Below the pieces are notes generated by a model, which saw only the letters and a program-made list of their open reading frames with translations, ran no database searches and had not been told where the DNA came from. Made by a program: the position numbers and the translations under genes. DNA of 64,000 nt from Leidyana gryllorum EB-2025a (lineage: Eukaryota > Protista > Apicomplexa): assembly GCA_048772705.1 (NCBI GenBank), contig JBLWGC010000224.1, positions 1-64,000 of the forward strand. Reading direction: 5' to 3'. Numbering within the stretch: the stretch's first letter is position 1; every line of letters begins with the position of its first letter. Positions 1-64,000 of this stretch are shown one piece after another.

Positions 1-539
1 GATGCTTCGGTAGACGAGCCAGTGTACGGAGCGGTAGTGGAAGCCTCAGTAGACGCAAGAATGTGGGAAGTAGTACTCAATGCTGGCACTGTTGAGGTTG
101 CCGAGCCTTCCACCCCGCAATGGTACACAAGCCGATCCCCACAAAATTCGGGTCCCAATATGTAGCGGTTGGACTGCTTGACACACGATTGATTACAGTC
201 GCAGGTCGGTAATGAACAATCCGATGTTGTGGCGGATGTACATACTGGAGAAGTGGCACAAGAATCCAGGGTGAGTTTTTGTAGATCAGCAGCTCCTCGA
301 CAAGTACCGGAAACAGTGTCGAAATAGAACAGAGTACAATCCGAAGCTTGTTGACAAGAGTGTTGACAGTCCAAGGCGGAGGACGCTTTTCCCAACTCGA
401 GACCCAAGAACGAGTCGTCTTCAAATGCGAGAAACTTAAAACATCGCGGTCTTGGCGTCACCCCTCCTCCTTGGACTATCTCCGCTTGGACGGAGGTGAG
501 GAGAGTGATGAAGATGGAGAACTCAATATGCTTGATCAT
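1..539 (-). CDS. Secreted Cys-rich PAN/Apple-like domain protein with Ser/Thr-rich tail (runs off the left edge; absent from ORF track)
   Basis: Manual translation from ATG 539 is open to base 1. It reads MIKHIEFSIFITLLTSVQA (signal-like), then C..DCQHSCQQASDCTLFYFDTVSGTC (Apple-type CxxxC-x5-C spacing), then ILGPEFC and an S/T-rich segment. Confidence 0.65.
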   Translation of the reverse strand, partial: MIKHIEFSIFITLLTSVQAEIVQGGGVTPRPRCFKFLAFEDDSFLGLELGKASSALDCQHSCQQASDCTLFYFDTVSGTCRGAADLQKLTLDSCATSPVCTSATTSDCSLPTCDCNQSCVKQSNRYILGPEFCGDRLVYHCGVEGSATSTVPALSTTSHILASTEASTTAPYTGSSTEA

Positions 540-734
540 GTCAATCGACGAATAATAAGACAATGAGACTCTTAGGGGGGGGGTCGTCGTCTCCCATAAC
601 CCCTATGACACACACTGGTTTGATCAATGTCACCCAGATAAAAAAGATTCTCCAAGGTGCGAGAGCTCACATGACCCCAAGCTACCACCTCGTGGTGTGG
701 ATTATGTGCTACAAGCCATCCACAGAAAGACGAG

Positions 735-2519
735 TCAAAAATGACACGACTCGATTGTTGTTCGTAGGGCTCGGCTTCGCGAAAGACTCTTGAGCAGTCC
801 TCTTGAGAAGTCAGGGTCAAAATACACAGCTTGATTTTCTACTCCACCACTATTCATACCACGATTGAGCAAGAAGTATCCAGCTGAACGAAGCAAATAA
901 AAAGCGTGAGTCAATGGGGCTTACCGGCTCCCCAAGTGCTTCCCCAGGTATTGCGAGCGACCCAGAACTTATCTCCTTCCTACAGGTGATATGGTAAGAG
1001 CCGATTGGTAGCACTCACTGGGGTTTCTCCGAAGCCGACGAGCGTGACAGCATGGTTCTGCAGAAGCTTGGAAATAATGGCTGGTAGCGTGCAACTCACC
1101 GTGTAACGCCATGCTTTCAGGTCTGAAGGTGGTCTTGCCTCATCTTCCCAGCCATGTCGAATAGACCGAGCCGGAGGTGCCGTACCCAAATACACCCCTC
1201 CGACATGGTGTAACAATGTTTCGTCAGCCTACTTTTGTATCAAGCTATAATCGAAGTGGTGTCTCACATTGATAGCAGCAACTACAGGACCGTGCTCAAA
1301 GATTTCGCGCAGCATGGTGACTTCGGAAGTGCATCCATAGCATCCTCCAACATAGCCGTAATCAGATGCGTATATCCTGTCTGGTTTTGAGCACCATTCC
1401 TGACCAAGAAAGAATGGATCTTTGTTATGCAATAAAATGTCACAGCCACCTGGCCCTGTCGAATCCCTGTTCTCAGCCAAGTCTCTTAGCCTCCCTTGAG
1501 ATTGGAAGCCATAGAACTTCGCCATCCGCCCCAGAAAGTATGGGTAGCCACCTTGACAACCTTGGTTGTAGAAGGAACACAAGATCATGTCAATGGGTAT
1601 CTCCGGCGCCGCATACTCGATATTCCGTCGTTGTGCTGCGATCTCAATCCTTTTGCGAAACATGTAGGCACTCGCAATGGCGTAACAGCTTCCACACTCG
1701 CCCTGTGAGTCAACCTGTGCATCTCGGAGGGTCATCCCGGTCACATTCGTAATGGGATCTCCCCAGGAGAAGTTGGTAGGAATTGCAGGGTAGGACCCCA
1801 CGGCCGGTAGGTGATGGCCTACGAAGTAATGGTCCTCGGCATTCGTAGTTTTGTGAGCCTGAAAACAACCATGAATGGCTTTCGAGTCAAGTGTCTGAGT
1901 GAACCATCCCAACAAAGTTCGATCGGCGATGCTCAAATAGCATAGGTTGTCTTGTGTCCATCGTGATCCATTTCTGCAATCTGAAATCCGCTGATACGCA
2001 AAAAATGCTGTGAATGAGAAGGGGCCGACATTGATTTCAAAAGCTTCATCATAAATCATCGTCCAAGATCCCACTCTACGATCCCCTATCTTCACTTGTA
2101 GCTCGTTCCAGCCTTCGCGATTCCCTAGTCGGGCTGTACTCTCCGCAGTCAGGGTGAGCTCTAGTTCTTCATCGGAGTTCCGCTGTGAGGGGTGGTGGGT
2201 CACATTCTCTCGAACTGTGGAAAGTAATTTCAAGTAATCTAGCTGCGAATATACATCGGAATGGAGAAAGAAGTTGTCCTTAGGAATTCACCTTCTCTAC
2301 AACCAGATTGCCCGAGTTGGAGTTCGGGAGCGTACTGCCACATGTGGGCAACAGATTAGGTGGCCAGTTCTCGAGATCGGAGTCGAAACCCTCCTGGCTC
2401 GTGGGCACGAGTCGTAATCGCCATGTGCCCACGACGTTGTCGATCGTGACATGAATCGGCAGATCTCCTTTCGTTGTTAGCATTGCGCTGAGTATAAGCA
2501 AGACACGATAATTCATCAT
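735..2519 (-). CDS. DPAP: Cathepsin C / dipeptidyl aminopeptidase (papain C1A), multi-exon
   Basis: Signal peptide, then exclusion-domain start DLPIH..VVGTW, catalytic QGECGSCY, NQGCQGGYPY and YGYVGGCYG. Splicing (e.g. introns 1229-1267, 1058-1099) gives YT|NHAVTLVGFG, FWVARNTWGSTWG and GYFLLNRG. Stop at 735-737. Confidence 0.9.
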
Positions 2520-2552
2520 CACAAGGAGTCGCACGCGTGTGCGTCTACTATT

Positions 2553-5500
2553 TCAGCCAAGTTGCATAGACTTTAACATCTCCTCATCGAAAAACTTGGA
2601 AAGTGTGACGTCTGGCGTCAACCCTTTACGTCTCCGCATCTTCAAGAGAAATTCGCGGGCCAGATGCGGCGCCGGCGAAGGTTCCAACGGGTGCAAGACG
2701 ATAGAGGAATCCAGTGGATCGCCTGGTAACAATTGCCAACTATCGAACAGACTTAATACGAAGGCCTGGCCCGACGTGTGAGTACGAATATCTGTCTCGA
2801 AACCGAAGGAGTCTATGGCAGGGATGAATGCGTTGAGAACTTCAATGGGCGTGCCCGGAATTGCAACATTCTTGGTAAGGTGTCCTCGTCTCTTTAGCAG
2901 GACCTTACAGATCGCAGGAGCGCAATCCGCAGGGCAAGTGATCTCAGCAAGTAGCATTGGTTCCATCAAGCGGGGATTCGCCAGAAGAATCGCTGAGTAG
3001 GCTGTTCTACGTATAGTGGGTATTATCTGTCCCCCATTCCGGTCCAGGATATTCGTGCTCAAACAGGAGTCGATCAACTTGAATTTCGCACACCGTACAT
3101 TCTCTTCAACCAAAGGCCCTTCGCGGGCTGCCCATTGGAATCCATGTACGATGAAGCCTTTTGAAGCTTCCAAGTCCTTCTTGAAAGACGGTGGGGAGTC
3201 TATTGACGGATATACTTCATTCAGAAGGATATTAGTGCTCTGAAAACGCAAGGAAGAGGTGGTGCCAACGCACAGACATTCCTACCTGCTGAGCTCCGAA
3301 TGCCCAGATAGACCGGGCTTCCAATGCGTCCCAACCATGTATTTCCTTCAAACGTGAGACCAAGTCTTTTGGTTCCATGTGTGAGCCGAGGAGGCCATTT
3401 TCGATTGACGAGGCCACATCAGCACTCAATGGCTCAACAAGCATTCCAAATCGATTCTTCTTATTGGGAGTAGACCCGAAAGCTGCGGTGGCAGAGGTAT
3501 CGCGTACGGTTTCGCAGACACTAACGATGGGGTCAGAATTCTGTCCAAGAAAAGTACTGAATGCGGGCGTGACTGGCTCACTTTGATTTCCAGGTCACCA
3601 TAGAGATGGCGAAGATCATGCAAGGCACAATCAAGATACAATTCTCCAGTGCCGATAATGACATGTTCACCGCTGTCTTCCACTTTCGTCTGCAGCAGGG
3701 GATAAGATCTCTCGATACAGCGCAGACCCTGGAGAAGCTATGAAGTCAGATCAGGTTACAACCTACCTCAAGCATTTTAGGCAGTTCGGAGGGATTCAGA
3801 GGCTCACAGGCAACGCGAATGACAGGCGTCGTGGGATACCTCAAACGGTCGAAAATGGCGACGTCTTCTTCATTAGGTGCTCGAATGGATGTGATGGTAG
3901 CCGTTTTTCTCACGGACGGGTCGACGCCGCCCAATAGCACCCAACTTCCGGCAGGAGCACTTCTGACTTCAACTCTATATCGCCCCTCGAGTATCCAGAT
4001 GTGCGAAACTTCGCGTACGAGCATATCCTCATCATCGTCAGAACTGTACGACTCGCCCAACACCCGCACAAAGTCTCCTTGGCGGATCGTTCCACTCATC
4101 ACTCTTCCGAGCACATCAAATGCCGTTCCATTTGGCCGGTGATAGTTCTTTGTCGTCATTATCATCAGGTTTGCGGCAGGGTTTAGCGACTTCATCCCCA
4201 GGGCTGTGACACTATCCTGGTTTCCCCGATACAAACAGGCGACTTTCTGAGGATTACTCTCCACAGGGGAACGCACATGGCGAGATAGCATATCAACCAG
4301 AGCGGAGGCATCGCCGGAGAGGCAGCCACATACCCTCTTGAGTAAGCTTCGAGTATCCAGGAGATACTCAGAAGGGTCCAAAACAATGTTAATTTCTTTC
4401 AGTGTAGGCTCCAGTGTTGGCCGTTCTTCTCCAACAACGTGTGCCAAGATTTTATAAACAGGAGTCAAAACGAACTCCACAAAAGTGCGCTCCACACTTT
4501 CTTCATCGCCAGCTGGTTCCACTCGTGATTGCTGGAATCTACATGTGACCGAATTCCACCAAATATCGCCCCACAGGAACCTGAAACGGATATGCGACAT
4601 TTTGAGAAACAGCCACTTACTGAGCCAGTTGGTGCGCACTCGGCCCTACAGTCAATGCATCGTACTGAAACTGTCCGACATATCTCTCCGCGAATGACTC
4701 TAGCGTGAAGAATAGGTCGTACCGGCCAGCGGCAAAAGCCACATTACCCCTATCAGGGCTCAAGATGGGTACATCAGTGATTCCAATGATCTCTGCGGTA
4801 CGATTGATACAATCGTTGATCTCTTTAATCACATATCGAATCTTGTGGTATGCGTCAGCTGGGGGTAATCTTAGTTCCAGGACCAACCGATCAATGCAAT
4901 TGATGACCAGCAAAAGGTCCAGTCGCTCAGTCAAGGCTGCCTCTATGACTTTCTTCGTTCCTATCATCAAGCCTTCGAGGACATCCACGCAGATCATCGC
5001 GGCATCACAAAGTCGCATTGCTGCCACGGTCTCATCCAGAAAGTTGACATGCCCTGGTGTGTCAAAGATATTCACCAAGAAAGACTTCCCGCGACTGTCA
5101 GGCAATACGAGTGACATTGGGCAAGCTTTAATACTGATCCCTCGCTCTTGTTCATCCGCCCGACAGTCCGTGTATCGGAGAGCCCGGGTGTGAGCCTCCT
5201 CCTTCCTTGACCGCAAACTGGACCGCGCGGGGCCCGTCTGCACATTTGTGTCGATGTCTTTCTTCATTGTCTTCTGGAATGAATGTGTTTGAGTCACCAG
5301 CATATCTACCAGACAGGTTTTGCCGTGATGAAGATGTCCCACCACGCATACATGGCGAGTTAAGGCCGGTACGTCCATCATTGAACGTAGGAACTGAAAG
5401 CCAAATGACGTCTCGGGAGTTTCAGTTTCTAGCAGATCGAAAGTATTAACTTTCATGGGAGCAATCACTGGAACATCAATGGGCTGTGTGTCTTCCTCTT

Positions 5501-5747
5501 GAACAAGAACCTCGACCCCTTTGTATACCTCTTCAGCATCGGGATAGGGCTGCCTGTCCTCGAAGGGCACTTCGTGCATCATCTCGGCAGCAGCAGCGGC
5601 AATACCCACCAATTGGGATTGTTCATCCTCGTCAGGTTCCGCCATCCCATCGACCGATCCTTCAATCGAATACTCCTCATTGTCGGACTCTTCCGATTCG
5701 GCTTCCGGGCCTATGTAGTTCCCAAACTCGTCATACTTGACCTCCAT
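2553..5747 (-). CDS. EFTUD2: U5 snRNP 116 kDa GTPase (Snu114/EFTUD2), 5 exons
   Basis: [54 protein letters not shown] and [16 protein letters not shown]. The fragments join through four GT-AG introns. Confidence 0.96.
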
Positions 5748-5760
5748 GATAATTTTTTTT

Positions 5761-8576
5761 TCAAACTCGTCTGCCTGTAATCATGTTGAGAAGATTGCGA
5801 CGTTTCAGTCCCTTCAGCTCTTGGACACAGCTCCGGTTGTACACCACCGTCAACGGAGGAGCAGACTTATCAGGAGGCCATTTGCCACCTGTGTGTCTGA
5901 GCATGACGGCACCGATGGGGATGTGAGGCGGGATTAGGCATCCATCGTAAAACAAACTCACGCCCTCTGCAACATGCTGCAGTTTCAGCTCTCTTCTGAT
6001 CCATTCCAGCAGTCCCTGAACACGAAAGAAGCGGTCCAGTCGCATAAACTCATGTGGCATTGGCGGAAGGCCGTCTGCTGGAACTACTCGCACAGATATG
6101 CGTAGAGCATGGGTGGGCGGCTGTCGAATCTACGCAGATCGTAATGACCAACTTCCGGTAACCTCACCTTCTGCACGTCCATAGCTGTCTTCAATGACGA
6201 TGGAAGGTGCTGCAGGAGCTTGTTGTCGATTAAAGTCGGCATCTCTGAAGCGAACCCAGTCAGAACTCCGCTTTCGAGCTCGAGATTTATCAGCACTCCC
6301 TCAATCGCAACATCTCGACCAACTTTGTACAGTGGTGATGCTTTTGTCAATTCGTGGAACCAGGAGGCCAGTGCCATTTGCGGGAGGGAATAACTCAGAT
6401 CTGCAGGATACTGTGTGTTACCCGAATAGCACACCATGTTACCTTCGTTCTGAAGCTTGAAGATGCCACCGCTCAGAAACTCCTCTGTGATACACAACTT
6501 GACATTCTATTAGAGTGGTGCGGATGGTGTCTCAACTTGGCATACTCACGCCGCTTATTGTGTTCAGTTGCATCCAGGGATCCACTGGGACAATGTCCGC
6601 CTGATGGATGGATGGATGGAAGTGGGGCCGAGCGCAGACGAGGCTCACCGAAGTAGTCTGCTCAGACAATGAGGCTGGTGACCCCCCCCAAGTCCACTTC
6701 AGAACGTCCCGCAACTCGCTGGTCCCAGAGTAGTACTGAATACAGGCTGTACGCTGGTCCGGCAACAAGTTGGCCTTCCGCACGGCTGGTAGTGCTATAG
6801 AAAACCTCAATTAGAATCTCAACGCGGGAGCATGCTCACGCTCCACAGCACACACAGGTGAGTGTGTCACTTGCAAGTATGCCGTATAATCATCGAGTTG
6901 CCTCAACCTCCCTTTGCCCCCTAAATTCCCATATATCCGCGCAACCGGCGCCGCGAGAACTTCCGTATTCTCCTGTCGCTGCGAGAGTCAAAGTTTCAAG
7001 GATATCAAAGCGACGCACCCATGATGTCAGGAGTCCTGAATCGGTCCCCGTCCATAGGAGGCCGTCAGACACCGTCATTGCGGTCACTGCAGAGACATGA
7101 GTGGCCGCCAAGCTCGTGGATCCAACATTGTTGGCGATGTGGTGTGACATCACTAAGCCGTCACGACCCCCGGAATAACTGAGCAAATACAACTTAGGAC
7201 GGGCGGTGTAGAATTGACTTACATTGTGGCCCCGTCGACCCCTTCTTCGGCTGAGCTCAGCTCCAGAGACAGTGGTGCGTCAACATGATCTTTGAAAGTG
7301 TAAATGTCTTTGAGAGTTCGCAAATCCCACAGCTTGACAGAGTTATCCAATGACGCGCTCAGGATGGAGTTCTCATTGACGATCTTGAGACGTTTAACGG
7401 AGCCTTTGTGACCCGTTAGAGTAAGTGGTCGAAAAGGAGACACTCTCAGATCGTACAAGAATAAAGGGCCTTGGCAGCTTCCGCCAATCACCCACTTTCC
7501 GTTGGGCTCCATCTCCAGTGCCCACAGACCAGACCCGTGAGGAGTGGCGACGGTTGCAGGTGAGAATCCCGAGAACTCGCGCCCCATGGATTCCGAGTAC
7601 GCCTTGTCTCGCGGGGATTGATTCGCAGATTGGAACGACGCATGAGCATTGCTCTCGCGCACACTCTCAACGGCGGGTGACATTAAGTTGGCCAACGCAG
7701 CGACTCTGGCACGGTGGATATCCATCGAGAGCAAAGGCGACTGCGTGAGACAGTTGGGGTCGAGCACTCCGATAAGGCCATTGGCTGTTGCGTAGGCCAC
7801 TGTATCACGAGTGTGCTCAGCCATTGCCAAAGCAACGATGTAGTCTGCCTGATCTGGAGTGTAGGTCAAGTAAGGGAAGTGTACTGGCGGTTCTTCCCGC
7901 GCAGTGGAGCGTCGTAGTTGGTAGAACTCCTTGATGTCATCTAAGAGCAGGGGAGGTTTCTCGATACAGAGTCAGTCAGTCAGTCAGTCACCTACAGGAA
8001 TTGGCTGAGAAGGACAAGGTCTCTAACGAACCGAGACAATAAGTGTCGTCGACCTGACTCAGTGTGTCATCTATGATGCTCCACATGCGGAGAGTACAGT
8101 CGTGTGAAGCGGACAACAGCAGGTCATTGGCGATTTCGCTATCGCCATTTCTACCAATGAGTAAGAAGTCATTGACCCTGTTGGTTGATATCAAGATCTC
8201 TGGAGACTGCTGACACACTGAGGCCCTACCAACGTTGATGTCCATGAAGTATGTAAAGCGGCTCGCTACACTGGCCGCTGAGCCACGTGCCGGGTCTCCA
8301 CTTCCGAATCGTACCATCTGGAAACGCCAGAGATCAGGTGTACGGCCGCCAATTACCCTTGGAGCTTGAAAACAAATCCTTGCCTGTTTGGCCAACTCTC
8401 AATCTCGTTATCCCATGTGAATGGGCGTAAGCAGGTCGCACAATGTGTGCGGGCAGTGGAGTGGGCCACAGATGAGGTGGGGAGGTTGGGCATGAAGAAG
8501 AACGACAAGCAAAGTTATCAATCCCAGCATCGATGGCGTGACGTTTCAAGTGGGTTGCGGATATCGAGAAGGTCAT
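5761..8576 (-). CDS. WDR48: WD40 repeat protein WDR48/UAF1-like (deubiquitinase cofactor), multi-exon
   Basis: Motif order matches UAF1: HSHGITRL, RVNDF..LLSASHDCTLRMW, GHKGSVKRL..SASLDNSVKLWDLR, YSGGRDG, and a C-terminal ubiquitin/SUMO-like segment ending PPLTVVY. The start codon is inferred. Confidence 0.7.
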
Positions 8577-8593
8577 CACAACGTAAAAAAAGT

Positions 8594-10508
8594 CTACTTT
8601 GGCGGACCTATAATCGTCTTGATGAAGTCTTCATGAGACACCTCCTTTGCGCACATTAGGAGATAATTGTGGCCTACCACGCCCTTTCAGCTTGCATACG
8701 CCAACACAGACTTACAGTGATCCACCAAGTCTCCGAGTTGTAGCTCAGAACCCACTGCTTGAATAGCCAAGGCGGCGGGTCTGGTCACCACCGAACCACA
8801 TAACCTTCGGACCAGTGTTTGCAGGAGGGACTGTGGTTGGAAGAAATCAATCGCGTTCCCTTCAAGTTACCAACAAGCGCCTCACCGTTACTTCAAATTT
8901 GTGTGCAGCTCGCAGCAAAGCCAGTAGCTTCGAGAGAGAAGTGTCCTCCGCCATATATTTGCAACTGGAATGTTACCGATCAGCCAGAAACCCTACCTAC
9001 TCTCCGCTTACTCGTCAGTATGCATGAAAGTGACCACATTTTCCATCACCTCAGCGCAAGTATCCGTGACCTCCACGATCGTCTCACTCTTCGTAGTACC
9101 ACGAGGGATAATGGCATTGCCTTCTACATTCTCTTGTTCTATCATCAAAGCGCTTGTCTCGCCATCCACCCCACCAAACGAAGCGTAATTGAATTCACCA
9201 GACGTACTCTGTTGCTGATGCGTCGAAGTCGAGTCCCGTGTGTCGGGTGCTGCATCAGTCTTGTGGCTTATTGGCCCGAGCTGTTCTTTCCCTTCCTCTC
9301 CTAAGTGTGTCTCGAACCACTGATCGCCTCAGGCATAACAATCCGGGAGGATAAAGGGCTGACCTTTGATCGGGCCGTGAGCACGTGCCGGTTGGCCTTG
9401 ATGGATCGTCGATCGACCAGAATCGTCACGTCGTGATTCGAAGGCGAGGAGAAATATTGATGCATTTCTTCGGCCCATGATTTAGGTTGGGGTAAATGAC
9501 GTCCTGGACTTGCGGCAACTCCGACAAAAACCTCAATCTCGCACTTAATTATGAGAGCATCACCAGACATGGACAATAATCTGTTCAAAGTCTGCCCTTC
9601 CACTGTCAATGTCAATGATCCCAGATTTCTGTCGTCAACACCACATCCAATCACCTTTGATGAACTGGCTCCATCCCCATGAGCTCGACCCTTCCGCAAA
9701 CTTTTGACGGGTGAACGAACGTCCGGAATTAGCGACTGCAGATTACACGTCACCACGGCGCCTCTGATGCGACTGACAAAGAGACGCACAACAAAACAGT
9801 CGAGAACTTATTGAATCCCATCGCACCACCGCGCTATCATTAAAGAGAGCGCGCGCATCAGACGTAGAATCAATAAAACACATGTGACAGTCACGTTCGT
9901 CAATGGTGTGTGTGCATCTCTCGCTCATATTGAGCCAAGTTGTGAGCCCCCGACCCACCGGCGACGGAGATAAGCGTGTCTCAGTCCCATAGGCGTGTTG
10001 TGGGGAACAACAAATCCGCATTACATTTCGTTGAATACGTCAAGAGTCTCCCTCTGCCACTCCTCGGGAGTAAAGCAGAGAATCAACATACCTTTCGACC
10101 CAGACTCATCGATTAGGTAGCAGCCGAATATTGCATACGCTTTTGGAACTTCCAATGATTTGAGATCCAGCGACAGGAAAAGTGACACATGCCCTCGACC
10201 AGCTTGAGAGAGATCACCGTACGGGTACAGCTTTAGCTGCCAGAAGCCTCGCTCCCTGTCTCCGAAACGCTGACTCCAGATGAGGCCGCCGTTCTCATCC
10301 TCCAGAGCTGCGAACACAGTGCACGTAAGTTGTCACAGTACTAACCCTCTACGCACGCGAGAGCTCGCAACTCCCAGAAATTGTACACCTTCCACCGGTA
10401 TTCGAGGTGGCTCCATCGAGGACGAACGGACTCATTGATGCTGGGACCGGTGGTGCTGCCTGGAGCGTCAGTAGCAACAGCGGCAGCCGGTAGTCCGTGG
10501 TCAGACAT
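8594..10508 (-). CDS. MATH + BTB/POZ domain protein (SPOP-like cullin-3 adaptor), multi-exon
   Basis: MATH: YRWKVYNF, WQLKLYPYG, HVSLFL. BTB: DVTILVDRRSIKANRHVLTARS and LLRAAHKFEV. The spliced last exon ends IIGPPK* at 8594-8596. Confidence 0.82.
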
Positions 10509-10550
10509 CTTCTCAGCTCCCAGAAGCAATCTTTTTTGGTGAAAAGCCCT

Positions 10551-12089
10551 ATGTACAGCCAAAATGGATTATTCATTTCCCGCTCTGCCTTGCCACCTTG
10601 GGCTGTTCTCTTGAACCAATGTGGCCTACAAAAGCCCAAAAACGCCCCTGAGATCAAACCTCTAACTCTGGCTGAGTATGTCGAAGCGGATTTGCATATG
10701 GCACGGGAGTTTGCTAGTCAACATCGCCCCAGATCGAAACGCCGATCTCTGTTCGAACAACCCCATATACGCTACACTTTGACCATAGATGCACCCCCTG
10801 TCCCGGAGGAGGTCCCTCTCCCCAAACCGTCAGAGCCTGTGGAGAGTGCAGTACGCCCCGCCACCCCGGAAGTCACGCCAAAGCCCCCAGAACCCTCGGA
10901 TGTACGACAAAGAAGAGCCCGTCGCAAGCAGAAAGCAGGCGACAAGCGCTCCAGAGATAAGCGTGAACGGGGTACGCGGAAATCGCGCACCTCAACAACC
11001 ACTCCGACTCGGAGGGAGCACAGATCTGATCGTTCAACATCTTCTTCCTCGACGTCATCCGCAGCTCTTTCGTCAGTGTCTTCTTCGAGCACAGAGAGTG
11101 TTGAATCCGTCAAGCAAAGACCTCGGCCTCAAAGAACTCGGGAAAGATCGTCCCGAGATCGGACGCCGTCAACAACTCCGTCTCGTACTGTCCGGAGAAC
11201 ATCGGACAAGCGGGAGTCCCGCAAAACAGCCATCCAGGAAGCCCCTGAACCGGCTGATCAAACACCGCTCCGCGACGATGAGAGGGCGGTCATTGCCGCT
11301 CGTAAGGTCGTCACGCCTGTGAGATCCGCATTGATGCAACCCCTCATCCCGCCACCACCACCTCCGCCAACAGAGCCCTTGCCACCACCCATTGTCATTA
11401 AGATACCCGAGTTGGCCGATACCAGAGTGGAGTTTTCACCGAAGACTACGGAATATCCTGAGTCTCTAAAGTCTGGGGGGAAGTTGCGCCAGACCAACAC
11501 TGCCACCCTCAGACGACAGGCGAAGGCGAAAAAGGTCGGCGACAAGAAGCTCGTCAAAGACTCCGGCGGTGACAAGAAAAGTGTCAAAGACTCGAGGATT
11601 GTCAAAGAGTCTGGTGCCAAAGACTCCGGCGGTGACAAGAAGAGTGCTAAAACGGCAGCCGACGAACAGAAGAAATCTGAGAAAGCGACCTCTTCGCGGA
11701 CCCGAAAAGCGACTGTGGGAACTCGACAAGAAGTCGAGAGGTCGACAAATGAGAAGCTCCCCTCTGATAAGAAAGCAACTTCCAAACAGTCTGAGACGGG
11801 TCGGAAACAGGACACGTCAAAGACTGTTGTGACAGATAAGACTGGAACAGCTAAAGGTCGGCAACGGGTTGAGAAAGGGGCGAAGGTCGTTAAAAAGACA
11901 GCTCAGAAGACAACTGAGTCTCCCAAAATTGGAGCGTCAGACCAGATGGCACAATCCGAGCTAGACATCAAACACAAGCGAGAATTAGCCAGACTGGACA
12001 GAGCCGTCGCGGAGCAACAGCGGAAACAATTAGTGTCAAAGACAAAAGCCCCTGTGGCTCCAGCCCCTGTTGTGAAGAAGGCATCTTAA
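10551..12089 (+). CDS. Hypothetical low-complexity Lys/Arg/Ser/Pro-rich protein
   Basis: Intronless ORF of about 510 aa from ATG 10551, with an internal KDSGGDKKS duplication. No recognisable domain. Confidence 0.7.
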   Translation: MYSQNGLFISRSALPPWAVLLNQCGLQKPKNAPEIKPLTLAEYVEADLHMAREFASQHRPRSKRRSLFEQPHIRYTLTIDAPPVPEEVPLPKPSEPVESAVRPATPEVTPKPPEPSDVRQRRARRKQKAGDKRSRDKRERGTRKSRTSTTTPTRREHRSDRSTSSSSTSSAALSSVSSSSTESVESVKQRPRPQRTRERSSRDRTPSTTPSRTVRRTSDKRESRKTAIQEAPEPADQTPLRDDERAVIAARKVVTPVRSALMQPLIPPPPPPPTEPLPPPIVIKIPELADTRVEFSPKTTEYPESLKSGGKLRQTNTATLRRQAKAKKVGDKKLVKDSGGDKKSVKDSRIVKESGAKDSGGDKKSAKTAADEQKKSEKATSSRTRKATVGTRQEVERSTNEKLPSDKKATSKQSETGRKQDTSKTVVTDKTGTAKGRQRVEKGAKVVKKTAQKTTESPKIGASDQMAQSELDIKHKRELARLDRAVAEQQRKQLVSKTKAPVAPAPVVKKAS

Positions 12090-12101
12090 TCATCTTGGCA
12101 T

Positions 12102-13827
12102 TTAGTTCATCTTGGAATTCCGTTCCCAGATCGTACTACCCATCTTCCAGCCTTTCTCAGGATCGATCATGTCGAATCTATCAGAAAGTGTGTCACACAG
12201 AGCCCCATCTGAACTTACTTTGGCAGAATTATCTCCAAGAAGTGCACACCGGGTGTGGTGCAACGCTTCAAGGCTTCGATCAACTCCTCTTCGGTTCCGA
12301 CTTTGATGCTATTTTGTGCACCCATGGCTCTGGCAAGGCCGGCATAGCTGGAAGTGTTTGTCTCAGATGACAGTGAGGGTGAATTACTCACTCAATGGAA
12401 GGAATATCATTATATATATTGTCCTTGATGGTCCGTTCGACGAGATATCCGTCGTTATTGGCAACCATGTAGATCAACGGATGTTCCCCGCTACAACGCA
12501 CCATGTTGGCAATCTCATTATGTGTCATCTGAAACGCTCCGTCTCCGATCACACTGATAGTTCTCCCATTCTCCCAGCTGCGATGACTCAAATGCACTCC
12601 TAATACTGCCCCACCCGACCAACCAATGGAAGCATACATTTCCTGATAAAAGATGGGTACGTCCGGGCGAAGTCGCAAAGTTCCCAAATCGAACGTAACC
12701 CGTCCAGTATCGCGAACAACTTTATCTCCGGGTTGGATAGTTTCGGCTAAGATCCTCGAAAGGCCCTTAACGGTCAGTTTCTCTTGCGGGTTAGGAAGAA
12801 CGACTTTTGCCAGATAGTCTTGAGCGGGAGTTGGGAATTTATCGGGTAATGTGGACTTGAAGGCGCCCTTTTCGCCGGCTAAGCTGATGGCGTTCTCTAA
12901 TATTCGAATGGCGGTGCCCAACGATGGTGGGGCGTCACAGATTGTGATACGGAAACTCGAAACCTCGTGCTCTGCCTCTGGAATCACTCCGAAGCCGGAA
13001 GTCAGGTCATGATGGGTCCAGCCCAAATGTATGACTGGGCTGTACCCCGAAAGATCTGATATGTGATCTCCTATCGACCTCCAGCCTTCTGAATGGTACA
13101 AACCGGCTGAGCCCAGCGCATGGGTGACTGTGGCTTGGTCGAAAGACTTGAGCCATGCTGCGACGTAGCGACCCACTGGCGATCGACTTAGAATATTGAG
13201 CTCTTCACCAATAATCAATAGGGGTTTAGACCCTTCACGGATGAGCTCGTTGAGCCTCTCACCAGCAGCTGTGTACTCGGGAGTCACTCGGGGTGGTGCA
13301 GAGGGCGAGGGAGTTTGCTCTGGCAAAGCGTGGTCGAAGAGGCCACAAGGCACTGAGAGGTAGGAAGGACCCCGTGCCATAGGCGCGCGGGAGAGGAAAG
13401 GCGCGAGCTCGGCCATATTGTCAGGAGTGAGGATCAGAGACTGCGCACATATGCTCTCCATTGCACGACAACTGCTCAACAAATTGTCAGGAGACGCTTG
13501 GTGATGAATTCTGGCGCCATCAGTATTGGGTCTTCCAACGACAATGAGCATCGGGATACCCTCGGCATTGGCTCCGCCGATACCATTGGCTCCTGACAAC
13601 TCTCCGACTCCAAAAGTGACAGCCGTGCAAGCATAATGGCTGGCGCGAGCGTAGCCGTCGGTGGCATACGAAGCGTTGAGCTCATTCGTGCAGGAGATCA
13701 GAGCCAGTGAGTCATCACGCACCACAGTCTCAAGGAAGGAGAGTACAAAGTCCCCGGCTACACCGAAAATGTGATCTACTCCATTGGCACGCAGATGCAA
13801 ACAAATGTACTCAGCGACTGTGGGCAT
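12102..13827 (-). CDS. PDC: Pyruvate decarboxylase / 2-oxoacid decarboxylase (TPP-dependent), 3 exons
   Basis: FGVAGDF, CTNELNA (TPP Glu), TFGVGELS, IHH, YASIGW and the GDGAFQMT...NNDGY TPP motif. Two further exons end ERNSKMN* at 12102-12104. Confidence 0.9.
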
Positions 13828-14004
13828 TAGGACGACACCCAGAGTTAGATGGGGAGAAGAAGAAGCCTCAAAAAGGTCTGAGATAGGAGAGAGGCAGTGT
13901 CTCTTGAAAGTATCTCTACTCGGTGCGTAACTTGGGGCCGGACGTTGTCACGAAGGATTTCCAACTTATGAGGATCGGTTCGGGGGATTTTTTTTCTCGG
14001 GCAG

Positions 14005-16527
14005 ATGAGCCGTAAAAGGGCCACACGAGAGTGGACCGAAGTGGACTTTGATGAAAGGTGAGGAGTTTCGTCGTCTGTCGGTCTATGCAACAGCCCATTC
14101 AGTCTGCGCGCAGAAGGTTTGTGGGGTTTCGAGGTACTGAGCCCGGCTAAAAGTGGCTCCCCAGCAAAGAAAGAGCGAATTGCTGTTGCTTCTCCCGATG
14201 AGGGGTCCGATAGTCCGAGTTTGGACGATGATGTGAAAGTGAAAGAGTCTCAGGAGGAGGCCGAAGAAGCGATGCCGGAATGGGAAGACCCTTTCGAGGC
14301 TCGCTTACCTGAATTTGCTCCGCAAGTATCCAATTGGACACACTTGAACGTCACTGATATCAATAATGTTTCGGCCGAGACAAAAGCGGTTTTAGTCAGC
14401 TGCGCCGGTGCCCTGAAACTCGCACCTCTGATACTCCACAACCTCACACAACTCGGTTGGGGAGAGCCGACCGAAGTGCAAAAACAAGTTATTCCCATCA
14501 GCATTGTCCGACGTTCTGATACTATCATTGCCTCCGAGACAGGTTCCGGGAAAACAGGAGCCTATATGATCCCAATCATCAACATGATGCTGGAGGGATG
14601 GCAGAAACACTCCGAGAGACAGCGACATCTGGAAGCCATCGTTGTCGTCCCCTCCCGAGAACTCGCCACCCAGGTTGAGGCAGTCACCACAAAATTGGCT
14701 GAACACTCCGGTATCAGAACAGCGTTGCTGATCGGTGGGATGTCAGTGGATAAACAAGCGCGACTGCTGCGCAAATGCCCCAACATAGTCATCGGAACAG
14801 TCGGGCGCATGACAATCCATGTGTTTGGAGATCCGTCAATCCTCAGACCTGCGCACAGTCACATGAGCAATCTCGGTACGGTACGCTATGCGGCTGTAGA
14901 CGAAGCTGACCGTCTCTTGGAGCCTGGGAAAATCCAGGCGTTGCGAGCTCTCTTCGAGAAGATCGCAGCAGATACACAGATCACTGGTCGTAAGTCTTGG
15001 CCACCCCAAAGAATCTCTCTCTCACACATCTCGCTCCCTCCACAGAACGGTGTCAGTACTTTGTGGCATCTGCTACTCTGTCGCTGCCGTCAATCAGCAA
15101 ACGCGGCAAGACGCTCAAGGGACCCCTCGAGTTTATCCCGCTGAATAAAGCCAAACTGCACATTGTCGACCTCAGCAAAGGAGGACTCAGACGCTCGGCC
15201 GTGCTCAAGGAGACGCTGGAACGAATGAGCAGCAGGGAGTTGAAGAAACAAGACTCCTCCACGCTCAAACTCCCGGACGGTCTAAACCTCTCCGTCTCCT
15301 ACCCCCCCGACGGCAAACAAAAGGACGCCTATCTGATGCTCCTGCTGACTCACATCTTCAGCAAACCTGGTGCTCACAAGGTGCTCATCTTTTGCAACTC
15401 GGTGGATAACTGCCAACGGCTCACTAAATTATTGGGAATCGTTTTCAATGCCGAAGCGGGTCAAGCCGCACTCACGCAACTCGAGCAGATGCGCGAGGTG
15501 CTGCGATCTCACCGCCAAACACAGAGTCCAATCACTTCGGCCAGCCCATCTGACTCATCCAAGTCGCACAGCAGTGACTCCGGCACTCCGCCGACCAGCA
15601 AGGCCAACCCCTCCGCAGGTGTCCGCGCCCTTCAGGCTCTGCTTGCGGAGGCCGCTACCGCTGACTCCTCAACTACGAAGAGTCCGCCGGTAGAAGCCGA
15701 GAGCACAGATGACTGTTCTCCGATCAACGAAACACCGGTCTCCGCCCCCCGACGCAAAAGGAGCAGGAATTCACCGGTCCAACGAGCAGTCAGCTGCGAA
15801 GTCTTAACCATCCACGCTCGAAAGACGCACAAAGTGAGGATGTGGGCTATGGAGCGTTTTGCTTCTCCGGAATTCTCCGGGGTATTGGTGGCTACGGATG
15901 TGGCCGCACGCGGATTGGACATTCCAAATGTCCAGTGGGTCATACATGCACAGGCCCCCCGCACTGCACAGACACTGGTGCACCGATGCGGACGGACTGC
16001 GCGAGGTATCAATGGCGAAGGCCACGCCTCATTCATTCTGGCCCCCGAAGATATCCCCAGCTTCCAGACAGTGCTGAGTGGTATAGGGCGGAGTCTGGGC
16101 GATCTTGACCCGTGGGTTCTACACACAATATTGAGCCGGAAAGATTATGCGCGGGCATTGGAGGTCCTATCGTTGGCCGGAGGCATTGAGTCTCTGCACT
16201 TTCGAGTAAGCTATCTATTGCATGGTCGCTCGTTATGCGCACAACTGTGGATTTTCGCAGGTTACGCGGCTGGTAAAAGCCATACAAAGTGACTTATCTT
16301 CACGTGCGGCGGCTGACCTACCGGACCCAGACGCTTCTGAGTGCTTTGAATGGGATGGGGATGACGAAATCAGTCCAAAGACCCGACAGAGCAAAGCAGT
16401 TGCAAGCACCATGATGGTGACACGCAAGGAGTTGGCTGATATCACACGGCGACTCGACTCGGTGAGTTCAGTTGGAGGTATAGATCTACGTGGTAATGTG
16501 TCTGACAGATATTACGCGGCGGGCTGA
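14005..16527 (+). CDS. DDX24: DEAD-box RNA helicase, DDX24/Mak5-like, 4 exons
   Basis: Q motif PTEVQ, SETGSGKT, PSRELA, GGMSVDKQ, DEAD, SAT, ATDVAARGLDIP and HRCGRTAR. The first exon (MSRKRATREWTEVD) starts at ATG 14005. Confidence 0.85.
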
Positions 16528-16628
16528 TACCACAAGGGCTGTAGTCCATCGGGGGTTGTCCGAGTCGCAAAAAATGTGCACTGTTTTTTTTTGAGAGTCG
16601 TGCCCTGCCATACTCGGATCGCTTATCT

Positions 16629-18940
16629 ATGGTGGTGGACAAGAAGCGTCTACCGACGAATTCCCTAGCGGCTGCGGCCGTTGGAGGGAGTATGATGAAC
16701 GAAGGTGGTTTACCTAGTGCTGGGAGCTATGAGGCTCAGATCTATCAAGATGCATGGGGTCAAGGAGAAAATGAAGGGGATTCCGGCGAAGAGGACGCTC
16801 TTTCCAAGGTGGATCGGGCCCTGGCAATGGAAGTTAATATTCCTTTGGATCATAAGGGCGAGTTGGTATCCTTCAGAGAAGTTCGTGTGTGGAAGCTACC
16901 CTCTCAGCCGGATCTTACCAAGTTGAAGAATCGTATCAACGATGAGTGGATAAAACCGTTAAACTTGAAGCAACAGGATATTGTAAAGGCCAGCGGATTA
17001 GGAGCACCTTACGTCTGCTACCTTCTGAAAGATCCCAACTCTCCCAACATGAATCGACGACGAAAGATTGAAGCATTCTCCGTTCTGACGGAGTTGTTCA
17101 GAAAATTCGATGCCAAGCAAGTTACCAAGCAGGATTTCATCCGGTTACGAGATCAGCGTGTGGCCAATAGGTTCCAGGGACCTCGTCAGGATCGATCAGG
17201 TCGCGGAAATAACGTCGGACGGCCCCAACAACGGAGACGCCGACGGAGACCAGATGACTTTGAAGGCGAAGGCGAGGAAGATGATGGAAGTGAGGGAGAG
17301 GACCCCAATGATCCGCACAGCCGGATGAGACGTAAAAGGCCGAAGCTATATAATGGTACGTTCGGTTCCCCTTCCCCATCCTTTTAAATTTAAATTACCC
17401 TTTCTTACCCTTTTACGGCCGACTCCTCGCTTAGGCATGGAGGCACCCGTCGGGAAGAACGGCGCGGGCGCTGTCATGGACCCGTTTTATCTTCAGCAAA
17501 TGATGCAATCCGGTACCATGCACGCCGCTCCCCAGTGTGTTGTCCCCTTTATATTCTCTATGTCCCCTCCTCCCAGTTACGATGTTTGTTAATTGTTGCA
17601 GGCACACTCCCTTACTATCAAGATCCCGCTATGTTCGCCGCTTCCGGAATGAAAATGTATCCATACCCTGCCATGATGCCTATGGCGATGCCCCCGTATG
17701 GCGGAGGTATGCCGTATTCCCCCATGGGTCTAGCGAACTATGTCCCTATGGGCCCTGCATGGCCGCACCCAGACTGGAGTCTAAATGTAACAAGAGGCAG
17801 GTATCAGACCCACGATGGCAACTTGAGTGAAGCAGACGGAACTCCATTCCAAGCCCCTTACCCACCCGGCTTTCCTCCGGTCATTCGCACAGTTACGTCC
17901 ATAAACGCTCCCACAGCTGGTTCGGATCACCAGCTGATCGACGGACCTCCGTCAGCTGTCCTACAACCGGACAAATCAGGGCCGAATGCAAAGCTGGAGC
18001 CAAATAGCGGAGACTCCAAAGGGCATGACAACTGGGTTCGTGACAAACTCTCGGCGCTTGCCAAACGAGTGATTGTTCCGAAGAGTTCACAAGGCCAGCC
18101 ACCGGTCTTCAGGGAGCCGACAACTGACGCCTTTGTCTTCTTGATCGAACGCGATAGTTGTCTCCTTCCGATTGGGGTAAAGATAAATCCAGGTCCAGCT
18201 CGCGATCCTAGCATCAACATGTGGGATATCAAGGCTCTCAGAAAAGATGCAGAAGAAGCTGATTGGTTGGACGAGAACCGAGACTGGGATGATTGCTTGT
18301 GGGTGCTGTGGGACATCAAGGAAACCGGCACGGCTGTTCAGGCGCTCTTTGAAAAGTGGCGTCAAGATCACAAACTTAGCGCCGACGACGTGAACAAAGT
18401 CTCTGCGTGCTTCCTCTCGCAATACGCTTACCTTCGAGACATTGAGCTCAGTTTCCAGGCGCTTCTGGCCCACGCCACGCCTGATGAGAACTTCTGTCGG
18501 AATGTTGAGATAAATTGTGATCTTTTGGAGGTACGTCACCAAATTTAGCTCTCTCTGATCAAATTTTCCTTTCTTTAACAGGAACGCATTCGTGTCAAGG
18601 ATGCCTTCGTGTGGGACATCAGAAGTACTGATTGGGACTTGATGGTGAGTTCTTTCCTCCTCCTCCTTCCCCTTGTCATGCCCTCCCTCCTCAGGCGTTA
18701 CTATCCAACTTTGTTGCGGACTTCATGTTGGATTCTCCTGCCATATCTTCCTTATTCATTGACCTCAAGACCACCATTCTGAGATATCGAAAGGTAACCC
18801 CGCTGAAATCTCAACTCCCATTGTCAATGCACTTTCAGGAATGGGTGAACGGGATGCTGGAGCGCTTGACAGCTGAGAGGAAGATCGATCCTGCAAAGGT
18901 TTTGCCAGGGAATCTGGGCCCGCTGCTGGAGCAGCATTGA
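16629..18940 (+). CDS. SNF5/SMARCB1-like protein with N-terminal HTH-like segment, multi-exon
   Basis: The spliced C-terminus VEINCDLLE|ERIRVKDAFVWDI...FVADFML resembles a SNF5 repeat. The N-terminus has LNLKQQDIVKASGLGAPYVCYLLK and basic NLS-like runs. Confidence 0.6.
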
Positions 18941-19244
18941 ACTGAGAGCGGTTCCTCGCCGTTGTGCGAGGGCAATTTTTTATGCTGTGTCAGCTAACCC
19001 ACCATTGAACGTTTACACGCTATTACCGATCTACGACTACTACTACTACTTCTGCTTCCAACCAACGACAACCTGCGACTGATTGTGGTAAAAAGACTTT
19101 GACCGATGAAAATATGTTCGTCAATGAGTGTGTACAAAGGAGACGACACAGTTATGTGTCATGACAGAATCAATGCATATCCACTTCATCCATCTCCGAC
19201 GTCCTGTGTCTGATATAAGATATTGACTTGTGAAAGAGGGGGAC

Positions 19245-19310
19245 AGTGAGTGAGTGAGTGAGTGGGGTGGGTGGTGAGTGAGTGAGTGAGTGGGTGGGTG
19301 AGTGAGTGAG
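19245..19310. repeat. Imperfect (GTGA)n/(GTGG)n tetranucleotide microsatellite
   Basis: gtgagtgagtgagtgagtggggtgggtggtgagtgagtgagtgagtgggtgggtgagtgagtgag, in the non-coding gap between convergent genes. Confidence 0.9.
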
Positions 19311-19332
19311 GTCGTGACTTATTCTTCTTATT

Positions 19333-19596
19333 TCAGTATCGTCTGTGGTGTCGACGTCGGCGGCGTCGTCGCCTTCTCCCGTCATCTGTGTCCCGTCTGC
19401 GTGTGACCATTGCTAAAATGACCCCCCCAACGACTGTCATTGTCAATACTCCGAATAGGCCAAAACTCGTGGTCATTGCTGCTTGATTGTGCCAATAGGC
19501 TTGACCCATTGCCCCTTGGGGGTATCCCTGCACAACATTCGCGATGGAGCTGGCGATACTCGCCCCCCCCAAAGCGATACCTGTCGTCTTATCCAT
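19333..19596 (-). CDS. Small membrane protein (87 aa) with Arg-rich C-terminal tail
   Basis: ATG preceded by A9TT. Hydrophobic FGLFGVLTMTVVGGVILAMV is followed by RRRD...RRRRRRRRRHHRRY. Confidence 0.65.
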   Translation of the reverse strand: MDKTTGIALGGASIASSIANVVQGYPQGAMGQAYWHNQAAMTTSFGLFGVLTMTVVGGVILAMVTRRRDTDDGRRRRRRRRRHHRRY

Positions 19597-19619
19597 AATT
19601 TTTTTTTCAGCTTCTTTCG

Positions 19620-20356
19620 ATGCGTACCTGGCCGATCTTCGCAGCGCTCGCTAGTCGAGGACTCGGGGAGCTCGTCGCTCGCGAGAGGACTCGGTGAGTT
19701 GAATCGAATCTGTCACTGATCTAACGACACAACACATCAGATGCTACACCGACTGTTGTTCCAACGTGGGTCCTTGTGTCGAAAGCACCGATGCGGAAAA
19801 GTGCCTTGATCTCCTACCGACAAACTGCACCGTCTATGTAGAAGAATATCACCACGCAACCGCGTGTGGAGTGGGTCCTAGTCTGGTGATTAGTGACCCC
19901 CTATTACTTGAAACTGTTCTACGTGATGAGTACTATGATAATGCTATTACCATTCGGAGCAGCATTCCTGGGGCGTCTCTGTTCTCATCAAGTTGCATCT
20001 TTGATCGGTTTTTTATCACTTCTTTCGCGGATCAGTGTTACACTGCCTCTTACCTCGGGGCGGGTCTACGCGGCTCATTTGAAGTCGACGAATCCTGGCG
20101 TACATACGTGCGATTGTTGACGAATCCGGGCATGACACAGCTATCCAGAACGAAGGGCACCATTCTCTTCATCCCGTCCATGGCGGGTGCTGAATGCGTA
20201 ATCAATGAGGCCGCCCGACCTATTGGGGAGATACGTGTGTGGCGCAGCACCTATGGACGGGCCGAAGATCTCGATAGTGATGGAGTTAATGTTAGTCTCG
20301 CGCATAACGCGCTGTATTTGTTGCTAGTCGCACTAGCAACAAGATTCTTGTTGTAA
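19620..20356 (+). CDS. Cys-rich secreted, probably GPI-anchored surface protein, 2 exons
   Basis: Exon 1 (MRTWPIFAALAS...) joins the 19766 ORF in frame through intron 19694-19740. It has many Cys and a hydrophobic C-terminus ALYLLLVALATRFLL*. Confidence 0.7.
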
Positions 20357-20365
20357 GCATACTGC

Positions 20366-20824
20366 TCACGAAGTTTTGGGACTCCATCCAATATATCTGT
20401 CTCTCGATGTCCCACGGCCGGGACACTTACTGTTCCGACAGTACCAATACATCACGCCAGTGTAGCTTTTGCTGCCAGCTCCGGGCTTCTCACAGTCTGG
20501 ACATACTCTCAAATTCATCAACGACGCGGCGCGTCGTGTCGAGTATCTCCGTGCCGCGCCTTTCTTCTTCATAGGCTCTGGCGAGTCTACGATCTCTTCA
20601 TTATGTACCTCCGTTTTTCTCTTCTTCGACGAAGATGAGATACCTATCGGCTGATCGTCGAGAATTTGATCCTTTATTTGACGAGTGCATTCAACCGCTC
20701 CTGTCAGAGCGGCGACACTCGAAACAAGTAGTCTGTTGATCGAATCCTTCAATGTTGACAATTCTTCAATGATGTCTTCCAGCCGCTTAGTACCTTCAGT
20801 CGCTATAGTCTTGTTGTCCACCAT
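20366..20824 (-). CDS. Hypothetical protein: coiled-coil-like N-terminus + C-terminal C4 zinc-ribbon-like domain
   Basis: ATG 20824; CPDC-x17-CRNSKC..RYIGWS; KKRK NLS-like motif. Confidence 0.65.
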   Translation of the reverse strand: MVDNKTIATEGTKRLEDIIEELSTLKDSINRLLVSSVAALTGAVECTRQIKDQILDDQPIGISSSSKKRKTEVHNEEIVDSPEPMKKKGAARRYSTRRAASLMNLRVCPDCEKPGAGSKSYTGVMYWYCRNSKCPGRGTSRDRYIGWSPKTS

Positions 20825-20874
20825 CCGCAATTTTGATGCTAATGATGCTTGCCGTTCAACCAACACAGCTTCCT

Positions 20875-21600
20875 TCAAATCGGATTGAGACTCCAGCCAA
20901 TGTACTTGTCACTTGTCGACCCTCGCCCAGGACACAGTGTGTTGCGGCAGTAATAGTATGTCACCCCGGACTGACTTTTGCTGCCACCACCACGTTTTCC
21001 GCAGTCGGGACAATATCGCATATCCTGAAGGGCCGGGTCCTGACGACTCCGGTGGGTGCGAGGCACTGGTAGCGTGTTTTTGGCAACTGTCTTCCTAACT
21101 ACCCGGTCCGCGCGAGCTGTAGGCGATGTCGAACGCGCAAGTTTGAAGTGAAAATCCATGTCATGGTCTTGCTCTATAGTGGACGGTGGAGGAGTAGGCG
21201 GCATGTGCGAGTTGACCCCGCGTCTCTCGTCCGCGATTGTAAAAGGAGCGTTGTGGGCCGCGTCCACTGGCGGGCCGGGTACAAACAACGGTTCTTCCTC
21301 GTTCCGATTCGTGCTGCGTGCAACATATGACCAAACCTGGGCCACGTCACTCAATTGATTGGTGGCGTTGCGAAGTAAACGTTCTAATAACGGCAACAGG
21401 ATATTCAAGTCTAATGTCTCGTCAGTGGACAGCGGGATAGGCGAAGGCTCCCGCGAGTGGTGTTGGACAGCGGGATCTGAGGGGTACTGCGGCGAGGGTG
21501 TCAAAGCAAACTCGTGACGTCGCCTCCGGTCCGCGTATAGGTGCGGAGGCATCACAGCGATGTCCAGAAAGTTTGCTGCAGCTGAGTTCCTGTGACGCAT
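20875..21600 (-). CDS. Hypothetical protein with the same C-terminal C4 zinc-ribbon-like domain
   Basis: First ATG 21600; CPDC-x17-CRNTLC..KYIGWS, clearly paralogous to the neighbour's domain. Confidence 0.65.
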   Translation of the reverse strand: MRHRNSAAANFLDIAVMPPHLYADRRRRHEFALTPSPQYPSDPAVQHHSREPSPIPLSTDETLDLNILLPLLERLLRNATNQLSDVAQVWSYVARSTNRNEEEPLFVPGPPVDAAHNAPFTIADERRGVNSHMPPTPPPSTIEQDHDMDFHFKLARSTSPTARADRVVRKTVAKNTLPVPRTHRSRQDPALQDMRYCPDCGKRGGGSKSQSGVTYYYCRNTLCPGRGSTSDKYIGWSLNPI

Positions 21601-21638
21601 GCGTGCTGTTCCATCGGTGAAAAGCACATGCTACCCCA

Positions 21639-23719
21639 ATGCCTAACGTGGCAGACTACGATCTTCGCGTCTCACGTCTCTACCCACAGAAATGTGATGA
21701 CAAATTACCGTTCGCAGGCGTCCCTACTGAAGAATTGGCCCGGAGAAATGAGATAAACGGCAAAGCAGGCAAAGGCCGACACAACCGACAACAGAGCCTC
21801 GGAGTCAAACAGGTCTTCACCGAGAATGAAGGCCCAGAGCTTTCCAGTATGGAACTTCTGGGAACCTGTAAGTATCTCCAGCTCTTCTGATGTGAACAAT
21901 TGGCCTCGTAGGTAAGAGACGAGCACCTCCAGCCTCCAGCGGTCTCTGGATGGCACATTCTGCTGCCAACGACAAGAATGACGAGTAAGTTGTCGTCGGA
22001 GTCGCAAACGCAAGCACATCCCGCTTCCAGGACCTCGCGCCTACACACCGGACGAAGGATGCCGGCTATGCAAAGGTGTCATGTCTCAGATATGTTGATT
22101 GCCAGCGGAGACTGGAGCCATTGGAGCAGTGACATAGAGCGGAGAGGCCGAGTGAGTTTTGAAACCGACCAACAGAGTCAAATGATGCTCTCCGCACCAC
22201 AGGGACCCTCGAGATCACAAGTTGATTTCGCCAACGGCTTCTCGGATATCCACAGTTTGTACCCTGTCATGCAACGCAACCAAGAAACTACTGATACAGT
22301 GCAAAAGGGCATCGGAAGGGTGCAACTCTATGATAATATTCGCAGCAGTTCCAACAATATCTTCTCATACGAGCTGCCGAAGAAGAGAGACGCGATGTAC
22401 AAGGGCTGCATCGACAGACCCGTTGTTATGGAGGACACTTATCGACGAAGTCACTTGGTCGCCGCCGAGGGATTCTTGGGCCCCCAGACCCGCAAAGATG
22501 AGATTGAGGCCAGCAAGCCCCAATCGGGACCGAACAATAACATGGCTACCGTCACTCATCTGACAGGTGGAGCTGTTCCCTCTGTCCACTACTCTGACTC
22601 ATTCGAGAGCAAGCGGAAACTTAAACGGAAACCCTTCCTTGACGAGTAAGTCGACACACCGACCAAAGTTTCTCATCAATCACCCACAACCTGCAGTCAA
22701 GTGAAGCAGCTGGCAGTGGCCGCAGTGGGATTGGAGAACACCGAAGCTCCAGCACCTATCAAGGGCGTTTCTGGATGCACCAAACGTATCTTGTCACGTC
22801 CACAACTCAGATGTGACACGAAGGATACTCGACACCGCAGCCGGAGAGGACCTGCTGATGCATTGGCTCAGGTAAATGACACCAGGCAGCGCTGATCTAA
22901 TTTACTATCAATCAGACCGACCACATCTGGGAGATCGATCGAGGTTGGGCTTTCGACCAGTGGCGAACCCCTCGACCACTGCCTCGCGACAGCTGGGATC
23001 GGTGGGATACTATCAGAGATTGGGAATGTGACCATGAGGTTCAATTCCCTCACGCTCCCCGTTTCGACCGCCTCAGTTCCAACACCAGCCGAAAGGTTGA
23101 CGAAGAGGTTTGCGAACCTCGACGACCTCGGGACAGAGACCATAACCAGGAGGTCTTCGACCACAGTGTCTCAGCCAGAAAACAACGTGATATGGAAGCC
23201 AAACGGAGTTTCATTCCTGATTGTTGCACAGGTGAACCTCCAATCCAGACAGCTGCCGACGCTCAACCCACACGACCCCCTCCGGGCTGTGATGATGAGT
23301 TAAACCAGGCTGAAAGACCGCCACGTATTCCAATGTACCAAGACCAGGACCGCAGCCCGAGTCAGATGAATCCACACGTAGCTTTTGTCTGTGAGCGACC
23401 AGATGAACAGGGTGAAGCTCCTCCAAATGATCAGCCCGAACCTTCATTTGGAGAGGTCAAATCGCCGTTGATAGAAGAGCCTGAATCCACTCCCGTAGTG
23501 ACAGTTGCTGGACCTATCACTCCGGACATGGTTCAACAAAGAGAGGAGGACTATCCCTCTGAACCCTCGAAGCAGCGGAGGGAGGAAGTTGCAGCTGACT
23601 CACCTGTCCAACCTGATAGATTCGGCCAGCCATACGACAAGCGAGCCACCAGGGAGGCGGTTTTCGAGAACGGCCAGCCGGCAATAAACATCCACCACAC
23701 ACGTTTGACCCCCAATTAG
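21639..23719 (+). CDS. Hypothetical hydrophilic protein, multi-exon
   Basis: The ORFs at 21639, 21978, 22701, 23028 and 23192 appear linked by GT-AG introns (e.g. donor 22646). Not all junctions were resolved. No domain recognised. Confidence 0.55.
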
Positions 23720-23798
23720 GGTTTGGTATTTTCGGGTGTCTTTCTGCTTCATACACAATTAGACCAGATTTCGTCGTTGCATATTTCTGCTCTTATCT

Positions 23799-26116
23799 AT
23801 GAAAGTTCTTCAACCATGGCTGTTGGTGACATGTGTTCTTCTTGGTGGTGTGGGTGCGGACGACTGGAGATCGTGTGTTGACCACTTTGATGCTTTTATG
23901 GTTCAGGATGTCTCTGAAACATTCCACTCCAACATGGAGTCGGCCGTGCAATTGATGACCACTTGGATAGAGGGCATACAGGCCTCCTACCCCCAATCAC
24001 GTTTCGGTTATGCTACATTTACAGACAAGTCTGTACCCGTATCGGGTTTTGGACCTTATGGTGGTTGGCAGAACGCAGGAATTGTTTATGACTGGTGTTT
24101 CAGTATGGAGCAGTCGCTCGTGAACAACAAAGATACGTTTGCTTCAAGTTTACGTAAAGTTTGGAACAAACGTGGATCAGGGTTTGATTGGCTCGAATCG
24201 CAACTGGAAGCAGTGCTTCGTGGTGCTACAAATAGCCAAGTTGGCTGGGAAGCCGGGGATAGGAATATCCGTACCATCATTCTGATCACAGACGAGGCTA
24301 GTCACTTGGAGGGGGATGCAGCGGCCAATATTGATCTGTATAATGCTCCTGTCACATTAGTGAGCGCTGCCAGGATGGAAACCGCAGGTGGTTGGGGATC
24401 ACATGGCATAGCGACCGGAAGCATCTCTGATGTGATCTCCGCAGGTGGCAAGTCCGACTACGCCACGATGGCAACCTACCTAGCCAGGAAGACTTGGCAC
24501 CCATCAGGCATCACCGCCGACCAAGAAGAGGAGTTGACCCACCTGATGGAGCGTTTCGGGCCCCAAGCATACCCTCAAGTAGCTCCTCATCCCGGAGATG
24601 ACTCAATGGGCTGTGACGAGGTCGACTATCCTTCTGGTGAAACGGTCGCGAAAGTATTGAAGGAACGCGACATCATTCCAATAGTGCTGGTTATCGGCGG
24701 ACAAGAAGGCGAGCACTGTACCACTGGAGGCGGAGATCTCAGATCCTTGCAGAATTGTCCTCTTACTTTCTATCGGGAATGGATGAGAATGAACGGCATC
24801 GAAGGAATCGTGCGTGTCTTTCCCGATGATCATGAGGAAGCTGCAAAAACTCTGATTCAAGCAGTCGAGGATACGGCTGCCATAGTTTGCCCAACAACAA
24901 CCAGCACGTCAACTACCACAACGACGACTGAGCCTACTACAACAACTACGACTACTGAACCTACAACCACAACCACTACGACAACGACAACTGAGCCAAC
25001 AACGACGACTACAACGACCACTGAGCCGACGACGACTACCACCACCACCACCACCACTGAGCCAACAACGACCACTGAACCGACGACGACCACTACGACC
25101 ACTACTACGACTGAGCCGACGACCACAACGACCACTGAGCCTACGACAACCACTACGACCACAACGACCACTGAGCCAACAACGACGACTACAACGACCA
25201 CTGAGCCGACTACCACCACCACCACCACTGAGCCAACAACGACAACAACGACAACTACGACTGAGCCGACTACGACTACCACCACCACCACCACTGAGCC
25301 AACAACGACCACTGAACCGACGACAACCACTACGACCACTACTACGACAGAGCCGACGACGACCACCAGCACGACGACCACCACCACTGAGCCAACAACG
25401 ACCACTGAACCGACGACGACCACGACGACCACTACTACGACTGAGCCTACGACAACCACTACGACCACAACGACCACTGAGCCAACAACGACCACTGAAC
25501 CGACGACGACCACTACGACCACTACTACGACAGAGCCGACGACGACCACCAGCACGACGACCACCACCACTGAGCCAACAACGACGACTACAACGACCAC
25601 TGAGCCGACGACGATCACCACGACGACGACCAGCGAGACAGCAACCACGTCTACTGAAGAGCCCAGTACCACTACACCGACTATTGAGCCCAGCACACTA
25701 TTGAGCACTTCGATTGCTCTGCCCGACACAACGACGACGCCGATGCGCCCTCTGGGGACGTCGAGCCATTTCTTGTCGACTACAAGTCAACGAACCTCGA
25801 GTGTTGAGTCCACCCCCGAAGGTAAGCAATATGATTGATGGGGATGGTGGGGATGACGATGACTTCAGCAGCTCAAGGTAGTACTACGACGACGACCACA
25901 ACGACAGAAAGTTCTGGCGGCGCCATTATTGCCATTGCCTCTGCTGCTGGTGGGGCTGTAGCCGTGGGAGCTGCTGCAGTGTGGTTTGCCGCTTCGCCTA
26001 CGAGTTTGACAGCCACAGCTTTCACCGGAGCAGAGGCAGTGACGGCAGCCGAAGGCGTGACAACTGAAGTGGCGCGTGAGGCCGCCCAGCAGGCGTCCAT
26101 GGACATGTTCGCATGA
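23799..26116 (+). CDS. Type I membrane adhesin: integrin-beta-like vWA (beta-I) domain + Thr-rich mucin stalk + TM + short tail, 2 exons
   Basis: Signal peptide; QDVSET (MIDAS-like DxSxT), RFGYATFTDK, ESQLEAV..QVGW..IILITDEASHLEGD and DYPS..L.ERDIIPI match integrin beta-I motifs. An intron from 25822 joins the TM exon AIIAIASAAGGAVAVGAAAVWF. Confidence 0.82.
24892..25635 (+). repeat. Coding tandem repeat (Thr)n-Glu-Pro, about 23 units
   Basis: ACN codon runs punctuated by GAG/GAA-CCN, with visible higher-order block duplication. Confidence 0.95.
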
Positions 26117-26238
26117 TCCTCCAAGCATTTGAATTATAACTAGCTAGTCAATTTGAAAGCACTTCCACCATTTTAAGCGCCAATGTCGCCCCATCGAACT
26201 CTTTACACCCCATGGCATCCTCCTGGCACTCAAAATTC

Positions 26239-28167
26239 TCAGCAGCCCTGGCGAGTTGTGCTGTTGTTGGGCACCGACATGTCTACGTCATTCTTTGTGG
26301 TGTCAGCAGCAGCAGCAGGAGGGGAGTCTGTGAAACTGATCTGTATGCTTTCAGCGTTGGCCTCAGCCTGTTTGGGGCCCTCGGCTGCTTTCATCTCCAT
26401 TTCAAAGCTCTCGTTGTCGGGATCAATTGGATTCTGTGCTGGGGAGAGAATGTCCCGGGGGTCAAAAGTCAGCGGTGCGTCGCTCCGTCCCAGTCGCGAT
26501 GCGTCCAACCTTGCGTCTGGCTCGTCTACTGGGGTCGGACCGAGATGCATATCATGAGCGCAGGTCGCTGGGTCACAGAGAGGGCCCCACACTTCCCCTT
26601 GACGCCTACAAGAGATGGGCAACGATTGGACGATCGCCGGGGATGGTACATGTTACTCACCAAAAGTTCACTGTGCCGTTTATTCCTGAGCTCGGTCCCC
26701 CTGTTGCTGCCAAAAGCATTCCAGACGGGTGCCATTGCATTGTATCAACCGACGACGGTTGTCCCCAGGTGCCGTTGCCCCGTACACTGGATTGGTCCAC
26801 TCGACACATCAGCTCTGAATCCCTCCAGAAAGAGATGAGTCCCTGTGAATCTCCAACCGCGAATAGAGTCCCATCGATGGGATGCCACTCGATGCTCGTC
26901 GGATATACTCGAGCACGATCAAACTCGCCGTGCCGCTTGAAATACGGCATTGAAACAGATTGAAAACAGTCCGGACATCGCGTCTCGTTACTCTCAGGAG
27001 AGACATGACTGGTGAAAGCCAGGGGGACGCGAGGAGACCGAGGCCGAGGATTCACCTCGGCGTCGCTCTTGTAAACCTCAATCGGATTCCAGCTCGCCTC
27101 ACTGGCAACTGGTCGCCGAATATCCCACAGGCAGATCAGCTGATCTCTAGCGCCAGAGAGGAAGTAGAAATCGTTATAGGGATGCCATCGAACAGCGTTT
27201 ATGGGCCCGCGATGAGCGAATGATGCAGCGACGTTACGGGCACTCTCCTCCGGGCCGTCGATGGGAGAAGCGCTCTTGACGTCCCATAACTGCAATTGAT
27301 GGGTACGAGAGCCCGCAGCAATGAGATTGCGCCTGGGATGCCAATGAATGCAGCTGGTCTCGAAGCCCAGGCCTTTGAACATCCCCACAATTTGATGCCG
27401 CTGAATATCCATCAAAGCGGGAACAGCAGCTCGGACAACAATGGCGGTCATACCCTCTGTCGGACTCGGCTCAATCGCGTACACGGCATTCTGCTGACTG
27501 TATATCTGCTCAGGCAAACATTACTTTTCAACACAACCCGTGTGTGTGTGCTCACAGGAATACTCTTTTGGGGGGCAAAGTTACGTGAAGCAAAGTGCAG
27601 CTTCCCACTTCCGTCGCCGAAAATCAGTGTATCATATGACCGCAAGGCGCAAATGGCAGTTATATCACCGGTTGCCGCCTGAGTACAGATGGGAACAGCT
27701 TTGGTTGCAGCGCCGTACCAAAACTCGCTTGAGGTCGTCACAGTCGAGAGTAGTAGCGCTGTAGGCTGCCACTTCACCACTAGCGAGGCCGCAGAGTAGT
27801 CTGTCACCCTCGGGTCTCCATTGCAAACATCGTGGCGTCCCTGCTTTGCCCTTGAGGGGTATACGTTTGGCCAATTGCGTTGTCAAAGGGATTCGAGGCG
27901 TATGAAAGCACTTCTGGAAGGTCTCAGGGAAAGACTGCGGGACCATTGAGAGTCTGACAAACAATTGTTCACCTGCAGTTGTGCAGTGGCTACTCCAGGT
28001 GAGGGAGGCGGGTAGCCATTGCGTAGGAATCGATGATGACGGTCCAGTCCGTTGACCAAGAGGGCTGTTGCAACATCCCCAAAACCCAAGTGGTGTCTCG
28101 AATCATCTATACGCTGTGCGGGGCGGTGTGAGAAATGATTCGAGTCTCCGGTTGGTCCACCAATCAT
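26239..28167 (-). CDS. WDR33: Polyadenylation factor WD40 subunit Pfs2/WDR33-like, multi-exon
   Basis: CLQWRPEGDRLLCGLASGE, HWHPRRNLIAAGSR..LQLWD, FLSGARDQLICLWDIR, SIEWHP and MQWHPSG..VNFW. Confidence 0.8.
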
Positions 28168-28183
28168 TTTTTAGGGTGCGAGG

Positions 28184-29434
28184 ATGGACAATTCAGCCAA
28201 ATGGAGGGTTCATGTACATGGAATGGAGGGAGTCAGGATGATTCTACAAGGCTTGGTGGTGAAATGCCACTGCCTGAAAGTAATGCGACAATTCTTCAAG
28301 ATGGGAAATGTTGATGCCCGGACTTGCGTGTCCTTCTTCTTCATCATGTCCGGCTTCTTCGCCTTCACATCCACGGCTGCACAACTGAACAATTGGCGGA
28401 CGAGTGGTAAGAGTTGGAGGGGCGCAGGTGCCCTTTGGCTTAAATTTGCTGTTCGCCGAGCGTTGCCCATGGCTGGAACCTTATGGCTTCTGCATCCATT
28501 GCTTCAGATGGCGCCATATAATATAGTTGAGGCGGGCTTCAACATTGCCAGGGACCCTGTGAGCGGGTCATGGTGGACACACTGGGGAACGCCTGCTTAC
28601 CTCTATTTCGCAGCCAAACCAATATGGTACCTGTCTGTGTCGATCTTGTTCTGGCTGTTGACACCGCCGATCTTGCTCCTCCTCCATCTCCTGCCGGGCA
28701 ACGAATATGGTGCCGTGCTGTTGATCCTCGTCGTAGCCAACCAAAGCTTTCCGCTAATGATTCCAACAGACTTTGGACTCAAGCAACCGTACAAGCAGGC
28801 CATCTATCTTAGCTATCAAATGCATGTGATGAATTATCTCCTGGGGATCTGTTTGGGTGCTTATAGAGTTTCCTTGGCCGTGTACGAGCCGCCACTGAAG
28901 ATTTTGCGGACGTCGGCCCAGAATGAGTCCCCTGGCTGGAATGGTCGACTGGTTTCGCTCATTACCAGATTGGCGCGGCCGTGGTGGACCGATCTGGCGG
29001 GGCTGGCGACAATACTTTTCTCTCTTTACAGCTGGCGTACTGATATACTGTACCCTTGGTCTAGCTTCGCTGGGCATCTTTACTTTGCGAACATCCCATT
29101 CTGCATATTCCTTTTCCTCTGTTCCTTCGGAAGCTGCCGGAAGAGCTTTTTGCTATCTGTCCTTTCGTCTCGCTGGTGCAGCCGAGTGTGTCCCGACCCC
29201 TTTCCTTTGATGGCTTTCATACTACACTGCTCTATTAGTTCGCTATTCACCAAGACGGTCACGCGAGAGAGTCCGTACGGATTGCCTACCTGCTTGCTTT
29301 TGTGGATGACTTGTATGATTTCAAGCAGCTGTTTGTTCAGACCCCTCAAGCGTGTGGTTGACTGGAGTGTGAGCCAAGTCGCAAATTGGATGCTGAAGCT
29401 GCAGATATTATTCAATGCGAGTTTGTCAGAATAG
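28184..29434 (+). CDS. Acyltransferase family 3 (OafA/OatA-like) multi-pass membrane protein, intronless
   Basis: MEGVR..LVVKCH (cf. DGLR..LVV.H), VSFFFIMSGF, FAVRRALP and WYLSV..LFWLLTP; about 10 hydrophobic segments. Confidence 0.75.
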   Translation: MDNSAKWRVHVHGMEGVRMILQGLVVKCHCLKVMRQFFKMGNVDARTCVSFFFIMSGFFAFTSTAAQLNNWRTSGKSWRGAGALWLKFAVRRALPMAGTLWLLHPLLQMAPYNIVEAGFNIARDPVSGSWWTHWGTPAYLYFAAKPIWYLSVSILFWLLTPPILLLLHLLPGNEYGAVLLILVVANQSFPLMIPTDFGLKQPYKQAIYLSYQMHVMNYLLGICLGAYRVSLAVYEPPLKILRTSAQNESPGWNGRLVSLITRLARPWWTDLAGLATILFSLYSWRTDILYPWSSFAGHLYFANIPFCIFLFLCSFGSCRKSFLLSVLSSRWCSRVCPDPFPLMAFILHCSISSLFTKTVTRESPYGLPTCLLLWMTCMISSSCLFRPLKRVVDWSVSQVANWMLKLQILFNASLSE

Positions 29435-29614
29435 CATTAATTCTAGTCTTGTCTTTGACTGATTTCCATCAACTCATCGTTTCAATGCCAATACCAAGGG
29501 CTCTTTCAAAGTGACAAACCTTCATACATTTCTTCCCGGTGTGCCTTGTAATTTCCACATGACCGTCATCGAAATCAGCGGCACACATGTGGAACATTGA
29601 GGCATCATCTTGCA

Positions 29615-31060
29615 TTAGGGTGAGATCTGGTTTGCATTGGATTTCTCATTGTTGACCGTTTGAGCCAAAGTCAATCCCCTCGTCTCTGGGGCAAGGAAAT
29701 AGGTAATAAGCGCACCAAATGCTAGAAGTATGCCGAACACCAGGGTTATGTTTTGCACGTCCCATTCGCTCAACATGAACGGCATTGCGAAGGTTGCAAC
29801 CATGGCGAAGGCTCTTGAAACTGATGCCATGAGTCCCGCGCCTGCCCCTCTCACATGAGTGGGAAAGAGTTCGGCAGGGTAGAGGCTAGTGAGTACCGCT
29901 CCGCTCGCATTGAAGACGTTGTAGGTCAAAAGAAGCACACAGACGGCTTTGGGGGGAGGATCTCTCCACGCTCCCAGTACCAGCAGTGCTACGCTACAGA
30001 ACACGAACTGAGGTATTGCAATCCCTCGACGTCCAATTCGCTCAACAAGAAAACATGCGCCGTACACACCCACGATGGCGGCAAAAGATATCAGAAAGTT
30101 GAAGAAATAGATCTTCTGCACTCCCATAGTTTGGAGGTAATCAAGGCAGTATGTCAGAATGGGGAACGAAGGAAGCACGAGGAAGGACCAATAAACACAG
30201 CCGAAAACAGTCCGCACCCATTGCATCTCGCCACAGAGGATCGACCAGCCCCATCCTCGGACCTGGGATTCCTGCGTGGGTTCAGCCATTGTCATCAGAA
30301 GGTCAGAATTCATGTAATATTCGCAAACATGGCGCGCCTCCAGTGGGCGACCTCGTGAAAGCAGCCAGGTTGGGGTCTCGGGCAAACGAAAGTAGGCAAA
30401 GAAGCCCATGGCCATCTGGATCAGGCTCGGGAACGAGTGAACGTACTTCCACACTGCGGGGCGTGGTGCCAGAGAATGAAGAACCCAAGCCATTGACACC
30501 GACAGACAGAAGCCCACGAACCAGCAGGCTTCCACCAGAGCTAACATCTTCCCGCGGCTTCGAGGAGGCGCCAGCTCGCCAACCAGCGCTGGAAAAGTGG
30601 AATAGTATAGCGCAATCGCTGTACCTATACAGAAGCGGATCATTATTAGGGTAATTATGTTGTGAGCAAATACAATGAGACCTGTGCAGATCGTCGACGA
30701 CAAACAGTATAACAGCAGGCTCTGCCGTCGACCAAATCGATCTACGACTTGTCCGACGAAGAATCCGCCCACAAATGTTCCGAACATTCCCGCAATTCCA
30801 AGAATGGCAACTACCGCAATTGTGGGCTCGAAACATTCCACGATCATTTGTAAAGTCCCGCTCAGCACACCACAATGCCATCCAGCTGTGGACTGGAGAG
30901 CACAAGCGATCAGTGTGACCCCAGTAACGAAATGTCGGAACTCTGGTGGCGCTTCTGACAATCGAAGTGGCGTCGAGGGAGCGGCGGCGGCTGGTGGTTC
31001 GCTGCCGGCCCTCACGTCCCGATACAACTCTGACATAACAGAGTTGCTGACGATCTCCAT
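29615..31060 (-). CDS. MFS transporter (sugar-porter-like, YaaU/metabolite type), intronless
   Basis: DRFGRR, ELAPPRSRG, PETP.WL, ERIGRR, ELFPTHVRG and PETRG; 12-TM pattern. Confidence 0.9.
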   Translation of the reverse strand: MEIVSNSVMSELYRDVRAGSEPPAAAAPSTPLRLSEAPPEFRHFVTGVTLIACALQSTAGWHCGVLSGTLQMIVECFEPTIAVVAILGIAGMFGTFVGGFFVGQVVDRFGRRQSLLLYCLSSTICTGLIVFAHNIITLIMIRFCIGTAIALYYSTFPALVGELAPPRSRGKMLALVEACWFVGFCLSVSMAWVLHSLAPRPAVWKYVHSFPSLIQMAMGFFAYFRLPETPTWLLSRGRPLEARHVCEYYMNSDLLMTMAEPTQESQVRGWGWSILCGEMQWVRTVFGCVYWSFLVLPSFPILTYCLDYLQTMGVQKIYFFNFLISFAAIVGVYGACFLVERIGRRGIAIPQFVFCSVALLVLGAWRDPPPKAVCVLLLTYNVFNASGAVLTSLYPAELFPTHVRGAGAGLMASVSRAFAMVATFAMPFMLSEWDVQNITLVFGILLAFGALITYFLAPETRGLTLAQTVNNEKSNANQISP

Positions 31061-31078
31061 CCAAACAAAAAAGGTCCC

Positions 31079-32489
31079 TCAAAAGAAGTATCTCATTACC
31101 GTGCAGCTCTGCCAGATCAGAATCCAGGAGCTTCTCGAACAACACCACTCACCTCGCCATCGCAGGCAACAACCGATCCACTGTCCAAAAACAAGTGTTG
31201 CGCCGCACCTATCCCACTCCTGCGACCAAGAAATGTCAAATCAAAAGCCTCCTGCGCTGTCCTGCCATGCCGTACCGTACTACTCCCAACGGATCCCCAG
31301 TCATCAGATCAATGGTCACACTAATGCCGTTGAAAAGAGCGACAATACCCCTCCTCCCGTCCTCCAAAACAACCATCGAATCTGTAAAGATCGTGGTGGA
31401 TCATCCCCACCTTTCTCAATCCGGCCGCGGCTCACTCGTAGTGTGGAAAGTCAGCTTCGGCTTCTCGATGCCGGCTGCCCGACAGAGAGACTCAATCAGA
31501 CTGAGCCGTCTCACCTTCTGCAACTAACATGAGTAGAGAGTGCTGTGTAGTGCATCATCACAATCTTTCCCGTCTTACTCTCATAGTGTCAACCTCCAAG
31601 CGCATAATCAAAAGAGTGCCAGCACAGTCCATCACGTAGAGTCGGTTACGGAGCGTTGCAGCTGCCGTGGGGCTTTGAAAGCCGGCATCTGGGTAAGACT
31701 GAGAGAATGATTGAGGGAGTCCCTCCTCCGACCCCCCTGGCAGACTCCTTTTACTGTCAATCAGCCCCACTGCAGTTGTAGAGGGATGGACGATAGCGAG
31801 GTTGCTTTACACCTCCTTACCGAAACCTTCGAATACTGCGGCTAATATTTCCCGCACGACTGATCTCTGCAATCATTATCGCACTACTCCGTCAGACCTA
31901 CATCCATCGGCGTTGGTGGCAGTCATCAGATTGAGTGACATTAATATTCCCGGCTTAAGGTTACTGGGTTGATTGAACTTGATGCAAGACCACCGATCAG
32001 CCTTCACATCCCACAAGTCTATCGAGCCATCTTGACATCCCGGCAAAGCGATGCAGCCATTCGCGGAAGTACCCTGCACGCCGGCGAAGGACGCTGCCGT
32101 TCTCTGATACTCTTTATAGTGATCTGCGCGCCCATTGTCCAAATCGCAGTGCCACAAATCAATACAGCCGCCCCTCCCTTGACTGCGATGAGGTTCGAAC
32201 GCACACTCACTCCATAGAAGCACGCTGTACCTGATCAAGACAGTCTTCGAATCTGTTGCGTCCTCAATCACGGCTAAACCTATAAGTGGCTGGCGGCTCG
32301 GCGTCTCCACAGTCAGAACGTGCGCAAAGCTATCAACACGAATCACGGAGACCTTTCCATTTACAGTTCTGCAGTGCTCCAATTGTGGAAGCGTTCATCC
32401 ATCACTCACCCCACTATCAGCCAGATACCGCTATGAATGATGGCGACGGACGCATTTCCAGACGGACAAGTGTAGTACTGAGAATCCAT
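31079..32489 (-). CDS. Divergent WD40/beta-propeller protein (possibly GNB1L/Asa1-like), multi-exon
   Basis: SQGRGGCIDLW, QDGSIDLWD, GILMSL and GFEGFG; hand-spliced from ATG 32489 to TGA 31079. Confidence 0.5.
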
Positions 32490-32511
32490 TTTTTGCACTA
32501 ACTATTAATGA

Positions 32512-35203
32512 TCATTCATTGATTGCAAGAACCTTCTCGACATCCCTCCAAACCATCGGAAAGACATCGAACTTCCGGGCGGACCCCCAATGGAAGTCCA
32601 TATGACCAAGACCTTCGAAGAGGGTAACTCGGACCGGTTGTTTCACCGCTCCATCAGCACCCACAACTGTCCCTGTCTCCACCATCTCCTGACTTTCGGA
32701 GACATCTTTCCAGGTGGTGTCAGGTCGAATGCTTCCACCAAATCCTTGCATTCGTACAGGTAATACACGTGTGTGTGCGGCATTCATTCTTTCAACAACA
32801 GCGTGTTCGCACTCCTCCAAAGTTGATATGATCGAACCCTCTGTGAAGCACAAACGCAACCAGTGAAACGAAGTGCAGCATTGTCGGGCACTCACCAGGC
32901 CAAGTTATGTTATCGAGCGCCCCAATATATAGGTGGATGGGACATATCGTGGAAGACAGGCGGAGAGTGGGCAGGTTCATGTTCGAGACCAGATGATCCT
33001 CTATCTCTCGCGCGATTTGTTGATCGTCGTGAACGCGCACCGGCCAGTTCATATTACGAGCAAATTGTGCTCCGAGAGACTCGCCGCTTCGGATCCGTCT
33101 CATGTACAGATCCATATTGGTGTGAGACGTGAGTCCCGAAGGCGTCAGAGGGTAGAACCATCTCCGGGATCCCTCGGTGAGTGGATCAGTGTAGAAGCGA
33201 AGCATGTCTCGTACAAAGAAATGCCCCATCCATGGAAATATGGTATTCGGCACGAATGTCGACACGGCTTCGACGAATAGAGCCACAACACCCAAGTGCC
33301 GCTGCGCTAAATAGAAGAAGGCGGCCACGGCGTTGTCAACGGGGACAACGGATTGAACTATAGATCGGCACATTCGCACCAAGCGGTTCGGCTCAGGAGG
33401 GTAAGAGGGGCTGCGTCTGCGCAGTGTAGGGGGGATTCGACGTTTGATGGCGTTGCTGAGTGAGGAGCCGGTTACTGAACGATCCTTTGTAGATAAAGCC
33501 GTGACAGAGGCATTGTGTGGCATCAACGTCAGAGGAGGGGAGAAACAGACCAAGAGCTTAGGCTTGACGGGTGTGAGGTTTGATGGGGGGAGGCCGTGAG
33601 TACGCAGCAAGTTGTCGATACTCTCACGGAATGCTGTGCTGAGTAAGAAACTGCCGCTTCCTTGCGAGAAGCCCACACAGATAGGGGCGAAAGGCGCATT
33701 GGGTGTAACACAGGGCTCACGGTCCCACAGAGAACACGAAGTGCCGCGAGTCAAATGTGCAACACTTTCATAGACAGCTTCCAAGTCCAATATAGCTATG
33801 TCGTGATAGGTCCACGCTTGGCCAAATGTCTCTGCGTACCCCAGAAGCTCATTGAGGTGAGCAGATCTGAATCCTTTTGGGGGACGATGATCAGCCAAGT
33901 TGGGCTGAGGGGGATTCCGAGTGAAACAATTACCGCGTGTGTTCCCAAGCCAGATATCCACATGACGGCCACGGCCGCTAGTTGCTTTGAATGAGAGATA
34001 GAAGGGTAGTGAGTGTTCTAGTTGGCTGTTCGGACGGGGGGTGACGACCTTGGGCTCGAAGAAGGGGCGACTTCTCGAAAGGAAGCGCATCAGCAAACAA
34101 GCAGCATCTCGAAGTTCGGTCCTTAGGAAATTAAGTGGCCCGCGACTAGCTGTATAATCCGCATCTGGTGCTGCGCAAGCCAACCAATTCGCACTGGACT
34201 CCAGAAGTCCGTGTTGGAATATGATCGGCTGCATGTAGTCCGGATTCTGGGCACTGATACCTGGTGCACCGTCTAATTGTGTGATGAAAGGGCTTTCCAG
34301 AGACTGAAACGCTTCCGGCTGGGGTACGCTCTCAGCGGACTCTGTCCATGACGCGTCTCCCGTCGTATATGTTCTAACTTCATCTCTAGTGCGACATCTG
34401 GCACCACCGAGCGCGTCGCCGGTGGTGAAACTCGTCAAATTGGGCGACGGCATTAATGTAACTGGACTTGGAGCCTCCTTGGCCTGCCTCTTGACTGGTG
34501 GTTGTTGTTGCTTGGCAGCCGGACCGGTCACCACTCGCAGCACACGTTGCCAGTGGAAGACAGCAGGGATCTCAACCGATCGGAAGTAGCGATGCAACCG
34601 ATAAAGGATCAAACGCGATAGCGAAGCCTCTTGTAGCGTACAGAATCGCGCTGTCACTTTGGGAGGTATCCGTACCAAATGATGGGTGACCAAAAGGTGC
34701 CCATCACGTGTGATGCAACCATGTCGTTCGGCATATAGATGTCCTCGCGACGCCAGAAAAGTCAGCTGTTGGCACACATCCCAAAGAAACGGTGCCTCGC
34801 CCATAGTTGCGAGCAGAGGGCATCGCAGGAAGAGCGCTTGGGTGTCTGGTGGTGTCCAGTTCTCCCTCTCGGCATTGAGGATACGGCATTGGGAGGCCCT
34901 CGCTTCGACTGGTTGCAATGTGAAGTCGGCGTGATCTTCCAAAATCACACGATTCAGGGCCAGCCATACCCTCTGTCGTAAGGTAACGCAGGTATCGGGG
35001 TTGCGTCCCAAGCCAGCAAATCTGGCGGTCGCGGCTAGGACATTCCACACCATTCGAGCGACCAGTAGCACCACTGCTCCCATGGCCTGCACAACACGTG
35101 GGACTTCCGGCTCAGCATCGATGTCGACGCCATCAGCAACAGATGCTTCTCTGGCATCCTCTAGACTCTCGAATTCCGAAGCAGCCGTGGAGAGCTCCAT
35201 CAT
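32512..35203 (-). CDS. AB-hydrolase acid lipase / steryl-ester hydrolase (Tgl1/Yeh-like)
   Basis: IFQHGLLESSANW, DIWLGNTRGN, nucleophile GFSQG, YIGALD and GHMDFHWG. Confidence 0.85.
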
Positions 35204-35230
35204 CTGATAATTTTTCTAAAGGAGACGTGC

Positions 35231-37816
35231 ATGCATGAGCGGTCTTTCATGGAGGGCGAGGTCCGAGAGGAAGACCTCGTGCTAAACTCGAAAGCATTAA
35301 TTGCGGCATTACGGTCTGCTAGACTGACCGAGTCACAAATCCGGGCCATCGCAAATAGCTTGGGGGTTTCATGGAAGGTCGTCGAGATCTGTCCGCGAGT
35401 GCCGCCTATCGACCTCGCCAAACTCTCGGTCGAGCCGCCCACCAAGGAACGGCGCTCATCTTCCGCTTCCGCTACCACCGGATATTCAGCGTCCCAGATG
35501 GTCTCGGTGGTCCTGGATAACGAGTCGGAGGTGGAGGAGCCCCCGTTGCCGGGGTTTTTCGTTGCCCGTGATCGCCATGTGTCCTCCTCGGACAACAGTT
35601 CGTGCACCTCGGCATCCTTGCCGGGGCACACGCTAGTTCCTCTACAAGGCCCATCACGGTTCCTCCCCTCTCCGAGTGGTAGACGCGAGAGACGACTCAG
35701 TCACCCGCCGCGGGGACGCTTCGGCGCTCCTATTCCGAAAGCAGCTGTTGCTACTCACACACCGCTACAATCCACCCACCCGTTCAGTTCGACGGAAGGC
35801 CTCAAGGTACCAGGCACTCTGCTTGCTCGACTGGAGCCTTCCGAGGACGATGACGAAGATTATGATGACGATGACGATGACAGTGACCGGATCGAGAAAC
35901 GCTATCGAGTGCCCCAGCAGCCATCTGGGCCCGATGGACACCAGCAGCAAGTAACCCTTCGTCCTCGATCTGCTGACCGAGAGCGCTTGTCGTCGTCCAA
36001 CAAGACAAAGACCACGTGCAACAAGAGACCAATTGTCAACTGCTCAGCGCAATCCCCCCTCTACCAACCGCCGTCTGGTTCCTCGCCCAGATCTCGGCCG
36101 GGGTCCAACCATGTTGTACATACCAAGCAGGTTCTTAGACGACCCAGTCGGTTACACCACGTCGGCGACTATCAGACGATTCCGCCAAGTGTCATCCGAA
36201 CTCCTCCTCCTCCTCCAGCAGTATACGGCGTTCCAGCCAACGGGCTCAACCCGCTTGTGCAACAACAGCTGCGCTCGCCGCAGCCACAGGTGCTCCCCAG
36301 TCCCTGGACGATGCCACAGCCGCGGCTTCAGCCCCCGACTCACGCCATGCACACCGAGCCATCGATCTTCTCCCACCAATTAGGAGTGCATGCGACAGCA
36401 GCTGTGGGTGGCCCCGAAGGATCCTCCCCTTCGCCCAACCAGCATTTCCATGTGCCGTTGTCGACTGTGCGTATCAATCCGTCGACAGCAACATACCTAC
36501 CGACCTATCACTCCAACGTGGCGACCGCCTCATCCCCCCTCGCTACTCACGCTTCACAACCGACAACATTGACAACACAGACGCCTGTAAGGCCACCACA
36601 GTGGGTGGATGCGGTACGACAGACATCGGCCGTGTCCCTCCATACCGATCTTTTGGCCAACCATCACCCCACTCCGCCGAATCCAAGATCCACCTACGCG
36701 TCAGCGAGCCCTACGCCGTTGCAGCCCTTTGTAGATGCTCACGGGCCGTCGAGTGCTCCGGTGGGTATTGGTAACAACAGACTGAGCTCCACTCCGGGGT
36801 TGCCAATTACAGCATCGTCACCCAAGGGACGATCAGTCAGCGGTCCAGTTTTCATATCGGTAGCTAACCAACTACCCCTGCGTACGTATACACGACCTCC
36901 GAGTACTCCGTCGGTGCCAGCAGCAGGCTGTCAAGTACAGAGACAAGCATCAAGCACCGTCTTAGTGCCAGCGCTCGCAAGTGAAGGTTTCCTAGCTGAA
37001 GCAGAGATGCGACTTCTGAATTCGTCGGCACAGCAATGTACCTTTATATCTATCCGAGACAGCCATGTCAGCATCATGGCTGGTAATTGCGACTGTGCTT
37101 GCCGTGGGTCTCAGCGAACTGTGGAGTCGGAAGCCCTCTGTCGTCGGATCCCCACTGATCCCCCCAACCGCCCCCGTTCTTCGTGTACCTGACGACACAT
37201 TTTCGCTCATGCATACTCCCACGCTAACAAGGATTCCGTGTCGCATAGTGGCCTTCGTGGCTTTCTTCCTGGTTCTACTTACCTCCTCAGTCCTTCTTGT
37301 CATCCACAACCCAGCTCCTGTCGCTACATTCACTGCTATTCCGGTACCTGTATCCACTGGCACCCATTCTGTCCGCCATCGTGGTCTCACGGCTGTGAAA
37401 ACTCGCTCTTCGGACAAAATTGCCTATGCTCAGAATTCTGGTTCAATATTCTGGCTCTTCGGTGCAATCCAGCAGGAGTATCCCTTCGCCTGCAAGTGCG
37501 CCGATCAAGAGCTCATAGAGTGGCACGCGGGAACCTTGGAGAACCATTCTGATGGGCGAAGCAAGGTACTCGTTGTTGCTTTCATAACTTGGTGTCTCCA
37601 TATTGTGATTACACGGGATAGTTAGATCAACTGAGTCCCTAACTTGTGTGTGTTTTTTAGGTTCCGTGCGTAGGTGGCACCACTGCCTGGCTGTCCAGCA
37701 CCCCCATGTGTGATCCCACTGATCAGATGCCCATGTCAGGAACGTGGGACCTGAAATCCAACGACGCTACTCAGGAGGAGGAAACGGAGTCCTACGCACA
37801 CAAACTACTCAACTAG
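35231..37816 (+). CDS. Pro/Ser-rich protein, probably continuing into a TM segment and short C-terminal domain
   Basis: 653-aa ORF. Plausible introns link it to IVAFVAFFLVLLTSSVLLVI and a last exon ending YAHKLLN* at 37814-37816. It could instead be two genes. Confidence 0.55.
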
Positions 37817-40800
37817 CTACGATACCAAGTTCACTCATGCTTGCTGCCATCCGAGAAACGCAACCCTCGTCAAGTTGAGACAGGTCAGGGGCTTTGAAGA
37901 TCGCCCGCAATACTTCACGGTCCAACAACGGGAATGAGCCAATTTTCCACTCACGCTCTGCAGCCAGCCTTCGGCACTCAAGCAGTGACGGCGGACGCGA
38001 CGGGACACTCAGCTCAGCAGCAGCGACATTAGGTATCACTCTCTCCGAATCTATCGTCGACACGGACGAGATAGCTCCCAAGTCCGCGCCGCTGGGTGCA
38101 GCAGCAGCTGTCTTCCTCGCATGGATGTCTACAAAGAACCGTAGAGCGGTTATAATGGGGTCGAGCAACGCAGCCAGTCCGGTGCGTATATTCCCGGATG
38201 CCCGCTTCAGGCGGAAGAGGACCTCTCTCAAAACGTCGTCGTTGCTGCTGCAGAAGCGATTTCCCACAGCGCTTTCGGATACGAGAGACGCCAACGACCG
38301 AGTCATGCTGATAATCTCCTCCTCATTCGAAGGTCGCAGTCGTTCCATCACATATGCGAGGAATGCGTCAACAGCCACCAGGTCCAGAATACTCGCTCTG
38401 TGGAATTGGACACGATTCAGCCACAGATTCTTCTCCTGGACGCTCAGGCTGGTTTTGATTCGCCATTCTTGCCAATCTTTATCGTAATCAAGAATGTGCC
38501 TGAAGGGCGGCAGGTGCCGCAAGTGCTGCTCGATCTGATCTTTGAGGCGACTGTATTGTATTCCGAATACTCGGGCTCGATCTTGCCCAGGAGTAACAGA
38601 TTGGATGTACTCGACGAACTGCAAGACCTGAAGAGCCAAAAATAGGTAGCTGTCAACAAGTGCACCCAGCCAGCTTTACCTGGGTGTGGAAGGTGTCTGT
38701 ATGACGAGGCTTTTCAGAACTCAACAGAACCCATGACAGAAATTCACTCAAACTCAATTGTCGCAGATCCTGGAGGGCATGAGTAATCATCCACCCTACT
38801 TGTGTGGTGTCACAATCCGATCTATGAATCGTTAAAGGGGGCCCTGCCTTAATTGATATACGGGCTTGACGGAACTTGTCCTGATTAGGACCGTCCCAAA
38901 ATCGTTCCTTCGCGACATCTCTGACCCCTCTCAATATTCTTGGGACGCTTTCGTTGACTTTGGGCTTCCCGACCAACTCATCACACAAACTTCCTACTTC
39001 CATCAATTCCCCGTAATTGATCCCTATCGGGAGTACACGTAGGCAATCGATCTCTCCGCTCTTAATCAGTTCAATGGCGTAATTCAGTAACCCGCGTTTG
39101 GGCCTCAAGAGAAACCCAGTCCGACTTCGTGACCCCTCGATGAAGAATTGTACCCAACAATGATATCTACAGGTGCCATTTACAATGCCACGCCCACCAC
39201 ACTCACAGCAGTGACTTGGAGAAATATATGCGCAACACGTTGCTCAACTCGGAAGACGACCCTCCTCTCCGAAGGAAAAAGGTCCCGGTCGCACGCAGGA
39301 CTGATGTCAATAGTGGTAGAGTGGCAAAGATCTCATCTGCGCAACAAGAATGGAACAAGGAAATCATTGCCCGTCCGCTCACCCGCAGCGACCAGAGGCA
39401 GACGAAGGTCAAACGCTAGACACACATAACTCAGCACCACAAAGTCAAAATAGCTCTTGTGCGTCGGTATCAAGATGACGGGTTGTCTGGAACGTGCTTG
39501 TCGGTTTGGGAGTATGTCACTCGGGGGGGGCAGAGAATCATGAAGCCGTCGCAGGTACTCCAGTCCCATACAATCAATGAGAATGGAAGAGAACAACGAC
39601 TTTAGCGCTCGATGTACGGTCCAGGCGACAGGAAAGACTATCATTGGGTTCAACTGAGCACTGGTCCATTCGAGCAGCTCCGAGTTGTCAGCAATCTCGT
39701 CCTCGCACGCAGCAGTTACCAGCTAAATGAAGGCAGTTCGTTGCACCAACGTTCCCCGGAGGACTAACCTTTTGAGTTTTACGCAAGTCCAGCAGCGATT
39801 GGCTCACAACCTCTGCGGCTCGGCGGGAAGTTAGTCGCATCAAAGTGTTCCGAGTCCCACGGTCCAATACGTCGTGTGGTGCTGGATCTTTCAGGACCAC
39901 GGTTCGGAGGCCCAGAGCGTAGTTCTGAGCGCAGTGGGGATGAACGGTGAACGGCTTCCAGCAGTGTTACTCACCACGAGCCATTCGTCCCAAACGATCT
40001 CTCTCGCGTCCATAGGGAACAAATCCTGCTCTTCAGCGTCGAGTAACTTACTCATGGCCTGCACATTCTTCGAGTCAAAAAACCATTCCATGCAGGTGAA
40101 CGGAGCGAAGGCGCAAGCCATATTGTGCCCCAACCGAGCCATCTTCAACCGGTACTGTGTGTGTGAGAGGTTCTGTGTCTCAGTAGGGAACTGCCCAGTC
40201 TCTCACCTCAGCTCGCTTTCGATGCTGCTCAAAGTACGAGTGGACTCGACTCAACACCCGCATAACGACTGCTATAAGGAACGCAGGATAGATCAACATA
40301 CAATAGTGGAGGACAGTAAACACCAGGGTGGACTCCACGAAATCAAAAGATTGAACTGCGCGTTTGTCGGTAGACAGTGGATAGGTTTGGAAATACTGAT
40401 AAGAATTGGAAAGGTCGTCATAGATCGATAGGTCTGACCCACCGCCTGGACCACCTCAATGGTATGTTCCCACGAAATTGGATTGCTGGTCGACGACGAA
40501 CAGTGGAGAACCATCATGTTGTCCGCGTCTCCCGGACTGACAGGCTTGGGGCAGACCAGGTGGGTGCAACCAGCGGCAACGGTAGCCGCAGCTGTGACAA
40601 TGGTGTTACAAACCAAATCCACAGGGATCTGATCCCCGATAACAGAAGGGCGGCCTGGAACTCTGGTGATGAGCCCGCTGGCACCAGCAGCAAACAAGGC
40701 TCCGGCTCCCAGAGCCGTGTCAACCCAACCTGGCTTGGGATATTTCCAAGCTCCCCCGATTATTGTGGGGCGACAGATTGCAAGTGGGACATGCTGTCGT

Positions 40801-41715
40801 CTCTTGATCAACAAGTACTCGGCAAGCTGCTTGGTAAAGGTGTAAGTATTAAAATGTGACCCTTGTAAACGACGAATGACTTGTGTGACTTTCGGATCGG
40901 ATGAGTGACCGGGCTCAGTGGCGGCCAGTACCAGCTCTAACAGCTCGTCTGGATCAGAGAGCGGTGGGTACAGGCGCTCTTCGACTGTAACCCCGGTTCC
41001 CAAATCGCTATTCACGTACGCGGTTGAGACGTGGACCATGACTTCCAACCGCTTGCATCGTTGAGCCAGTCGTAACATACGAAGACTTCCTAGCGTGTTC
41101 ACATTCATGTTCTGCCAGGAGTGTATAGTGGAAAAACGAAACCTCTTGGGGGAGTGGGGTCGCGAGGAGCGACTGGATAGATAGCGGGGTGAAGCAAGCA
41201 GCAAATACCTCGCGGAGAGTGGCTTGAAACCTGACCGAGGCTGCCCCATGGAGGACGATCTGTACATTCTCAATAACCTCCTCGAGCACAGGGGCCTCCA
41301 TGTCAAGAAACGGATCATCCTGACACATCAAACAAGTCAACAGGTTCAACTTCCTCCTCCAGGGGGACCTTACCACTTCGACATTGGCATTCACAGCGCG
41401 TACGATGGAACGTTTCTCGGGTGGAACACTAAGGAAGATGGGGGAACCAAGTATCTCCTTCTCGAGCCGTTGTTGCGGGGTTCCTTTGAGTGCTCCAGTT
41501 TTTGAACACTGCAGTGTGTATCTGTCGATGACCTCGCGGAGAGAGAGTCTGTGTACCTTCTTAGGGCGCAAAAGCAGGTAGATCCTCTCGCACTCGAACC
41601 GCGAGAGGAGTGTCCATAGCAATACCTTTCCCACAAAGCCGGAACCTCCCGTGAGTAGGAGCGTCTTGGCTTTGAAGAATTGTCTGACACTCACAATTGG
41701 AGGTTGGGAACTCAT
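37809..41715 (-). CDS. Bifunctional fatty acyl-CoA reductase - DHAP/glycerol-3-P acyltransferase (FARAT-like), multi-exon
   Basis: FAR: TGGSGFVGK, HVSTAYVN, NTYTFTK, RPTII, IPVDLV and WDEWLV|NYALGL. Acyltransferase: PTHKSYFD, GTFFLRR and FFIEGSRSRTG. The two halves join in frame through introns 39925-39974 and 39723-39768. Confidence 0.85.
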
Positions 41716-41759
41716 GTATGAACAATTTGGAGTTTGGCTGTCTCTGTTACACCGCGAAT

Positions 41760-43293
41760 CTACACTATGGGGCCCTTGTTCCACTGTTGACGAGGCGGGG
41801 CCTGAGTCGAGGAGTAGGCATTGCCTATCGGGTAGAGATGAGACGCTACGAATGTCTGCGGCAAGGCGGAATCAACTACACTCAAAAGACCTACCGCGCC
41901 TCCTTCTGTTCCAGCTGACCGTGCCTCAATTGGTTGTGGCTGTTGCTGTTGCTGAGCTGCCAACAGGAAGGCACGACCTTCAGCACCTCCTCCCACATTC
42001 ACCACTGTTGTGGTATTCCGCATCAAGGGCGTCACGAGCGACGAGTTCCCGACCACAGTCTGCCAACGAAGCCACAGTGCCTACTCTCTATCCACCGTGA
42101 GCAACTCACCACATATGGTTTGGGATTTGGCTGCGACGGCCAAAAGGAGAATAGGACCAGTGTGGCTGGCACCCATTCAGACAGAAAGATTATCTGCAGC
42201 AAAACAACGTCGTCTCCCATAGTCCACACCCTCACCAGCGATTCCCAAGTGACGGCAAGCTGTCCTGCGAATACCCCTTTTTGAGGGAGCAAGCCGAATG
42301 CAAGTGCAAAGTCATATAGACCCCGGCTTTGGAATAGTAACGGACAAAATACTGACAGGGCCAGAACCTGAAGATTGACAATGATCGTCGTCGATGCGAT
42401 GAACAGAGTCTCATTGGACTCAAAACTCACTCTACGGAAGACTGGAGCCTTACGGGCCTCTTGCTCGCGACTATAGCCATCTCCCGAGAAATGGAACGCG
42501 ACCTGGAGGTATGATGAGCATCAACGAGGTCGTGGCACAGTCACCTTGAATCCGTAAAAACAGAAGCCCAATGCCGTCACGGTGTACAGAAGGCCGAGAA
42601 TTAGTGCTGCATACAGTCGAAACTCTTCATAGGCTCTCAACACATGCGTGAGCAAGCAGACCACAGCGAAGAGCAGATAAACCGCCACATTTATAAATCC
42701 GAACGCGGGCCGCAAGAATGGTATCTCTATCCAGTTAGCAGTGTAGTGCACCTGACAATGTTGCAAGCAGCAGATCGTGTGGATAGAGATGTCGGCTGAC
42801 GCGGGCTCACTTGTGCAAAAAAGAGGATAATGACCGAGTAGGTGGAGAGGAATAACACGGAGGGGATTACTTCCAGGAGCGTGTATAACCAAATGGAGGG
42901 GTTTTGATGGCCAGGTGACCCGTCAATGAGTAAGGGTTGAGTGTAGGAAGCGGGATTAAGGAACACCCAGATAAGCGAAGCCGTGCGTACTGCAGGAGTA
43001 GCATCTCTGTGTGTGTGTCAAAATTAGGGTCTTACAGGCCGTAGCTAGCGATAGGCATAAGATGAAGATGGCCCTTGTCCGTTCGCCTGTGAACGACACA
43101 GGTGGAGCTAGTGTCTTGGGTGGATGATATAAACGCCACACCTGTTTGCTGCGTCAATAAATGAGCACCTAATGTACCGCACCTGCTTCAAGGTGAAAGC
43201 TTCCACACACGTGAAAAGAGCGACCAACGCGATCAAGGACCCCTCAGCGATCTCCAGAGGGCCAAGCGCATCAGTTCTGACTAGTAATCCCAT
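41760..43293 (-). CDS. THH1/TOM1/TOM3 (DUF1084, GPR137-like) multi-pass membrane protein
   Basis: EVIPSVLFLSTYSVIILFFAQV, ALGFCFYG and FLSEWVPATLVLF; about 7 hydrophobic segments. Confidence 0.7.
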
Positions 43294-43327
43294 CTCCCAA
43301 AATCTTCCATTCCCACTTTTTCTGTCA

Positions 43328-44403
43328 ATGACCTTCCAACACCCGTGCCAAGCAATTGAGATCTCAGGTAATTCGGGGGCTAGAGTAATTGGACGCCCGA
43401 GGCCGGCCTGTGTTGACACTAAACCGGATCAATTGGCTGATCAGAAGGCAAACATACTATGGGGGACACGACTGAATGATGTCGGTCCACACTTAGTGCA
43501 TCACGTCCGAGGTATCTTCGGAACTTGCCCGGCCAACGGTCACTTATTTGGCTGCTGTAGAAACGGACACGTTGGCGCGAGTAGCTTTCAGGTACAATGT
43601 TCCGATTTCCGCAGTGAAGAAGGCTAATAAGCTGAGCTCTAATGACGTGAGACACCAGAGATGAAATACACGTTAGAGAGGCAACCGGACACAGATTTGG
43701 TGTTGCGACACACTGTTGATTCCTACGAGTGGGCAACAGCTCGAACCATCTCAGCAGACCGCCCACTCAAACTCACCACAGACCGAGCCCTCGCCGGAAG
43801 TAGAGCGTGTGGCTACGGAGTCTCGTCGGTTGACGGCTTTGCAGAAGGCCTCGGGCTTCTCTCCCACAACTTGCCGAGCCATCCTAGACAACTCCGAATG
43901 GGATCTCATGCGAGGCCTTAATAAGGTTGATTGGATGAAAGGCCTTCTACAGCGTCACCCAGGGCGAGTTTCCGAAAAGGAGCTATTGGCCTACTTAGAA
44001 ATGAATGGCTTCAACCTTCAGAGGGCCGAGGATGTGAGTTGGTGGCCCTGTTGTGTCGCTCGGGTGTCTGAGACTTCCGCTTGCAGCATCTTGAGAGAGA
44101 CATACTGTGGGAAGAGCGCAACGGGATGCTACGCGCTCGCCGTTCCTTCGGCCGGTGAGTATTCATTCATTCATTCGTCTTGGAACCGACTACTGCCGCG
44201 TCAGGCTGAAGCATAAGCGGTCTTCCTCAGAGTCGGAGCGGAGAGGAGAAACTTGTCGTCGGAATAGTCACGGTAGCGTAAGGTCGACGTCGTCGTCATC
44301 GTCGAATGGGTCTGGGCTGGCGAACGGGCTGAGACGGTTGCGTGATGGTGTACGGCGGAGACGGGGGAAGTGGATTCATTTAGAATTGTCCATTCCCACT
44401 TAG
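43328..44403 (+). CDS. LysM-domain protein with UBA-like helical modules, multi-exon
   Basis: Introns 43512-43560 and 43647-43694 give HHVR|ETDTLARVAFRYNVPISAVKKANKLSSND|IWCCDTLLIP (LysM). This is followed by CRAILDNSEWDLMRGL and AYLEMNGFNLQRA. Confidence 0.75.
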
Positions 44404-45386
44404 ACAAATATATCGTCGGAGGATCTGGTGGGATCAGAATTAGTCAAATTACCCCTAAACTCTATTCGACTACCAATTCTAGACGAGCGACGTAAGCTGG
44501 CGAGCCATGAATACACTCGTTTGTGAGGAGGCTGTTGAGCCTTCTTGAATAATGCTAGTTGTTGTTCATTGTTGGGCTGATTGAGTCGGCGCTGATCTTC
44601 CCATCGAATCTCCAAGTAGTTCTTGTTTTCCCAACCTGAACCTCCCACTGCGAAGACCATTTTCAATGAGTGTAAAACCCCTGCCATCCAGAGCGGGGTA
44701 CTGAGAATAAAGATGAACATTAGGGTGTAGTATACAAAGAATCTCTTGTCCTCTGCTGATGGCTCCCAAACCGTCCCGTCATCTTCGACTGAGTGGAAGC
44801 CGTTGGCGGCCATTACCCATTCAGTCCACTTGATCACAAAGTTGACACAGCTGGATGCCAACAGAACGTTGTAGCCCACCAAGAGAACGTGCACGCCCAA
44901 TACCCAGCGGAACAGGATACCTACTGCAGACACCAAGCCCACCGTGATCTGCACACACGCGCGCACGCACGCACATCAGTGTGGAACGAGGACTCAGGAG
45001 GAGGAACTAACCTTGAATGTTGCCACAACAATGTCGCCGGCCTCGTCCCATGAGATGACTTCGTCTGCCACTACCTCGTAGATATTGTAGACTCCATACA
45101 AAAGGAAGGAGATTGCAACGACCAGAGCCGAGGGCGCCAACGGGATGAATCCAAGGCCATTGGGCAGCTCATCGGTTGGTCCTATCCAGCAGCGTCGGAG
45201 AGGCCGCTACGAGGGATCTATCGTCGATAATTGGCTGGGTATACTCACCCCTTCTTCGTCCAGTGCAGCGGAGGGGGGGCTTTGTGGCGGTTTAGACAGA
45301 ACAATGGTATGGCGGCGTCGCTCATATCTAATGGGAAGGGGCTCACTTCCTAGCCTGGCTAACGACTGGGTGAAGTTATGCGTCAT
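44400..45386 (-). CDS. Four-TM membrane protein of unknown function, 3 exons
   Basis: Hand-spliced from ATG 45386; four hydrophobic segments, then VGGSGWENKNY. Confidence 0.6.
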
Positions 45387-45419
45387 TCCCGCCAGGAAAA
45401 ATGAATAACCATAAATCTC

Positions 45420-48129
45420 TCAGTGTCGGCGCTTGCCTGCTGAACGTCTCTTATGTGGAGATCTGGTGTGACCCCGATCTCTCTTGTGACTCTGAACGGG
45501 GGGGCGAGCAAAGGCAGAGGGATGAGGCGGGACTATTTCGGCCAATTCACCCACGGGCAGCAGCGGGATGGTGCCACCAACTCCACGAACATACAAATCT
45601 TGAAGAGCTTCTTCAGGCTTGCCTTGATTCATCGCCTTCAGCAAACTATTGAATTGAGGTGCGGGAATTTCAATTGGGTTGTGAGTCTCATCCACTTTGC
45701 CCAAAGGAATGAACGTCGACTGTACAGGCTTGGGTACAAATACATCGACCGCATACAACATGGGCTCATACAACTTTGCCTCCACTGTCCTTGGCTTGTC
45801 GGCTTCCCGGATAATGGGCTTCAATTTCTGGGCAACCATTGTGGGCTGCTCGCGATTGACGTAGCGTGCCACCGGGACATTCTGCGTTACTGTGTAGGGC
45901 CGCTCAACTTCGATCACTTGGGGCTCGTTCACAATCTTCTCCGTCACGACCACTTCCTCCTTCTTCACGATCTTCTCCACAACTTTCGGCACCTGGACCA
46001 CTTGGCGTACTTTCTTCTCCACAATGTGCTCCTCCTCAACAATCTTGTCCACTGGCCTCTCCACGTACTCCCTCGTGATCACTTCCACTGTCTTCTCGTT
46101 CACTTTGATCTCCTGTTTCGGCACTTTCTTGATAATCTCGCGTACTTCAATCTTCGGCACTTCCTTGATGTCCCACTGCTCCACCTCCACCTCAACGTAC
46201 CGTACTCGGTTTCCGTCCGCGTCATACTCATACATGTCGCCCGACGGCAGACCTGAACCAATAGCCGCCCCATGCGCCCCATTCGGCGCGTAGGTTGCAG
46301 GCCCGCCCGTTTGGTACTGGTGCGATGGCGAGATCTGTCCGTTTGAGCCTACATTGAAACCACCATAATTAGCGTTCCCCATTGGGCTACCTGCTGACAG
46401 ATATTGCCCGCTGGCCGACCCATTTCCGTATGCTGGAGGCATAGTTTGATAACCGTTGTCCCCGCCAATTGTGGTCATACCGAACTGTCCACCGCCCGTC
46501 TGGAATTGGTTGTTGTAGGTTCCACCTGGAACACCCATGTCGATGGAGGTGTCAAACTGTGGCCCACCGATAGGCACATTCACGGGGGAGGGACTGCGGC
46601 TGGAACCTTTACGCATCGGATGCAGAACTACTCGACCATCAGGGCCCCAGTGGCCGATCACCATACCCTATTGATACCGTGCCATCTCAAACAAAACACT
46701 CTCAACTCCACCTTCTTACCGAGTCATCGATTAGCCAGGGTCCGCCCAGGTCTGGACGTGCCGGGTTGCGGTTGACAGTATGGACACCGCGTAACGCTGA
46801 AGGCGCGTCAGCATTCAATGGTACCATTGGGTGCATGACGGTCACACCATCAGCTCCGACATGCCCGACCACATTGTTCTCGGAGTCCAATAACCACACT
46901 CCTTTAGTGGGAGCTTCCGGGTCCATATGAATTGCATTGTAGCCTGCAACTGGTGAACTAACCAGACGATTGAAGCGACAACGGAAATTGGGATGTAGCA
47001 CAGGGTGGCCCTGAGTGTCAAAATGACCGACCACTGCTCCGTCGTTGTCCACTAGCCAAGGACCACCGAGCTCAGGGGCACTGGGGTCACGGCTGACAAT
47101 ATTAATGCCGTTCAACCCAGTTGGTTGACCGGATCCAGGTGGGAAAGGGCGTTGAGGGTGCATAATTGATCGCCCTTGGCTGTCGGTGTGACCGATAAGG
47201 GCTCCATCGGTACTCAACAGCCAATACCCGTCACTCGGCCTCATCGGATTCCTCGGTATGCGTTCAGTCTCGAACTTGAACGCTCCTCCAGCGGCATTAT
47301 TGTGGAGTACTGGCTGGTTGTTAGGGCCCAAATGTCCAACTACTTTCCCATTGTTGTCAACAACCCAATGGGCGCCTGCCATGGCCGGTGAGGCTTGACC
47401 GGCTGACGGGGAACCAGAAGAGGTGAGACCAATAGGCGACGGAAACCCAATGGGAGCCCCAGTGGTGCTTGTGGGACTCTTACTTGACTTCTTGGAGCTC
47501 TTCTTGGTCTTGCTGGTCGGACTCTTTCCCTGCAAACACGCGTGAGACGGCAAGCACTATAATCTCCAGAGCTTACACTGGAACCATTGATGTTGGCAGT
47601 GAGGTTGTCGACCCAATCATAGAACTCAGAATCATTCATGAGCTCCTTGACGACCCGATCCACAGCAGTTTGCGACAGGCCATACCGGGTGGCGAAGGAT
47701 TTGGTGTCTCCACCCTGCATGGCCAACGGCAGGAGTGCGCGCACGATTGTCGGGCTGGTCGAAAGTATCCAATTCGTGAGGTCGGGGGGGAAGACACTAA
47801 GCCCAGCACGAGCTTCGGGTGACAAATGGACAGTAGGATCGGTAGTAGAACGAGATGAGGATCGAGAGGGAGAGGCTGAGGACGTGGGAGAAGCCTCACC
47901 GCCGCGGCCTGCCAAGAATGGTTGTGTTCCCGTCATGCACGGGGCAAATCTCACCCTTTGAAGGTTGAATTGTCATGACAGATTCGGGAGGGAAGCGCTG
48001 AGCGAGAGTCTGGATCATCCGCTCAACCGCCACTTCCGGGTTGGCGAGAGCCACAGTGACTTCAGCTTTCTCATCGACTTCATTATTGTTGGTCTGAAGC
48101 GTTATCTTCACGGCCCCAGGCTTGCTCAT
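45420..48129 (-). CDS. Alveolin / inner membrane complex protein with N-terminal repeat region, 4 exons
   Basis: V/P/E/K-rich alveolin repeats (EVPKIEVREIIKKVPK, EKIVNEPQVIEVERP). The upstream ORFs at 47896, 47340 and 46702 splice in frame. Confidence 0.82.
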
Positions 48130-48249
48130 GTCCGTAATGGAAGCTAACTGAAAGAACTTTTGCTAGTCTGAATTGCGCACACCTATTTTGTGGCCACACA
48201 CTACGCTTCTTGCGACACAGAATGGAAAGGCGCTCGACCGAAAAGAAGA

Positions 48250-50702
48250 CTACCGACCCCCCACCATCAGAAAGGATTCATCTTGCAGGAATTTCTCTCT
48301 GAAGCCGAGATCATGCCAGTCCCCAGTATCGGCTTTCATCACTGCAGCAGCTCGCTCCGCTCTATGAAGTGCTCCATTAAGCATTCCCTTTATTATGGAG
48401 CATCCTTCATTCTTGAAGGTTTCATTGTACAGAGTGATCAGTTCACGAACTGCAGAAAAGCATTTCGCGAAATGACGGTCGGCCAAGTTCTTACGATGCG
48501 AAACAAGCCAACCGCAGATTGGTGAAGGGGCTGGTAGTATGGTCTTTCGGACTTCGCTTGAATGAGCCCATTCGTATCCATCGCACACGATGAGGGCGCA
48601 GGCAGCGACGGCAAAGAATCGTTCCTGAGGGGAATGACCGAGCGACCGCCGACCACGTACCTTCCAGAGCAGCTCATTACCTTCTGTCTTGGCATATCGG
48701 ACTGTGGCATCTTGGAGGTATTTACACCACTTCTCGGTCACATTAACGTTGCGAAGCAGGTCGGGATCATCACAGGATTTATCGGGCACCTCTTTGACAA
48801 ATTCGGTGGTGGGTAACACCGAGAGGTTGCGGGAACTCATACAATCCTGTGCGCGCGAAGCACGTCACTGCTGGGAAAGAATCGCTTACGGCAAACATTA
48901 GAAGGGAATGGGTTGGCAGCCAATCGAAAACCTTCATGTGCTGCGTAACATCTGCGTCGAGGTCCATGAAAGCTGATTGGGAGGCAGTAAGTGTTCCTGA
49001 TGTGTGGAGGACGAGTTGTGAAGTGCCGGCTCCGGCCGCCCATGGTCGCTCACTATGGATAAATTCTCGTTCGGGTGGATCGGCCCCGATCCACGTGCTG
49101 TCAGTTTGCACTCCGTGCAAATAGTAGCAGCTTATGGCATTCAACATGGCCCGGCCACCTGGACCCATATAGCCCAATTGGAGGGAGACGGCCCGAAGAC
49201 GCTGAGATATGTTGTGCCAGAGCGTCCGGCAGCGTTCACTGACCAGACTCTCCCAAGTCTGAAAGCGCGAGTTGAGCAAAATGGAAAGAAGCCTACCTGA
49301 CCCTCTCGACATTTCAGTATCGCGTATGATTGGCTGATCAAGAAGAGAGAACGGTCTACTAGGACAAGTTCAGCGTCCGAGAAGAGCTCTGCGACATTTC
49401 CGGCCAAGGCTTCCAGCAAGTCTTCAAAAACACGCAGCACTCCACACTTGAGAAGAGTGTCTACAGCTTTTCGTGCGGGAGCTTCGAGCCCATTGAGCTC
49501 GCTGTCACTGACTATATAGTCTCACCAGCTGATTCTGGGATCCCAAATTGGCTTCGAGTGCGGACTGCTGTACGCGCTCGTCTCAACATTTCGCAAAATG
49601 AGCAAGAACAACGCTTTTCGGGGTTCAGGCCTGAGTTCAGTGTCCATAAGGCAGGAACAGACTCGAACAAGTGTGTGAACTGTGGAGAAGAGTAGCAGGC
49701 CGCCATCTCGATGTGGAGGACTCACGTTCAAGCCCAGCCCCAATGTGAGCAGAGATTGGAGCAATGAGGCCACCATGTGATTAGTTTCCAAGTCGTCCTC
49801 CTGGATATGTTGTCGCGAGGCCATTAGCATATTCTCGACTCGCTCGTTGTCACACATTAGCCAAAACATGTTGGGGGTCGCTCTGTGGACGGGGCGAAGG
49901 CAGCATGAAGAGGTGGCACGAGAAGAGACAAGGGTACCTGAACGGGGGATATTCCAATAGTATGGAACGCATGAGATTGAGGAGACGTCGCGAGATCTCT
50001 CGTTGCCGAGCATTCATAGATGGAGGAGTCAAGCGGGCGAATAAATCAAGGAGGGGAGCGAAGAAAGTTGAGAAGCGCAAAGATGTCTGCCATTGCCACT
50101 GGATGTCCACGGAAGTACGATCGCGTTCACTTAGGAAGTAAACCAGCAGTGGGAGCACCCCCAGTTGGTCATCAACTGATGATGTACAGATGATAGATAT
50201 TCGGTACCGAGTCAGCAGACATACATGAATTTACTTGGAAAAGCATCCATCCTTCCAGGGTTTCAAGTAGGGGGGAGAGGTCGAGACGTTGCTCAGAGTC
50301 GTGTAAGGCAGCGTCACGGGCCAGATTGAGTGTTTGGACGATACACTCCCACCCCCCTTCGACAAGAAACTCCTCGAATTCCGTCAGTGAAGGTCCCAAG
50401 GCCGCAGGCAAGGGTACAGACAGTGTATGAATGAACAGAGGCCATGAAAAAGAGAGCCATCGTTCCGTGTCGGCAACCAGACCAGGAGACCTTGGGGGAT
50501 AGATCAGGCTGGGACTGTCCACCCCCGTCAGCGCTGCCGCGGCCGACACTGTAGGCTCCCAGTCTGCCGGTCTCGCGGAACTGTCCTCCGTGGTATCGGG
50601 ACACTCATTTGACACTTGTGTCTCAGTAGTACGACATCGATCTCGGACGCCCTGCAACTCGGCCAGATAGTTCTCACAATCCTCTTTCCACTGAGTCTGC
50701 AT
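48250..50702 (-). CDS. Large hypothetical Leu-rich helical protein, multi-exon
   Basis: Chain of same-strand ORFs separated by short GT-AG gaps. No family recognised and the 3' end is uncertain. Confidence 0.5.
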
Positions 50703-50756
50703 CCTAACGACGTGTTCTTATTATTTCGACACTAATTTTCAGTAGTCGCTCACCTC

Positions 50757-51859
50757 ATGCTCTCCACCTCTGCTCCACTCCGCTCGCTGCTCTTTCGCCC
50801 TTCCGTGCGGGCGCTGGCATTGACCCCCTGCAGCAGCAGAGCTGTCAGACCCACATTTTTCAAAGCGTCCTTGTTCGCCAAGACGCCCAAATTCGCTGCG
50901 ACCTGGGCGCCCCCTGCGATAGCTCTCAATGACCTGGACGGTGTGGTCGCCCAACATCTTCCAGACTCTCCTCACTGGAGGGCAGCTGCCAAAAACAACG
51001 TAAGGCCGTCGGCGGCGTGGCACAATGCATGGTACACTACAGATTGGCGAGGCGGACGTGCGACTTGCTCACGCTGTCTACACCCGCGAGGAGATGGATA
51101 ATGTCGAGATTACTCACATCGTCCCGCGCGGTCTCACTAACCGCGCCGCCTACGGCACCGTGTGGACCCTCCGTCGCTTGTACGATGTCGTGTCCGGTTA
51201 CGCCTTCGGCCTTCGGAATGAGGCTTGCATGATTCGTAGAATTGTCATCCTCGAAACGGTCGCCGGTGTTCCCGGCATGGTTGGTGCTGCTATCCGCCAC
51301 TTCCGTTCTCTCAGAAAAATGCGATGTGACTATGGATGGATCCATACACTCTTAGAAGGTACGCTATGCACTCTACAGAGATGTCGGCCACCCCATTCTC
51401 CCTCAGAGGCCGAGAATGAGCGTATGCATCTTATGACTGCTCTCCTGCTTGAGAATCCGGGCAAATTCGTCCGTGCTCTGGTTATGGCCGCTCAAGCTGG
51501 CTTCTTGGGTTTCTATACCCTCATGTACACCCTCTCTCCCGCGTATTGCCACCGCTTCGTAGGGTACCTCGAGGAAGAGGCGGTGAAGACTTACACCAAA
51601 CTCGTTGAACTAATTGACAAAGGGAAGCTCAAAGGCTTCGAAATCGCTGCCCCACCCGCCTCGCGCGCTTACTGGGGCTTGCCTGCTGATGCAACTCTAC
51701 GCGACGTCTTCCTTGCGATGCGTGCAGGTAAGGGTACCATCCAAGTGCACCTCCGGTTACTGTTCTCTCACCGCAGACGAAGCTCACCACCGGGAAGTGA
51801 ACCACGTCTTCGCTGATTTGGGCCCCGACAGCGTTAACCCGTTCCCCCCTGGATACTAG
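50757..51859 (+). CDS. AOX: Alternative oxidase, 4 exons
   Basis: Arg/Ser-rich presequence; LETVAGVPGMV, LLE|EAENERMHL, HRFVGYLEEEAVKTYT and RA|DEAHHREVNH. Confidence 0.96.
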
Positions 51860-51989
51860 ACCTTTTTTCCACAAGTTGTTAACATCAGAGAGATACCAAA
51901 CCTGCCATCCGGACCATAGCTTGGCGCGTGTGTGCGTACCCCGGCATACCGAAAAAGGCAAGAAATCCCTGTGCTAGAACAATTCAACG

Positions 51990-52208
51990 ATGGCTCTGGA
52001 ATGGTCGGACATCTTCAAATTCATCTGCGCCTTCTTCTTACCTCCATTGGGGGTCTTCTTTGAAGTTGGCTGTGATACGCACCTGGTTATCAACATCCTG
52101 CTCACCATCCTTGGTTATGTTCCAGGTAAGGAATGTGTGCGACTTGAATCACCATCATCATCTTGACCAGGAATTATACACGCGTTCTACGTAATCCTCA
52201 AGTATTGA
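51990..52208 (+). CDS. PMP3: Pmp3/RCI2 (UPF0057) proteolipid, 57 aa, 2 exons (absent from ORF track)
   Basis: MALEWSDIFKFICAFFLPPLGVFFEVGCDTHLVINILLTILGYVP|GIIHAFYVILKY*, with intron 52126-52170. Confidence 0.92.
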
Positions 52209-52256
52209 TAGATGTATATAGCCACCCTCACTTTTCGTCGTATTCACTCCTCTGTT

Positions 52257-52665
52257 CTATCCACATGATTTATGAGGCGTTGGCTGACTAGCTACAACAA
52301 ATTCGAATGGTTGACGGCATGTTGGACACAGATCGTCATTCACTCCAGACTTCTTTGGTGCCTGCTCGAACCATTCATCCAGGCAGTGCAAATGGAATTG
52401 ATGAGTACAACTTCCGTAACCAGGTGGACAGTGAGGGCCGGCGTACAAGCACCTGCAAAGATTGGTTGGAGAATGCAAAATTGATCCAGAATGTTGCGCA
52501 CTTTGGACAAGCCTTTTCGAAGGGTTCTTTGCAGATGGCACATTCGTCACTGGTCACATTCCACCGCCAGAAACCAACTGCCCGAACAGATACAACCTCG
52601 GCTGTAAACATTGGGTGTTCGACAAAGGGTGCACAACGCGTGGGTACAATAGCAATATGAGCCAT
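52257..52665 (-). CDS. APC11: Anaphase-promoting complex subunit 11-like RING-H2 protein, 2 exons
   Basis: AVGFWRW..CAICKEPFEKACPK|CLYAGPHCP..GSCTHQFHLHC..W..CPTCRQPF. The start may instead be 52611. Confidence 0.8.
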
Positions 52666-52709
52666 GGCACTAGGAACTTAAAGTCTGAGGCCCTTGAAAA
52701 AACCCTTTT

Positions 52710-53327
52710 ATGGACGAGCCGGACATCAATTTTGACCTGGATGAAAGGGTGAAGGGATTAGAATCGTATCTGGACGATGTGGTGCGCAAGAAGGTGGTTG
52801 ATGCTGAGGCTGTCGAGCGGGAGGTACACAATCAACTATTGGAACTGTAAGGCAAATGTAAAAAGTGGCTCTTTTCAAGTCACGTCCCCTGTTGTTCAGC
52901 CGCAATCTTCGAAGGCAATTGCAGCGATTGGTGAAGGAGAATCGTAAGGATCTCAAAGCCCTGATCGATTTGGGGTGTGAGACATTTGTGGAAGCATATG
53001 TGTAAGCGCGTGTTGCTAGCAGATTCTGTGTGATCGAAGAGTTCTATCTTTGCAGCCCTGATACTCAATTGGCATATGTCGCATTGGTGGGGGGATTCTA
53101 CATGCAGATGACTCCTCTTGAGGCGATAAGCTTCCTGGAAAAGCGCATCGCGATTCAGGAAGAGCGGCATGGTGTCGCCATTCAACGTCTGGCCTACGCC
53201 AAAACCGAAGTTCGAGTGGTAGGATATCTGATAATTGGACAAGTTGTCACACACCATTGTGTAGTTCATCAAAGCCCTGGGCACAATAATGGAGCTAGGA
53301 GCAGGTACTGGAGACGGCAGCCAGTAA
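52710..53327 (+). CDS. UXT: Prefoldin alpha-like protein UXT, 4 exons
   Basis: Spliced LIDLGCETFVEAYV|PDTQLAYVALVGGFYMQMTPLEAISFL. Confidence 0.82.
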
Positions 53328-53340
53328 AATTTAGGTACAA

Positions 53341-56300
53341 ATGCAGCTAGTTCCGCCCGTAGAGACCACTGACCCTAAAATAATTTCTGCTGAGAACCAC
53401 AGCACTTCAGAGCCCCCATCAGAAGCACCTCGAGGTGTTAGTGACGCGAATGTTGAGGAGGTTGAGGAAGAGGATGAGGACGAGGAATCAGTGTCGGACA
53501 GGAGCTGGAGGGGCGTCGGATCTGCATACCGATTAGTTCGTTTTCGCCCAGGGCATTGGATCACTTTTGAAGTACCCACCTCTCTAGCCAAGGATATCAC
53601 CAACTATCCCATGGGATTGCGAAGTAACATTCAGGAAGCTGTCATGAAACGATTGCATGAGATCGATTGGTTCAACAAAACTTCGCTCACTCCTCCTACT
53701 GAGAACGAGCCGGAACCGAATGGTACACAGAGCTTGGGGCGTACTCCAGAAACAGTAACTCGAAGTCTTCTGAGAGAGGAGCTGCAGTTAGCCGACGAAG
53801 ACTTGGAAACTGTTCAGCAAGTACCTCCGTCCAAATTGTTACCCCGTTTCTTATGGTACCAAAGAGAACTCGAGCACCACTATGGAGTGGACGAAATCAG
53901 AGAATTTACCGAGGGACCCACACGTGGGGGCAAGGCCTACTCGCGGGTTGCAGCTGCCTTGTCCGATCAGCCTCCACCTCCTGAAATCGTCGCCGCTGAC
54001 CCGCCCCCTGTGCCGCCTACAATCATAAGCGAGCTTGCCCCCGCTCCCGTTGCAGAGCAGCCGTCTACCGCCCCCGAATTAGGCCAAGCTGAGGCCGTTG
54101 TAATCCCAGCAGACAACGAAGAGTTACCCACAATGGAAGATGCCAAGAGTCCCTTGGTCATCCGTAAGAAGAAGAAACGCGTCATGCAGGTGAGCTCACC
54201 TCCACCTTCACTTCCATTCAGCCTTCAGGCGCAACATATTGGCACTCTGGCCCCTGTAGACGAGCTCCACGATCCACTATTCGGTACCGTGGGACCCAGT
54301 AACCACCGTGACCGGACCGATGCGCTGTCCCTAACAATTCGAGACATGGCTTTCCGTCTTAGCCGCCATGGGACTGTCGCAGATCCCAAAAGCTATCTGG
54401 GCAAAGGGGAAATGAGCTACGATAAAGACGACCCTTTCTTCGACGACGAGGATTTGGTGAGCGCAGATGACAGATCGTTGTTGAACTCTAACCCTTGACA
54501 GATCAATGAGATCGGACTCACCAAAGAGCAGTTCCTCGCGCGCATCCAAGAGAGAGACTCAGAGGATGAAGACCACGAGTCCGGCTCGGAGATAACCGAT
54601 GATGGTGAGTCACGAGAAGTCATTTTCTCCACTCATATGGTGTCACTTTTCAGATCACGGGATGGACAGACTCGGGGCCGTCTACGAGGGAACTGAAGAC
54701 TTGTTCTATTTGGATAACATAAGTGAGACGTCGGACTTGGGTGAAGAGGACGAGGAACCCGAAACAAAACCTTCGGAAGATACAAAGAAAGTGAAGGAAC
54801 CGCGTGTTATTGAGGTCTACGACTTCGTCAAACCGACAAATCTTCCCCTGGTTTTCAACCCCAAAGGCTGGAAAGCGTCCAGATCTAAGGTGAGCCTTCA
54901 TTGTGTTGACACAGATCATTGACTTCCTTTCCTTCTTTAGCTACCTGCCATGGCAATTCTCTTCTTCATGTCCCTTGAGCTCGTCATACCGCCAAAGCGA
55001 CTAACCATTCTACAGCGAAGTATCTTCGACACCTACGAACTGGTGCAAGTGGACACTTCGAAACAGCCTCCCGCCTTATCACTTAATGAGAAAAGTGTTT
55101 CACTGGTGACAGATTATCTGCGCGAGGTGTTTGCATATTGCTATGTAACCTTTCTGGCTCCGTTTGGTCCCCAAGCGGACCCCATACAAGGTACTGTTTC
55201 GTTGATCAACACCAGTCGTTGACCTCCTTGTGTGTAGGTATGTCAGAAGTTACTTTAGCTCGGAACAGCCGTGTGGTGACTGCACGCCTGGAGAAGAGCG
55301 ACATTGAGACGAAAAATGCTTTCACACATGGCTTTCCCGACCCGGACCCAGACACCCCCGCGTTGATTGACTCCGTCATTCGACAACAGATTACTCCTTA
55401 CGCACCTCCGGCAGATGTACTGAAACGGTGGTGGTGGACGGCGATAGCTGGACAGACCGCTCGGGTATTCGCTGTTGCTGAAGATAAAATGTATCATGCT
55501 TTGGAATCGTTCTTTCAGAAACACAGTGCAACTTTCACTGTTCCGGCGATGAACGAGCGAATAAAGGGGTGGTGTGTGCGGAGCAAACAAGCTGCAAAAC
55601 TACGACAACAACTGAGAGCGACGCTGGATGGTTCCGGCAAGGCGGATAGTGTCATAGAACTAGACGGCGACGGACCCCCTGACAACGCCCGTAACGAAGT
55701 CAATTCTGAATTGCGAGCTGTCGAAAGCGAGCTCGCAAGGGATGATGCAATGTTCCTGCCCTTCGACGAGCTGGCAAGTGTTGTTGTTGATTATGTTATA
55801 GCATATAATCTTCGGCGTAATGTATTCCGTGACTTGGCAGAAGCTGAACAGTTCCAGTTGATCTGGATCCTATACCCACCAGTGCCAAGCGGGGAGCCAT
55901 ATAATCCAGAGATTGACCGAGCGAAGATTGATAAGCTCTTCAGTCCAAGTTGGGCGTCAAGACTGATTCCGCTGATAGAAGATGCCAGCACGGCGGTACT
56001 GGAAGCAACTTTGAAACCCAATGTGGCGTGGCTGGAATGCCGTTTGAAGAAATTCCGTGAAATGCACAAGTGGCCCCAGATGTACGAGGATCGCAAGCTT
56101 CGTCCTGCGAAGCCTCAAATGGTGTTGAGCATGTCGACAGAGGCCAAGAAGGAGGAGCCGGTGTCCTCGGCGGCGGGAGGCCGGGGCAAAAAAGGAGATC
56201 AGAGTGGAGGGGTATCCACGACGAATAAACGCAAGCGTGCAACAGACGCTGGCGGGGCTGCCAAGGCTCCGAGCGGAGCGGGTGAGGAAGCGAACCCCCC

Positions 56301-57348
56301 ACCTAACAAGCGGAAGAGAGTTTCCAGTCAACAGACAACCAACCAGAACATGGCCGGGGGGGCGGCGGCTCAGGGAGCCAGTGGCCCCACTATAGTTGGG
56401 AGTCTTGTGCAACGGCATGATCTTACCCGAATACTGTCGTTGATCCAAGCATGTCCGCTGATGCTGCCTTTGAGGATGACGTGTCGTATTGCTCTGCCCC
56501 GGACGGGGGGAACCGCGATTGAGAGTGAGGGCCCCCCCACATCTGTTAGCAAAGCCAGCCGATCGCCGGCGACCAAACAGAGTGTCACTGGGTCCTCTGT
56601 GACGTCAGCGGGTGCGGACCAACTTGCTTCGCACCCTCAAGTACAGCTAGAATGGTATTTACATTCGATGGATAACTGGGAACGGCAGGACGTCACTCTT
56701 GTGAGCAAAGGTGTTGAAGGCATGAAAGACAATGCGCGTTTTGCTTCTGTGAGTGAGGCACTGAAAGCCGCTGAAAGTGCATTGGGAGGCACAGCTGTTC
56801 TGGACACGGCTATAAGTCTGAGTGAGGAGAAGCTGCGTCCCTGGCAGGTGTTCCAAGTTTCGTCGGCACCTGCGATGTTTCCGTTCAGTGGCAAAGGTCA
56901 CGGAGGGCTCGAGCCCCCCTCCGATCCGGAATTTAATTGGAGAGAAGGGATCGCAATACTAGATTTGTTGGCGATTCATTATTGGATACAGAAACATTCG
57001 ATACCAAAGAATGCAAAAGGCGACAATTGGGTGATACTGAATCTCGTCCTGGCCTCTGGGACAGAGCTCGCAGGCAAAGTTGGACCCTGCCGACGAATAC
57101 AGCTGCCGGCGAGCATCACCTCGGGAATAATGCAGTCAAGAATGGATTATGCTCCCCGATGCAAATCAACGGGAGAGATTGAGTTAGACCGCGTCCGAGC
57201 TGGTCAGCTTCAAACGCTGTCGCGCATCAACCAATATTTGTGCAATTTCTATCGCCACTCTATGAAACTTCCTTCTGCGCTCCGCCGGGGATCCGTATTC
57301 GGTTGCGGAAGCGGCACTGCGCGTTCGGATGAACCCCAAACACATTGA
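53341..57348 (+). CDS. Large nuclear protein with HPC2/ubinuclein (HRD/HUN)-like motif, multi-exon
   Basis: SYDKDDPFFDDEDL resembles the HRD motif. It also has acidic tracts and NKRKR NLS-like motifs, with the ORFs linked by short introns. Confidence 0.6.
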
Positions 57349-57350
57349 TT

Positions 57351-58262
57351 TTATGGTTCCCTACAATGAGGCCTTAACTCCGTTGTCACTCTCATTATTT
57401 CTGCCAGAGTCCTCATAATCCGCCATTGAGTCTTTGGGTTTATCACTTCATCGGCCGTCGACGCGTAAATCAAAGCAGTCCGTCGGAGCTCCTGCGTTCG
57501 CGACTGAAGGCTGTTGATTTTATTCAAATACTGCTCCCCTCGCTTCCAGGGCTTCAGGTCTGCCTCGATCTCGGCACATAAGTTGCGAGTCTCATCTGTC
57601 AACTCCTGAGCCTCGATATCCAACATCACCAGATACTCGTCCGTGTTCCCAACCGGATCCATCACCTCGTCATATCGAAGGATGTCGCTCGAAACAGCCA
57701 GCGGTGGAGCAGAATGTCGGGCAGAAGGTGCAACATGACAATCCGGACTATCACAGACGGTAGTATACCATCCGGAAAGATCGTAACCACGCACAGGGAG
57801 GTTCTCATTGGTACGCAGTCCCCATTGACCAGCGAATCTGGGCCTCACAGCGTTTCGGTCACCGATTTGCCCTACGTCCCACGCGATGTGGTCGCCGCCC
57901 TTATTCTCCCGATACCATCCCCTTATTCTCTCCTCTTTTATTTTAGGTGTGTCCTGCTTCTTCTTTGAGGATCGAAAGCACGAGAACCATCGCCGCTTCT
58001 CCTTTCGCTTTACAAGCGGCACTTCGATGCGGTCACCCTCATATGTATCGTAGTAATTCGCTGGCGGTCGGCCGCTTAGACCATCGGCTATCTCTCTGGC
58101 AAAGAACACCCCCGCCATCGTCACAGCCGGCCCGTCATACAGCAAAGCGCCACCACCATTGTACCCTGTATTACCACCTTGCGGCCCCCAAGTGTCGTTG
58201 GATGAATGATACCTCTGGTTATCACCCCCTGAGGCCCAATATTCCTGGTGGGGGGGTCGCAT
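57351..58262 (-). CDS. Hypothetical protein with C-terminal helical region
   Basis: Intronless ORF of about 300 aa; first ATG at 58262. Confidence 0.6.
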   Translation of the reverse strand: MRPPHQEYWASGGDNQRYHSSNDTWGPQGGNTGYNGGGALLYDGPAVTMAGVFFAREIADGLSGRPPANYYDTYEGDRIEVPLVKRKEKRRWFSCFRSSKKKQDTPKIKEERIRGWYRENKGGDHIAWDVGQIGDRNAVRPRFAGQWGLRTNENLPVRGYDLSGWYTTVCDSPDCHVAPSARHSAPPLAVSSDILRYDEVMDPVGNTDEYLVMLDIEAQELTDETRNLCAEIEADLKPWKRGEQYLNKINSLQSRTQELRRTALIYASTADEVINPKTQWRIMRTLAEIMRVTTELRPHCREP

Positions 58263-58287
58263 CACTTTGAACACAATCAAAAAAAAT

Positions 58288-59461
58288 CTAGTACCACGCT
58301 TCTTCTACTTCTGACGGAGACCCTTGCAGCTTGATTTCTTCAAGGAGCTTTTTGCTATCCTCTTCGTCTGGGTCCTTCTGTGTTTTGGTTGTGGCCAGTA
58401 TTCTATCAATCTTGTCCAGGATCTTACGAATCTGTTAGAACAAGAGTGCGGTGATTGCTATTTGTGTCTGCTGGTTGTGACTTACGTGGGGTGGTGGCGC
58501 TATAAACTCTTCAATGGCTTCGCGAACACGAAGTGGTATCTTGCGTTGGGGCGGTTCGCGACGTGTGTGCTTTTGGCTCTGCAACCTCCGACCATCATAC
58601 GGAAACATCGGAGCATCTACGCTCCGTCGGCCCATTGCCAAGCTGCGGGGTATAGGCGCTACATCGTATCCGGCGTATTGGTCGTCATGTTCAGAAACCC
58701 CCCCTATCTCATAATCATGGCCCCGTGGTGCTGACGGCGGTGGTGGTGCACTCTGTCTGATTGAAGATTCTGGGGGTTCAGACCTTTTTCGAGAATTCGA
58801 TCGGAAAGTACTCGCCAAGTCCTCTAGAACATCCAGGAGAGCCGGGGAGATTTCGCCATTGGAATCTGCTCCGTGTGCCGCTGCTTGGTTCAATAAATCC
58901 TGCAGATTTGGTGCAGCTACGTCTGAGATTCGATTCCCCATTGGGCGCACACAATTGTTTGCACTTCTCATGGTCGCACAGACGCATCCATACTATCATC
59001 CACGTCGGGCGGCTCGACGCAGAGCTGCCAGGGCGGCCGCCAACGAAGAGGTGTGGAGAGCTGCAAAATGGCAAGCGCCCCTGGCAGGCGCTGTCTCTGG
59101 GGTAGTGGCGTCAATTGCGACGGGGGTAGCTGGGGGGGGTCCAGGTCCGGCCTTAGAGAGCCTGTTGGTTCAAGGGACCCGAGGTACGGGAACGTGGGAG
59201 TTGTAGACGATCAGCATTGTTTGTTCAGGTACCTTGGGGACACTGGGACAAGCTTATGTTCAGACTAGGGACGACGAGCGCCCCTATAGGTATGGACAAA
59301 GAGCAGAGGACACAGATTGGTGGCGGGTAATGGCATGGGGACTTCTAGGGACTATCATTCTGGCTTGTTTGACATTCGCTGTTACCTGGGTCTTGCTTGG
59401 ACGAACGAAAGCGGAGAAAGCCGCTATTCGGCGCGAGCTTATCTATGGGCGTCAGCGTCAT
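58288..59461 (-). CDS. Hypothetical Pro-rich protein, multi-exon; start uncertain
   Basis: The 58435..58971 ORF plus flanking exons; the last exon ends EEAWY* at 58288-58290. Confidence 0.4.
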
Positions 59462-59466
59462 CCGCC

Positions 59467-60353
59467 TCAGTCCAATAGTCCGAATGCTTGATCGACCACT
59501 CGAATTTCGGTAGCAGTTGATTCGTGTCCCACGAATCCTGTCCAGTCGTTGACTACTGTCCCGGCGGCCAGCAAGTCAGTTCCTCTGTTGATAGTTCCCA
59601 CGGCCAGAGGGATATCAAGCATCCGCGACAGAGCTGTCACTTCAGCTTGGGGCGTCATGGCGTGGACCTGAGGTGGCACAACAAGATGAATTGGCGGACT
59701 ACGTACGAAGTGGGGGTGGGGTGGGCTGGAGTGGGGACCTCTCGATGTCTCCGCCCACACTGAATATATGATAGTTGGGCACTTACCATTCCTCCCTTGT
59801 TATTCAAAACGCAATACTGGCCAACCAGCACTTCGTTCTTTACTGTGGTGGTAAAGAGCTCTACGCCAAGAACGTCGCTGATGATCTCTCTTGTTTCCCG
59901 ATCGAGGTCAGGATGGCCAATGGCGACATAATCGTTACAGGCCACAACATTTCCCAATGCTGAAAGTCTCTCCTCCACTCTGACTACTTTTATAGCAGAC
60001 GGAAGAGAGTTTCTCAAATGCATCAACTCTTGATCAGTAGTGGTCGCAGGGACCAGCAAACCATTTTTGTTACCTGTGTGACACATTTCAGGTGGTGCGT
60101 GTGTGTGAGTCTAACTTACCCACGGTACAGCTGCCGACCACTTTGGCGCCAGCGATAGTGGTGCGAATCACAGGAATGTGTTCGGAACATTCGGCCTCGA
60201 ATGTGGAGTAGAAGTTTTCGTTAGCTCCGGAGGCAACCAGACAGTACTTATTGGTCAGTCGAGCGAAGACGCCAATCTCACTGGAGGATTCACACTTTGC
60301 ACCTGGGAGAGATGAGATAGTTGGGCAAACCAATTTGACTTACGGACTACCAT
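59467..60353 (-). CDS. EIF6: Eukaryotic translation initiation factor 6, 4 exons
   Basis: [48 protein letters not shown] and VVNDW. Confidence 0.95.
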
Positions 60354-60403
60354 TGTAAGTACCTCCTTGGAAAAAAATTGGTTCTTTTTACTACTGAAGA
60401 TCG

Positions 60404-60920
60404 ATGACCCGTGTACACCATCGAGGACTGACAGCTGATGAGGTGGAAGAGATTCGGGAGGCATTTAACCTGTTTGACACTGATGGAACAGGGCTTATAA
60501 ATCCTGGGGAGCTGAGGGCGGCGATGGAGTCTCTGGCGTTCGAAGATAAGAATCCGACAATATACAATATGGTGGTCGAACTACAGCGGGAAAACAGCGA
60601 GTCTATTGACTTTGAGCGCTTTTTACGGGCGCTCACCTCAAAGTTGGGAGACAAGGAAAGCAAGGAGGGGATTCGGAAGATCTTCGACCATTTCGACCAA
60701 GATCGAAAAGGTGGTATTAGCTTCAAGGATCTGAAGAGAGTAGCAGAAGAGTTGGGTAAGTGGTGGTTTTATGATGGCAGAACATGTGCTCTGATCGACC
60801 ACAGGCGAGCAACTGTCCGACGAGGAGTTGACTGAGATGATACACAGAGCGGACACGAATGACGACAACGAGATTTCTTTTGAGGATTTCTTCGCAATAA
60901 TGACTAGGAAAGCATTCTAG
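60404..60920 (+). CDS. Centrin (alveolate CEN2/ICL1-type), 2 exons
   Basis: GLTADEVEEIREAFNLFDTDGTG, KNPTIY, LKRVAEELG|EQLSDEEL.EMI.RAD and IMTRKAF*. Confidence 0.92.
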
Positions 60921-60942
60921 GGGCATTTTAGACTAGTGAGGA

Positions 60943-61419
60943 ATGCTGACGGACGACGAAATCGAGTGTCTTCGGGCTGCCTTCCAGGCTTTCAGCCGAA
61001 CACCCCTAGGCGATGTGGATCCAAGGGAGCTTTGGGAAGCGTTGAGCTATGCTGGTTGCGCGAAGGGTGATGAAGGGCAGTATCTGAAAGAGGTCTTGGA
61101 GCCATTAGTGTCTCTGGAGGTGTCCTCTATCACCTTTGAGGAGTTTCACCACATGTTGAGAAGGCGCTTGGGTCATGAGCGGTCACGATACGGTCACCGG
61201 CATCTTTTCGAATTGCTTGACCACGACAAGAAAGGATACATCGGACTGAGTGACCTCAAGACCATCAGTGTTGTGGCCGGCGAAAGGTCGAATTTTACAA
61301 TCTACGAACTCAAAGCCCTCTTCTCTGCAGTCACTGGTCGCAAAGATTACCATCTCACTTTTGACGAATTTGCTGCAGTACTCCACCAGTTAGATAGCTC
61401 TTCACCCAGAAGAAGATGA
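60943..61419 (+). CDS. Divergent centrin-like EF-hand protein, intronless
   Basis: LTDDEIECLRAAF, VDPREL, ITFEEF, DHDKKGYIGLSDL and LTFDEF. Confidence 0.75.
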   Translation: MLTDDEIECLRAAFQAFSRTPLGDVDPRELWEALSYAGCAKGDEGQYLKEVLEPLVSLEVSSITFEEFHHMLRRRLGHERSRYGHRHLFELLDHDKKGYIGLSDLKTISVVAGERSNFTIYELKALFSAVTGRKDYHLTFDEFAAVLHQLDSSSPRRR

Positions 61420-63228
61420 CTGTGTCACGTGCAGCAAGCCGAAAGCGCCTGAATAACGCAAAACCTTCCACACAGCAACTTGACCGACTACTACAGCATC
61501 TTCAAATCGAGCATATCCCTTCTTCCCTCAGCGGACGAACTGAACAGCAGAATCGCATTCACCAAGACGTAAAATCATCCATATCTCAGGCTGGAAAGGA
61601 AGGACATATATTGTGTGAGAGTCTCAACAGCTCAGCCCCTGCCTTTCAACACCATTATTCCTTGCAGACCTCTATGGTCAGCCTGGCACTGGCAAAACTG
61701 CCACTGTGCGCCACATATGTACCCACTTCACCGAGACTAAATCGACTATCCCTATCCATTATCATCAAATCAATGCCCTGACATTAACTTCTCCTGGCAG
61801 CCTCTTTGTTGCTATCTATCGGAGTGTGAGTTTGTCAGTGGAAGTTACGTGCGATATGTGTGTGTGTCCCTGATCACTTTCAGATCGTGTCCAGTGAGGG
61901 TTCGGTTGGTCGCGTGAAGCACCCAACGAGTATCGCTGGGTGCTTTGAAGCGTTAGAGCGACGGTTCAGGAGCGATAAACCACCCAAACATCACCAGTGA
62001 GCACCCCGCCTCGCCCCGCAACACGACTGCCACAGTATCATTGTCATTGACGAGTTCGACAACCTCTTGGCAGTGCGGCCAGGCAGGGAGACGAGGGACT
62101 TTCATGATAGACTCTACAGTTTGTTTGATTGGCCAGCCGCTGTCGGCGCTGGTCTCACATTGATTTGTATCGCAAATACCCTCTGTTTGCCTAAGTTTCT
62201 CCTTCCACGATGTTTCTCCCGACTTGGTGAGCCCTCATCCCCGTGACAGGACGGTCGGCTTTCATCATTTCAGGCTTCGGCCACATAAACTTTCCCACAT
62301 ATACCTTCGAAGAGCTAACTCAGATTGTGCGGGATCGTTTCGTCAACGCGAAGTGTCCTTTAGAATCTTGTATGGATGAGTAAGTCACCGAGACGTACAC
62401 AAAAGGACAAGTGACATCTCTGCCTGGTCAGAACTGCTCTGATCTTGTTGTGCCGAAAGGTGGCCGCCCTCTCGGGCGATGTGCGCTTGGCTTTGTCGCT
62501 GTGTCATGCTCTGGTGAAAGAAGCTACCGACGAAGGTCGGAAGGTGACGCCGAGCGATGTTACTCTTCGAACTAAGAGTTTGTTCAACTCGGTAAGCATG
62601 TTGCACTCAAGCCCGTGCCACCCGTGACCAGGCTATCGCCGAGTTTGCGGCAGAGCTACCCTTCCATACAACTTTGATCTTATTTTGCATTGTGCGCCTC
62701 TTCCTTCGAACTACGATACCTGATGACACCCTCGGGTTTGCTGTGAAGCTGCTGGAAATCCGTGAAGTCTTTTGCCAAACTTTGAGCTCGTAAGCAAGAC
62801 ATCGGGATTGCACACGTTTCCACACTCTTTGTGTAAACAGACTGAACCTCGAGGTCAATGATTCTCCATCGATCTGTATGGATGTGGAAACCCTTATGAT
62901 GGACAGTTTGGATGAACTCTGCACTTCTGGTGTTCTTCAATGGTCATATCATATGCCTATGCGGGTGGAGATAACAACCCGCAGTGGGCGAGCAGAAAGT
63001 CGAAGGCGAGCGGTTCGCAGATGCGATCAGCAGGGCTTGCAGCGATGGGGTCAATCCGCTGTAACGCTTATGATGTCGGTGAGCCCTTTTCTTTCAGCAT
63101 TATCAACAGCTCTGATCCCAGCCAGCAGAGTTGATAACTGGCATCGACAATGGGGGCCAATTGAAAGCACAGACAGTGCAAGTGTCGATGCGAGCCCTGA
63201 AAGAGCAACTCAGTATCGTCTGAGGTGA
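61416..63228 (+). CDS. ORC1/CDC6-family AAA+ replication initiator (no BAH domain), multi-exon; 3' end uncertain
   Basis: IPSSLSGRTEQ; after intron 61615-61667, Walker A YLYGQPGTGKT; Walker B IIVIDEFD; YSLFDWP, CIANT and SGDVRLAL. Confidence 0.85.
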
Positions 63229-63423
63229 CTCACTTCCCACACCGAGACGTTATCCCATTGACCGACCGACCGACCGACGACTCTTTAATGTTTTCATTGT
63301 TAGCTAGAAAGAACTCATATTGCTTGAGAGATGACCCGTTACACTATTGCTGGACAAAAGCGGTCCTCAGAAAAGACACGTGTTATCTCCTATCAGTAGG
63401 GGAGGTCAATAAGTACGGCTGTG

Positions 63424-64000
63424 ATGCCTGAGGAAGTACTATGTGCAGAGTTGAATAACGGGATGCTGATGCCCGCTGTGGGACTGGGCACTTGGCAGTT
63501 GCGGGCAACTCACGAGAGTACCCCAAAGATGGCGACGGAATGCCTGAAGGCTGGTTACTTCCTGATTGACACTGCTGAGGTTTATGGCAACCAACAAGCA
63601 CTTGGAGAGGGTATCAAAGCATTCCGTCCCGATGAACGGGAGAAATCAGAAGCCATCCGACTGGAAGGAATCGACAGATTTCGATGCGTTGATGTCCCAA
63701 GCTTTCTAACCAGTCTGAAGACCCCTCATGAAGATCGGGATTGCTTTGTCACTGGAAAGATATTCCCCCGCGGATACGTAAGTGGAAGAGTGGGTGTGCT
63801 CTCGACTTTGTGGATGATTGCAGCATCCCCCCGAAAAGATACGCGAGCAGGTGCAGAATTATCTGAGCCAGATTGGGCGGCAATCTGCTGACCTCATATT
63901 GATGCACTGGCCGGCCCAAATGACTTCATGGGCAACTCTGGAAGATATGACGAGTCCCAAGAACCACGAAATGAGACTGACTGTATGGCATACGCTCGAG
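63424..64000 (+). CDS. Aldo-keto reductase (runs off right edge)
   Basis: LNNGMLMPAVGLGTWQ, IDTAEVYGN, FVTGK and DLILMHWP. Confidence 0.9.

Follow-up and report, generated by a model that had tools for sequence, protein, structure and literature searches.

A four-base stop/start overlap between a centrin paralog and ORC1 in the compact genome of Leidyana gryllorum

Genes and spacers at the locus

The window, that is, the whole stretch of DNA analysed here, comprises the 64,000 nucleotides at positions 1 to 64,000 of contig JBLWGC010000224.1 of the apicomplexan Leidyana gryllorum EB-2025a (assembly GCA_048772705.1; 15.5 Mb in 237 contigs). It was compared with G. niphandrodes and with the relative L024, a 21-kb Logan contig from run SRR31860986 with 45% GC. 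The genes and spacers under study are:

59467-60353, minus strand: eIF6 (Pfam eIF-6, gene model, synteny in G. niphandrodes and L024)
60354-60403, no strand: head-to-head eIF6/centrin spacer, 50 nt, with an A7-TT tract found also in the relative
60404-60920, plus strand: centrin 2, 155 aa, exons 60404-60755 and 60805-60920 with a 49-nt intron
60921-60942, plus strand: centrin/paralog spacer, 22 nt, with ATTTTA and a donor-like GTGAGG at 60936
60943-61419, plus strand: centrin-2 paralog, 158 aa, intronless and divergent, about 33% identity to centrin
61416-63223, plus strand: ORC1 (ORC1/CDC6 family), about 474 aa, nine exons
ORC1 exons 1-5, plus strand: 61416-61614, 61668-61825, 61884-61996, 62036-62226, 62274-62379
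ORC1 exons 6-9, plus strand: 62432-62591, 62632-62789, 62841-63078, 63122-63223

Centrin 2 has its best matches in the gregarines Protomagalhaensia wolfi (71%) and Gregarina niphandrodes (68%); with the best annotated ORC1 match, also in G. niphandrodes, this suggests that L. gryllorum is a gregarine apicomplexan. It is divergent from eIF6, with start codons 50 nt apart here and 24 nt apart in L024, and the spacer between the two genes is a candidate two-way minimal promoter. Most of this spacer is filled by an intron-like 45-mer (60355-60399; donor 5.5, AAG acceptor 4.5), and the centrin transcript would begin inside eIF6 if it were spliced. An E2F-like palindrome, TTTGGCGCCA, lies inside eIF6 at 60142-60151, about 260 nt upstream of centrin; there are three TGGCGCCA sites in 72 kb, and the palindrome in eIF6 is probably a chance occurrence.

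Centrin closes with a TAG whose last base is 60920; the paralog opens with the ATG at 60943. The paralog is colinear with centrin over four homologous EF-hand units, of which only the third loop appears canonical. It matches residues 13-155 of G. niphandrodes centrin with an E value of 4.6e-15, and its tail exceeds that of centrin by 5-6 residues. Nucleotide identity to centrin at the three codon positions is 0.44, 0.58 and 0.31, and the chance of an ORF staying open under neutral drift to about 33% protein identity is about 1-2%. Because of these codon-position identities and the improbability of such a stop-free ORF under neutral drift, the paralog is judged to be a selected centrin copy with a signature of purifying selection. 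A word search found no homologue of it, and it is present neither at the syntenic locus in L024 nor beside centrin in G. niphandrodes. An annotated 36-aa EF-hand gene next to G. niphandrodes centrin (L004, 10896-11006) was considered as a counterpart and rejected; it arose when the assembly duplicated the 3' end of centrin next to a run of N. A further divergent centrin-like gene lies elsewhere in the genome (L003, 1459-1979, contig C92).

One could suppose that the paralog is no longer expressed, in which case the region would be the ORC1 promoter and leader with no functional overlap. The failure of the word search, the absence from relatives and the degenerate EF loops would all fit, as would an intron-like 60-mer at 60936-60995 (donor and acceptor both 4.5; for 22 nt of CDS, 0.0014 pairs of this kind are expected), removal of which would delete the paralog AUG from a read-through centrin RNA. 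Loss of the paralog, or of just its AUG, through splicing from the donor-like GTGAGG of the 22-nt spacer has a small probability. Against a silent paralog stand the intact colinear ORF, the 33% identity with its purifying-selection signature and the A/T run in the paralog's own spacer, and we consider this explanation improbable.

Searches with the ORC1 model used its exons one at a time, and the joined protein served only for coordinates and Met positions. Pfam AAA, Cdc6_lid and ORC1_wHTH are found in the expected order, the latter two as weak matches. Single exons match PDB ORC1 chains at E values of about 3e-4, and the best annotated match is that of exon 4 to the annotated G. niphandrodes ORC1 (55%). 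With AAA+ Walker A and B motifs, a lid and a winged helix, the predicted protein is a member of the ORC1/CDC6 family. As to the choice between ORC1 and CDC6, the best named matches are ORC1, in a protein with a short N-terminus and no BAH domain. The assembly yielded no second member of the family, and a metagenome scan gave no further ORC1 loci. Modelled introns are mostly 35-64 nt long with GTRAG donors.

The stop/start overlap at the ORC1 start

61416-61419, plus strand: ATGA, in which the ORC1 ATG (61416-61418) overlaps the TGA (61417-61419) of the centrin paralog

The four shared letters contain the paralog stop and the ORC1 start out of frame, in a -4 geometry. Upstream, the ORC1 frame is closed by an in-frame TAG at 61395-61397, and a CAG lies at 61407-61409. 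These positions, the end of centrin and the 22-nt spacer had all been placed correctly in the original prediction. Its claim that no other Met precedes Walker A also agrees with the exon model, in which the next in-frame Met is residue 254, beyond Walker A (70) and Walker B (158). In P0121, the EukProt ORC1 of the closest relative (434 aa), the alignment begins at residue 6, which pairs with exon 1 residue 10 (E 1e-9), and the P0121 sequence is continuous across the predicted first ORC1 splice junction. The ORC1 proteins of G. niphandrodes and L024 begin about 20 residues further in. The overlap with an intact centrin-like CDS is thus borne out, by an EF-hand ORF under purifying selection on one side and an ORC1 start backed by relatives on the other.

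An upstream exon spliced to the CAG at 61407-61409 had been named as a finding that would abolish the overlap. Splicing could remove the paralog through a nested intron of 474 nt, from the donor at 60936 to the CAG at 61409, which would leave the ORC1 AUG 6 nt past the junction. The donor's score of 4.5 is at the 25th percentile of modelled introns, and that of the acceptor is 2.8-3.1; such an intron would be far outside the usual range of 35-64 nt, and nearer acceptors (60995, 61330) are stronger. Alternatively, an EF-hand/ORC1 fusion could be made by a 32-nt intron at 61378-61409, which would be in frame. Here the donor at 61378 scores -2.7, and even the best donor within the paralog reaches 2.0, against a median of 5.6; an EF-hand N-terminus is found in none of the three close relatives' ORC1 proteins (P0121, G. 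niphandrodes, L024). Removal of the paralog and spliced fusion are, taken together, improbable. An upstream micro-exon for ORC1 was also tried and found unsupported. Because the paralog has no usable donor and the relatives have no EF-hand extension, an upstream exon or fusion is unlikely, and ATG 61416 is best taken as the true ORC1 start.

In about 190 kb of genome, on which all of the offset statistics rest, the -4 offset occurs at two of about 12 close tandem junctions. The second modelled case is an ATGA at 6308-6311 of L018 (contig C180), after NudC; an A-rich run is encoded in the NudC tail there, and the modelled downstream gene has no Pfam match. An A precedes the TGA in 6 of 36 modelled TGA stops, and overlap in the present genome exceeds chance expectation only weakly. 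When lost stops were simulated on real starts, -4 made up about 10% and -1 6.5% of the resulting overlaps; longer overlaps are presumably removed by selection. The contig starts of L012, L019 and L021 carry long ORFs resembling LTR-retroelement pol genes and were excluded from training.

Relatives, gene packing and promoter-like signals

L024 is syntenic with the window over about 10 kb (AOX, Pmp3, APC11-like, UXT-like, eIF6, centrin, ORC1). Conservation in related genomes had been proposed as a check on the overlap, and the ATGA is not kept: in L024 the ORC1 ATG follows the centrin TAA after 7 nt, with no paralog and no overlap, and in G. niphandrodes eIF6 and centrin are neighbours, while ORC1 lies unlinked on another scaffold with gaps of more than 1 kb. 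Tight centrin-ORC1 adjacency is therefore common to the window and L024, but the ATGA is not. Since the whole 10-kb block (AOX, Pmp3, APC11-like, eIF6) is syntenic, this adjacency is nothing special. The simplest history is probably that a centrin copy was inserted into an already tiny centrin-ORC1 spacer; its frame would have run on to the first stop, which was the TGA inside the ORC1 ATG-A.

The part of the window at 50757-57348 that is syntenic with L024 holds AOX, Pmp3, the APC11-like and UXT-like genes and a large gene without a named function. Positions 53341-57348 are one gene, and an ab initio gene boundary at 55222/55240 was rejected as an intron by L024 orthology. In L024 itself, an AATAAA (8666-8675) overlaps the centrin stop within the 7-nt spacer, and the ORC1 stop overlaps that of a convergent RCC1-repeat gene (CTAG, 10140-10143).

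Gaps of less than 55 nt occur in every gene orientation. Ab initio gaps include false boundaries, and the packing argument is carried by homology-checked gaps only. Head to head, these are eIF6/centrin (50 nt here, 24 in L024), X/AOX (19 nt in L024, 53 or -2 here) and APC11-like/UXT-like (32 nt in L024). Tail to tail they are 2 nt here and -4 in L024, and in tandem one orthologous pair has 13 nt here against 3 in L024, with centrin/ORC1 at 7 in L024. These very short spacers in all orientations are those of compacted genomes with overlapping transcription. As head-to-head pairs cannot share an mRNA, this lineage must initiate transcription with almost no intergenic DNA.

At 50704-50759, AOX (plus strand, ATG at 50757) and an unnamed minus-strand gene might share the palindrome CATG. 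They would do so if the minus-strand gene opens with an ATG-AG micro-exon followed by the strong donor at 50753 (score 7.0) of a 50-nt intron; splicing of this intron would, either way, put the beginning of the minus-strand transcript at the AOX CDS or within it.

An A/T run of at least 6 lies within 35 nt of 15 of the 18 tight starts here and of all 12 in L024, compared with 6.9% of internal Met codons, and AATTT or AAATT is found at 9 of 18 tight starts compared with 3.8%; these sets of starts were chosen by hand and are small. Part of the runs in spacers may be terminators or plain non-coding composition. The A/T run lies in the upstream CDS both at the -4 junction after NudC and at an L024 junction of 0 nt, and the A-rich tract of L024 ORC1 covers the centrin stop. 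ORC1 in the window has no A/T run within 35 nt and is among the few tight starts without one. Further upstream, the paralog CDS contains the following:

61178-61415, plus strand: AUG-free stretch of 238 nt, candidate ORC1 promoter and 5' UTR
61291-61297, plus strand: AATTTTA, candidate buried initiation element, 125 nt before the ORC1 ATG
61367-61371, plus strand: AATTT, candidate buried initiation element, 49 nt before the ORC1 ATG

The nearest AUG upstream of the ORC1 start is 241 nt away (P about 0.02), compared with 26-127 nt at 13 other tandem junctions, and the AUG-free stretch holds two AATTT words against 0.12 expected, both statistics being after the fact and from a single locus. The AATTT at 61367-61371 is also forced by Glu-Phe codons of EF-hand 4. 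General AUG depletion upstream of starts was not seen among 55 modelled starts. At this one locus, and after the fact, the AUG-free stretch with its AATTT words has the features that a leader beginning in the paralog's 3' half should show.

Expression of ORC1 from the overlapping locus

The original prediction had left a choice between a di- or tricistronic mRNA linking centrosome and replication-licensing genes and an ORC1 promoter buried in the upstream CDS. In the former, ribosomes terminating at the TGA of a centrin-paralog-ORC1 mRNA would reinitiate at the overlapping AUG. The geometry resembles that of viral AUGA reinitiation sites (PMC10275272), and 201 polycistronic transcripts, covering 10.7% of genes, are known in C. 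parvum (PMC11761812). The 7-nt centrin-ORC1 proximity in L024, the lack of a proximal A/T tract at ORC1 and the recurrence of the -4 offset at two of about 12 junctions would also suit a shared mRNA. Reinitiation is nevertheless unlikely in our view, as genes are closely spaced whatever their orientation, the relatives do not keep the overlap and ORC1 in L024 is preceded by an A-rich tract of its own across the centrin stop. The region upstream of the stop is structurally ordinary (fold z = 0.44), and TGGGA, the TURBS motif, is absent within 380 nt upstream of the stop, the nearest copy lying at 61033. TURBS reinitiation needs an 18S-complementary motif in a structured upstream element (PMC10275272); stop and start do lie within 20 nt of each other and out of frame, but no such element was found just upstream of the stop. 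Nor is the overlap kept in L024 or G. niphandrodes, as conserved translational coupling would have it. A polycistron linking centrosome and replication genes is left unsupported by the absence of the overlap in L024, the generality of the synteny, the unlinked ORC1 of G. niphandrodes and the lack of a TURBS-like element. Slightly more doubtful is a lineage-wide form of termination-reinitiation at ATGA/TGATG, acting on multi-gene mRNAs and essential spliced genes such as ORC1 with no viral-type TURBS.

A bicistronic mRNA could also be read by leaky scanning, the mechanism demonstrated for green-algal bicistrons, which need an AUG-poor upstream ORF (PMC11892635). AUG depletion throughout the upstream ORF was not found here: six ATGs lie in the 5' half of the paralog, ahead of 61178, and eleven in the centrin locus, making leaky scanning very improbable. 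A trans-spliced operon is without support because acceptors are not enriched before downstream starts (5 of 14 tandem-downstream against 5 of 16 divergent starts, with a background of 27%).

The best reading, and one that we consider probable, is that ORC1 has a separate capped mRNA made from a promoter buried in the paralog and overlapping the paralog mRNA. Transcription would start near the AATTT at -125 or -49, in the second half of the paralog CDS, and the first AUG of the capped mRNA would be 61416, found by ordinary scanning. The centrin and paralog mRNAs would end inside downstream genes. Longer read-through RNAs may exist, of which only the first ORF need be translated. Between the two options originally offered, the buried promoter best fits the AUG-free 238 nt with two AATTT words and the equally tight head-to-head and tail-to-tail neighbours, and the polycistron is unlikely. 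The overlap most likely reflects gene packing, not bacterial-style coupled translation.

Comparable packing is known from microsporidia. In E. cuniculi and A. locustae, as here, the DNA between genes leaves no room for promoters and terminators, and A/T-rich, AAATTT-like words immediately precede starts; signals have been displaced into neighbours, as they would have been here (PMC2803860, citing Williams et al. 2005). In E. cuniculi, transcription overlaps at more than 80% of tested loci, 5' ends lie 1-4 nt from the AUG, and CDS overlaps are very rare, with 9 cases after re-annotation (PMC2803860). In contrast, the CDSs themselves overlap here, the genes are intron-rich and the lineage is apicomplexan. 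C. parvum likewise has a compact apicomplexan genome with co-directional neighbours and extensive UTR overlap; its polycistronic RNAs are real and coexist with internal monocistronic RNAs (PMC11761812), as may be the case here. The C. parvum polycistrons were delimited with long reads, and an untranslated gap separates their ORFs. In calicivirus and influenza B TURBS an out-of-frame stop/start overlap also follows a long ORF (PMC10275272), whereas the L. gryllorum overlap has no TURBS-like motif or structure upstream of the stop and is not conserved in a relative. Bacterial and archaeal -4 coupling, as described in PMC10666635, has the identical four-base geometry; the present genes, however, are spliced nuclear genes, with divergent and convergent pairs equally tight. 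Green-algal bicistrons also place two nuclear ORFs on one strand at close distance (PMC7896298, PMC11892635), and differ from the L. gryllorum locus in that the upstream ORFs here contain many AUGs.

Genes of this kind will be fused or cut short by gene finders that do not allow overlaps, and our own first model fused the paralog and ORC1. If reinitiation proved true, the locus would join the few cellular cases in which translation is coupled behind a long ORF. The most likely reading is that L. gryllorum is another compacted eukaryote with promoters buried in neighbouring CDSs, here with intron-rich genes whose CDSs overlap, and the relative suggests how such an overlap may originate, through insertion of a gene copy into a 7-nt spacer.
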